DNA from: Blepharisma stoltei ATCC 30299
Lineage: Eukaryota; Protista; Ciliophora
Assembly: GCA_965603825.1 (NCBI GenBank)
Contig: CBFDEM010000012.1
Location: 620,001 to 684,000, forward strand
Direction: 5' to 3'
Length of the DNA stretch: 64,000 nucleotides
In this document: in pieces, positions 1-64,000 of the stretch
Layout of the letters: every line of letters begins with the position of its first letter
Numbering within the stretch: the first letter of the stretch is position 1
Notes under the pieces: model-generated
The model's database searches: none
What the model saw: only the letters and a program-made list of their open reading frames with translations
Told to the model about the DNA's origin: nothing
Program-made: the position numbers and the translations under genes

Positions 1-2
1 TA

Positions 3-1667
3 TGCATGATTGATTTAGCTGGAAGCGAAAGAGGAGCTTCAACTGATAACAAAGGACAAAGAATGGTAGAAGGCGCCATGATAAATAAGTCTTTATTAGC
101 ACTCGGGAACTGTATTAATATTTTGAGCGACGATAAGAAAAAAGGAAGATATGTCCCTTATAGAGATTCTAAACTAACAAGGCTACTTAAAGACTCTTTA
201 GGCGGAAATACCAGGACAACCATGATTGCTTGTATAATCCCTGCCGCATTTGCATATGAAGACACCTATCATACTTTGAAATACGCCCAAAGAGTCAAGC
301 TTATAAGCACAAAGGTAAGTAAAACCATAAAAGAAGTTCAGTATGACTATAAAGATATTATTAATAGCTTAAGATCAGAAATAGAAACTTTGAAAATCCA
401 GCTTAAAAGGCAAGAAGACCAAAACAGCTATCAAGATTTAAGTATTGAAGACGAAAAAGATGAAGAAAAATATAAAAATTTATCAAGATTACTGAGGACG
501 AATTTTGAAGAGCATTGGGAGCTAAAACAAAGCATAAAAGAAATTGAAGCCCTTAATGAGCAGAATAGGACAAGGTTAAAGTATTTGGTAGAAAGAATTG
601 AAGCAGAAAATAATGATAAAGAAATATGTATTTTTGAAGATTTAAAAAATGAGCTACAATTAGTACAAGAAAATATAAGAGAAAACGAGGAAAACAGAAA
701 TGAGCTATTGCAGGCGATGTATGCAAATATGAAACAGAAACAGACGCTTCAAAAAGAAATGGGAAATGTTAAAGACAGCAAAAAACGAGATCTTTTAGAA
801 TTACAAATTGCTGTTAGAACTTTAAAACTAGAAAAATTAGATTTACATATGCAGAATCTAGAGCTGCAAAAAAAAGCTGAAGAGTCTGAAAAAATCAGTG
901 AAGAAAAAGACAAAATTATTCAAGAAATGAAAAAAGAAATAGATAATATGAAACGGCGAATAAAATCGCGACAAAATTCATTGCTACCTCTACAAGAACT
1001 AGAAATGAATGAAGAAAACTTAAAACCTGATAATCTTTATGACAGCTTAGGAGACACAATAAGAGTAATTCCTACAAAATTGTCAAATCCTTCACCTAAG
1101 GTTACAAAATGGAATGAAATCAAAATTTCCCATCTTTCTGAAGCAAGGAATTTAAGAAAATCAGGAAGCAAAAATTTAGAGACAACGTCAAAGGCCACTG
1201 CATTTTTAGAGGAATATAAAACAGTAAAAGATCATGAAGTATATGAAGAAATCAATGATTTGACTAAGGTAAGATCAAGCTCTGTGTTGCCGAAAAATAA
1301 AATTAATTATCAAAATAGTGAAGAGGAGAAAACACCGAGGTATAATGCATTTGGAAAAAATAAAATTTCTACTAAAAAAGGAGCTTTTAGCCTATTGTAT
1401 CCATCAATCCCTCGGTCTATATCTCTTGCAAGATCTAATAGCACAAAAACAAGGAAGCAGCCATATAGCTCACAAAGAGGATATAAGCCTTCTTTAGAAA
1501 GAGCAGTCAGCAGAGAATACTCACCATCACCAAATAAAAATGATGAAAATAATCCTGCAAAGCTGCAGCAAAATATAAGAGATGCGACAAGACAGCTGAT
1601 TCCAAACAAAACGACAAATTTAATCAGAAAACTGGTAAGCTCAAAATTGATCCCAAGAGCGAAATAA
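3..1667 (+). CDS. Kinesin-8-like motor protein (5' part lies outside the window)
   Basis: Motor-domain end DLAGSERG...EGAMINKSLLALGNCINIL...[19 protein letters not shown], then coiled coil and a low-complexity tail. Ends TAA; the frame is open to the window edge. Confidence 0.85.
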   Translation, partial: CMIDLAGSERGASTDNKGQRMVEGAMINKSLLALGNCINILSDDKKKGRYVPYRDSKLTRLLKDSLGGNTRTTMIACIIPAAFAYEDTYHTLKYAQRVKLISTKVSKTIKEVQYDYKDIINSLRSEIETLKIQLKRQEDQNSYQDLSIEDEKDEEKYKNLSRLLRTNFEEHWELKQSIKEIEALNEQNRTRLKYLVERIEAENNDKEICIFEDLKNELQLVQENIRENEENRNELLQAMYANMKQKQTLQKEMGNVKDSKKRDLLELQIAVRTLKLEKLDLHMQNLELQKKAEESEKISEEKDKIIQEMKKEIDNMKRRIKSRQNSLLPLQELEMNEENLKPDNLYDSLGDTIRVIPTKLSNPSPKVTKWNEIKISHLSEARNLRKSGSKNLETTSKATAFLEEYKTVKDHEVYEEINDLTKVRSSSVLPKNKINYQNSEEEKTPRYNAFGKNKISTKKGAFSLLYPSIPRSISLARSNSTKTRKQPYSSQRGYKPSLERAVSREYSPSPNKNDENNPAKLQQNIRDATRQLIPNKTTNLIRKLVSSKLIPRAK

Positions 1668-1926
1668 TTTTTCTAAATAATTGGTGTAGAATATCCAAAT
1701 TCACTTTATACTATATTTATTAAATAATTAAAGACTAAACCTTACGTTTCTACTAAACTCTTGACCTGATAAACAGTAATTTCTATTAAATATAATTAAA
1801 AATAAATCCTTTATTTAATTTCCTGCTAAGTCTATGCATACTAAGGAAGATTATTTTCTTTTCATTAGCCACCAAAAATTCCTAAAATTATTTTAACTTA
1901 TTCCTCCATCCAAAATTTTCTTATAA

Positions 1927-3573
1927 ATGGAGGATCAGAGTATTTCTCTCGTCCAAAAGCAGCTCTCCTCAGCTATCGAACTGCTTCAGTCTTTCCAAAG
2001 CCAAAAAAACCTGAATTCAAAAAATTCCCAATATGAAGCTAAACTAAAACAAATACGACAAGAAGTAATTGATAAAATTAATACCTCACTAGTCGACACA
2101 CAGAGAGAAATGCAGGAACAATTCAAGCAGACACTAGACGAATTTAACTCAGAATTCAATAAAGTCGCAAATGAGCTCATAGAAGCAGAAGAAAATGTGC
2201 TTGACCAAAAGAAAAATTCTCTGCAAACCTGTATTTTATCACAAAAAGTGCACAGGAGAAGATCAAGCCTCTTGATAAAAATGCTGAAAAATGAAGACGT
2301 AAGGACAGTTTATCATATTTTTATAGCAATTATGCTGGTTATGTGTATTGGAGAAATCATTAGAGGGTATATTGAAAATGGCGTCATTTTAGATTTATCA
2401 CTGTTTGCATGGGCTTTTGCGAAGTTTCATTTAGTAATTATAGGATGGCTTTTAGAAGTAGCTTGGTGCTTATTAGTAATTCCTTTGGTGCAACTTATAC
2501 ATAAAAATTATCTGCCAAAGCTTGTGTGGATTACAATTTATGTATTTTTGCAGTTAATAATGTATATCGGGCCTTGTTATTGGACTTTACATTTCAGCCT
2601 TCCTATGGCCAGTGGATTCGTTATTACTTGTGAAATGGCCCGTATGTCAATGACGATGCATTCCTATTTACGAGAAAAACTACTATTTGGAAATGGCCCT
2701 AACGAATATGCAACTTTTATTCCTGCAAAGTTTGCTAAAAGAGGCATTACAGTCGAAAACTTAACTATCCCTACAATTACTATAGAAGACCCATTTACTG
2801 AGCTTAAAAGATTTCTTTTCTTCTTTTTCTCCCCTACACTAATATACAGAGATACTTATCCTAGGATAACTCCACACAGAAGATGGTGGAATATTACTTA
2901 TAATCTCCTCAATGTCTGTGGGACAATGTTTTATGTTTACTTACTCTTGCATACCATCTGCATTCCTTATTTACAAGAATCATGAAATAAGCCATGGGAA
3001 ATTAAATTTATGCTGACTTCTTGATTCCAAATTATGCTTCCTGGAACTATGCTTTTAGTGCTTATGTTTTTTGGAATTTTACATAGTTGGCAAAACTTGT
3101 GGGCAGAAATAATGAGATTTGGGGATAGGGAATTTTATACTGACTGGTGGAATGTGACGAGTTTCCATGCTTATTATAGGACTTGGAATAATGTTGTACA
3201 TGATTGGCTGTTTCATTATTTTTACCAAGATATTTATAGGTTTTCAAAAGGGAAAATTTCTCAGCTAGTGGGATTTGTAGGAGTTTTTGTGTTTTCTGCA
3301 GTTATTCATGAAGTTATAATAGCGGTATCTATGGGATTTTTTTATCCAATTTTATTTATTTTGTTTGGAGGACCTGGTGTTATTTATACATTTTTTTCAA
3401 GGCAAGAGAAAAGGTTTTTGAATGTTTTTGTATGGTCAATGTTCCTTATAGGTGATGGGCTGGTGATCATGCTTTATAGCTGGGAATATTTTGCAAGGCA
3501 AAAACTTGATCTCCATCAAGACTATGGGTTTATGGCTGGACTTATTCCTCACTCTTGGGTTGGAAATTATTAA
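1927..3573 (+). CDS. Sterol O-acyltransferase (ACAT/SOAT, MBOAT family), 548 aa
   Basis: ORFs 1927..2985 and 3034..3573 are one frame, joined through TGA at 2983 and 3022. Motifs FFFSPTLIYRDTYP, HSWQNLWAE, FYTDWWN, WNNVVHDWL and SAVIHE (catalytic His). Confidence 0.9.
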
Positions 3574-3785
3574 TAATTAGCCTTAAATAGATTTTTAATA
3601 ATTCTTAAGAAATTGGCGAGGCTTCTGATAAAAAGTGCTATCATTTTTAAATGCTTGAAGTCAGCAAGACAATATCATAAATTAATTAATTAGTGGACCT
3701 AATAAATCTTACAGCTTTAAATTTACCTTTTACAAGTTAAAACAAATATAAATCAAAATAGGTATTACGACTGATATTTTTGTTA

Positions 3786-4151
3786 CTAAACATTGAAGCT
3801 TTCTCCACACCCACATTTGCTTTTTGCATTAGGGTTTTCAAATGTGAATTCTTCTCTTGTCGTTGTGTTTATGTAGTCCATAGTTGTGCCAAGAATAAAC
3901 ATAACAGCCCTTGCATCAATAATTACTTTAATCCCGTCAATTTCAACCATTTCGTCTAATTTGTTTTTTTGCTTAGCATATTCCATTGTATAGCTCATTC
4001 CATTGCATCCTCTCTTTTTGACTCCTATTTTGAGCCCAATAACGTCTTTTGGCTGTTTTTCCATTAGTTCTTTGAGCTTACTGGTAGCCTGAGATGTGAT
4101 TGATAACAGATTAGCTTTGGCAGAAAAATTCCGAGAAATCAGTCTTAGCAT
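3786..4151 (-). CDS. ISCA1: Mitochondrial iron-sulfur cluster assembly protein IscA
   Basis: RGCNGMSY and NPNAKSKCGCGESF motifs; Arg-rich transit-like N-terminus. Confidence 0.93.
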   Translation of the reverse strand: MLRLISRNFSAKANLLSITSQATSKLKELMEKQPKDVIGLKIGVKKRGCNGMSYTMEYAKQKNKLDEMVEIDGIKVIIDARAVMFILGTTMDYINTTTREEFTFENPNAKSKCGCGESFNV

Positions 4152-4553
4152 CTTTATTAATATTGCATATTTTTCCTGTTATTTTAGACTTAAAGTGTAT
4201 TACCAATATATAAAGAAATTGCATTTTTATTGATATTAATTTAAGCTTAAATCAGCTTTTATAGCTATTAGCAATGATAAATCTTTTTGTGAAGCAAAAA
4301 TCTTTGTCTGAGCATTCAAGAAAGCAAATTTGAATTTTTAATTATTTTTCGTAATTATTTCATCGACTCTATTAATTTAATACTATACATTATTTATGTA
4401 ACATATTTATTACCGTATTTTTAAATTCTCTACAAAATTTACCACTTCAGCCAAAAATTCCAGAAGACTCTTTTCAAATTTGAAAAAATTTGGCTTAAAG
4501 GTTTATTTTTGATCAAAATCACAAATTTCATAAAAATTAATTTTCTTACATTA

Positions 4554-6083
4554 ATGGGCTGTATAGCTTGCAAATCGAACCCCAAAAACAAAATTCAGTC
4601 AAACCTAGATTTGAGTACAGATCAAGACCGCATCTCATCACACCGCATCATAAAAATCAAAACCAAAGACCAGCTGTCATTTAACCCCTCCCTGTTTGTA
4701 GGCCTTCGTAAAGGGAATATTGAAGATAACTATATCTTCGAAAAAACAATACATACAGGGTCATATGGACTCGTAAGGCTTGCCTTAAACAAAATTACAA
4801 GCCTAAAAAGGGCAATAAAAACAATCTCTAAAGAACATATAGGCAAGGATATGAAATTACATGCGCAATTTTACTCTGAAATCGATATATTAAAACAGAC
4901 AGATCACCCAAATATCATAAAATTGTATGAATTTTATGAGGATGCAATGTATTATCATTTAGTGACTGAATATATTCCTGGAGGGGAGCTTTTTGACTAT
5001 ATAATTAAAAGCAAAATGCTTTCGGAGCCAATAGCTGCTCAATTTATGAGACAGCTGCTAAGTGCAGTGGCTTATTGCCATTTAAATAATATTGTTCATA
5101 GAGATTTAAAACCAGAAAATTTGCTTATAGATGCACAGTCACAAGAAGCGACCCTTAAAGTCATTGATTTTGGGCTATCTGCATTTTATGACTCAAAAGT
5201 CAACATGACTAAGCAGTATGGGACAAGTTATTATGTGGCGCCAGAGGTGCTGCGAAGAAATTATAATGAAAAATGTGACATTTGAAGCTGCGGAGTAATT
5301 TTGTATATATTGCTGAGTGGTAGACCTCCATTTAATGGAAATAGCAGCCCAGAAATTGTTAGAAGAGTCCAAAAAGGAGAATTCTCATTTGAAGGCCCAA
5401 GTTGGGACGGGGTGACTCCAATGGCCAAAAAGTTAATAAAAAGGATGCTTGATTATGACCCAAATACAAGAATTTCAGCTAATGAAGCTTTAACAGATGA
5501 GTGAATAATATATAATGCATCTTATATTACAAGAGACGAAAATCTCACCCAAATTTCTTTGTGAAATTTAAAAACTTTTAGGGTTGAACAGAAATTGCAA
5601 AGAGCTGTCCTAACTTATATTGCATCACAAATAAGCAATAAAGAAGAAATAAAGCAGCTCGGCGAAGCTTTTCGAGATATGGACACAAATGGAGATGGCA
5701 AATTAAGCAAAGAAGAAGTTCTTGAAGCATTTTATACTTTAGGCGGAAATGGATTCAGCCAAAAAGACATTGAAGATATTATAAGACAAGTTGATGTAAA
5801 TAATTCTGGATATATTGACTATACAGAATTCATTATGGCTACTGCAAGAAAAGAAAGTCTATTGTGTATAGAAAACCTAGACTCGGCCTTTAAAGCATTT
5901 GATGAAGATGGAAGTGGCAAAATCAGCGCAATTGAGCTGAAAAATGTGTTTGGAAAGGAGCTGATTGCTACAGATGAAGTCTGGAAAGAAATGATTAACG
6001 AAGTCGATGAGAATGGAGACGGAGAAATAGACTTGACTGAATTTAGAGCTATGATGACACACATTTTTGATAATAGAAATTAA
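4554..6083 (+). CDS. Calcium-dependent protein kinase (CDPK), 509 aa
   Basis: ATG at 4554 (MGCIAC, N-acylation-type start). Kinase motifs HRDLKPEN, DFG, APE. TGA at 5283 (DI-W-SCGVILY), 5502 and 5562 read through. Four EF hands. Confidence 0.93.
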
Positions 6084-6105
6084 TAAATTGCACCATAATT
6101 TAATA

Positions 6106-7149
6106 ATGCAAGGAAAAATACTTGTTTTTGTGGGTCTTTTAGCAACCCTTGCATATGGAGAATTATCAGCAACAGGATGTGAAATGTTTAACTGCAAGCT
6201 CCCATCTCAAAAATTTGGCTCTAATACATGTGTTTATTTCAACCAAAAAACGAATACTTATTATGTTCAACCATGTTCTGGAGACAATTATTGTCCAGCC
6301 CTCCACAACTCTAATAGCACTTGCCAAGCCGAACAAAATTTCACAGCCCAAGGATGGCCTGGGGAGAAGTGTACAACGGCTTCAGATTGCAATGCTTATG
6401 CTTATAAAGGCTGTGTTGGTGGAATCTGCACAGGAGCTGCTAAAGGGGGTGGCTGCCAAGACAGTAACTCATGCAACCCAGGACTTTATTGTTCCAAGCG
6501 CTTTTGTGTTTCTCAGCTTCAAGTAGGCCAATCAGGCTGTAACTCTGATTTTGATTGTGTTAATGGAGCTGGATGCAATTTCACAGGAAATGCAGCCACA
6601 AGTACTTGTGTTGCATATTTAAGCATTCAGCCTCATGCTCCTGTTGCTCAATGCCAAATAAACCAAAATAGGCTATGCTCATCATTGACTTGTGCTCAGC
6701 TGAATGGTGCAAATTACTGCACAAATCCATTGAAATCTTATGCTTTTATTCCAATGGCATGTGATGACAACTCAGAGTGTACCTCTAGCAATGATCCATT
6801 CTTTGGGAATAATTTTGATTTAAGCTCATCTTGTGATTGTGCTTTAAATCCAAACGGAAATAGATATTGTGGTTTATTCCCTGGGGATGCACCTGGACAA
6901 TCATATCTTAGCCAGCTTGCCTTATGGTACCAAAGCAATGAAATGAATAATTGCAATACCTTTAGAAGACATAGTGATGGGTGCATGAATAGCTGGTGGG
7001 ATGCTAAGGATATGGCATTTTATAATTATTACAACCTGAATTATAAAATGTACGCATTTGTGCAAAACATGCCAGATTGTGTTGCTCAAGTGTACCTACC
7101 TGAGTATTATTATGCGAAGCAGCAATACCAACAATATCAAAACCAATAA
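6106..7149 (+). CDS. Secreted cysteine-rich protein, 347 aa
   Basis: Signal peptide MQGKILVFVGLLATLAYG, repeated C-x-x-x-x-x-C modules, no TM anchor. ATG 6106 is preferred over the ORF-track TTG start, which overlaps the upstream gene. Confidence 0.8.
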   Translation: MQGKILVFVGLLATLAYGELSATGCEMFNCKLPSQKFGSNTCVYFNQKTNTYYVQPCSGDNYCPALHNSNSTCQAEQNFTAQGWPGEKCTTASDCNAYAYKGCVGGICTGAAKGGGCQDSNSCNPGLYCSKRFCVSQLQVGQSGCNSDFDCVNGAGCNFTGNAATSTCVAYLSIQPHAPVAQCQINQNRLCSSLTCAQLNGANYCTNPLKSYAFIPMACDDNSECTSSNDPFFGNNFDLSSSCDCALNPNGNRYCGLFPGDAPGQSYLSQLALWYQSNEMNNCNTFRRHSDGCMNSWWDAKDMAFYNYYNLNYKMYAFVQNMPDCVAQVYLPEYYYAKQQYQQYQNQ

Positions 7150-7253
7150 GATAATTTATCTAAATTTTAAAATAAATAGTGTAAGTTATATTAAAAGCTA
7201 ATTGATTAATAAATTTCTATAAAACTTAAGAGAAATAACCCTTTCTTTAATAA

Positions 7254-8087
7254 ATGGAAAGCAAAAAATCGACTGATGTGATTGATGAAGACTATTTTAA
7301 TTTAGCTTTAAAAGTATTAGAAAGCTTAGATGAATTCGGAAACTCTGTAATTCAAATGAACGTGAAACAAGATCTAAATGAACAACTAAGTGAAATAATT
7401 CATTATCTAAAACAGGTTTTTGGAGATCCGCTAAATAGCAGCCTTATTGAAAGATTTAAATATGCTCTTCAAAGCGAATATGAACAGTTTGGAGAGTTTG
7501 GGGATACAAAAGAACTTATTTATTGCATAATCAGCTTAGTTCATGAGTGCTGTCAAATTTGCTTTGAAGATAGTGGTCCTGATCTATGCCCTTCTCATCA
7601 ATACTTTTCATATTCTTTTATTAAGGAAAAATCAGAAACAGAAGGCTACTATCATTTCGGAATAGTAATTGATACCCCTGAGATGAAAAAAGGCATTTCA
7701 CCCGGTGAGTCAAAATACATATATAAAAACAAAGAAAAAAATACAGAGACAGACTATCAGATCCCAAAATTCAATAGATTTCTCCTATGCAGCCTTGATT
7801 ATGAAGAAAGTAAAGAAGAATCATTGCAAAAAGAGAAGGGAATTAGCTTTTATGCCAGCAATTACCATATGGATATTAATGAAAGCAGCGAGTACTTACC
7901 AAAATGGCTTATCTTATGAAATGAGAGGAAATATCTGTTATATGAGCATAATCCTGAGCATGAGCTGAATCAAGAAGAGTATATTACTTTTTCTAATTTG
8001 TGATGCCTAAAGTTAATTGTCTATGAAAGAGTTCCGAAACGCAAAGATGAGACCCAAGATCATAGTCGAACTATTTATGACGATTAA
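7254..8087 (+). CDS. Hypothetical protein, possibly a degenerate USP/peptidase C19-like fold, 277 aa
   Basis: Extends through two TGA codons to TAA at 8085. DTKELIYCIISLVHE...CPSHQYF and terminal KLIVYER are reminiscent of USP53/54-like proteins; no catalytic Cys box seen. Confidence 0.55.
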
Positions 8088-8165
8088 TTTATATAAAGTC
8101 GATAAATCAGAGCTTCTTGAGTAATTCAGGATTCTATAATAAATTATTGTTAATCTTTTTATAAT

Positions 8166-9212
8166 ATGGAATCAGAAGAGATTTTACATCTAAGTTTTAA
8201 CCAAGACAGAACTTTGCTGACTTTAGGATCAAGAACAGGGTTTAAAGTATTTAAAGTATATCCTCTTGAGCTTATCCACCAAGAAGACAATGGAAATTTC
8301 AAGATTGTTGAAATGTACGAAAGCTCCCTATTAGTCTCTTTAGTCGGTGCAGGCGAGCAGCCTGCTTTTTCTCCAAGACGGCTCACCATTTGAAACATCG
8401 CCGAGCACACCCCTATCTGTGAGACCTCATTCCCCGACTCTTTATTATCTGTAAAAATGAATAGAATTAGAATAGTGGCTGTCATCTCAGACGCAATCTA
8501 TATTTATGACACTACAACAATGAAAACACAAAACACAATCAGGACTGTCGAAAACCCTAAAGGTCTGGCTGCTTTATCCCCAACCCATTCAGCTTGCTGA
8601 TTACTATACCCTTCAAGTGTAGAGAAAGGAAATTTGCAAGTTTATGACTGCTTTAATATGCAGCTAAGAACAGAAATAGAAGCCCACACGTCAAAATTGG
8701 CATATATTGCTATTTCTTATCAAGGAAACCTATGTGCGACAGCTTCTGAAAAAGGGACTGTCATTAGGGTGTTTTCGTTGCCTGAAGGGAATAAGTTATT
8801 TACTTTTAAAAGAGGATTGATGGCGGCCATTACGTATTCTATAAACTTTTCTATGGATGCTGAATTGCTATTGTCCTGCAGCGATACAGGGACAATACAT
8901 GTGTATAATATTAATAGAAATGAAGTGAGGGAAAGCAATAACTGGGGAGATGCTATAAGAAATTCCTTATTTTCAGCAGCTAGTTATATTGTGCCAGGGT
9001 CTTATAAGGACTCTTTTGAGACATCAAGGTCATATATAGTGGCCAGAACTAATTTCAAGATCCCTTATATTGCGACGCTGATCCCAAATACAAATATGCT
9101 ATTAGCAGTGAACTATTCTGGACACTATATAATGTTCAGCGTTGATTATGTGAATGGAGGAGATGGAATCGTGCATCAAGAAGGCTCATTAAGCAGAATC
9201 AGAATGTCTTAA
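8166..9212 (+). CDS. ATG18: PROPPIN / WIPI-Atg18 beta-propeller, 348 aa
   Basis: SFNQD, FSPRRLTI-W(TGA 8391), AHTSKL, ATASEKGTVIRVF, F-K-R-G lipid motif, SDTGTIHVY. Second TGA at 8598. Confidence 0.9.
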
Positions 9213-9297
9213 TACATATCATATTATTATTGTAATGCTAATTATTTCAATTAATTTATTTTATTAAATTTCACATAAGTTCTTAATAAATCTCAAA

Positions 9298-10224
9298 ATG
9301 GACTTTCAAAGAATCATGCAGCAGCAATTCAACATGAGGAACCAAAACCTTGGCGACGTCCCTATGGTAGATACAGCTGAACAAATCTATATTTCCTCTC
9401 TTGCCCTCCTGAAAATGCTCAAACATGGCCGAGCAGGTGTCCCATTAGAAGTCATGGGTCTTTTATTAGGTGAATTAGTTGACGAATATACAGTCCGCGT
9501 AGTCGACGTTTTTGCAATGCCTCAGTCAGGAACTGGAGTTAGCGTCGAATCAATAGACGAAGCTTTCCAAATCAACATGACTGAGATGCTTAAACAAACA
9601 GGGCGGTCAGAAATGGTTGTCGGATGGTATCATTCCCACCCTGGCTTTGGCTGCTGGCTTTCAGGAGTTGATATGAATACCCAACAGAGCTTTGAACAGC
9701 AGCTGGCCAGAGCTGTAGCTGTCGTCATTGACCCTATACAAAGTGTCAGAGGAAAAGTGGTGATTGATGCTTTTAGATTGATAAATCCTCAGCTGTCTAT
9801 GAGAGGGATGGAGCCAAGGCAGACAACTTCTAATATTGGGCACGTCGCCAAGCCTTCGATTAGTGCACTTTTGCATGGGCTGAATAGGCACTATTACTCT
9901 ATTACGATTAATTATAGGAAAAATGAGCTAGAACAGTCAATGCTTTTGAATTTACAGAAACAAAAATGGGTGCAGAAGCTGAAAGTGGAAGATTTCATGA
10001 AGAGGGAAGAGGAAAATTTGAAAATCATTGAAGAAATGGTCACTTTGGCAGAAACTTATAATAAGTGGATTCAAGAAGAAATGAAGAAGACTAAACAAGA
10101 AATGGTGGTGAGTACTGTAGGGAAGCTTGACCCAAAGAAAAGGCTAGAACATGATGTAGATCAGCTGATGACCAATAATATTCTGCACTCACTTTCATCG
10201 ATGATCGACACAGTAATCTTCTAA
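9298..10224 (+). CDS. RPN11: 26S proteasome lid deubiquitinase Rpn11
   Basis: [24 protein letters not shown] and the JAMM motif [17 protein letters not shown]. Confidence 0.97.
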
Positions 10225-10329
10225 ATAAGATTATTAGAAAAATAAATTCAAAAAGCATAGAGAAAATGCAAAAAAAGCCTTATTATTAAGAATTTAATTT
10301 AATTTTCTTATTAGTCGTTTTATACAAAA

Positions 10330-11361
10330 ATGCTGTTTTTCCTTTTATGCTCATCTATAGCGACAGCTAGCTACCTGTAAGGTTTATATAGTGATGAGTG
10401 TTTGTCAGTTCCTTATACCATTTGCTTAGATAATGGCTCATATGTGCTGGGCGACCTAGCAGAACCTGACTCACTTGTAGGCTGGTGGACTTTTGACGAC
10501 AAATTTGGTCATGACTATTCATCAAGCACCAATCCTTTATCTGAGCCTGCGCAAGCAGGCCCTGGAATGCGTAAGATCTAAGTAGTGGGCAAAGGCCATT
10601 CTTTGTATTTCGACGGGACAAATCAAGCAGTCATTCCTCACTCATCTTACTACGAAGTCGACCAATTTACACTTAGCATGTGGATTTATTTATTAGAAGA
10701 TTCTACAGGAGCTTGGAGACTAGTCTTACAAAAAGGTCAAAATCCTCAAGAACTGACACCAACCCTTATGTTTTGGCCTCGTGAGCGTCGTTTACACGTA
10801 AGAGTGTCAACTGAATACTATTGGAATGAAGGACTTGACTCAACTGGCCTTATAAATTTACGCAGATGGAGCCACATTGCAGTTACTGCTAGCGGCCAAT
10901 TGTTACAATTCTACTTAAACAGTTATTTAGATCGCCAAGTTATATTAAACGCTCTTGTAAAGAACAACCAAGGAGACATATACCTCGGAAAAACTGATTG
11001 GCATCAAGGATTTAATGGCTTTATTGATGATTTAAGACTATATTCATCAACCCTTCATGAGCAAGATTTAACTGCATTAGCAGCTCCTGCAATTCCATTA
11101 GCTGCCTCTTTAGGAGTTATGCTAAGCTGTCAGCTTTGTAACTACCATGATGCTGAGGCAGGATGCTTAGACAACTGGCACATGTGCTCTTTAGAAGAAT
11201 TATATGCAGGCCCTTATGAAATGGCAAGAGCAATGGGCTGGTTCAGATTTACAGCTGAAATTTGGACAAGGAACACAGAAGACCAGACCACAACTTCGTC
11301 TGATGAAATGCAAGATCCTGATCTGTTTAAGGTAGGAATATGCTGTAAAGATTACGAATAA
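10330..11361 (+). CDS. Secreted LamG/concanavalin-A-like domain protein; 3 exons, 333 aa
   Basis: ATG 10330 with signal peptide. Removing 15-nt introns 10377-10391 and 10571-10585 gives one frame with LVGWWTFDD, SLYFDG, FTLSMWI, WSHIAVT, FNGFIDDLRLY and a Cys-rich tail. Confidence 0.85.
10377..10391 (+). other. 15-nt spliceosomal intron
   Basis: gtaaggtttatatag; removes an in-frame TAA; A at position 10. Confidence 0.85.
10571..10585 (+). other. 15-nt spliceosomal intron
   Basis: gtaagatctaagtag; removes an in-frame TAA; A at position 10. Confidence 0.88.
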
Positions 11362-11429
11362 CTTGATTAAGCTTCATAATTTTCTTATTTCTGCATTATT
11401 TTTATTGCAAATTTTAATTGTTATAATAA

Positions 11430-12458
11430 ATGTTTTTAAAACAGCTGAAGCAATTTGATTTTTACAGAAAAGTTGCTGGCGATTATCAAGAACAAACAGT
11501 TTTAGGAGGAATTTTATCTGGAATTACCTTTACAGTGATGTTCATCCTTTTCATCTCTGAATCTTACTGCTATTTTTTGGCCCCTTATGAGTCTTCACTA
11601 ATTGTGGAGGGATATCAAGCTTCTGACCGAATGAGAATCGATGTCAATATTTCTTTGTATCATATTCCTTGCCAAATAGTATCTGCCCATTATAGCAATG
11701 CAGGAGGCTTGCATTTTGATGCAGGAACTCTTAGAAGAGTAAGGATTACACCTAAAGGAGAGTTATTATGGGACAGAGAAGCCCAATCTATTACTCTTAA
11801 AGAACAAGAACGCAAAAAATCAGTAAGCTGTGGAAGCTGCTATGGGGCTGAATTATATGCTGAACAATGCTGCAATACCTGTGATGAAGTCTTAGAAGCA
11901 TATACAAAAAGGAAATGGAGCCCTCCTCAGCAGCATTTAATAGAACAGTGCAAAAGAAGGCTTCATTTAGATGATGAAAGACCTACAAAGCCAGAAGGCT
12001 GCATGATATTTGGGCATTTATTAATGAAAAGGATCCCTGGGAACTTCCATTTTACGATAAATCAGGTTGGCCAAATGATGATGGCTACTGGGACTTTGGA
12101 TATTGATGGATCTCATAAGGTGAACCATATACAATTTACTGACCCTGAGTACTCTCCAAAATTAATAGATGGGCCATTGGACGGGTATTTCTCTGATAGA
12201 ACTTATGTGACACAATATTACTTAAAAGTTGTGCCTGCAATTTTACCATATGGCGCAAGATATTATGAGTCTTCTGGGCACCAAAATGTAGTTCCAGGAG
12301 TTCATCCTCCAGAGATATCTTTTTCTTATGATGTGGACCCGATTACTACTCAATATTCAAACCCAAAGTCTTTTTCGGAGTACATAGTAAGTTTGTGTGC
12401 ACTGATAGGAGGGTGGTATGCAATAACCTTATTGATTTCAAGAATCTTAATAAAATAA
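11430..12458 (+). CDS. ER-Golgi intermediate compartment protein (ERGIC3/Erv46 family)
   Basis: LKQFDFYRK start, two TMs, CGSCYGAE, CCNTCDEV, EGCMIFG, GNFHF, LCALIGG. Confidence 0.92.
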   Translation: MFLKQLKQFDFYRKVAGDYQEQTVLGGILSGITFTVMFILFISESYCYFLAPYESSLIVEGYQASDRMRIDVNISLYHIPCQIVSAHYSNAGGLHFDAGTLRRVRITPKGELLWDREAQSITLKEQERKKSVSCGSCYGAELYAEQCCNTCDEVLEAYTKRKWSPPQQHLIEQCKRRLHLDDERPTKPEGCMIFGHLLMKRIPGNFHFTINQVGQMMMATGTLDIDGSHKVNHIQFTDPEYSPKLIDGPLDGYFSDRTYVTQYYLKVVPAILPYGARYYESSGHQNVVPGVHPPEISFSYDVDPITTQYSNPKSFSEYIVSLCALIGGWYAITLLISRILIK

Positions 12459-12494
12459 CACATTAATAGGAATTTTATTTATTACAAATTAAAA

Positions 12495-13079
12495 TTATTT
12501 TGTTGTATACATCATAGAGATTTGGTATGATTTTGATATTTGTTTTTCTGAAATGCTTCCCGGCATTCTTGTTATATCATTATTATCTTGGTTTTTCATA
12601 ATTGATCGCCAACCAGCAGATTTTGTGGTTTCGTTTTTACTTTCTTGAGTGTCTGTATATTTTTTTATTGGGGATTCAAGGGTCACGTCTATTGCATGAA
12701 GAGGAGATGCTCGGCAATGGGGGCATACCACTTCAAAATTAAGAAACTTAGTTTTCAGATCTGTCGCGCATTGGAGGCAAATATAGTTTTTACAACATTT
12801 AGTTGTTAAAATACTTGTAAAATATTTAAAACATATAGGACAACTGTAAGGAAAAAAGTTGCTCTGGGTGTTAGATGGGGTATGATCAAGGGCTTTTATA
12901 TCATCTTTAGAATATTTTGAATCTATAATAACTTTTCTTCTAGAACAGGCATTTGGCATTGGCGGCCTTAAATGAATAACAGTTGGGGGTTCGATTGTGG
13001 TGGCTCGAGTCAATATTTGAGTGCGAACCATATGCCTGGTCGTTCTAACTTCTTTTGATGATGCACATATGCAGCCCAT
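12495..13079 (-). CDS. RING finger protein with an N-acylation-type start
   Basis: MGCICAS; CPICF...CCKNYICLQC...CPHC. Confidence 0.8.
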   Translation of the reverse strand: MGCICASSKEVRTTRHMVRTQILTRATTIEPPTVIHLRPPMPNACSRRKVIIDSKYSKDDIKALDHTPSNTQSNFFPYSCPICFKYFTSILTTKCCKNYICLQCATDLKTKFLNFEVVCPHCRASPLHAIDVTLESPIKKYTDTQESKNETTKSAGWRSIMKNQDNNDITRMPGSISEKQISKSYQISMMYTTK

Positions 13080-13326
13080 TTTTAAACAATAAAATTACTA
13101 AATCAGATATAAGAAAACGGCATTAATTATAATTTTAATTGTTTAAAGCATTCTAAATATAAATAATTAACGGTTATTTTTTCTGGTTTCTGGCTGGTTT
13201 TTCTTTAAATTTAAATTTGTATTAAATTTCAAAAAAATGCAAAAAATTAAATACTATAAGATGCTAAAGACAAAAATTATCATTAAATAAATGTAACCAA
13301 TTTTTTAAAAATAAAAAAATTAATAT

Positions 13327-13995
13327 ATGAATATTGCAATTGAAGCATGACTAATTATAGCAAGCGGTATTTTAAGAATATCTAGCTTTCTTTTTGACGC
13401 ATATTATGTATATTCACAGTCTTTTACTTCTGATATCGTCAAGCTATTTTGTCTTATCTTTTTGTTTGCTCCTATGGCTCTATTGCTTACTATAATACTC
13501 TATTGCTTTATAAAAGGTTTATTTTCCAAAAATTGGAAGCACAATTGTGGACAATTTTCCTTAGGAATTTTAATTTGTATTGGTGAGCCTATTGGTCTCA
13601 GTTTTTTTATTTTTGGAATCACTTTGCTTATTGTCAAAGCAACAGACCGTGATTTTTATATGGTAGATGCCCTTTCAAGGGTTTCAAATTTAAATGATGC
13701 AGTCTTAGAGTCATTTCCTCAGATAATCCTGCAGTCTTACAACAATGGAAAACTCGATAATTGGAGCTGATTTACGATTGCGTCAGTAGGTATTTCTGCG
13801 CTTTCTTTCACATACACTTGTCTCAAGCTTGTGCATGATTTAGATAAAATTAAGCATTTTGAAGCTGTATCACAATTTATTAGACAAAGTGTAGTCCCCT
13901 CAACTGCAGGACAACCCCAAGATAATATAAATAAGAAGTCACCAAAAGAAAGTATGGATGTATATGATTTTAGCTCAGAAGAACTTCCCAGATAA
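13327..13995 (+). CDS. XK-related-like multi-pass membrane protein, 222 aa
   Basis: ATG 13327 is in frame with ORF 13462; two TGA codons read through; TAA at 13993. LESFPQIILQSY resembles the XK-family ES.PQ..LQ.Y motif. Confidence 0.65.
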
Positions 13996-14059
13996 TTAAT
14001 AACATTGAAAATGGATTAAAATCATGCTAAAAATTTTAAATATGTTGATGGTTAATATT

Positions 14060-15664
14060 TTAAATTCCTCCAGATAATGTGATTAATAGCGCACTAACAT
14101 TATCAGCTGTTCTTCTTGCATGTGTTGCTTCACTCACGATATCTTTTATCACTCTTTGTGGATCCTGCTCACAAAGAGGCATTTTTCTCAGTTTGTCTCT
14201 TGTCAGCCTTACTAATTCTTGATTTGTATAGGCTTCATAAAGTCCATCACATCCTATAATAATAAATTCATCAGAAGATGTTATTGGGATAATATGAATT
14301 TCTGGCTCATTGCTTACTAGTGGCCCAGTAGTTTCTTCACTTTCTGAAGCTGTTTTCAGCTCAAAATCTCCAAAAGCTCTTGAAACTGCAAGTTTCCCTT
14401 GAACTCTTCCAAATAGAACAATTCCTCCATTGGCTTCTATGCGCTTGGTTTCTTCAGGGAGCTCTGGCTTATGATCTCTGCTAAGCTGAACTGCTTGGCC
14501 ATTTTGTGAAAGAATGATTCTGCTGTCGCCTAAATTGCAGATGACCATTTTATCTTCCACTATCATACAAGCCACAGCTGCAGAGCCCATGAATTTTCCA
14601 ATTTCATAATACTGGTCACGAAAAGATTGGTCACACTCTATAAAAGCGTCCACTAATGGCCCTTTCCAATTTTCGACTACAGATTCCCCTTTTATATGTT
14701 TTTTTATGATTTTATGCAAATTTTCTTTTAAAAAATCAGCACAATTTGATCCTCCATGCCCATCAAATACAGCGTAATAACTTACTGTTTCAAAAGGACT
14801 AATAAATAAATTATGAATAATCTGGTCTGCATCTTCCATTGTAGGCCTTAATCCTTTTTCAGAAAATCTCCCAACGTTATATCTGCAGCATTCAAATTCA
14901 AGTTTACCAATACGAAAAGCACAGCCTGGAATCAGCTGAAATTCTTCTCCTGCGTTTAGTTTTCTATAGACATTAAAAGTGTTTTCATCGAGATTTACCA
15001 AATAAAACTTGCTATTTACAAAGCAAAATTGAGCTTGATATGGGCTTAGATTCGGAATAGTGATATCAGTGTCTTGTGAACTTCCAACATAAACTGGTTC
15101 CCAGCCGACTGTGAATTCAAGCTCAGGTACAAAAATACGTATACATTTAATTGCCCATGGAAGTTCTCTAATTTCATTAATTGCATGAGAAACTTTTTCA
15201 ATATTTTGGATATCTAGCTTTAAATTTTCTATATCTGCACTTAGCAAAGTTTGCAGTGTCCATTCTTCTCCTAGAGTATTTAAAATTTCTTTTAGTTCAT
15301 ATTTTTCAATTCAATAGTCGTCTAAGCTTTTTTCTTCACCTTCCATCACTTCAAAATCAAAAGGTCCGATCCTTATAATATTTCCTATATTTATTTCTTC
15401 ACCAATATTGGTAGTTTGCTGGACTTTTATTCAGGTGCCTGAGGAGGTATTGAGGTCAGAAAGAAAATACTTGTCACCTTTCTTTAGAATTCTGGCGTGC
15501 AGAGGGTCAAGGCCAGCTTTTTCAATTGACATAGTCAAATCGTAATCTCTTGGATCTCCAGAACCGAATGTTTCACCTTCTGGCTAAATAGTGATTACAT
15601 TGGGATTTACATATAAAAATCTTCCTTTAAAAAGCCCATCGGTGCATCTGAGCACTATCTCCAT
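14060..15664 (-). CDS. PP2C/PPM phosphatase with N-terminal FHA-like and SAM-like modules; 2 exons, 529 aa
   Basis: ATG 15664, intron 15584-15598, TGA at 15431 and 15311 lead into ORF 14060..15247. PP2C motifs RPTMED, VFDGHGG, NLGDSR, DHKP, LAVSRAFGD, GCDGL, DNVS. Confidence 0.88.
15584..15598 (-). other. 15-nt spliceosomal intron
   Basis: Minus strand gtaatcactatttag; removes an in-frame TAG; A at position 10. Confidence 0.88.
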
Positions 15665-16216
15665 GTTTTCTTACTTTAATTCCTTACTAAAATATACATT
15701 ATCGGTTTAATAGTAATTTGGAAGAATTTTCTGAGCTTTTTGAATATAAAGCAATTTGAATAAGTGAAAATTTATAATTTAATAATTTATTACATAATTT
15801 ATTAAATCAGCAATTACAAGAGAATTAAGGATCATTAATAACTAGCCTTAGCTTATAGCATAATAAAATTAAATTCTGAATTTAAGAGGGAAAATACATA
15901 TCTAAATAGCAATAAACAACTGAGGATAATATATAAAGTAGCTTTTCTTTATGCAGCTTAAAAGTTTATGCACTTGAAATATGAAATATCTATTATAAAA
16001 TAAATTAGAAATCAATCCATCAATTTGAAATTAAGCTTTCTTCTTTATTTATTAGCTCATTTATTATTAGTCGTCTATTTTCTTAAAATGATTAGCTGAA
16101 AAAAATTTATCTGGAAATTTTTAATTTTATCATATATATCTTATCAATATCTGCTTCGTTATATATTTAAAAAAATTAGCAATATTTATCATTATTTTTA
16201 TCTATTTATAAAAAAA

Positions 16217-17725
16217 TTAAGCAACTTTCTCGCCATGTCTCCACTCACCTTCAATATGATTTCCATCTTTATCAATCAGAGTTCCTTTTCCATGCTGTTT
16301 CCCATCAAGTCATCCTCCATTATAAGAAGCTCCATCAGATCACGTAAACATTCCTTGTCCACACATCCTATTATCACTCCAAAACCCAAAATACTTGCTT
16401 TTATTACTAAATGTATAAACCCCGCTCCCATTGAATTTATCTTCAAAAAAATTTCCTTCATAGACGTCTCCATTTTTTTTGATTAGTCTTCCATACCCAG
16501 TTCTCCTATCATTTTTTCAATATCCAATATACTGGTCTCCATTGGTCCATGTATAAATTCCTCTTCCATGTTTTTGGCCTTCATTATTATATTGTCCAGT
16601 ATATATATCACCGCTTTCTAATATTTCTGACAAGTTTAATTCTTTTGGCATCCCATGATTACTATAGAATTCAAATGGAGGAAGAGTGTCTTCGGTAGGC
16701 TTGGTGTGATTAGTTAGGGATGCTAATACGTCGTCTCAGTTTACAACTGATGATCTTCTAGGCTGATTTTCTTTATTTTCTTCAATAATATTGCTAATAG
16801 CTAACTCAATGTCATATACGCCATGTGCAGGGAGTTTAAATGACTTTCCAATTATCAGGTCTTTGTAATTAACTTTAGCTTTCAATTGATCTAAAAACTT
16901 GTGGGCTGGAGCAAGGGATGGAGGCTTGGCAGTGGTTTGAGATTTTGTATCACAGCTGAGCTTTTCTACTATGCTTGCATTGATGAAATGCTGCTTTATT
17001 TTAGATATTTCTGTAAGTGAATCGGAAAGATTTACAAATTTTGAAGCAAGCTCTACTTTAAGATTTCCCACTTCTAAAATTTCGTCCAAATCCTGGACCT
17101 GCTTTATACAAGCTAAAGTTCCTTCTCTGATGTCTTTAATCATTTTTGCCTCAGTTTCTTTTAATGCATGAATATGAGAATCTACAAGCAAATTAATTTG
17201 TTCAATAATCGAATTTATATCATTTAATGACTTTTTATATTCATCAATTGAACTTTCAATCGCTGTTTCTTGAACATCGATAACTTTTTGCTTTTCTTCA
17301 ACTATGTTTAAGGTAATGGCATCACATAAGCCAAAGTAAATATGATTTTTATGCTCACTTATACAGGTTTTGCAAAGAAACTTCTGATCGTCTGTACAAT
17401 AATACTCAATTTCATACTTATGGTCACTGCAAAAATACAGATATTTTTCTCCTTTAGATAGGCTAAGAAAAGAATTATTTGTGGCTAATTCATTGGAATT
17501 TTTTGAAGTAATTTTATTGCATTGAGGGCATTGAGTTTTCTTCCCTTTTGACTTCGTTTTGATGCATTCTGCACAAATGGTATGACCACAGGTGAGAAAT
17601 TTTGGAGTTCTATGTTCTGAGTCATATTCTTTTAGGCACATAGGACAAAGCACTGCTGGGTTTGGCTTGATTTGAATTCTATGATGTGAATCCTTTAATC
17701 AGTTTATCTTTGTCGGGACTTCCAT
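16217..17725 (-). CDS. RING-B-box-coiled-coil protein with C-terminal MORN repeats, 502 aa
   Basis: ATG 17725. RING CPMC...CGHTICAEC...CPQC; B-box CSDH...YYCTDDQKFLCKTC...H. Read-through of TGA 16736 reveals MORN repeats (YTGQYNNEGQKHGRG, YIGYWKNDRRTGYG, YEGNF, YFGFW, YNGGWLDGKQHGKG). TAA at 16217. Confidence 0.88.
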
Positions 17726-18083
17726 ATTTTGAATGCTAAGAAATGTATTAGCTTTTAAGCATGTCTATCCAAATAAATTATTTTTATTGTTATTTTGAGC
17801 TACTATTAGGCTTCTTAAATGAAGAGATAATAATAGCTCTCATTTTGATTGATCAAATTCTGAAAGCGTAGCTTTTATTTTTATGAGCATCATAAAAAAT
17901 TCTCCAAAATGCAGTTAAATATACAAATAAGAAAAATAGAAGGCTATTGCTCGTTTAAAATACAAATTTATTTGAGATTGCTTTATAATTAATATTAATC
18001 ATCATAAGTATGAGCATTTGATTTTTTAAAAATTGATATTATAACCTTTTTATCTTTAACTTTTTTAAATAAACCTATTTAGA

Positions 18084-19052
18084 TTAAACTTCTTTTAATG
18101 GCTTTCTCGCTTCTGGGCTCAGAGTAAAATCTTCCACTGGGAATATCAAAAGCTGCAAAAACCCTACCACAATCATTTCCGAGCACAACAGCAAGCTGTT
18201 TGTGTACGTCGTCATTTCATCTACAGTATACTTATTATCACTAGAAATAACCCCTAATTCAACCAAAATCAATATCAATAAAGGCTGAATTTCTGTAAAC
18301 ATCATGGAAAGCTTGATAATATAAAATTTGGTCGTAATTCCAAGTCTTTCAAGCTCAGGGATGTGATGGGCAAAATGAGAAAAATTAAATAAATAGCTTA
18401 GAGCAAAGCAGGAACTGCAAAACTTCGCAATCATAGCTAAATAAGCGAGTGAATAGTGCGTTGGGCCTTTATAAACCCAAACATCGTGAAATAGGAAGTA
18501 AACAATGAGCTCTCCTACTCCAATTAAAAATAAAACGACTGAAAGCTGAAGCACTCCAATGTAAGTTTTAGTAATATAGGAATCAGCTTCTTTAGGAGTC
18601 GTCAATGGAGATGGTTTGACGCAGAAGTAAATGCATTTAGCTTTTTTTATCCTCATTAAGCATTCTTGTCTTTCTTTTTTAGAGTATTTGTTTTCATCTC
18701 CTTCTTTGATCCATCCCATCATGCGGTCAATGTAATACATAAAAGCAATGAGGCCAATGGATTTGTACATATTAAGGCAAAATTCAAGGGTCTTTTGCTT
18801 TTCCATAGTGGATATGACAGCTAGAGCAGTCCAACCAATGAGCATTGGCATCAAGAACAAAACCATTAAAGCAATTTGAGCTTGCTTATAAATCATGTGC
18901 CTGTAGTATTTCCAAAGCTGATATAAGACTAAGAGAGTAGATATGAATAAGACAACCCCAGACACAAATACTGCTGCTTTCTCACCAAGATCCCCATGAC
19001 TTCCTTCATTATCAGAGGTATCTGTATTTGTTGAATTATCTGCGTCGCTCAT
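18084..19052 (-). CDS. OST-alpha/TMEM184-like 7-TM solute transporter
   Basis: Seven hydrophobic segments; YIGVLQ and KFYIIKLSMMFTEIQ, LLCSEM resemble the family motifs. Confidence 0.7.
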   Translation of the reverse strand: MSDADNSTNTDTSDNEGSHGDLGEKAAVFVSGVVLFISTLLVLYQLWKYYRHMIYKQAQIALMVLFLMPMLIGWTALAVISTMEKQKTLEFCLNMYKSIGLIAFMYYIDRMMGWIKEGDENKYSKKERQECLMRIKKAKCIYFCVKPSPLTTPKEADSYITKTYIGVLQLSVVLFLIGVGELIVYFLFHDVWVYKGPTHYSLAYLAMIAKFCSSCFALSYLFNFSHFAHHIPELERLGITTKFYIIKLSMMFTEIQPLLILILVELGVISSDNKYTVDEMTTYTNSLLLCSEMIVVGFLQLLIFPVEDFTLSPEARKPLKEV

Positions 19053-19507
19053 CTTTGTTTTATAATTATGGCTGATAAATCACTTATTTTAGTTTAAAAA
19101 TAGTTTGCTTTGAAATAAAAATTTATCTATCTACTTTTAGAGTTATTAAAATGTAATGTGAATTTAATTAAAAGTTTTTTTTTCAGTTTACAATTTTTAA
19201 TTTATATTATAATATCAATTTTTTGATAATTGTCAAACTATCAGGGCTTCTTTATAAGAATTATTATCTTTTTTGAGAACTAATTTTAATTTTAAGTGAG
19301 AATTTCTTTTCTTTAATACGCTTAATTAAAATGGAGCATAATGTTGAATATATGATTTATTACTTATTAAATAAATCCAGAATAAAAGAAATTTATTACT
19401 AGATGCTCTGATAATTTTTTTATTATTAAATTATCCAATCCTATCGTCTCCTTGCCTAATTTTTTGAGCCTTAAATACCATAATTAAAATAACGCAAATA
19501 ATTCATA

Positions 19508-20323
19508 ATGAATTTACATAAACGTTTTTTAAGCGACAATTACTTAATTGCCTCAAGTAGTACCGACACTTGATGGCCTTCTGTCGAAAAGTCTCCTCAG
19601 CTCCCAAATCTCAGGATCAGAAAAAAGAAAAAACATCCAAAATCTGTCAGAGATATCAGCAGTGAAGAAGGAATGATTAAATTGCAATCTCAGCTCCAAG
19701 AGCTCGAAGCTCTTCAATCTGAAAACAACGAAGAAGACCTACTATCTGATGATAAGTCCAAAACCTCAACAAGGCCTATAACAATGCAAAGCTCTCCAAT
19801 GCTGCTTAAAACGTACACTGGAGAATTCATCAACCAAAAACGTAACATTGAAAGCGAGCTTAGAAAAATGCATCATCATATAGAAGAAAACTTAAAAGTA
19901 ACTAAATCATCTACGGGACGCAGAAGAAGGCACAAATATAATGTATCTATGCCTGTGTTAGAATATGACAGTACAATGATGCCGACCGATTTAATTATCA
20001 TGGCACAAGTCAGACGTGGGCTTATGAATGAAGTTAAAAACAAAAGTATCAGCAATTTGACATTTGAAAAAATAGAAGAAATCAAGAGGAATTATATACC
20101 TGAACAGCTGAAAAATTTAGAAAACATTAAAGAGAATTTACAAAAGCAAAAGCAAAAAAAGGAGCTTTTAAGTAGGAATCCACTTTCAAATGCTTCTTAT
20201 CATATACTAGCATTTGATAAAAAATCCAAAAAAAATTTAAGGAAAAGCTTAATAGAAACACTACCAGATGCTTCAAGATTTCAAGCCCACAGCAAAATCC
20301 AGCCTAAAACCTTGAAGTATTAA
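19508..20323 (+). CDS. Hypothetical basic/coiled-coil protein
   Basis: ATG 19508 is in frame with ORF 19673 through one TGA; ends TAA. Confidence 0.65.
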
Positions 20324-20413
20324 TTTAATTTTTGTTAAAATAAAGTCCCAAGCTTAAAACTTCCCTATAAAATTATTTGATAAATGTATCAAAGCTCTAT
20401 ATAATTTCCTCTC

Positions 20414-21154
20414 ATGAAGATAAGCAATGTGATACTGGTCCAAGGCCAACAACTGACCAACAAACTAGTCAACGAAACTTCATCAGGTACTATTTTCTTC
20501 GAAAAAGACCATAATCACTTAAAACCTCCACTTTTGCCTCACCAAATCCTCCATTATCTCAGGGCACCCCAATTTATTCCTAATCCTGAAAATTTTAACC
20601 TATCTAAACCTTCATATGAAGATTATATAGCACGAAGGCACAGTGTCAGAGAGTTTACTCCTTTAAGTATTGAAAACGAGCATAGTCCTGTTATGAGATA
20701 TTTATCATTATTAACGAATGATCCTATGATGAAAAGATCTATGAGCTTATTAGGAGATTTCCAAAAGACTGATGAAATGAAGTCTTTACAAAAACCTCAT
20801 ATGCCACAGCTCGTGGCCAGACCTTATAGTCCTTATAGGCCTCAAATCCAAAAACGAGCTATTGGGAAAAAGCAAAATATAAATAATGCTAAAGACAATA
20901 AGAAAATAAAAACAAAGAGAAATATGAAAAAAGAAATTAATGTGAATGCAGAGTCAAGAAGGATGAGGAATGAGAATAAAGCAAAGATTAGAAACCCAAG
21001 CTTTAATAGGCTGGCTAGAGTTAAAGAAGAAATGATAAATTTTAAGCCGACTATTCAGAAAAACCATGAAATCAATTTAAGAATTCAAAAAAGGTCAAAT
21101 TCGCAGCCTCAAATTAGCCGGATTGGCTGGGAAAAGTTAAAAATTCATTTATAA
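20414..21154 (+). CDS. Hypothetical basic low-complexity protein
   Basis: 246-aa ORF with coding-like composition between AT-rich spacers; no recognised domain. Confidence 0.6.
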   Translation: MKISNVILVQGQQLTNKLVNETSSGTIFFEKDHNHLKPPLLPHQILHYLRAPQFIPNPENFNLSKPSYEDYIARRHSVREFTPLSIENEHSPVMRYLSLLTNDPMMKRSMSLLGDFQKTDEMKSLQKPHMPQLVARPYSPYRPQIQKRAIGKKQNINNAKDNKKIKTKRNMKKEINVNAESRRMRNENKAKIRNPSFNRLARVKEEMINFKPTIQKNHEINLRIQKRSNSQPQISRIGWEKLKIHL

Positions 21155-21226
21155 AAAACTAATTTATTTATTATTTATTTTTTTAACAATTCATATACAA
21201 TTTCTAATTAACACTTTAAACATTTG

Positions 21227-22714
21227 TTAAAACTTGGCCAAGATGATATCCTGGAACTCTTGGAGATCAATTTCTCCATCACCGTTTTGGTCCACTTCAC
21301 TAATGATTTCATTCCACACCCTATCATCACTTGGAGCACTACCTTCAAGAATCTTCCTGAGCTCTGCAGCAGATATTGACCCACTTCCATCTCTATCAAA
21401 CACTTTAAAAGCAGTCTTCAAATTTTCAGCTGAAAGCACTTTTTCCATATTTAATGCAGCTTTCAGAAACTCTGTATAATCTACGAATCCGTTCTTGTCA
21501 GTATCAACTTCTTTCATTATTTTTGCGACCTCTCTGCCAGCTTCTTCAGCACCTAAAATTTCTGTATATTGATCTATTAAGTCTTCTTTGCTTAATTTCC
21601 CATCACCGTTTTTATCAATAATCAAAAATATTTCTTTTAAACCTTTGGTGTCTTGTGGAGCCATACATTGTGTAGCAATAAATGTATGGACTGCATCTCT
21701 AAGCTTACTAGAGGCATGAAAGTTCCTTAAGTTTGATAAAACTTCATTTAGCATTTCTTTATTTGTAACAGTGCGGTCTATTCTTGATGTTACCCATGGA
21801 TGCCGCAGAGCTTCTGTGGCTGAAATTCTGTTGCTTTCAGGGCATAGCAGCACAGAGAGTAACTGTTTGGCTTCTTCTGAAATATTTGGTCATGGGTTTA
21901 TTTCATAATTGACCTTTCCAGCTGTGACCTTTTTAATGATGTCATCTTCTGTTTTTCCATCAAAAGGAGGAATCCCACTTAGTAATATATACATAATTAC
22001 GCCACAGCTCCAAAGATCACACTTTTCAGTATAATGCCCAACAAGTGCTTCAGGAGAAATATAGTAAGCAGTACCTGAAATTTCTCCCCGAGCTCTAGAA
22101 GCACCTGAATAAGTTGCAGTTCCAAAGTCTATCAGTTTTATATTTAAATCACCGTTTTTCTCTTCAAGTAAAATATTTTCTGGCTTCAAATCTCTATGAA
22201 TTATCATAAGGTTATGCAAATAAGCGACTGCTGAAAATAACTGATACATAATTTGGGCAGCATGCTTTTCAGAAAAAGTCTGCCGCTTTATGATCTCTTC
22301 GAAGAGCTCACCTCCTTTGCAAAATTCCATAATGACATAGAGGCGTTTGGAGTCTTCAAAATATTCATATATGCGAACAATATTTGGGTGATCTAGAGTT
22401 TTTAGGATATTTATTTCTTTTTCCAGATTAGCTTTAGAGGCTTCATTTGTTAAAAGATCTTTTCGAAAAATTTTTACTGCCCGTTTTATATTAGTCTCCC
22501 TATGAAAGCAAGTCTTTACTTCTCCTGATCCTCCTGTTCCTAAGCATCGGCCTAGTCTATAAATGTCTTGAAATTTGTTTTCATTTTCCCTCACAAAGTT
22601 GCTAGCCTGCACAACGATTTCTTGAACGTTGCTTATTTTTTTCTCTTCTTGTGTGCCATTTGATTTTAAACTTTTTTCTCTTCGAAATTTGGTGTTTATT
22701 GATCCACATCCCAT
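21227..22714 (-). CDS. Calcium-dependent protein kinase (CDPK), 495 aa
   Basis: MGCG start, kinase domain, TGA at 21890 (NP-W-PNISEEAK) joins the two ORFs, four EF hands. Confidence 0.94.
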
Positions 22715-22995
22715 TATTTAATTTCTTATTAATTAATAAGCCTTTCAAATTATTTTTAGCAATTTATTAGTTTTCGAAGTCTTTTATTTATTTATCCCTA
22801 CAAGTTTCTTTAAAATTTCTTATTTATCTTGGTCTCAAATAAAAAAATTTAAACATGAATGATAACGAAATCTGATAGATCATGCATTAATTTATATTTA
22901 ATTAATTGAAATAAATACTTATGAAACTGTAAAAGTTAGCTTCATTGAAGAGTATTAATTTGAAGTATTTTGAGATGATATATTTAAAAAGATAA

Positions 22996-24477
22996 ATGGA
23001 ATACTACGCTTCTCATCCTTTGACATCACGCACGATGGACTTATCATCAGCTCGCTCGCATATTGACACTTTATTTCAAGAGCAAGAATTCGAGCAGAAA
23101 GTGATCGGAACTGAATTAATCCGCTGAATGCAACTCACAATTACACTAATAGTAGTCCTTTTTTTGCTCATTTTTTGTATCAACTTATCAATGCCTTATG
23201 AAATTGCTATTATCCCCTTAATTCTTTACGATTTATTTTTGCTTGTTCAAATCATAATGCAAAGAAAAAACCAATCATCGTAATTTTTATAAAGACTGAC
23301 TTTTTTAAAGCGAAATATAAAAGAAATAGCGGAACATCTAGGGAATCTTATTTTTAAATTTGGAGTTATTATTTATTTATCATATAGAGACACTTCATTT
23401 TTGCTGATATCTACACCAATATTTGTAACAACTGCTATACGATGGATTTTCAAGCCAAAATACTCAGTTGAGTGCCAAGCATTTTCAGCGATAATTCGCT
23501 TAATAGTAAGAACACTGAAACTTCTAGCAATTTTATCAATAGGATTGAAGCTGGATCATAGTGTTTCATGAAGCTGAATTACAACATTTTGGCCTGTTTG
23601 ACTAGGATCAAGCATTTTAGCTATTGTAGGCCTTGGGATGGTTTTATTACTAATAAGCTCAGTTTGTTCTTTTATATCTGGCCAAGGATCATATATAGAT
23701 ATTGTTTCTTCCTCATGGCTTTTATCTGTAACTTGAGCTAGCTCATTATCCTTGTTTTATTTTTTTTACTTTTTAGGACTATCTCTTGATGAAGGTGATT
23801 GAAGCCAAATGATCGCCCCAAATATTGTAGTCATTTTAGTGCTTATTCTTCTGGTGATTTTAACTAAAACCTGCTTTCAGTCTTTAAAGTAATTTTTAAG
23901 CAGAATCTGGTGGCAAGACTTTTTTTCTAACCAAGATGAAGATATAAATCACATGCCAGGGGCTGTGCACGATATAAATTCTCCCTCCCAAACAGTCACA
24001 GAGCAGATAATTTCTATACTCAAAAAGCCACCAAAATTCTTAGTTAGGGTGTCAAACACATATTATAAGCCATGTGATGAGGCTAAAGTTACACCTACAA
24101 CTCCAAGGCATAAAAAATCAAAATCTGAAATGGTAGGGAGAAATCAAATACCTGCAGAAACAGTAGAAACTGAACCGAAATATACAAATGTATCAATGGT
24201 AGATGCATCTATTCACCAATCAGTAGATTTTTCGTCGAATTCTACACAAAAAGTGTGTATGATATGTTGCAGTGAAGAGCCAAATGCAGTAATTATGGAC
24301 TGTGGCCATGGAGGCCTATGCTATAGTTGCTCAATTGAGCTTTGGAAAGTTCAAAAATGCTGCCATATATGTAGAAGAGAAATCAGCCAAGTCCTGGAAA
24401 TTTCAAAAGCGAGGTCTAAAATTTTAAACGTGGTGAGTGTAACTGGAGTTGTTTATGAAGACAACTCTGATGAATAA
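22996..24477 (+). CDS. Multi-pass membrane protein (TMEM185-like) with C-terminal C3HC4 RING; 3 exons, 483 aa
   Basis: ATG 22996; introns 23280-23294 and 23889-23903; several TGA=Trp including LKLDHSVS-W-S-W-ITTFWPV-W. RING CMICC...CGHGGLCYSC...CHICR. Confidence 0.82.
23280..23294 (+). other. 15-nt spliceosomal intron
   Basis: gtaatttttataaag; removes an in-frame TAA; A at position 10. Confidence 0.85.
23889..23903 (+). other. 15-nt spliceosomal intron
   Basis: gtaatttttaagcag; removes an in-frame TAA; A at position 10. Confidence 0.87.
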
Positions 24478-24757
24478 TTGTGTTTTTAGGGTATTTACAG
24501 ATAATATATACTATTTTCTAGTCTTTTATTATATTGATGTATAATTTTTTAGAGGCTATCTATACTATTAAGATTTATCATCAATCACAACTTAATTTAT
24601 AGATTTTCTTAATAAATCGTTCTGCTTAAACAGCATTTTGTTCGCTAATCCCATTTGAAGATTCAAAACTTATCCTATATTCAAAATTTATTTTTACTAA
24701 TAAATTGTTACACGTCTATTTTAATGAAAAATTTATAATTATTTCCTACTAGGAAAA

Positions 24758-26998
24758 ATGAGTGAAGACGTTTACACACTTGAAGCCAAAGATGGAATTC
24801 GATGCACTTGGCAAAATTGGCCTAGCAATAAAGTAACAGCTACAAGAAACGTAATCCCAATCTGCTTAGTCTACACTCCTCTCAAAGAAATCGAAAATAT
24901 TGCCCTAGTAGAATATGAGCCGATAGCTTGTTCTCGATGCAAAAGTGTTCTCAACCCTCACGTCGCAATTGATTTTGTGTCAAAAGCTTGGGGCTGTCCA
25001 TTTTGTATGACACGTAATAGTTTTCCAAGCCACTATAAAGCCCATATTTCAGAAACAACACTTCCAGCAGAACTGATGGCTCAGTACACCACAATGGAAT
25101 ATATTTTGCCTCCTGTAGTCGCTTTGCCGCCAGTTTTTGTTTTTGTAGTGGATACTTGTTGTGATACAGAAGAATTATCCTACTTAAAGTCATCTCTTCA
25201 GCAAAGTCTCAGTATTTTGCCAGCTGAAGCTTTAATCGGCTTTATTACATTTGGGAAAAATGTCTATGCTTACAATTTAGGGTGGACTGAAAACACAAGA
25301 TGCTACGCATTTAGAGGAGACAAAAAATACGAGCTCCCACAAATAAAAGATTTATTAGGATTAATAGGGAATGACCCAAGATCTGTCCAAACTGGAGCAA
25401 GAAGGTTTTTGATGCCAGCAAGTGAATGTGAGCTAGCCTTAAATAACATTATTGAAGACTTATCAAAAGATGCATGGCCTGTTCCTCAAGGATCAAGACC
25501 TTTAAGATGTGTAGGAAATGCTTTAAATATTGCAGTTTCATTGATGGAGCTAGCTTATACTAGGCATGGAGGCAGAATTATGCTATTTGCAGGTGGCGCT
25601 GCTAGTTTTGGCCCAGGAATGATCGTTGGCGACAAACTTGTTGACTCCATCAGAACTCAATCTGACATCAAAAACGATAACGCAAAATACTTAAAGCCAG
25701 CTATTCAGTTTTACCAAGGAATTTCTGAAAGAGCTGCCAACAATGGCCACGCTATCGACATTTTCTGCTGTGCGATTGATCAAATCGGGCTGCTCGAAAT
25801 GCGGTCTCTAAGTGAAAAAACAGGTGGCTACCTAGTTTTGACCGATACTTTTAAATCTGACGTTTTCAGACTGTCCTTACAAAAAATCTTTTCCAGGGAC
25901 GATACTGGAGCTTTGAGAATGGGCTTTAACTCGACAATTCAAGCATTTACATCCCCAGACATCAAAATTAACGGTGCAATAGGCCCTGGAATTGGGGTCA
26001 AAAAGAAGAATCCTTTTGTAAGTGAAGTCGAAATCGGGATGGGTGGCACCAATCATTGGCAAATAGGCAGCATTGATAATCAGACTACACTGTCATTCCA
26101 TTTAGATATAGTAAATCAAGAGCCACAAGCTAAGCGAACTCATGCCTTTGTGCAGTTCCAGACTAAATATCAGCATTCAGGTGGGAGATCAAGGCTTAGA
26201 GTTACAACTGTTAAATACCCAGTTGTAGAGACTGCGAATATTGCCAAATTTATTAGTGGGTTTGACCAAGAAACAGCCGCTGTCATAATGGCTCGCTGGG
26301 CTGTTTCGAAGTCAGAAACTGAAGAAACAATTGACGTTATTAGATGGATTGATAGAACACTGATTAGACTTGTAAAGAAATTTGGGGAATACCAGCAGGA
26401 AATGCCTCATACTTTTAGACTTTGCAGAGAATTCGGACTGTATCCTCAGTTTATGTTCCATATGAGGAGGTCGCAGTTTTTGCAAACTTTCAATGTGTCT
26501 CCAGACGAAAGTGCGTATTACAGAACAATGCTGGTAAGAGAAAACGTAACAAATTCTTTATTAATGATACAGCCAGCGCTGCTTCAGTACTCTTTTGAGT
26601 CCCCTCATCCTACACCAGTTTTGCTAGATATTGCTTCATTGAAAAATAACGTGATTTTATTATTGGACACATTTTTCACAGTTCTTATATGGCATGGAGA
26701 TTTAATTGTGAAATGGAAGAAACTAGGATACCAAGAACAAGAAGAATACGAAAATTTCAGAGAATTGTTGAAGTTGCCTGTAGCAGACGCCCAAAGTATT
26801 CTAGTTGAAAGATTCCCTGTGCCAAGACTGATAGAAACTGACTGTGGAAAAGGAGCTGAAAGATTATTGAAGGCAAAAGTAAATCCAAGTGGAATGGGAG
26901 CTGGAAACGCGACTGTTGAAAGTGGGAACTATTTCACAGAAGACGTCTCTATGAAGACTTTCATGGACAGATTGATTGAATATGCAGTTAAAGCTTAA
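24758..26998 (+). CDS. SEC23: COPII coat protein Sec23
   Basis: Zinc finger, trunk (FVFVVDTC), GFDQETAAV, LYPQFMFHMRRSQFL, RFPVPR, FTEDVS. Confidence 0.97.
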   Translation: MSEDVYTLEAKDGIRCTWQNWPSNKVTATRNVIPICLVYTPLKEIENIALVEYEPIACSRCKSVLNPHVAIDFVSKAWGCPFCMTRNSFPSHYKAHISETTLPAELMAQYTTMEYILPPVVALPPVFVFVVDTCCDTEELSYLKSSLQQSLSILPAEALIGFITFGKNVYAYNLGWTENTRCYAFRGDKKYELPQIKDLLGLIGNDPRSVQTGARRFLMPASECELALNNIIEDLSKDAWPVPQGSRPLRCVGNALNIAVSLMELAYTRHGGRIMLFAGGAASFGPGMIVGDKLVDSIRTQSDIKNDNAKYLKPAIQFYQGISERAANNGHAIDIFCCAIDQIGLLEMRSLSEKTGGYLVLTDTFKSDVFRLSLQKIFSRDDTGALRMGFNSTIQAFTSPDIKINGAIGPGIGVKKKNPFVSEVEIGMGGTNHWQIGSIDNQTTLSFHLDIVNQEPQAKRTHAFVQFQTKYQHSGGRSRLRVTTVKYPVVETANIAKFISGFDQETAAVIMARWAVSKSETEETIDVIRWIDRTLIRLVKKFGEYQQEMPHTFRLCREFGLYPQFMFHMRRSQFLQTFNVSPDESAYYRTMLVRENVTNSLLMIQPALLQYSFESPHPTPVLLDIASLKNNVILLLDTFFTVLIWHGDLIVKWKKLGYQEQEEYENFRELLKLPVADAQSILVERFPVPRLIETDCGKGAERLLKAKVNPSGMGAGNATVESGNYFTEDVSMKTFMDRLIEYAVKA

Positions 26999-27125
26999 TA
27001 TGGTTAGTCTTGGATATTAATATCAATTAGTTGCCTTTTCATATAATTCATTTAGGAACATATGATTTTTCTATTATTTTCATTAAAGAACTTATATGAA
27101 AATCAAAAAAGTTATAATTTAAGAA

Positions 27126-27575
27126 ATGGCAGATCATCTTACAGTTGAACAAATAGCTGAAATCAAGGAAACTTTTTCTTTGTTTGATAAGAACGGCATA
27201 GGGACGATCAGCCTAGATGAAATGTGCATTATTGTTAGAGCTCTTGGCCAAACTCCAACAGAAAATGAGCTGGAGGTAATGAAAAATGAAGCAGATCCAG
27301 ATGGGACAGGAAGAGTGGACTACCCAGAATTTTTATCGATTTTTGCGAAGTACCAAAAAGAGCCAGTTTCTGAGCTTGAGCTTATTACAGCTTTTGAAGA
27401 GCTAGACGAAATGAAAAAAGGAAATATCACTGTTTCAAGGTTAAGGAACTTAATGACAAAGTTTGGTGAGACTCTTAGTGAAGAAGAGCTGCAAAAAATG
27501 ATTCATTATGCAAACCCTGACAATGACGGCAATATTAACTATAGAGATTTCGCAAAGTTGATGATGTCTAGATAA
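27126..27575 (+). CDS. Calmodulin-like protein with partly degenerate EF hands
   Basis: 149 aa, [22 protein letters not shown]; the third loop ([12 protein letters not shown]) lacks Ca ligands. Confidence 0.88.
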
Positions 27576-27799
27576 ATCATTATTTAATATCAACTAATAG
27601 AAATCAGAATAAATATAAAATGAGTAATATTTGCTAGAAATTCTCGTAGATGTACTTTATATAAAATCCATTTTTTAATGAAAATTTTCTTTTATCCAAA
27701 TCCATACAAAATTAGCCTCAGATAATTTTTTATATTCGCAATTTTTATTTTTACTTCTACTAGTTGCCATCCAAATTTATCATCCTAAATAAAATTAAA

Positions 27800-30679
27800 A
27801 TGTCAGAAAATTCACCTTTAAAATCAAATAACTCAGATCAACACATTTCTACTGATGAAAATGCTAAAAACCAGGACAAGCAAGACTACAAGCTATCTGA
27901 TGGTCAGCTAAAAGAAATGGAGACAGGACCTGAAGGAATTTCTGACGGGCAAGCAAAAGAGCGCTTTAATAGAGACGGCCCTAATGAAATCAATGAAAAG
28001 AAGAAAAATTCCATTATAAAATTTTTGAGTCATTTTTGAGGCCCAATACCAATTGTGCTATGAGTTGCTATCGCCCTTGAAATTTCGCGACTTTCATATT
28101 TAGATTTTGTTATTTTAATGATTTTGCAAATTTTTAATGGAATTGTAGTTTGGTATGAAGAAAGAAGCGCAGGGAATGCTATAGAAGCCTTAAAAAAAGG
28201 GTTAGCATCAAAAGCCAAGGTAAAAAGAGACAATAAATGGGCGACTGTAGAAGCTAGAGAATTAGTGATTGGTGATCGAGTTAATATAAAATTAGGTGAT
28301 GTAATACCAGCAGACTGCCGACTAGGGCCAGGAAGTCTAGAAATTGACCAATCTGCCCTGACTGGTGAATCATTGGCTGTAACAAAATCACAAAATGACA
28401 TAGTTTATCAGAGCTCTATCTGCAAAAGAGGTGACATAGAAGCAATTGTGGCGAACACTGGGCCTAGAACTTATTATGGCAAGATTTCAGCCTTAGTTGG
28501 AGGAGTAGAATCAAAAGGCAATATCGACAAAATCATTCTAAAATTCACCTTAATTCTAGTAATTCTAGGATTTATCATAACTGCAGTCATTTTTATAGTG
28601 GTAATGGCGAAAGGCGGTGATGTCTTAGAATCTCTATCCTTATGTTTAGTCATACTTATCTCTGTAATCCCAATTGCCGCACAGGTGGTATCTACCGTAG
28701 TCTTAACAATTGGTGCTCATGAACTAATCAAGCATAAAGCAATCGCTAGAAAACTTAGTGCAATTGAAGAAATGGCTGGCATACAAATCCTATTATCTGA
28801 TAAAACTGGGACATTAACAAAAAATAAACTAAAAGCAAACCCTCCATTTTTATTAGCAAACTTTACAGAAAATGATATATTTTTATATGCAGCATTAGCT
28901 TCAAAAAGACAAGGGCAGGATCAAGATGCGATTGATAAATGCATAATAGAAAGTGCAAAAGAAAATTATGATATTAACCTTGATAAGTATAAAGAAACTA
29001 ATTTTGTGCCTTTTGATCCTGAAAATAAAAGGACGGAATCGTCGATTAAAGATAAGGAAACTGGAGAAAAGTTTAAATGCACAAAAGGTGCTCCACAAGT
29101 GATTATTGAACTGTCACAGAAGGATAAGATAAAGGATGAAATAACAAGTCAGGTGGATGAAATGGCGGCTAGAGGGTTTAGGACTATAGGAGTGGCACTA
29201 GCTAAAGAAAATGATGATAATTGAAAGATAGTAGGACTAATACCGTTATATGACCCTCCAAGAGAAGATACCAAAGAAACTATCAAAAAAGCCTTAGAAA
29301 TGAATCTCAAAGTGAAAATGATCACCGGCGACTCAATCGCAATAGCAAAAGAAGTCGCCAGAGAACTAGACCTTGGAGATAACATCTACAAAATTAACGT
29401 TTTCAAAGAAGCCTGAGAGTCAGGAGACAAAGAAAAAGCCTATAACCTTGTTGAAAATGCTGATGGTTTCGCAGAAGTTTTCCCTGAGCATAAATACCAA
29501 ATATGTGAGGTATTTCAAAATAAAGGCTACACAGTAGCAATGACAGGAGATGGGGTTAATGATGCTCCCGCTTTAAAAAAGGCAAATGTTGGCGTTGCTG
29601 TTGAAGGCTCCACAGATGCAGCTCGAGCTTCTGCATCAATTGTTTTAACAAAGCCTGGACTTTCTGTCATAATTCGTGCCATATATACAGCAAGAATGAT
29701 TTTCCAGAGGATGAATAATTATTTCATGTACAGGATTTCTCTTTCTATACAGCTGCTAGGCTTTTTCTTTATCACAATTATTATTATAAACCCCAGAAAT
29801 TATTTTACTTGCTATTCCAATGGCAAAAGCTGCTCAGAGCTACCAGTATCTTTTGTATTGACGATGATTGCTGTCGTAGTTATAACAATCCTGAATGATT
29901 TCACAATGGCTACAGTAGGCTATGACTGAGTTAGAGTCTCAAAAAAGCCAGAGCATTTCAATTTAAAGGTAATGTTTATAATTGCCTCTGTTCTTGCCAT
30001 AGCTCCTCTATCTGGATGAATTGCATTACTTGTATTATGTTTAGCCCATATGGACTCTCGCAGTCCAAATTCTTTTTTTCAAGGTTTTAATATTGCGACA
30101 TTTTCTTATGAAGAAATTTTGACAGTTATTTTTTTAAGTATCGCAATCTCCAATTTTGGGACTTTACTATCAGCAAGGACAAGCCATTGATTTTGGTCAA
30201 GGCATCTTGGATGGCCACTTGGTTTATCTATGATATGTGGATCTATTATAGCCATTTTTTTTGCAGCGTATTGGCCATTTAATTTTGCTAATAAATCTTC
30301 AGAAATTAGTAAAGATATGGCAGCGATTTCGTGGAAGAAAACATGGTTTGTGGTAGGGTTTTGCATAGTGTTTTTTGTACTCCAAGATGTGAGCAAAGTT
30401 TTGGCAATAAAAATAATAGAAAAAGTTTATCAGAAAAAGGGAAAAATCTCAGGAATTTCAGGGGAAAAATTGAATGCAGATTTTTTGAAGTTTTCTACTG
30501 GTGGGAAAGAGGATAAAGATGAGATTGATCAGGCTAAAGAAGAGAAAGAAGAAAGGGAAGAGGATAAAAATAAAGATAAGGAAAAAGAGGATTATCATAA
30601 GGATACAAATAGAGAGCAAGATTGATTGATGGGAAAAGATGAAAATCACAAAAGTATAGATAAAGATGAAGAAATATAA
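27800..30679 (+). CDS. Plasma-membrane P-type H+-ATPase (P3A), 959 aa
   Basis: One continuous frame once TGA=Trp. GPNE, DQSALTGES, SDKTGTLT, KGAPQ, DPPR, MITGD, FAEVFPEHKY, TGDGVNDAPALKKA, YRI, ILND. TAA at 30677. Confidence 0.93.
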
Positions 30680-30739
30680 ATGCAGTGTATTTGTAAAATG
30701 ACTTTATTATCGGAAGAAGTCGAGAAAAATATTATCTAA

Positions 30740-31705
30740 TTAATCTGAAACTGTTTCAACTATTTTTTGGCTGTTTGTATTTTCATTCTCTTCAGTCTCA
30801 TTTTTAAACTCCTCAGAGCTTTCTTTGACAACATTTTCTCCCTTTTGTAACCGATTTCTTAGCATTTCGAATTTATTTGCCGAAAATTGTCCTCTTAATA
30901 TCATTGCCATATCGCTTTTATGTTCCTCTTCAATAGTTAATACCTGCCTATTGAATATTGGGTCTATTTGAGAGTATTTAATAACAGCATCCCTAATTAC
31001 CTTTTTAGGTGCCTGCTTTAATGCATATAGCCCATATTTTTGGAACAGCTCATATTCAGCCTCTTCTATTAAACTGTCCATATTTTTGACCTGATCCAAA
31101 AATTCTTTGCTTTGAAGATCCCGCTTGATCCCTCTTTTTTCAACTTCCTCAATTCTTTCATAGCTGACCATTCTTGCTGTCGCATACATTTCTTCAAGTA
31201 TTTCTAGTGTTAAATCAGCAGTCAAGAAATCCGGTACATTTATTGATAATTGTGGGTCTATTCCTTGATATGCACTGGCCAGATTGTTTTTGATTAAATT
31301 GCTGAGATCTCTTATATCTTTATCAGTTTTCTCATAAATTATGCAGGATTTTTCTACGGCTTCTTCTGTAGTGGAGTGTTTTTCGTAGATTTTATTTGCT
31401 ATTGATTGGATTTTGTTAGAAATGTGAAAACGAGAGTCCACAAATTCTTTTATATCCTCATTGTCAATGTTACCAGTTTGCTCTTTAAGAGTTCTTATAA
31501 GTCCTGATAAATTAAGATAAACTCCTAATAGTTCATTGTCAAGATCTTTCAGGATTTTTTCAAGGTCTTTTTTAGGAATTAAGGCTTTTTCTTTGGATTT
31601 AGCGTCTTTTTTATCAATAAAATAATAAAGCAAAGCACTTGCACCAAATACAACGAATCCTCCAAGAATCCAATCTTTATAGTCAATTTTTTTCATGGAT
31701 TGCAT
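30740..31705 (-). CDS. Hypothetical N-terminally anchored helical protein, copy A
   Basis: TM WILGGFVVFGASALLYYF followed by a charged helical region; paralog at 33315..34250. Confidence 0.8.
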   Translation of the reverse strand: MQSMKKIDYKDWILGGFVVFGASALLYYFIDKKDAKSKEKALIPKKDLEKILKDLDNELLGVYLNLSGLIRTLKEQTGNIDNEDIKEFVDSRFHISNKIQSIANKIYEKHSTTEEAVEKSCIIYEKTDKDIRDLSNLIKNNLASAYQGIDPQLSINVPDFLTADLTLEILEEMYATARMVSYERIEEVEKRGIKRDLQSKEFLDQVKNMDSLIEEAEYELFQKYGLYALKQAPKKVIRDAVIKYSQIDPIFNRQVLTIEEEHKSDMAMILRGQFSANKFEMLRNRLQKGENVVKESSEEFKNETEENENTNSQKIVETVSD

Positions 31706-31915
31706 CTAATTTATGAATATTAAAAAGATTAAGGAATTTTATTTAGCAAAGATTTAATTAATTTATTTAAGGTATTGTTTGATATGAACCCTCAGAATAA
31801 GAATAAATATTCATCTAAAATGCAACACCACATAAATTAATATTAAAATTTATTCACAAAATTAATTAATTTCAAAAAATCGTAATATCTTAAGCTAAAT
31901 TAACGCTTTATATAT

Positions 31916-32568
31916 CTATACTTCATTAATTCTCTGTATTGTGCTTGTCGGCCCATATATAGCTAATGCAGTATCTCCTTCAGAAAATCATTTCTTATAA
32001 GTCGCTTCCAAATACTTCTTATCCATAGCTGCAATTCTTGAAGCTATTTCAGTTTTCGGTACTTTTTTGTCCATATAAATGAGCTGGCACCCAAGGGTTT
32101 GAATCATGTCGCTTCCTGCTTCAATAGCTAACAACTCAGTATAAATTTTATTTTTCGCTCTTTGGATTTCTTCAAATGACAGTTCTTCGAGGTATGTTTG
32201 TTTTCTATCAATTGTTGGCTTGATTAATGAGGTTATGAACTCACCTGAGGCGTAGTGGCCAAACATCCCAGTGTCTCTGTAAGGGATAAATAAGCATTCT
32301 TGTTTTTTAATATCTTTCATGTCCCCAAACCATCTGTTCATATAATTGTAGAGCCCATAAGGATAGTTTGTGTTTATAGGTGCATTTGGGTCATATTCCA
32401 TAATTCTTTGGAGAAGCAAAAATGGCCAGTAGTCTTCGTGCTTCCATGAAGGAGCCTCGTAGAAGACTCCCATGTGGGCTAGCTCATCTAAATCGTTCCT
32501 AACATAGATTGAAGATCCACAGAACTCAGGAGGATCTTCTCCATCAAAAGGATATTCAGTTGTCTTAG
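31916..32568 (-). pseudogene. 5'-truncated copy of the MPP-beta 3' half
   Basis: Matches 34477-35129. Upstream it is fused to antisense ATPase sequence with an in-frame TAG and no ATG; the HxxEH domain is missing. Confidence 0.85.
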
Positions 32569-33290
32569 GACTTCCAGTATCTTTTGAATTGACGATGATA
32601 TCTGTCGTATTTATAACAATCCTGAATGATTTCACAATGGCTACTGTAAGCTATGACTGAGTTAGAGTCTCAAAAAAGCCAGAGCATTTCAATTTAAAGG
32701 TAATGTTTATAATTGCCACTGTTCTTGCCATAGTTCCTCTATGTGAATGAATTACATTAATTGTATTTATGTTTAGCACATATGGACTCTTGCAATCCAA
32801 ATTTTTTGTTAGGTTTTAATGTTGAAACATTTTCTTATGAAGAAATTTTGACAATTCTTTTTTTGCTGCTAATTAACCATTTAATTTTTCTAATAAATCT
32901 TCAGAAATTAGTAAAGATATGGTAGCGATTTCGTGGAAGAAAACATGGTGGCAGAGTGTTATATAGTTTTTTGAGCTTCAAGATGCGATTAAAGTTGTGG
33001 CAATAAAAGTAATAGAAAAAATTTATCAAAAAAAGGGGAAAATTGAATGCGGATTTTTTGAAGTTTTTTACTTGTGGGAAAGAGGAAAAAGGTGAGATTG
33101 ATAAGGCTAAAGAGCAGGAGGAAGAAGAGAGAGAAGAGAATAAAAATAAAGATAAAGAGGACTATCATAAGGATACAAATAGAGAGCAAGATGGACTGAT
33201 GGAAAAAGATGAGCACCAGCATATACACAAAAGGATAGATAAAGATGAAAAAAATAAATGTAGTGTATTTGTAAAATTACTTTATTATCA
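32569..33290 (+). pseudogene. Degenerate 3' fragment of the H+-ATPase gene
   Basis: Aligns to ~29837-30710 with frameshifts, a ~126-bp deletion and smaller deletions. Confidence 0.88.
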
Positions 33291-33314
33291 GAAGAAATCG
33301 AGAAAAATATTACG

Positions 33315-34250
33315 TTATTTTAGGCTGTTTTTATTTTCATATTCTTCAGTCTCATTTTTAAACTCCTCAGAACTTTCTTTAGCAACATTTTCTCCCTTTT
33401 TTAACCGGTTTCTTAGCATTTCTAATTTATTTGCAGAAAACTCTCCTCCTAATATCATTGCCATATCGCTTTTATGCTCCTTTTCAATAGCTAATACATG
33501 CCTATTGAATGTTGGGTCGATCTGAGAATATTTAATAACAGCATTCCTAATTACCTTTGTGGGTGCCTGATTTAATGCATATAGCCCATATTTTTGGAAC
33601 AGCTCATTTTCAGCCTCTTCTATAAAATTGTCCATATTTTCGATCTGATCCAAAAATTCATTGCTACTAAGATCCCGCTTGATCCCTCTTTTTTCAATTT
33701 CCTCAATTCGTTCATAGCTTGCCATTCTTGCTGTCGCATACATTTCTTCAAGTATTTCTAGCGTTAAATCAGCAGTCAAGAAATCTGGATCATCTATCGA
33801 CAATTGTGGTTCAATTCCTTGATATGCACGGGCTAGATTTTTTTTGATTAAATTGTTGAGATCTCTTATATCTTTATCAGTTTTCTCATAAATTATGCAG
33901 GATTTTTCAACAGCTTCTTCTGTAGCGGAGTGCTTTTCGTAAACTTTATTTGCAATTGATTGGATTTCGTTAGAAATGTGAAAACGAGAGTCCACAAATT
34001 CTTTTATATCCTCATTGTCAATGCTACCAGTTAGCTCTTTATGAGTTCTTATAAGCCCTGGTAAATTAAGATAAACCCCTAATAGCTCATTGTCAAGATC
34101 TTTTAGAATATTTTCAAGGTCTTTTTTAGGAATTAAGGCTTTTTCTTTGGATTTAGCGTCTTTTTTATCAATAAAATAATAAAGCAAAGCACTTGCACCA
34201 ATTACAGCGAGTCCTCCAAGAATCCAATTTTTATAGTCAAATTTTTTCAT
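33315..34250 (-). CDS. Hypothetical N-terminally anchored helical protein, copy B
   Basis: Intact ORF, clearly paralogous to 30740..31705, with scattered substitutions and shorter ends. Confidence 0.78.
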   Translation of the reverse strand: MKKFDYKNWILGGLAVIGASALLYYFIDKKDAKSKEKALIPKKDLENILKDLDNELLGVYLNLPGLIRTHKELTGSIDNEDIKEFVDSRFHISNEIQSIANKVYEKHSATEEAVEKSCIIYEKTDKDIRDLNNLIKKNLARAYQGIEPQLSIDDPDFLTADLTLEILEEMYATARMASYERIEEIEKRGIKRDLSSNEFLDQIENMDNFIEEAENELFQKYGLYALNQAPTKVIRNAVIKYSQIDPTFNRHVLAIEKEHKSDMAMILGGEFSANKLEMLRNRLKKGENVAKESSEEFKNETEEYENKNSLK

Positions 34251-34476
34251 GAATTTCTCCTAATTTATTAATATTAAAAAGATAACTCCGAGGAATTTTA
34301 ATTTCGTAAAGATTTAATTGGTCTATTTAAGGTATTTTTTGATATGAATCCTCAGAATAAGAATAAATATTCATCTAAAATGCAACACCACATAAATTAA
34401 TATTAAAATTTATTCACAAAAACTAATTAATTTCAAAAAATCGTAATATCTTAAGCTAAATTAACGCTTTATATAT

Positions 34477-35919
34477 CTATACTTCATTAATTCTCTGTAT
34501 TGTGCTTGTCGGCCCATATATAGCTAATGCAGTATCTCCTTCAGAAAATCATTTCTTATAAGTCGCTTCCAAATACTTCTTATCCATAGCTGCAATTCTT
34601 GAAGCTATTTCAGTTTTCGGTACTTTTTTGTCCATATAAATGAGCTGGCACCCAAGGGTTTGAATCATGTCGCTTCCTGCTTCAATAGCTAACAACTCAG
34701 TATAAATTTTATTTTTCGCTCTTTGGATTTCTTCAAATGACAGTTCTTCGAGGTATGTTTGTTTTCTATCAATTGTTGGCTTGATTAATGAGGTTATGAA
34801 CTCACCTGAGGCGTAGTGGCCAAACATCCCAGTGTCTCTGTAAGGGATAAATAAGCATTCTTGTTTTTTAATATCTTTCATGTCCCCAAACCATCTGTTC
34901 ATATAATTGTAGAGCCCATAAGGATAGTTTGTGTTTATAGGTGCATTTGGGTCATATTCCATAATTCTTTGGAGAAGCAAAAATGGCCAGTAGTCTTCGT
35001 GCTTCCATGAAGGAGCCTCGTAGAAGACTCCCATGTGGGCTAGCTCATCTAAATCGTTCCTAACATAGATTGAAGATCCACAGAACTCAGGAGGATCTTC
35101 TCCATCAAAAGGATATTCAGTTGTCTTAGCTACTTTCCCAAAGTTTTTTTCAGCTATATCTACCAACTGGTCATGACTAATCGGCCCTGCCCCCAAAACT
35201 ACAATTCTCGGCCCCACATAGTGTGTATATATAAACTTCTTCAGCTGATCTCTATTTATCTGCATAATGCTCGTCTTATGTCCCAAGATTGGCTGTCCCA
35301 TAATATGGTTCCTATATGCCGTATAATGGACATTTTCCAATATCATTTCTCTCATATCCGCATCTACCTCTTGTGCTTCTCTCAAAATGACTTCTCTTTC
35401 TATCTCAATGCTGGTTTTATCATATTTTGAGCTTAGTAGCATATCACTAATAATTTCCATAGCTCTGGACACGTCGTTTTTAAAAACCTGCATTTGGTAA
35501 AGCGTGGTCTCTCTTGAAGTATAAGCATTTAGGTTTCCTCCCATGTTTTCTATTTCACTTTCTAACTGAATTCTGGTCCTTTTGTTGGTTCCTTTGAAGT
35601 GAAGATGCTCGAGGAAGTGGGCGATCCCAGTGTTTGCCATAGTCTCGTTACGAGAGCCTGCTTCAATCATGACACCAACTGTGGCTATTGCGTTGTCGAA
35701 GGGTTCTGTGGCTACTCGGACTCCATTGCTAAGAGTTGTTAATTTATAGGCATGATCATACTGGAGAGCCTCAGGGATTTGACCATCACGAAGATAGCCA
35801 CTGTTGAGCAGATGAGATTTTGTGAATTGGGAGGTGTCATTTTGCTTTTCTTGTGCCCAGATTCGGTAATTTGTATTAATAGAAGATGAAGCTCGCCTGA
35901 TGATGCTTCTCAAAGCCAT
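34477..35919 (-). CDS. PMPCB: Mitochondrial processing peptidase beta subunit / core I (M16B), 480 aa
   Basis: TLSNGVRVATE, AGSRNE, GIAHFLEHLHFKGT (HxxEH), NAYTSRE, DTGMFG. TGA at 34549 is read through (KK-W-FSEGDTALAIYGP) to TAG at 34477. Confidence 0.9.
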
Positions 35920-36017
35920 TTTTATTTAGAAAAATAGTGTAAAATAATCTCTTAATTAAATCGTTACCTAGGCTCTGCATAACCCTTTTCCTGCCTTAGA
36001 GATTAAATTAAATAGAA

Positions 36018-37736
36018 ATGGCAACATTTACTAATGAACTCCAAGAAACTCGCTTTAAAAGAGAGCTTGAACTTCTCGAAGATCTCAAAAACACCTTCAC
36101 CATTACAGCTAAAAAGTCAAGCCTAGGCTACACAGTCCAAATCTCAATGGAAAATCAATCTTTTTTCGGCTTCGACTCGAAATCTCTTGTCTTTGAAATT
36201 CATCTTCATGGGAAATTTCCTTTGCAGCAGCCTAAAGTCATGCTGGAGACAGTTATAGGTTTTCCTTCAATAGCAGATGGAAGAGATTTGCTTGAGGATA
36301 TTATTCGGAGAAAATGAGACTCCAGCATTACAGCGTATGAAATTATTAATTTACTCGTAAATTTTATATCATCAAGCCAAAACCAGATAAGTTTGATAGG
36401 GAAATATCATTTAGGGCACCCTTATTTTCTCGATTCCTGGGAAGTTAAAGAAAGCATGGGTGCTTTCCCATGCATTGAAGTAGATCCTTTAAATCCAAAA
36501 TTTAATAGAGAACGAGCTATTGTGATTACTCATACAATGGTACTACAATTTGATATCAACCCACATCTGAATAATGTAGGACATCTGATTTTCTGGGCAA
36601 CTTTACAGTCAATTGAAGCTATATCAAAGTCAAAAATTGACCCTGACAGGCTGAATATTCAATGAAAAAGATGTGGGAAAATTCAAGGGTTCTGCCAACA
36701 GTTCAGGGTGTTTAAATCAAAAGAATTAGTTGAGTTAATATTATCAAATGTAGAAAAACTGGGGGTTTCGATAAAAAAAGAAAAACCAAAAACACCAACT
36801 TTGCAGGAAGAAGATGTCAATGTTAATTCATTAGAAAGGATAAATGTAAAAGAAATCCTAGAAAAAATCAATGAGACTGAAAAAGATATAGAAAATGGAA
36901 TCTATAAAGACAAAATTAACTCATTGATAAGCTTATACCAACAGGCCACTGAATATTTTTCGGCACTTAATGATCCTCAGTTTGATATTTATTTGCAAAA
37001 AATGCTGGCTTTATTTAAAAATGAGCAGTATATGAAAATATTGAGGGAAGATGAGGAAGTGGAAAAGAAAGAAGAAAATAGTGAAAAAGATGAAGAAGTT
37101 AAAGAGCAAGTAGGTGATAGCTCAAATGAGGATTTGATTAAGCAAGAAAATAGCAAAAATAATGAAGAAACAGATGCAAATGAAGTAATTAATGAAGAAA
37201 AATCTGAAAAGGAAACTGCAGAAGCATTAAATAAAGACCTTGAGAGTGTATCTCAACAAGAAGTAACAGAAACTATGGAAGCTCCTCAAGAATTCTCACC
37301 ACAAGTAATTGAAGCAGATTTGCAGAATGGAAATGTCGATAGCATATTGGAAGATGTAATAAAGGCTACTGAAGCAATAATTTTCGAAAATATTGAAATC
37401 TCCACAGATGAAAATTCCACTATAAAGAATCAAAATGAGCTTATAATAGATGCAAGTTTGGAATCTCTTCATGAAACTTTAAGCGAAGAAACTAAAGAAA
37501 AAATTTTAATTGAAGAAAATAAGGAAAGTAATTTAGCTGAGGAAAGCGAAGAAAGCAATTTTATTGAGACTGAAATTATTTCTGCTGAACCAGAGAACAG
37601 CTTAACAGAGCCAGAAAATAATGTAATTGAACCAGATAAACTAGATAATGTACAAAACCTAGAGCAAGAAGAGTATAAGCTGCAAAGCATAAATATTAAA
37701 AGCATAACTTATTATGCTGAAGATAACAGAATTTAG
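36018..37736 (+). CDS. UBC/UEV-like domain protein with acidic tail, 572 aa
   Basis: Three ORFs joined by TGA at 36315 and 36663. FPLQQPKV...FPSIADGRDLLEDIIRRK-W-DSS resembles an E2 fold without the catalytic Cys. Confidence 0.7.
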
Positions 37737-37990
37737 AAAGAAAAATAATCAAACTAGTAATATTTTAATTGCGTTAAAGTATAATAACTATAGAGAGTGT
37801 TACAACAGCTTGCATTTAACTAGTTTTACTAATCGAAAAGCTAGCCATAGATGGCAAGCTAAGAATGACCCATAAATAGAATGCTCTATATCTTGGAAAA
37901 TAATGATAAGCATTATAATTCTATTATAAGAATTAGAAATCATCAATTCCTATATCATGCATTCATTAATCCTTTTTAATTAGCTAGAAT

Positions 37991-39343
37991 TTAAACCATA
38001 GTGACGTACTCTTCAGATGCTGTAGGGTGTATAGCGACAGTGTTATCGAAATCTCTCTTCGTCGCCCCCATCTTCACAGCTACAGCAAATCCTTGTATCA
38101 TCTCATCAATGCCTCTTCCTACTCCATGAAGTCCAACAACTCTTTCTTCAGGTCCAACACATATGAGCTTCATAAAGGTCAGCTCTTTATGCTCAGTCAA
38201 AGCGAAAAACATATTGGTGAAGCTTGATCTATAGACTTTCACATTATCATCTCCATACTGAGCTCTTGCTTGTTGCTCTGTAATTCCAACAGTCCCAAGT
38301 GGTGGGTGCGTGAAAATTACAGCCGGCACATTTGTGTAGTCTTGCTTTAAATCAACTTGCCCATTAAATAGCCTTTCTGCTAGTTTTCTTCCAGCTGCAA
38401 TAGCTATTGGGGTAAGCTGAAGCTTTTTGGTAACATCTCCAATTGCATATATATGTGGATTTGTTGTAGCTTCATACTCATCGACTTGGATTTTTCTTAG
38501 CCCGACCATTTGTACGCCGGCTGCTTCTAAGTTAAGATCATCTACATATGCATCTCTACCGATATTCAAAAATATTTTTTCATACACAAAATTTTGCCCA
38601 TTGTCGAAAAATGCATGAAGTCCCTCATCTGTCTTTTTGATTTCAACAATGTTACTTGACGGCAAAAATGTAACTCCATCTTTACTCATCTGTTCCATAA
38701 GCTTAGTTGTTGCTTCACGATCGTATGCTATTAAAGGGTAGTCTTCCCTCATAGCAATTGTAGCTTTTGTTCCAAAAGTGTTAAATACACATGCTAATTC
38801 ACAGGAAATATAGCCACTACCAATCAGTAAAGCACTACTTGGTAGAGTCTCTAAAGCAAAGAAAGCATCACTTGTTAAAAAATGTTCCTTGCCTGGAATG
38901 TCTAATACTCTTGGCTGTGATCCAGTCGCAATTAAAATATTCGTTGCAGTGATTAATAGAGAATCATCAACAGATATTATATCTGGGCCGACAAATCTAG
39001 CGCGGCCAAATATTACCTCAACTCCAGAGTTCGTCAGGAGCTTGGCATAAATTCCATTGAGTCGAGCGATATATGCATCTCTATTAGCTTTAAGCGTGGC
39101 CCATGTGTGAGAGGCTGATGTGTCGAAGCCATACTCTTTAGAGAGGGTGATTCCTTCTAAAATATGTGCAGCGTTCCAACAAACTTTTTTTGGAACACAT
39201 CCATTGTTAACACATAGTCCACCTAAGCGATTAAATTCAACTAGAATCACTTTAGCACCATATTTGGCTGCCCTGCGTGCTGATGCAATTCCACCACTTC
39301 CTCCGCCTATCACTAAGAAATCAGCATGCTTCGACTCGAGCAT
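37991..39343 (-). CDS. GSR: Glutathione reductase, paralog 1
   Basis: [19 protein letters not shown] (redox-active disulfide), GSGYIS, HPTASEE; 450 aa. Confidence 0.92.
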
Positions 39344-40062
39344 TTATTATTTTATTAGTAAATTGGATGTTGCTCCATATTTGTTTTATTCACTATTTTG
39401 TCTTTAGGCTAATTTAAAATTGAAGGTTTCAATGGATATTTAGAAATAAATTTAAATTTGGCGCTATGAAAAGTTTTGTATTCTTTCATATAGGATGGAA
39501 GAAATTGATAGGAATTTTTAAATAATAAATCTCTCTGTTTATTTTTGATAAAAATAGCATTTTCGTCCTTAAGCAATTAATTGTACTTGACCAGTTTAAA
39601 ATTGTAATTTGCAAGCATGAAATATAATGAAATATTTTTCATTTGATCTGGCTCACTTGGCTAGAAAATTATTGGAGCCTAATATACTTAGGCTCAATTG
39701 TTTTGCTTACGTTTTGATGAGTTCATTATTAAATTATATTAGACAAATAATTACAATTGAAATTTTAAAGAAATTAAGTTAAATATTTACACAGCCTAAG
39801 TTAGATAGCTAACTGATTGAAAGACCACAAGGCTTGGAGGAGTGGATCTGTTGAATTTAAAGGTAAAGGTAAAGAAATTAAGTTATTTGACAGTAACTGC
39901 TTTTAGTGTTTATATTTATTGGATATATGCTGGATCTCATAATATAATAGGGATCTTAGCTGCTCAGTCTTCAAATATAAATCTAGTCAACCTCCCTAAT
40001 GCTTGAAATAAGAATTTAAATATAAAAAATAATTTTCGAATATATATTAATGGTTAAAGAAT

Positions 40063-41415
40063 TTAAACCATAGTAACGTATTCTTCAGACGCTGTAGGGT
40101 GTATAGCCACAGTGTTATCGAAATCTCTTTTCGTTGCCCCCATCTTCACAGCCACAGCAAATCCTTGTATCATCTCATCAATGCCTCTTCCTACTCCATG
40201 AAGTCCAACCACTCTTTCTTCAGGTCCAGCACATATGAGCTTCATAAAGGTCAGCTCTTTATGCTCAGTCAAAGCGAAAAACATATTGGTGAAGCTTGAT
40301 CTATAGACCTTCACATTATCATCTCCATATTTCTCTCTTGCTTGCTGCTCCATAAGTCCTACTGACCCAAGTGGTGGATGAGCAAAAATGGTTGTTGGGA
40401 CATTTGTATAATCTAACTTTGCGTCTGACTGGCCTCCAAATAGTCTATCAGCCAGCTTTCTTCCTGCTGCAACTGCAATTGGAGTAAGCTGGAGCTTTCT
40501 TGTTACATCTCCAAGGGCGTAAATATGAGGATTTGTTGTAGTTTCATACTCATCTACTTGAATGCCTCTATATCTTGCCATTACAACACCTGCAGCTTCT
40601 ATGTCGAGTCCATCAACCATCCCAACTCTTCCTATATTTAAGAAAATTTTTTCAAATACAAAGCTTTCTCCTGTATTAAAAAATGCATGATATCCTCCAT
40701 CGACCTGCTTAATTTCAACTATATCTCTCCCAGGTAAAAATGAAATCCCGTCTTTAGCCATCTGCTCCATAAGTTTATTTGTAACCTCTCTATCAAAAAC
40801 AGACAAAAGATGGTCTTCTCTCATAGAAATTGTAACTTTTACCCCAAAAGTGTTGAAAATACCTCCAAGTTCACAAGAAATATAGCCATTTCCTACAAGT
40901 AAAACGTTGTTAGGAAGAGTTTCCATAGCAAAGAAATTGTCACTTGTTAAGAAATGTTCCTTGCCAGGAATGTCCATAATCATTGGCTTAGATCCAGTCG
41001 CAATTAAAATATGGCTAGCAGTGATTATAAGGGAGTTATCGACTGTAATGGAATCAGGGCCTATGAATTTTGCAGTCCCAAAAATAAACTCTATACCATC
41101 ATGTCTGAGATGATTGGCATAAATTTCGTTAAGTCTTGCTATATAAGCATCCCTGTTTGCTTTAAGTGTAGCCCAGTTATGGGAGTGAGTCACGTCAAAG
41201 CCATATTCTTTTGCCAAATGAAGCCCTTCTAGTATATGAGCTGAGTTCCAAATGACTTTTTTGGGGACACATCCATTATTAACGCATAATCCACCTAAAC
41301 GGTAGGACTCTACTACAATGACTTTAGCACCATACTTAGCTGCACGACGAGCTGCGGCAAGTCCACCACTTCCTCCGCCGATTACTAACAAATCTGCATG
41401 CTTTGAATCGGACAT
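40063..41415 (-). CDS. GSR: Glutathione reductase, paralog 2
   Basis: Same motifs (GNGYIS); tandem paralog; 450 aa. Confidence 0.92.
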
Positions 41416-42706
41416 TGGTTATTTTTATTAGTTTATTAGATTACTGATCCACATATTATATCGGTTTTCGTTATGGAGTTTGAAATAGAAATTCAGTAAA
41501 TATTTTTACTGACTAAGATTAGCATTAGACGGCAGAGTGTAATAATTTATTAGTGGGAAAGTGTAGCAGGTTGCTTGAAATGATGAATTCAGTTGATGGT
41601 TTAGCAAGATTAAGGAGAAACAAGAAGGTACGTTGAATTTTTGTTTTTGGGGTTTAGAAAGGGTTTGATATAGGCTAGCTTTAAGGAAACAAGTCTTGGT
41701 AAAAGCAAATGTTTTATAGCAGACGCAGCTTATAATAGAAGACAATTTTTATAAAAGAAAGGTTTTTTAATTTCGGTCTAGTATACATAGCAACGTAGTA
41801 TTGAATAGATAAATTAGAATCAATAAATACGTAAAGACCTCTGGCAGCTTCGCCTTTATAAAGTATTTACATTTATTATAAACTAATAGGAAAAAGATCT
41901 CAGAATTTCAAAATAAATCTTGAAAAATGAGAAATATTTTTACGATCTTATTAAAAATACTTTAGTGCGTGGGAAATTTAAGCTTTGGATCGAAAACACA
42001 TGGTTCAATAAATTTTTTGCCTTTATTTGAATGGTAGCTTAAGGAAAATGTTTAATAATTGAAAGTTATTTGAATTATCATTAATTTAAACACTAAAGCT
42101 TAGTGGAAGATAAATCGAATTTACTATACAATTTAATCATCTATACATCCAAAATTCTAAGAAGCTATTTATTCTGAGTTAAACAATAAACGATAAAATT
42201 ATATGGATAGTTTACCAATTTCACGATCAGAATTTGTAATTTGAATACTATTGTGTGAGACTTAGATACTAAAAATAATAAATATACATATGACTTGACT
42301 TTCTATAATGTTCAACAATAATGCTAGAAATCTTGAAGAATATGCTTACATAATCATCCTTGGCAGCTAATTTCTGTCTTAATATTATTAATCCATCAAA
42401 CAAATTGAAAACATATAATTTAAGGTCATAAAATCCTTAAACATAAAAAAGACAGGCAAAATTATCATTTTTAACTTAATTTCCATAATCAATATCGGTT
42501 TTAAATTTTAGTAGCAAAAAATATCTATTAGAAAAGAATATAAGATCTCTATTTCATATATAAATTATTTCTATATTTATTTTATAAATATCTTTCCTTA
42601 ATCTCAAACCTCATGATCTATAATAATCATCTTTAAGACTGATTAAATCTTTCAAGATAATTTTCACTTGTCCCAGCTTTGAATTCAAAAAAACCTAAAT
42701 AGAAAT

Positions 42707-45700
42707 ATGGAAGCTGTAAAAGTTGTTGTAAGGGTCCGACCCTTAAATCAAACAGAAAAAGGTCGAGGAAATTATAGCATAATTCAAATAGACCGTGAAT
42801 TTAACCAATGTACAATTACTAACCCAAAAACCCAAGTCCCAAAAACTTTTGCATATGACTCAGTTTATGATGAACAATGTCCTCAGCAGCTGTTATATGA
42901 TGAAACCGCTTTTCCTTTGGTAGAAAGCGTAATTCAAGGCTATAACGGAACTATATTTGCGTATGGGCAAACAGGCTGTGGGAAAACTTATACGATGGTT
43001 GGTGTTAATGATCCACCAGAACTTAGAGGGATTATTCCTAATTCTTTTTCACATGTTTTTAGTGCTATTGCTGAAGCTCCTCATGAAAAATGTTTTTTAG
43101 TGAGATGCAGCTACTGTGAAATCTATAATGAAGAAATCAGAGATTTACTGCATTTCGACCCAAATATGAAACTCGAATTAAAAGAGAACAAAGACAATGG
43201 AATTTTTGTCAAAAACTTGTCAATGCATACCGTAAAAAGTGTTGATGGGATTGAGCAAGCAATGGCTGAAGGTAACACACACAGAATTACAAAGGAAACG
43301 CAGATGAACGAAAGATCATCTAGATCTCATGCAATTTTTACAATTTATATTGAAAGCAGTGAAGAAATTGAAGAAAGACAAATCATTAAGGCTGGAAAAT
43401 TAAATCTCGTAGATTTAGCTGGTTCAGAAAGGCAGAAAAAGACTGGGGTTGCAGGAGATACATTAAAAGAAGCAATTGAAATTAATTTATCGCTAAGTGC
43501 GTTAGGAAATGTAATTAGTGCATTGGTAGATGGAAGTGCTAAGCACATTCCATATAGAGACTCAAAACTTACAAGACTTTTACAAGATTCATTAGGAGGC
43601 AACACCAAAACGGTGATGATCGCAGTATGCTCTCCTGCTGATTATAACTATGATGAAAGTTTAAGCACTTTAAGATACGCAAGTAGAGCTAAATTTATCC
43701 AAAATAAGCCAAAAGTCAATGAAGACCCAAAAGATGCCCTGCTTCGACAATATGCTGAAGAAATCGAAAAACTTAAAAAAATGCTTCAGGAAAGAAGCTC
43801 AGGAGAACCTATTATAATAGAAAAAATTGTGGAAAAAGAAAAAATTGTGGAAAGAGAAAAAATCGTAGAAGTTGAGGCTAAAAGAAAACGTAAAAAGAGA
43901 AAAAAAGCGCCAAAGGCGAATGTGTTAGAATCAGATAGTGAAGAAGAATATCCTGATGATTTTGAATCCTCAATGATAAATGACAGACAAAATGGAAAAA
44001 GCCAATCTTCTATAGATTCTGGAGAAAATACCATGGAAAATGAAATAGCAAAACACCCAAAAAAATATTCAAAATCGAAGAAAAACTCTTCAGACCTTCA
44101 GATGAAGGATGAAGATACTACAGAAATTGAGGGGTCACAAAGCCCACCTAAAAGTAAGCCAAAAACTAAGTCAAGTAAAGCAGATTTAATAGTAAGGCCA
44201 GGAAAAGGAGAAGATAGGACAGAACTTGAAGGGCAAAAAGCCAAAGCTAATGCTAAGAATAGTAAAGGAGATGTAATTGTCCGCCAATCCAAAGAAGAAG
44301 AAAGTGCTGAAATTGAAGGATCTCAAAGGCAGTTTAAAAATAAATCAAAAGCTAAGCCAAGTAAGGCAGATGGAATTAATCTTCAAGCAAAGTATGAAGA
44401 CGCTACAGAGCTTGAAGAATCTCAAAGCCAGCTAAAGCATAAACCCAAAGGCAAACCTAACAGACCAGATGTAGCCAGTATCCAAGCAAAAGACGAAGAC
44501 CCCACCTCAAAAGAAGGCTCCCCAGCACCTAAATCCAAGCCAAAATCTAGTACAGCCGACTTAATTATCTCCAAAGACCCCAAAATTTCTATAAAAACCA
44601 AAGAAAGCCGCAAAACCTCTGCCGATGCGAAATCTCCCAAACAAAGAAAGCTCACCACCTCAATCAAAGAAGAAACCGCCGCCTTGCAGCTTGAACTCGC
44701 TCAAGAAGATCACGGACAAAAAGAAGAAGACATGGAAAAAATGATCCAAGAAATCCAGCTCCAACTAATCGCAGGTGGCGAGCAACTTGACAAAGCAGAA
44801 AAAGAGCGTCTCAAAGCCCAACGAGATTTCCGAAATAAACTGAAAAAACAAAAACAAAAGGAAAAAGCTTTAGCTGAAGAAAACAGAAAAAAAGAAGAAG
44901 AAATGCTGATGAAAGAAAAAGAGTATCAGAATTTGCAAGAAGAAGTCGACGATTTGAGGAAAGTTATAATGAAATTAAGACTGAAATATAAGTCAAGCTT
45001 AGCAGAAATTGAAGATTTGAACCATGAGCATGAAATAGAAAAAGAAGGGCTTTTGGAGACTATAAGGTCAAAGGAAAGAGAGACTGATTTTTTGCATAGA
45101 GTTTTTGAGTTTATGCTGCCACCAAATGAGCTGCAGAAGATAAGGCAGAGGTCAAGGTGGGATGATGATAATCATGAATGAAAAATACCTGCTTTTGTGA
45201 TTCAGCAAAAGCAAATAACTTTCCCAAAGCTTCCTAAGCAGCAGCTACGAGAAATAGTTCAAAATGAACTCAAAACTCGTACAGTAGTTTACCAATCTGA
45301 AGCTAAAAACCCTCAGCCAAACCCCAAATATGCCCAGTACGAAGAAGAGCCTAATGAAGATTTAAGGAACATGAAATTTTCTGACTGAAATGAAGGCCAA
45401 AATTATGAAGAAGTCAATGGAAATGGATACTCGAATACGAAATATGAGAACGGGATTGCTCAAGGGAGGTTTGAAAATGATGGAAGGCCTATTACAAGTG
45501 GAGGACATAGCAGGGACTCACAAATTCTAAAACAGGTAAAAAATGCTGCTTTAGAACCAATTGATTTAAAATCACTTACAGGAGAAGGGAAAAGTGCAGT
45601 CCTTGGGCAAGAAATCAGCTTGGCTTCTCCTGCTGCCAGAGGAAAAATTGCTGCACAGCCACAAGGTAAACCTGTATTAAAGCCTATAGATCATAGGGGT

Positions 45701-45760
45701 ATCAGCAAAGAAAAAACCATGCCAAGAAAGGCTAGTAAGGGGAATTTAGCTTCTTATTAG
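42707..45760 (+). CDS. Kinesin-2 family motor (KIF3/KIF17-like), 1017 aa
   Basis: [60 protein letters not shown] neck. TGA at 45179 (WDDDNHE-W-KIP) and 45386 read through to TAG at 45758. Confidence 0.92.
44105..44570 (+). repeat. Five degenerate ~29-33 aa repeats in the kinesin-2 stalk
   Basis: Units start [12 protein letters not shown] / [11 protein letters not shown] / [12 protein letters not shown] / [12 protein letters not shown] / [11 protein letters not shown] and end in K-rich ..KAD-like segments. Confidence 0.75.
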
Positions 45761-45800
45761 AGTTTTTATATAGTAATTGTTATCTAAAATTCATTAATAA

Positions 45801-46928
45801 ATGAAAACTATACAGGTTCAAAGTTGGAGATCAATTCAGCCTAATGACCGTTCACGATCTCTACCCTCCAAATACCGTAATTATACTCCGAAATTCCCTT
45901 CACGAACTCTTGCAGAAGACAACATGGAAGGTCATTTTTCAAACCGCAGCAAGGCAGAATTATTTCCTCACGAAATTACAAAACCTCAAAGAATTGAACT
46001 CCCAGTCTATTTTAACACCCCAAGACGATTTTCTATAACAAGACCAAAATCTCCTCCAAAGCCTGTGAATAACTTGTTTAAAAACCCAAATCAAAGCTTT
46101 CAGAATGCCCTTGATTTAGAAAAGACAACTACAGTTATGAAAAGATTGAAGGATTACAATATGCTAGCTTTTGCTTGCAAAAGAGCTGGGAAAACAAGAG
46201 ATGAAGGCAGGGCTTATTATAGTATTGGGGTTTTATATGACAACTTAGGCCAATATAAAAAAGCTATATCTTCTTATACACAATTTTTAAATGTCTGCCA
46301 ATCAATTGGAGATGTCCATGGAGAAGCTTTGGCTAACAACTGCATTGGAGTTGATTATACCAAAATGGCTGAAGCTGAGCCTGGAAATAATGCACTGTGG
46401 CAGGAAGCTATTAATTATCATATGAAGCATAAAGATATTGCTGATGTCCCTGGGAAATTTTTAGCACATATAAACTTAGGGATTATTTATAGCAAACTTG
46501 GAGACAATGAAAGGGCAGCAATAAATCATCAATTTGCCTTGCGATATGCAATACAGATGTCTAGTGTGGCTGGACAAAGCGTTGCTATTGGAAATTTAGG
46601 CCAAATCGGAAATAATAAAATTGTAGGAGATAATGAGAAGCTTAAAATGTTCGCTGAACGATATTTAGCACTAAGCCATGAGCTGAAAAACAGAAAAGGA
46701 GAAAGTGGAGCTTATCAACAGCTTGGAAATATCAGTTTTAGTGTTGGAGATTATGATTCCAGCACAAAAAATTATTATCGAGCTATGAAGATTGCTGAAG
46801 AAATTGGAGATAAAGAGCTTTTAGATGTTGCAAAATGCAATTTTGGGGCTGCAAATGCAAACTTGAAGATGGATGAACATATGAAAAATATATTGCAAAA
46901 AGTAAATCAAGCACGAGCTAAATTTTAA
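45801..46928 (+). CDS. TPR-repeat protein
   Basis: EGRAYYSIGVLYDNLGQYKKA, AHINLGIIYSKLGD, AYQQLGNI repeats. Confidence 0.88.
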   Translation: MKTIQVQSWRSIQPNDRSRSLPSKYRNYTPKFPSRTLAEDNMEGHFSNRSKAELFPHEITKPQRIELPVYFNTPRRFSITRPKSPPKPVNNLFKNPNQSFQNALDLEKTTTVMKRLKDYNMLAFACKRAGKTRDEGRAYYSIGVLYDNLGQYKKAISSYTQFLNVCQSIGDVHGEALANNCIGVDYTKMAEAEPGNNALWQEAINYHMKHKDIADVPGKFLAHINLGIIYSKLGDNERAAINHQFALRYAIQMSSVAGQSVAIGNLGQIGNNKIVGDNEKLKMFAERYLALSHELKNRKGESGAYQQLGNISFSVGDYDSSTKNYYRAMKIAEEIGDKELLDVAKCNFGAANANLKMDEHMKNILQKVNQARAKF

Positions 46929-47034
46929 TGTTTTTCTTAATCTTTAAAATTTGTGACTAATATTTTCATGTAATAATTTACTTATAGCGAGATAAATATT
47001 TATATTATAGAGCCAAACTTATTAAAGGCTAAAA

Positions 47035-47553
47035 TTATATTCGGTTACCTTTACACATCTTTAATAAAGGTAATTTCAAGCTTTTCATGCTCAACAGATT
47101 TTCGACCATAGTCTGGTAATCTTGGCTATCAAGCGCGTCCTTTGCATTAATAAGCCTCGCTAATCCATCAGCCACCACATCTTTGCAGTCTGCCCACGCT
47201 TGGCTATCTTCAGCAGCTTCCTCTTTAGAAATTTCAACTAATTTTCCGTTCACCAGTATCTCTTTATCAGATAAAGGAATAAAATCAATATTTGGGTCTT
47301 CAGTTGCTGTGTCAGCTACTATCAGTGGAATACATTGGTACATTCATTGAGGAATTAAAGAAAAAACAAACAGCATTTTATGAAAGCCTTCTTGGATGTA
47401 TCATATGGAAGAAATTTCCATTGCCATTTCCAGAATAATTTCTTCTAGCACCACAGTGTCGACTATGCAGTTGTAAATGTTGAATTTCAAGTTTGGCTCT
47501 GTGCCTGAAGAGGCTATTAGCAGAGTCAAAACAAGTACAATAAATTTAGACAT
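47035..47553 (-). CDS. Small secreted helical protein, 172 aa
   Basis: ATG 47553 with signal peptide MSKFIVLVLTLLIASSG; two TGA codons join ORFs 47401..47673 and 47035..47343; four spaced Cys. Confidence 0.7.
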
Positions 47554-47761
47554 TATAAGTTCAACAAAACTATAGTTTTCTAGTGATATGTTTAAATAAA
47601 AATGCAGGGAATAATAACAAAGAATCGTATTAATGTTTTTTATGTTATGCAAACGTTTTGAAAATATTTGCATTTATTACTTAAAACTGCTTCTTGTACC
47701 ATAAGTTTATGATTTTTTGAACCTATTAAAAATAATTTTGCTAAGATGCTAATAATTTATC

Positions 47762-48229
47762 ATGATATGCAATAAATACAATATTGAATATCATACGAAA
47801 TGCTGCAAAAATGCTTTTAGAAGAGATCTTCTCCACGTCTTTCCATCAATATCTGCAGATGTACCTTTGACTTTAGTCTTAACATTCCAAGATGCGAAAT
47901 CCAACTTTTTTGACATAAAAGATTTTTCAAGCGAAAAAGACAAATGCCTCGAGAATTTTTTCGAGTTTTCTGAAGAACTGATAACTTTATTGTCTGAATG
48001 ATGATGTGATTATATTGACCCATCTTCAGGGCTACCTATGAAATCAGAGCCAGCTGGATTTTATAGTGATATAGAAGCATGCACAAGGGTTTTCCATTTT
48101 TCCCATCAAAATATCAATGGGTGTTTCATTATAGATCATCCAAGGTTCCATTTCAGCTCATATATAGCGTCGTTTTACACAACAGCCCCTGCTGATATTG
48201 TATTATCAGCTATAGAAAGAATTAATTAA
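47762..48229 (+). CDS. MMADHC: Cobalamin-trafficking protein CblD/MMADHC-like, 155 aa
   Basis: Tandem TGA TGA at 47999-48004 gives E-W-W-CDYIDPSSGLP (family WADFIDPSSGL). Also RRDLLHVFP, EKDKCLENF, GCFIIDHP, SFYTTAP. Confidence 0.85.
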
Positions 48230-48369
48230 ACTGTAAAAATTTGTCAAAAAGACTTCAAATCATTTTTGATTTAAATCAGTTATAATTAAATATAGTGATA
48301 TTTGAATTTCAGATCTCATAACTGAAAATTTTCTCTTGAATATTTTAATAATGAGGTTTTGGTTTTACT

Positions 48370-48650
48370 TAGAATTATTCCGCTTTGTTTAGGAACCAAG
48401 GGCAGAGTAGTTTTCCTACCAGACTCCTTACCTTAGGGGATTGCATTTCCAAAGTCCGCTACCTATCCGGGTTGTAGAGATTAGACACGACTCAAAGACT
48501 TTTTAAGCTTAAGAGTCGCCTAAACTCAAGCTTCAAGACTGATATCCTGATCGTAAGTAAGATAAGCTGAATACACTTTGGCAAATATGTTGCAAATGCG
48601 CCAATATGGTTTTGGAGACATCTGCGGCAGATAGGAACCTGGTAGTGAGC
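48370..48650 (-). ncRNA. Candidate structured non-coding RNA, family unassigned
   Basis: 43% GC (99/230 nt over 48421-48650) in an AT-rich spacer with no long ORF. Nested helices form with G-U pairs only on the minus strand, e.g. 48645-48633 with 48428-48416. Confidence 0.55.
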
Positions 48651-48706
48651 ATTAAATGTGATAAAATTAATTTAGATTAAACTTTAAATTAATTATTTAT
48701 CCTTGC

Positions 48707-50083
48707 CTATGAAGCTTTATTCATAATAATTTGGTCAAATGCTTTCGAAGCTTTATTTCTAATTTCGTCAAGAGTGAAAAATCTGCTGGTTTCATCAGGA
48801 TCAGCCATAGCGTCTATATCAATTTCTAATGGTCTTATCAAAGGAGATCTTGATTGGTTTCTTCCAATAAGGTTTTTATTGCCTTCATTTTTCTCATTAG
48901 AAATTGCAAGCAAAGTACTTATACACTCCTCAATTATATTAATTTCTGATAAATCAGTTTCTAGCTGAAATTCTCTACAAGTAAACCCAACTCCACTGAG
49001 CATTTTTTCTATTTCAGAAATTGGGTTTAATAATGTTTGGAATATTTCTTGTGTTTTTTTATAAGCATCATTTTCTGCTTCTATATTTTTCACTGTCTCT
49101 TCATATGCCTTATTTATTTGGTCAATTTTTTCTGCCTTGGTGCTTTCAGAAAACCCACGGGTTTTATGAAAATTCGAAATCTGGTCTTTATATTTTTCTA
49201 TTTCTTTTTGAATTATAATAATTTCTTCCCCTAATTCATACATATATTGGGAAAGTCTAGTATTTTCATCAAAAGTGGTGACAAATAAATCAACAATTTC
49301 TTGGAAGCTATCAATTTTGCATTGATTTGTCATAGTTTCCATGCCTGAGTTAAGCTCTTTGATAAAATCCATGTAGCTGTTTATTTTTTCATTTATTTCT
49401 ATGCAGGAGTCTTTTCAGACTTTAGCTTGATTTTTTGAGAGTTGAAAGAGCTCTGAAGCATTAACTGTGGGTTCTGCGAAATTTACAGTAATTCCTTTGA
49501 GAAATCGATTTTCAGACATTTTGCCTTCTAAAAGTTGGCTGCTCAACAGGCTGATCTTTTGGGAATAATCATTCCGTGTTGAGCTCAAGGAATTTTGTAT
49601 TTTTACAATTCGTCCTTGATTTATTTCATCTTTGTTAAAGTTGAAAACTGAGACTTCGCTAGCGCTCTTTCTAAGCCTTGTAGTGCTTAAAAGCTGAATT
49701 TCTAATTGTTGGTTGGATTTAAGTAGAGACCCTTTATCTTTTCTAAGCATATCGATTTTATCTTGCAGTTTTTTATTTGTGCTTTTCAGCTCACTTAGTC
49801 TCTTAAATTCTCTTTCCAGTTCATTTTCAAGCATTTTAATCTTATCATCTCCTTGCTTTTTCCGTTTTTCTCTACTCTTGTATTGATTTTTTGAAATTCT
49901 CTCATTAAGCATGGCCTTGATTTCTTCTAAATCTTTTCCAAGAAGAGTTGATTGTCTTCTTTCATGCTCCAATTTTCTGGTTAAAGCTTCTACTTCGCTT
50001 TCTAAGCTTTGCACTTCATTCTGAAGTAATGGCAACTTTACTTCAGAAATTGATCTACTAAGATGTATTAAGTTTTGATTCAT
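48707..50083 (-). CDS. Coiled-coil protein, outer dynein arm docking complex (ODAD1/CCDC63/114)-like, 458 aa
   Basis: TGA at 49415 joins two ORFs. NKKLQDKIDMLRK and IVDLFVTTFDENTRLSQYMYELGEEI resemble ODA-DC motifs. Confidence 0.6.
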
Positions 50084-50343
50084 TTATACTATTAATTAGA
50101 TATTTTTTATTATTTTGCGAAAACGCATAGAATTTAAAATTTTATGATAAAAAGAAAGCCTTATTTTATTTATAAAGAATAATATCTATATATGATTTTT
50201 GCAATTATAATATTTCAAATAATAATAAAAAATTTGATTAAATATTTAATATAAAATTCCTTATTACATTCCTAATGAATTTTTCATAAATAAAATAGAT
50301 TTCAAGCTTTATTCGTCAAATTTTCAATCTACAGCTTATAAAC

Positions 50344-51414
50344 ATGGCAAAGGCTCATAACGTCTCAACAGCAGCACGAGATTCAAGACTCGCTGATGAA
50401 GAATCCAAACAGCGCTTTACATATAGCGCTACCAAGATTATCGGTAATGGCAGCTTTGGTACAGTTTATCAATCTTCTGTAAATGAAACAGGCGAAACTG
50501 TTGCAATCAAAAAAGTCTTCCAAGACAAAAGATATAAAAACCGTGAGCTCGCTATAATGAAAGAGCTTAGCCACCCGAATATCATAGGGCTCCGGCACTA
50601 TTTTTACACAAAAGGTGACAAAGATGACGAAGTCTACCTAAATCTCGTGATGGATTTCATTCCTGACACAATTTATAAAGTCATGAAAACTTATAATAAG
50701 CAAGGTGAACAAATGCCTTTGATCTTTGTAAAGCTTTACACTTATCAACTTTTAAGGGCTCTAGCCCACACTCACGCTGTAGGAATTTGCCATAGAGACG
50801 TAAAACCTCAAAACATGCTGGTAAACTCTACAACGCATGAGCTGAAATTATGCGATTTTGGAAGTGCTAAAAGACTTATTCCTGGAGACCAGAATGTGTC
50901 TTATATATGTTCGAGGTATTATAGAGCACCTGAGCTTATTTTTGGGGCTGTTGAATATAAAGAGTCTATTGACATATGGAGCGCAGGATGTGTTACTGCT
51001 GAACTATTAATTGGGAAGCCTATTTTTCCAGGTGAAAGTGGGGTTGATCAATTGGTAGAAATCCTTAAAGTGCTTGGAACACCGACAAGGGAACAAATTC
51101 ATGATATGAATCCTAATTATACTGAATTTAAATTCCCACATGTAAAAGTGCAGACATGAAGTAGGATTTTGGGGCCAAATGTGCCTCAAGATGCGAGAAA
51201 TTTTGTAAGCTCTTTGCTGGTCTATTCTCCTCAGAGAAGACCTAATGCTTTAGAGGCGCTTTTGCATCCGTTTTTTGAGGAATTAAGACAAGAAACAACG
51301 AGGCTTCCAGATGGAAGTAGCCTGCCAGATTTATTTAATTGGACTCCACAGGAGCTGAGGTCAGTAAACCCCAGTGTGATTCAAAATTTAACACCTTCAT
51401 GGTATAGAAGATAA
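50344..51414 (+). CDS. GSK3: Glycogen synthase kinase 3 / shaggy, 356 aa
   Basis: [45 protein letters not shown]; TGA at 51157 is the conserved Trp. Confidence 0.96.
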
Positions 51415-51824
51415 TAAATTATAATTAGAATAAAAATTGCAATATGCAATAGATGTGTCCATGTGTCCATAAGTGCTTGTTTATTGAAATAATTACCTCG
51501 CTCTTTTAAAACTGGAAAATTCTTTTTAAAGAATTAAATATCCTTATTAGAATCCTAAATTTAAAAAATTCTTAATTCAAAAATATTTTATGATTGTTAT
51601 AATAGCTTAAATAAGGAATAAATTGTATAACTCAAAGGATAATAAATAATCGAGATCATTTAAGGTAGAGAAAAGAATAGGAAGGTGATGACATTAAAAA
51701 GTCAGCGATTAAACAATACCTCAAATTTTTTTGTAATAAATTATCACTGATCCAAACAATTGTCCTTAAGAGAATAATTTATCTGAAATTTAAAAGTTTT
51801 CTCAAAAATATTGGATGATAAAAA

Positions 51825-53186
51825 ATGGCCTCCAGAACTTGCCCTAAGTGGACCTTGTTTATTCCGTTATTTATCATTATCATAAGTTTTGGGCTGAATA
51901 TAGCAAGCCTTTCTCATCCTACATGGGTTTCACAAGGCAGTTCTTTAGAATTCAGTCTCACTAAATGTACTAACTGTCCATCCTCAAATGATCAATGAAG
52001 CTGGGAATGTTATGCGCAATATTACTGCGAGCTAAATGATGATCTCGGAGACTGTAAACTTTTCAAAGACGGCTATAAAGCATCTTATGCCTACTTGTTC
52101 CTAGAAGTTTTGTCATTAATGCTAACTGTGATGCTCATCGAAAAGCTCATAATTGCAGGGACAGGTGGAGATTATGGGAGCCCAATGCTCATTTACATTA
52201 TTTCAAGTTTTGTGTTTATCTGTCATTTACTAGCAACTATCATTTGGTTTGGGCTTTCAAAAGCGTCATGAAGTGGATCTTGTGATAGCACTAAAAACCC
52301 AACAACTGATACAGACAGGCCAGATTTTTGTGCTGAAGGCGGCCCAGCTATTGCTATTGCAAATATTTTTATAAACGCTTTTGCAGTTGTCGCAGTGTTT
52401 TTCTTCATGTGCAAAAGAGACAGACTTACAGATGGAGTCCGATTAGGTGTTGAAGATGGAAAATGGCTTTGTCTACCTACTAGGTATTGGATGTTTATTA
52501 CACTTTCTCTGCTATTTACAGGAATTATTTTCTTATTAGCAGCAATAGGAGAAGACAGCTGGGTAAAAAGAGATCCAAGAGCCCACCATATGCATGGTAG
52601 CTTATTAAGGTGCAAAGACTGTATCGCTGATTATGATTGGGTCGGCTGGGACTGCTTAGCTGGGAATGAATGCGACTCTGATAGCAGCTCTGGAGCTTGC
52701 CACTTATTTAAGCATTTAAGAGACTCTTCTTCAGCCTTTGTGACGCTAGCTGGAATTACTGTTGTGTTGATTGCTATGTTTATACAAGTGGTTTCAGGAA
52801 TTTTGAGTGGAAGGGACTATGGAATTCGAATATTGAATTATGTAAGATTTACTTAGGCTTATCCTGTATTAATTGCTTTATCAAATTTACTTGGGACAAT
52901 AATTTGGTTTGGGATCAGTAAAGCAGGATTTGATAAAAATTGTGATAACAAACAAAATGACCCTGAAGATACTTTAGATATATGCAGCACAACAGGCCCT
53001 TCTCTTTCAATTGTATCTAATTTCTTATTTGTTCCGATGGCTGTCATCTTCTTTATTTCTTATTGGAAAAGAGGTGAATCAAGACCATTAAGTGCACTCA
53101 CTCAAATAGAGACTCCTGGAAATACTCATGGACTTCATGACGTTACAAATTTCCAAGGTGGCTATCCTAAAAAAGTTGCACCATAA
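51825..53186 (+). CDS. 8-TM protein made of two tandem claudin/PMP22-like units; 2 exons, 448 aa
   Basis: ATG 51825; TGA=Trp; intron 52842-52856; TAA 53184. The two halves share W-V...SL..C..C...W.C...C...C.LFK, DYG, IIWFG.SKA, C...GP. Confidence 0.8.
52842..52856 (+). other. 15-nt spliceosomal intron
   Basis: gtaagatttacttag; removes an in-frame TAG; A at position 10. Confidence 0.9.
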
Positions 53187-53861
53187 CATAATAATTAACT
53201 TTAGTTATTCCGAAATTAATAGCAGCACTGTTTGTTTAGTAACATTTTTATATGTTTTTAAATTCAATTTGAAATTCCTAATAAAATCTACTTGTTATTA
53301 TTTTAGAGATTTGAAATATAAAAATAATTTACAAATAAGCTATTAAAGAGTAATATTAAGCAAAATTAATTTAAAATATATTTCAATGCTTTATTTTATT
53401 TATAATATTTGCAAGACCTTTAGATTTGCTAGATAATCTAATAAAATTTCAATAAAAATATTTATTCGCTGAATAATTAGCATCAAGCATTAATTAAATT
53501 ATATCAATTCGATTATAGCGAATGCTATATTTTTATAAAATCTGAATTTATTCAAAATAAATGAATTGACATTTTTAAGGTAACTAAAAAATTCGAAATA
53601 GGCATAGATTAATAATGATTCCCTTCAAACTTTTCTATGAGCTCTATCATTGAGGTGCTTGTTAATTGAAAAATTAAATGAGTAATAAAAATGAGCATCA
53701 TTTTCTGAGCAGATGAGTTGAAAATCTTCGTTGTTTTGAGCTAATGCATATTTAGCAAAAGTTATTGATTTATTCCATATACCAATTATTTCTCGGATAA
53801 ATTTCAAAAACAAAAAATCCTTTAACAAACCAAAGATAAAATAATTTATCAATAATTTATA

Positions 53862-56072
53862 ATGAATGCCTACATTATCAATAGGAGAAGGTCTAAACGA
53901 AGATATTCAGATATTTCACTTATGAGCAGCCTCGACGAACGCAGTTTTATCGATGAATCGCCAGAAATAGAGCCTCCAACAGAAGCTTGATTTCCAAGCA
54001 GACAAATAACAAGATCTCATTTGAGTACACCAAGTAGTATTTTCCTACTAGAAAGTGAAGTCCTCTCACAAAAGAGTTTTATTATCCAACCTGAATGCAA
54101 ATTTATTCTATATTGAGATATAGCTGTTAGCGTTTTGATAGCGGTACAATTGATATATACTCCAATCGTTCTATTTATGGAAGACTCTGAAAATAAAAAG
54201 CTAAGAAGTTGAGATATTTTGATAAACGAGTTGTTTATTTTGGATATTATAGTAAAGTTTAATACTGCTTCATATTCCAAAGGACATATAATAAAAAGTA
54301 GAATTGGAATTGCAAAGAAATATTTAACGTCTTGATTTTTATATGATATAATAGTAAGTATTCCTATTCAAGAATTTTATGAGCTATTTAGTTCTGAAAA
54401 AACGGATCACAATAGTTATGAATACTTTAGTATGCATCGAATTTTTGAATATACCAAAATAATTCGTGTTGTGAGAGTTGTTAAGTTAGCAAAAACAATG
54501 ACTTTACTGGAAGATTATGTAAAAAGTAAAAAAGTAGCAATTACATTTCGGTTTTTTAAACTTATGTTTATTGTATTTTATATAAATCATTGTGTGGCAT
54601 GCTTATGGTATTATATCAATTATGTCGATTCCTTCACGTTTCCTTTAACTTGGACATCCAAACTTCACTCACTAGGGCATTTTAATTTAAGCGATCTTTA
54701 TATTCGAGCTTTTTATTTTGCTATAACCACAACTTCAACGCTAGGATATGGAGATATCGACCCACTCACAATCCATACATTGATTTTTGACATTTTCAAC
54801 ATGTGAATTGCTGTCATTATTGTTTCCTATATAATTGGCAACATAAGTGATTGGGTAGTTGCTGAAACTATTGCCCATATAGATTTCCGGAAAAGAATGG
54901 TTAACATAAACAACTACATGAATGTAAAAAAGCTTCCAAGGGATTTAAAATTTAAATTGCGCACATATTTTGATTTTATCCGATTTTCTCGCCCAATCAC
55001 AAACTTTGATGAACTTCAAGTTTTTGATTTATTATCTGCGCCTTTAAGAGAAGAAATCGCAGGCATAACAAGAGGCAAAGTATTTAAAGAATGCTCTATT
55101 TTTCGACAGCTTTACAGTACAAAGCTAATAAATGAAATTTGTAAAAAAATAAAAGTTGAAAGATACGCACCTGATGATGTTGTATTTGAAGAAGGAGAAA
55201 AGGGTCAGTCTATTTATTTTATATCGTCAGGGATAGTAGAAGTTTACCATAAGGGAACTTTGACTATTTTTAAAGAACTTAATGAAGAGTCTTCATTTGG
55301 AGAAATTGGGTTCTTTGCTATGCATCCTAGGGAAGCCAGCATAAGGTGTCTTGCCTTTTGTGAGTTTATGGTCTGTCACAGAAGCGATTTAAATGAAATT
55401 TTAAAGACCAAGCCAGAAGCTAGGCAAAAAACTGATATGCTTTATAATTTTTGCCAAAGAGAAGTCCCTAATAAATATACAGCCTTGGGGACAAGATGCT
55501 TTCTTTGTAATACTTTAGGGCATACCGCGGCGAAATGCTATAAAGTTTTAGTAAAAATTTGTGATGATGATAGTAAGGAGAAATGGCTGAAAGAGAGAGA
55601 GTTTGGGAAAAAAATCAGAAAAGATATTGTAAAAAAACTTAGAATAAGACAATTGAGAAGAACACCTGGAAAATATAGCGTAAAATTCCCAGTAAATATA
55701 AAAAAACCTTTACATGAGACAGCAAATTTTTCACAAAAAGCAACTGCATATATGCAGGAAAATGAAACTTTCACACAAAAAGCAAGCGCATTCATAAAAG
55801 ATTTGAGGGAAGAACACTTCAAAACTATTAGAACAGATAAGGACATAACTACCAGGAAAACTTATTTAAATGTATTGGGAAATCCATCAAGTGAGTCAAG
55901 TGATGAAGAATCAAGCTGTAGAGGATTGTCTGATATAAGTATGACTAGTGGATACTCACATGTAAATAGTGAAAATTTATCCAGATTTAGATCTGATAAA
56001 TCAATAGGCGTTCGAGGCTCTTCTCGGGCAGAAGAAAATACCTTCTTTGAAATGTTTGACAGGAGCGCTTAA
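53862..56072 (+). CDS. Cyclic-nucleotide-binding-domain K+ channel (EAG/HCN-like), 736 aa
   Basis: Continuous frame with TGA=Trp (FILY-W-DI, KYLTS-W-FLYD). S4 IIRVVRVVK, filter TLGYGD, CNBD FGEIGFF...REASI, CCHC knuckle. The start could instead be 53922. Confidence 0.9.
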
Positions 56073-56337
56073 ACTGTAGGTACCAATGTAAATGTAATTA
56101 TTTTTGGCCAGTTTTTACTGGCATACACTTTGTGGGAATTTTTTTTCTCATGCTAATACATTAACAACTGTATTTTTCAAAGCAAATAATTTTCAAGAAG
56201 TTCTTAAAAATATTCTAGAAAAAAATTAAATGGTTTAGTCGCTATATTGAATATCCTAAATATTCTAAGAAAATACCTATATGGTAGTTTGCTGACTTAT
56301 TAATTTATTTTTTAAAATTACAATTACAGTATTTACT

Positions 56338-57909
56338 CTAAGCAGTCGTCAGCTTAACATTGACTGTATCCAATCTTCTATGCGTTTCAGCCCTAAAAGC
56401 TTCAACCATATCCCACTCACTTGATGGATCACTATCTTTTCCCTTACACAGATGATCCAATAGCCATACAGCTTCCTGGTATTTTTCTTTACTTTTCTGA
56501 TAATCCCTCAAAAATTCATCCTTAGCTCCCTCCTTGCACAAACTTATAGTATAATTATACAGCAAGCTATCCGCAAGCCCTTGTTTCCCAATCGAATCAA
56601 TAAAAGTTGCATATTTCGGGTCTCCTGAGCTTAAAATATGATCCACAATTTTACAAAGTTCTTCCGTCTTATCCTGATTCTCCAAAAATAGTCTTTTCAC
56701 CCTATCATGCTGTTCAAAAAAGTTTGGATACGACTCAGGTATTAAATTGTATTTATTTATCATTTGTTGGCTAAAATTCAACAAATTTTCCATCAAAGTG
56801 ACAGCTTTTACATACACAGCAAAACTCCCAATAATCTCATTATTTGATTTTATTTTTTCTGCAAATTTTAAAATAATCATAATAGTCTCTAATTGTTCTT
56901 CGACTGAGGACATAACTTCTGCTAAATTTATAGCTGGATGGTTATCTTTAGCAATAAATACAAAATCAGGGACTGTTTCTTCATTATCTAAAAGTATAAA
57001 ATCATCAGTCGACATAGGGGATTCTAGCTGCTCTGGGATTGGGATATTTGGAGCGATATCTGATGATAAATAAACGTCACTTGACCCTTTAGAAGCCATT
57101 AGAGAGCTATTATCTTCTTTTATCCCAGCTACAAAAGGGTGCTCAAAAAAGTCGTCAAAAGAAATCCTGTGTTTAGGATCATATGCAAGCATTCTTTCTA
57201 AAAGGTCTTTGCAGACTTGAGAAATTGCTACAGGAAATGGTTTAAGATGTCGCTGGGCATTTGGGATTTCTTCTTTACGCCGAGCGTTAAATGGAGCTTC
57301 ACCTGTGAGCATTTCGTAAAAAACGACGCCTAAGCTTCATATATCAGCTTTAGAATCATAGCCTTCTCTTAAGCGAAATACTTCAGGAGCCATATAAAGA
57401 GGAGTTCCAAGCCAAGACTGAGCTAAATCGTCGTCTAGAAATCGACTCATGCCGAAGTCAGCGAGTTTTAAGACTGCAGATGTTGAAGCTTCTGTCATAA
57501 GAATATTTTGAAGTTTCAGGTCTCGATGGATTATATTTTTCGATCTAAGAGCTTTAAAGCCTTCTGCCAAATGCTGCATCCATCTTTGAGCTACAGCTTC
57601 ATCAACTGGACCGTTTTGTTGTATAAACTGGCCTAAATCCCCACCTGAGCAAAACTCTAAAATGAGATAAAAATTGTTGTCGGTCTTTTGGACGTCCAGA
57701 AGTTTAACCACATAGTCACTGTCAACGGATCTTTGACAGAGAATTTCTTGTTCAAGCCTATTTTGCTGCTCAGGCTTTAAACCTTGTCGATTGATCATTT
57801 TAATTGCGATTTTGTTCTTAGACGGGATATGCTTCCCTAAAAACACAGTGCCAAAGGTACCTTTGCCAAGCTTAGCTTTAAGCTCATATGATCCTATTCT
57901 CTTTCCCAT
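56338..57909 (-). CDS. ATG1: Atg1/ULK serine/threonine kinase, 523 aa
   Basis: LEFCSGGDL, HRDLKLQNIL, LKLADFG, GTPLYMAPE, KADI-W(TGA 57337)-SLG, RISFDDFFEHPF, DDFILL motif and a helical MIT-like tail. Confidence 0.88.
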
Positions 57910-58553
57910 TTTGATTATAAATATTAAAGGGATTCAAGATCAATCAATAAGTTATCTTTATATAAGTTGCTTTATTACTGAGTATAGAATAACAAGAGGA
58001 AACTGGGCTTACTGCAGAAAAGAATGCTTAAGTTTTGAATTTTTGCTTAAAAATTGTAAGAAATGGATTTTCATCATTTATTTTATTGAACATTAATAAA
58101 TCCTTATTTATTTCTAAATATGCTTCTAGGCACTGTGTGAAGCAATCACTTTGTCAATTAAGAACTTAAACAAATAATTTTGTTTCTTAATTATATTATA
58201 AATAGAACTAATTAAAGCTCAATAAATTAAAAGTATTAAATCAATGATTAGCAAATCTAAAATTTTGCAGATAACAACTTTATATTAGCTTTTTGTCATT
58301 CTAGTACTCCTCTTTTCCAAAATCTCAGTTTTCTCGCTTGAAGTTAAATCTGCCAGCAACTTGAGAAATTTATAGAGAAATATCAGATAAAAAATATGAA
58401 TATAATTATAATAACTGTTAGAATTGTAAAAGCAATATTATTTGCAATAATAATCATAATAATTCTCACAACTGTAACTACTACAAGACTGACCATATAT
58501 ATAATTAGTAATATCAAGGATAGTTTTTTCTGTGCGAAATATCCTATAAAAGG

Positions 58554-58667
58554 TATGCTATTTGATATTATATTATATTACTTAAAATAATAAACTAAAA
58601 TCTAATTTTTTCTATTATTTTGTCACAGCTTACTGTGTTGATTTTAATGAAATTTTAAATTAGTATA
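58554..58667. mobile_element. IES-like TA-bounded insertion (112 bp plus one TA)
   Basis: The paralog has the empty site aaaaggTAgcactc (TA at 59601). Here aaaaggTA-tgcta...ttagta-TAgcccta, with inverted ends TATGCTATTT / TATACTAATTT. Removal restores the codons GLPFIGY. Confidence 0.8.
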
Positions 58668-58910
58668 GCCCTACCAACAAAATCGATTCATATACTTTTG
58701 TCAGAATATATATGTATACTAAAAAGAAATCAATAATACAAAAAAGTTTAGTCCAATTTGCAAATTCTATAATTTTAACTCTTCCAATTTGCATGTTTTA
58801 AATTTATGACTCATTTTTAAAAATAATAAAAAAATAATTTTTCCATGGTGCAGTAGTATTGAATGTTTTTTGACTTAGCATCATCTTCGTTATTAAAAAA
58901 GAAACATCTA

Positions 58911-59077
58911 CAGCTGGAGCAAAAATTTGCTGATTGAGCTGAGTAGGATGAGAAACAGCTGGAGCAAAATTATGCTGATTGAGCTGAATAGAATCAAAAA
59001 TAGCTGGTGCAAAATTTTGCTGATTGAGCTGAGTTGGATGAGAAACAGCTAGAGCAAAATTTTGCTGATAGAGCTGA
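58911..59077 (-). repeat. 45-bp tandem repeat, about 4 copies (QLNQQNFAPAVSHPT)
   Basis: Repeated ctgattgagctga...agctggagcaaaa; about three diverged copies in the paralog at ~59843-59960. Confidence 0.85.
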
Positions 59078-59330
59078 GGAATGGCATTATTTTTATTAAT
59101 TCATAGTGACAGAGGATGTTTTATTTCTTGGCTTGCAGTTTCGTCTTTAATCATGATTTCGTTGAACTCTTCTTCTTGCAACTTTTTTGCATAATCTTCA
59201 TCACTTAGAATTCTTATAGAACTAATTAATAATATGATAAACAAAGCTAGTTAGAGCTCAATAAATTAAAAGCAATAAGCCACTGACTAGCAAGTCTAAA
59301 AATATGAAGATGACTAATCTATATTAATAA

Positions 59331-60094
59331 TTAGCACCATGTCATTCTAGTCCTCCTCTTTTCCAAAATCTCAGTTTTCTCCCATGAGCTTAAACCTGAG
59401 AGCAGCTTGAAAAATTTATAGAGAAATATCAGATAAAAAATAGTGACTAGAATTATAATAACTGTTAGAACTGTAAAAGCAATATTATTTGCAATAACAA
59501 TAATAATAATTCTCACAACTGCTTGTAATGCAAGACTAATCATATATATAATTAGTAAAATCAAGGATAGCTTTTTCTGCGCGAAGTATCCTATAAAAGG
59601 TAGCACTCCCAACACAAGCAGTTCATATATGCCTGCCAAAATATATATGAAAACCAAAAGGTAATCAATAACACAAAAAAATTGCATTCAATTTGCAAAT
59701 TCTATGGTTTTAACTCTTGAAATATGCATATTTTAAATTTATGATTCATTTTTTAAAAATAATTAAAAAATAATTGTTTTAGGTGCAGGAGTATTGAATT
59801 TTGTTCACTAGCATCTGGATCATAAGAATTAGCACGATTTGAAGCTGGAGCCAAATTTTGATTGAGCTGAGTAGGATCAGAAGCAGCTGGAGCCAAATTT
59901 TGAGGATTGCGCTGAGCGGTGCCATAATCAGCAGGAACAAAATTTTGCTGATTGAGCTGAGGACTAGCGTTATTTTCATTAGTTTCTAGAGATAAAGGAT
60001 TCTTTACTTCTTTGCTTTTAGTTTTGTCTTGAATTATGATTTCTTTGTACTCTTCGGCTTGCAGCTTTTTGGCGTAATCTTCGTCACTTAGCAT
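59331..60094 (-). CDS. 4-TM protein with N-terminal MIU-like motif, interrupted by a 59-bp insertion (functional status uncertain)
   Basis: MLSDEDYAKKLQAEEY. ORFs 59753..60094 and 59331..59687 join in frame only after removing 59 bp between the TGCA repeats, with TGA 59688 as Trp. Homologous to 62836..63501. Confidence 0.65.
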
Positions 60095-61520
60095 TTATTA
60101 GTATTATGATTGTTTAATTTTATACTGATTAAATATATTATTTTAATTCAGTATAGCTGCAAACTTATAAAAGCAGCTAATATTGGGGTTCTATAGCTTG
60201 CTTGGCTAAATCTCCTTTAAATTATCTTTATAATTTTTGTTTTGCTTGTTTTATTTAGTGAGGTTTTGTTTATATTTAAAAATTAGTCTTTAATAATAAA
60301 AAATTATTTTATCAACAGCGTACTTTCTCTCATAAAATTAGGCTTTAGCTTAAGGTCTTTATCTTGATCTTGTCTCCTTCCATTTTCGATTATTCTATTT
60401 AAGAATAGTCAAATAATTAGTGTTTTATGGAAACTACATGAGCCCCTAGATGATGAGTCGGCAGGGAGGTTTACTATTAAGGTAAAGCTATCATATTTAA
60501 AGTACGAGATATGATCGCATGCTCAAAAAGGAGGGCTTTTCACAATTTAGGGTATTAGCATTTTATTCTATAGTTTGAGCATTCATAGGGATTTTCCAAG
60601 CCTTATACTCCATTTGGGAGCTAGCTAAGTCTGCTCCAGTTGAGATCTATAAAAAAAAGGAAATTTTAACTATTAATTACAATGCGAAAATGACTAGAAT
60701 TTAATTGAAGCACGGAGACATTCATCATTTCTTGAAGATTAACACCTGGAAGTAATTCAGTATTGAAATTTATTTTGAAATCCTCTGAATACCGATTTAT
60801 AGGCAGCCTTTTATTTTTTTCTTTATTTATCATTGGCATACTTATCTTTCTGTTTTCAATTTAAGATAATTTATCAATTTTATGCATATTACCATTTTGC
60901 TAATGATATTTTCTGTAATAATTGCAAATAAAATATGAATATTTATAATAACCATTTCAAATCGTTTAAATTCAAACAATTTTTATAAATTTCTATAGCA
61001 AATTTAATTCTAAAGAGGATAAAATGATATAAAACAAATTAATTAATGATTATGAATATATTAATAATTAAGGGCTTACCAGATTGTGGAGTATACTTTT
61101 AATGTGCTAATGATTTACATCATCATTATTTTTCAATTATAAACATTTAAGCATCCAATTAATTTCAAATGAGCATATATTTCAAAGCCAAATAAGCTTT
61201 AAATTTGACATTTGCTTCTTCTTGATTTATCAATTCTGTTTTAGGAGCCTCTAGCAATATTTTTGAGAAAGCTTCAGAGCTATTTGGAGCAGAATTATTA
61301 ACAATTTATCGGTCTCTGCTGTAGGCAGAGTGAATTCATTTCTCTGCTTGGAAAGAAGACTAAAAATAACCCTTATGGCATGCTACTCCCAATAAATCTT
61401 CAAAAATTCCACCATCTTTTGCCCAATCATAAATTTTGGAAATACATAATATTTAACAGTCAGATAAGCTTTAAATTTGTTTCTTCCACATTAATCAAAA
61501 ATGATTTTTATATTATTTCC

Positions 61521-62246
61521 ATGAAAGTATATTCAGAGCTGATCAGATTAATTGAAAACGGAGAAAAAGTAAAATCCTCTGCGGTTCACCTTTATGACAA
61601 AATTACCTACTTAATCGAAACAATCAAAGCTGAACTCGAACTTTTAAATTTACAAAAACAGACACTACAAGCAGCTGTAGATCATTATATTGATCTAGCT
61701 CAGCTTTTTCAAGACAGAAATGCTATCATAAATAATCTTCTATATCCTAGAAGTCTAACACATATGAATGATGACTTGTGAGTTCTTATGAGCACCTATA
61801 AAGACCGCAGGGCATATGGTCCAGGAACTGAAGCTGTTAGCATGCTGCTTAACAATCAAGCTATTTTTTCAAAATTTTCAAGCCCTGCTTCATTGATAAA
61901 AGAGCTTGTGGATTTAGACTGCAATGACATATCTGATTCAATTTTTTATGGTTTATTGCCAACAATAAACGCTAATAGGAATAGATTAATACAAATCGGG
62001 AATTATTCATATACAGAAGAGACTCTTTTTCAATGGCTCGTAATTACTTTTGATTGGGTTGATGCTATGAGAAAATATTATCCGTTTTTAACAAGCTTTA
62101 GGGAAATAGAAAAATTAGTTAACCAACATTTTCTAGAGTTTAGCAAGCTTGAAGAAATAAAGAAATTGATTAAAAATAAAGATTCAGAATTAAAGCAGTT
62201 AGAAAGCTATGAGCTTAAAATAATTGAGAAATTCAAGAGTGATTAA
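61521..62246 (+). CDS. Coiled-coil protein with a dynein stalk/MTBD-like region
   Basis: TGA at 61779 joins two ORFs. TEAVSMLL...LIKELVDLDCNDISD...YSYTEETLFQWL...YYP flanked by coiled coils. Start uncertain (61380 or 61521). Confidence 0.55.
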
Positions 62247-62835
62247 TATATTATGGTTTCATTCAAAATATTTATAAAAAATTTATTTATCTTTTACAGG
62301 ATTATGTTTATTATAATCTTAATTATCTAAGATAGTAAATAATAAAATTATTAAAATAAAAAATTGATTTAATTTAAATATAATTGATCAATTTGGTTGC
62401 ATGCTAATTTTCATGTATATGCATACAGTTTTAATAATTATTTTGATTTTCACTTTAGATTATCTACCTTTTATAGATCATTGCATTGACTTCTTTTTTT
62501 GGTTTTTCTTTATAAAAATTTAAAGAATCTGGCGTGTTTGACTTCACTGAATGACCTGAACTTTTGAATGAGCTAAGAAAAATATGAGAGAGGCTGAGAA
62601 GTCTAAGAAGGCTGAAGAACAAATTTAATTTTATTATTGGCCTATTTTTGCATTATCTTCATCATTTTTGTTAACTAATCAGTAATGCATTGCTATTATT
62701 TATTAGCACATAATAATTCATTCTGCATTAAAAATCCTCATTTTTTGCTAAATATTAATTTTAGAAACTGCAATATATAATTTTTATATGATTATGTAAT
62801 AAATGACTTCTCATTGATAATCTTTCTATAATAAA

Positions 62836-63501
62836 ATGCTAAGTGATTATGAGATTGCAAGAAAGTTGCAAGATGAAGAGTACAATTACTGCATGCCTCC
62901 TAAACGAAACTCAAATGAAGAAGTAAAGCAGCCGATAGAAGCTAATAGTGTTCATCTAGAATTTAACCCTGCTCAGGTAAATCAACAAGGTTTTAATCAA
63001 TTTATTGCTCCTCCTGCTACTTTTCCTCCTCAAGCTAATAAGCAAGCTATTGTTCAAGCTTCTGATCCTCCTAACGACGATGAATCTAAATTACAAAAAT
63101 TCAATAAAATTATAAAATTTGCGAAGTATACTAAATATTTTTGCATTATTTACTGCATATTTGCTTTTGCGTACGCTGCGACTTGTGTTTATGGATTGAT
63201 GGCATTCTGAATTTTAGTCTTTTTGGGATACTGGGCACAATGATATTTACAAATAGTTCTGCTAGTTTTATATATGATTATCCTTGTAATAGGTACAATT
63301 CTAAAAATCGTTTTGTTAGCTATTGTCACGAATAATATTGCTTTTATAGTTATAGTTGTCGTCGATGTTATACTCACTGTCCTTTATTTGGTTTTTCTTT
63401 ATAAATTTTTCAAGCTTCTGCCAAACATAGACGAAAGCGAGCGAAAAGAGATTTTGGCAATAATGCATCCTGAGAAGCCTGAAGAAAATAAAAACTCATA
63501 A
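62836..63501 (+). CDS. 4-TM protein with N-terminal MIU-like motif (uninterrupted paralog), 221 aa
   Basis: MLSDYEIARKLQDEEY; TGA at 63208 and 63241 read through; NNIAF and YLVFLYKFFKLL are shared with the 58-60 kb copies. Confidence 0.82.
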
Positions 63502-64000
63502 TTAATAATATATAGTTTTGGCTTTACAAATTTGGAAGCGATTAATTGATTTTTAATCTATTAAATTTCATTTTTATAGCAGCACTTGGCATGCCAGCCA
63601 TCCTTCTAATCTGCAAAGCATTATATTATGTATGCTATAGACTGACTTAGCCCAGGAGCACACATCTTGTTGAATATCAATTCTATTCAATATGCTGAAG
63701 TTTGCAAAAAAATTTGTTGAAGCTCTAGTATCAATTATAGGATGCTTGGCTCTTTCTCACAAAATTATGAGAAAACGAGCTAGCAAGATATTCTATTAGC
63801 CATTGAAGCCTTTTTCAACAGAAAGGAAGAAATTAGTAATTTAGCTAGACCATTAAAAAAAAGGATAAATGAATTTTCTTCTCACTTTGCCTCCGAAATG
63901 TGGAAAATCAAGGCATGTTAAATAAATGCTAAAAGATTTGACCCAATTCGTTCAAATACTTATAATTGCGTGCAAAAAAGCAGAATATAGCAAAATGACA

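Follow-up and report, generated by a model that had tools for sequence, protein, structure and literature searches.

Two convergent genes in the somatic genome of Blepharisma stoltei ATCC 30299 enclose a single-copy, GC-rich, non-coding island, which is transcribed continuously with the upstream, MMADHC-like gene. The island resembles an RNA gene in composition and matches none of the RNA families that had been named for it. We tentatively favour, as falling somewhat short of probable, the reading that it is the distal folded part of an unusually long (~430-460 nt) 3' UTR of the MMADHC-like mRNA; the strand of the island, a poly(A) end beyond it, and a possible role in cis are our inference. 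The window, that is, the whole 64-kb stretch of DNA that was analysed (G000:C12:620001-684000), belongs to a source genome of 41.46 Mb in 64 contigs, the ends of which bear CCCTAACA telomere repeats, and UGA is read as Trp in the genes examined (MMADHC-like and ODAD1-like). For the somatic genome of B. stoltei ATCC 30299, a size of 41 Mb, 64 telomere-to-telomere contigs, CCCTAACA as the telomere repeat, UGA=Trp, and tiny introns and UTRs have been described (10.1101/2021.12.14.471607). The locus comprises the following features.

47762-48229, plus strand: MMADHC-like ORF of 155 codons followed by a TAA stop (Pfam PF10229, HMMER homologues, codon usage)
48230-48369, no strand assigned: AT-rich spacer, GC ~0.22, transcribed (RNA-derived contigs, unbroken in four of four runs)
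48370-48660, no strand assigned: GC-rich non-coding single-copy island, GC 0.42 (GC, genome search, codon usage, folding)
48627-48692, no strand assigned: transcript contig end zone, with right ends at 48657, 48692, 48627, and 48657
48707-50083, minus strand: ODAD1-like coiled-coil gene of 458 codons (48710-50083) with a TAG stop at 48707-48709 (Pfam PF21773 ODAD1_CC)

Both halves of the MMADHC-like ORF match Pfam PF10229 MMADHC (profile positions 120-191 and 201-265 of 272), and its codon-usage score is positive. By these profile matches, the ORF is a complete MMADHC C-terminal domain, its end (48229) coinciding with that of the family, so that the island lies 3' of the stop codon. At 47999-48004, two in-frame TGA (Trp) codons follow each other in the ORF; this site reads TGG TGG (Trp-Trp) in the closest orthologue found (L040:840-1289), a direct illustration of UGA=Trp here. 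No paralogue of the MMADHC-like gene was found in its own genome, and the gene is single-copy. On the other side, Pfam PF21773 ODAD1_CC matches both halves of the ODAD1-like ORF, which contains one in-frame TGA (49415-49417). The MMADHC-like (plus) and ODAD1-like (minus) genes converge on the island with a stop-to-stop gap of 477 nt. Among the window's nine convergent gaps, none is longer or richer in GC; the remaining ones measure 36-265 nt with a GC of 0.12-0.27, which speaks for a long 3' UTR.

The first-pass annotation had described a 43% GC island between two convergent genes with no credible ORF under TGA=Trp, and both points held. The measured GC was 0.42 over 48370-48660 versus ~0.22 in the flanking spacers, and in the 64-kb window no sequence other than the island reaches 0.40 GC per 150 nt outside ORFs of 90 codons or more. 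DNA searches of its own 41-Mb somatic genome at E ≤ 0.001 and E ≤ 10, as well as a search with a translated 59-aa piece, returned no second copy. The longest ATG-initiated ORF is 47 aa, and no coding signal was detected: a log-odds score of codon usage, for which 31 long ORFs from the window served as the training set, was ≤0 for the island in all six frames, compared with 0.24 ± 0.16 in real genes. A protein-coding exon or small ORF could at best use a 70-codon open frame on the minus strand (48462-48671). We regard this as highly improbable, given that the frame has no ATG, that no frame scores above zero, that the contigs show no splice joints, and that no protein-level paralogue was found. 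Elsewhere in the window, GC is elevated in two gaps between long ORFs, averaging 0.36 across 10225-10581 and 0.30 across 32651-33314, but stays below 0.40 over 150 nt; these gaps may contain short exons or small genes.

Transcription was followed in contigs from four runs of one study, which are unstranded and the run records of which do not state RNA. Contig depth differs tenfold between adjacent genes, and none of the four runs has any depth over the AT-rich intergenic spacers at 47562-47688 and 50102-50228, indicating that the contigs behave RNA-like, not DNA-like. In each of the four runs, contigs extend from 47712-47769 to 48627-48692 through the MMADHC-like ORF, the spacer (48230-48369), and the island; over this span they contain no splice joint, and no coverage gap separates the island from the ORF in any run. 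In run X1, where the span is split into two pieces, the depth was 9.6 for the ORF half and 8.1 for the island half. Two runs out of four share 48657 as the right end of their contigs, which is what a graph branch, for example at a poly(A) site, would produce. No poly(A) tail is visible in the contigs, which carry no strand information. The contigs of the ODAD1-like gene start at 48699-48705 and thus reach only 2-8 nt past its TAG stop codon (48707-48709), so that the two convergent transcripts end ~10-45 nt apart. The 3' UTRs of neighbouring genes in the same data are ~40 nt or less. One contig, in run X3 only, joins 48627 to 30 nt that map to C36:326511-326540 (L047:1501-1530). No sequence is shared at the junction; this contig is most likely an assembly or library chimera and is not taken as a trans-joined RNA.

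If the island belongs to a long 3' UTR, Pol II would read from ~47712 through the MMADHC-like ORF, the AT-rich spacer, and the island, and its transcript would stop at ~48657-48692, only a few bases short of where the convergent ODAD1-like mRNA ends. The product would be one unspliced plus-strand mRNA of ~950-980 nt, in which the island may form a compact domain whose closing helix (48416-48428/48633-48645) would lie immediately ahead of the end of the transcript. Its putative role would be in cis, in mRNA stability, 3'-end formation, or protein binding, rather than that of a trans-acting housekeeping RNA. We favour a long 3' UTR over an autonomous housekeeping-type RNA because the contigs are continuous with the upstream mRNA and contain no separate ~270-nt RNA. 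The equal depth over the ORF and the island in unspliced contigs argues for the same reading, as does the coverage of the spacer, as opposed to the zero depth of true intergenic spacers. So do the position of the island 3' of a complete ORF, its lack of coding signal, and a fold that is better than those of shuffles. In addition, no Pol III terminator is evident, since the plus strand lacks a stretch of at least four T beyond the fold and the minus strand has a single run of four U ~90 nt beyond it, and the island has no snRNA-type upstream element, unlike the SRP, RNase P, and U3 genes described below. However, the contigs are unstranded, a contig across two genes does not establish a single transcript, and two overlapping convergent transcripts would likewise merge into one contig. 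A 3' UTR of this size would also be more than 10 times the usual length here, an outlier that itself requires explanation.

Compared with structured 3' UTR domains of eukaryotic mRNAs, the island is similar in lying 3' of a complete ORF, in being co-linear with it at equal depth, in being non-coding, and in having a stem-closed fold near the transcript end. It differs in that it carries no motif of any described element (SECIS or any Rfam cis-regulatory family), in that heterotrich UTRs are normally tiny, and in that its plus-strand placement is presumptive.

Distant orthologous loci do not share the island, which counts against a long 3' UTR as a conserved feature of the gene. Word-indexed protein searches and an exact-protein look-up for close relatives gave no match, and a metagenome scan yielded one contig that was bacterial (59% GC) and was discarded as a false match. 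A full HMMER search of a representative library found 149 MMADHC homologues at E ≤ 1e-3, the best of which are 42-52% identical. The MMADHC orthologue contigs (L040-L043) look ciliate-like, with the standard code in these genes. The gaps downstream of the orthologues are 46, 311, and 512 nt with a GC of 0.24-0.26, and neither a GC-rich island nor similarity to the island was found 3' of MMADHC in the three ciliate-like contigs. The island is therefore not an ancient partner of the MMADHC gene.

We then considered the fold. All five helices proposed by the first-pass annotation can pair where they had been placed, and four of them occur in the minus-strand MFE structure (probabilities 0.89-1.0); the fifth, UAUCUU/AGGAUA, is replaced there by other pairings. 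The predicted elements are as follows.

48416-48428, minus strand: 3' arm of the 13-bp closing helix, AGGAGUCUGGUAG, pairing with 48645-48633 (probability 0.97)
48633-48645, minus strand: 5' arm of the closing helix, CUACCAGGUUCCU (minus-strand fold)
48449-48581, minus strand: long-range helix CCAAAGU/ACUUUGG around the central domain, with arms at 48581-48575 and 48455-48449 (probability 0.97)
48477-48527, either strand: stable hairpin with GAG/UUAG/GCGACUC stems (both MFE structures, probabilities 0.76-1.0)
48592-48625, minus strand: hairpin GCAGAUG/CAUUUGC with the cap CCAA/UUGG (probabilities 1.0 and 0.95)

On the plus strand, the closing helix is reduced to 7 + 4 bp around two A-C mismatches. 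The island had also been called highly structured; it does fold better than shuffled sequences, but only moderately so. The full 291 nt gave an MFE of -78.8 kcal/mol on the minus strand (z -2.56; 1 of 200 shuffles as good) and -77.5 kcal/mol on the plus strand (z -1.63; 14 of 200). For the core (48412-48650), the values were -72.9 kcal/mol on the minus strand (z -3.4) and -66.8 kcal/mol on the plus strand (z -2.7), with none of 60 shuffles as good on either strand, although these core z-scores are flattered because the bounds were picked from the closing helix. The ensemble diversity of the minus-strand core was below that of all 60 shuffles; on the plus strand, one shuffle was equally low. 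When MFE was regressed on GC and compared with 636 real 291-nt windows of the same 64 kb, the island ranked 24th (minus) and 32nd (plus), that is, in the top 4% of genomic windows for the better strand. The fold is thus better than random but not exceptional for this genome, and composition is the stronger signal. The earlier argument that G-U wobbles on the minus strand, set against A-C on the plus strand, mark the minus strand as the RNA fails because both strands fold with 13-14 G-U pairs (14 on plus, 13 on minus), at near-equal MFE. The only thermodynamic clue to the strand is the advantage of ~6 kcal/mol for the minus-strand core.

That clue, with core z-scores of -3.4 versus -2.7, counts against a plus-strand 3' UTR. 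A second reading is an autonomous, lineage-specific structured ncRNA on the minus strand, which we consider possible though rather unlikely. Such an RNA would start at ~48657-48692 and have the core 48645-48416 closed by the 13-bp helix, and its overlap with the 3' end of the MMADHC-like mRNA would merge the contigs. The GC of 0.42 in an intergenic background of 12-27% GC resembles that of known ncRNA genes (0.44-0.48), the island is the sole one of its kind in the 64 kb, and the minus-strand core has a z of -3.4 and an ensemble diversity lower than in any of its shuffles, with a mean probability of 0.88 for MFE pairs. Yet there is no coverage gap to the ORF, the depth is the same as that of the mRNA, and neither RTCCCWTA nor another recognisable promoter is present; the would-be promoter would fall inside the 3' end of the ODAD1-like gene. 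The absence of a paralogue in the genome and of an Rfam match, together with the modest rank of the GC-adjusted MFE, also weighs against a minus-strand ncRNA.

Relic DNA is a third reading, which we regard as unlikely: a decayed lost gene, a retained germline-type element, or another insertion would be passively transcribed without RNA-level function, being located ahead of the first 3'-end signal that can be used. The 13-bp imperfect inverted repeat at the island ends could represent old terminal repeats, and both the modest significance of the fold and the lack of an island at the orthologous loci of other ciliates are compatible with such an origin. An 8-nt direct repeat, TAGGAACC, occurs at 48391-48398 and 48632-48639, 241 nt apart, roughly bracketing the island. 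This repeat is at chance level, however, as ~0.7 such 8-nt repeats are expected within 300 nt by our estimate, and its second copy belongs to the closing helix. Published Bogo/BogoMITE and BstTc1 elements have C-rich terminal inverted repeats and a TAA or TATA target duplication (PMC9942856). The ends of the island (CTACCAGACTCCT ... AGGAACCTGGTAG) are unlike these, with no poly-C run, no TAA/TATA flank, and no TA/TAA-type flanking duplication. Germline-element relics in the Blepharisma somatic genome (MITE-like IESs, PMC9942856) are similar to the island in being short, non-coding, and lineage-specific with an imperfect inverted repeat, but they differ in that the island is single copy, with no second copy or fragment in the 41-Mb somatic genome, and in their terminal repeats. 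A lost gene is at variance with the lack of residual codon signal in any frame, and such GC should erode in a 33% GC genome unless it is recent or constrained.

The first-pass annotation had considered the size suitable for RNase P/MRP, SRP, U3, or telomerase RNA. None of these assignments survived: the island matches none of them at E ≤ 10, the first four were found elsewhere in the genome, and no telomerase template is present. The Rfam scan proposed in that annotation, run over the whole window at the gathering threshold, gave no match; at E ≤ 10, the region 48200-48800 gave only chance miRNA/snoRNA matches, and a tRNA/tmRNA scan found none. In the rest of the genome, the following genes scored above the Rfam cut-offs.

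C18:120774-121015 (L002), plus strand: SRP RNA, 116 bits
C18:415074-415307 (L003), minus strand: RNase P RNA, 83 bits
C31:54778-54979 (L004), minus strand: RNase MRP RNA, 106 bits
C32:769621-769821 (L006) and C18:710077-710277 (L007), both minus strand: two U3 RNA genes, 54-55 bits (RF00012)

SRP RNA was rejected for the island, as the island has no match to the SRP covariance model (Alu and S domains) and the SRP RNA gene of the genome lies on C18. RNase P and RNase MRP RNA were rejected likewise (no match to the RNaseP_nuc or RNase_MRP models with their P4 helix and CR-I/CR-V; genes on C18 and C31), as was U3 snoRNA (no match to RF00012 with its boxes A/A', B, C, C', and D; two genes elsewhere). 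The genes of these RNAs are about 200-242 nt long with a GC of 0.44-0.48, and RTCCCWTA lies 55-80 nt upstream of four of the five (SRP, RNase P, and the two U3 genes); no exact RTCCCWTA precedes the RNase MRP gene. The island is comparable to them in length (~240-290 nt), GC (0.42), and AT-rich surroundings. By contrast, it has no Rfam match, forms no separate transcription unit in the contigs, and has no RTCCCWTA on either side, the nearest match in the window being at 35295, ~13 kb off.

The RTCCCWTA element was used by Fajkus et al. 2021 to find heterotrich telomerase RNAs, which have this upstream element and a CCCTAACA template (PMC8287931). Heterotrich telomerase RNA loci (PMC8287931) share with the island that they are small, non-coding, and GC-richer and that they escape Rfam RF00025, but the island has neither the template nor the upstream element. 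With a template defined as a CCCTAACA permutation of more than one repeat (≥ 9-12 nt), telomerase RNA was rejected, as the longest telomere-repeat match in 48230-48706 on either strand is the 6-mer CCCTAA. A genome pattern search for the upstream element plus CCCTAACA gave two matches, and a template of 1.5 repeats is present in neither. A divergent RNase P, RNase MRP, SRP, U3, or telomerase RNA, for which only the size (~240-290 nt) and GC content fit, is therefore a scarcely credible identity for the island, and the locus is removed from the candidates for missing housekeeping RNAs. A cobalamin riboswitch, which the B12-trafficking neighbour had prompted us to consider, was rejected, with no Rfam match at E ≤ 10.

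The broader proposal of a divergent or undescribed RNA stands in part. The island is non-coding and transcribed and, by Rfam searches, belongs to no described RNA family; the named candidates fail, and the contigs contain no separate RNA. We see a possible, though minority, case for a new heterotrich- or Blepharisma-specific functional RNA, either an autonomous minus-strand RNA of ~235-280 nt or a sensor/regulatory 3' UTR domain of a vitamin-B12-trafficking gene. If the island is part of a 3' UTR, it would be a rare outlier in a genome of tiny UTRs and could conveniently serve to examine how a long folded 3' trailer is tolerated or exploited in heterotrich ciliates, whose genes are compact and whose UGA codon is reassigned. 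Were it instead an autonomous RNA, a lineage whose non-coding RNAs are barely charted would gain an orphan family.

A further candidate was snR30/U17, to our knowledge an essential, universal RNA of ~200-250 nt, a divergent form of which could in principle be encoded by the minus strand of the island as an H/ACA snoRNA. The feature behind this lead is the following.

48606-48639, minus strand: snR30/U17-like motif pair, GGUUCCUA (48639-48632), a short hairpin, and AAACCAU (48612-48606), judged a chance resemblance

The published snR30/U17 motifs are m1 AUAUUCCUA and m2 AAACCAU (PMC7601244), and the ACA box is reported to sit at an invariant distance of 7 nt downstream of m1/m2, with 3 nt between it and the 3' end (PMC2664660). 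In the island, m2 is exact and m1 is partial (6 of 9 bases, UUCCUA within GGUUCCUA); the two motifs flank a short hairpin with a possible 4-bp basal stem, CCAG/UUGG, and the size class fits. We nevertheless consider this identity very unlikely. The triplet at +7 is CAU (48598-48596) instead of ACA, the first ACA (48590-48588) being 15 nt after m2; the motifs belong to the 5' part of the fold rather than to a 3'-terminal hairpin; an H box/ACA arrangement of two hairpins cannot be drawn; and the basal stem competes with the 13-bp closing helix. Rfam SNORA73 has no match in the island at E ≤ 10, and in the whole genome it gave only a spurious 15.7-bit match without the m1/m2 motifs. A strict m1...m2+7+ACA pattern matched the genome once, at a coding-looking site. 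No snR30/U17 gene of B. stoltei was thus located elsewhere in the genome, which counts in favour of this candidate.

Pairing with 18S rRNA, the remaining hallmark of snR30/U17, likewise fails. The best duplexes of the island with the ES6 region miss rm1 and rm2, and an ungapped count found the same complementarity to the rDNA locus for the island as for shuffles. In ES6 of the own 18S (L038:1501-3231; C23:325806-327536), rm1 is GGAAUA and the rm2 site is UGGUGU, which pairs less well with canonical m2; yeast rm2 is UGGUUU. The U17 RNA of B. stoltei may accordingly carry a compensating m2, ACACCA or AUACCA.
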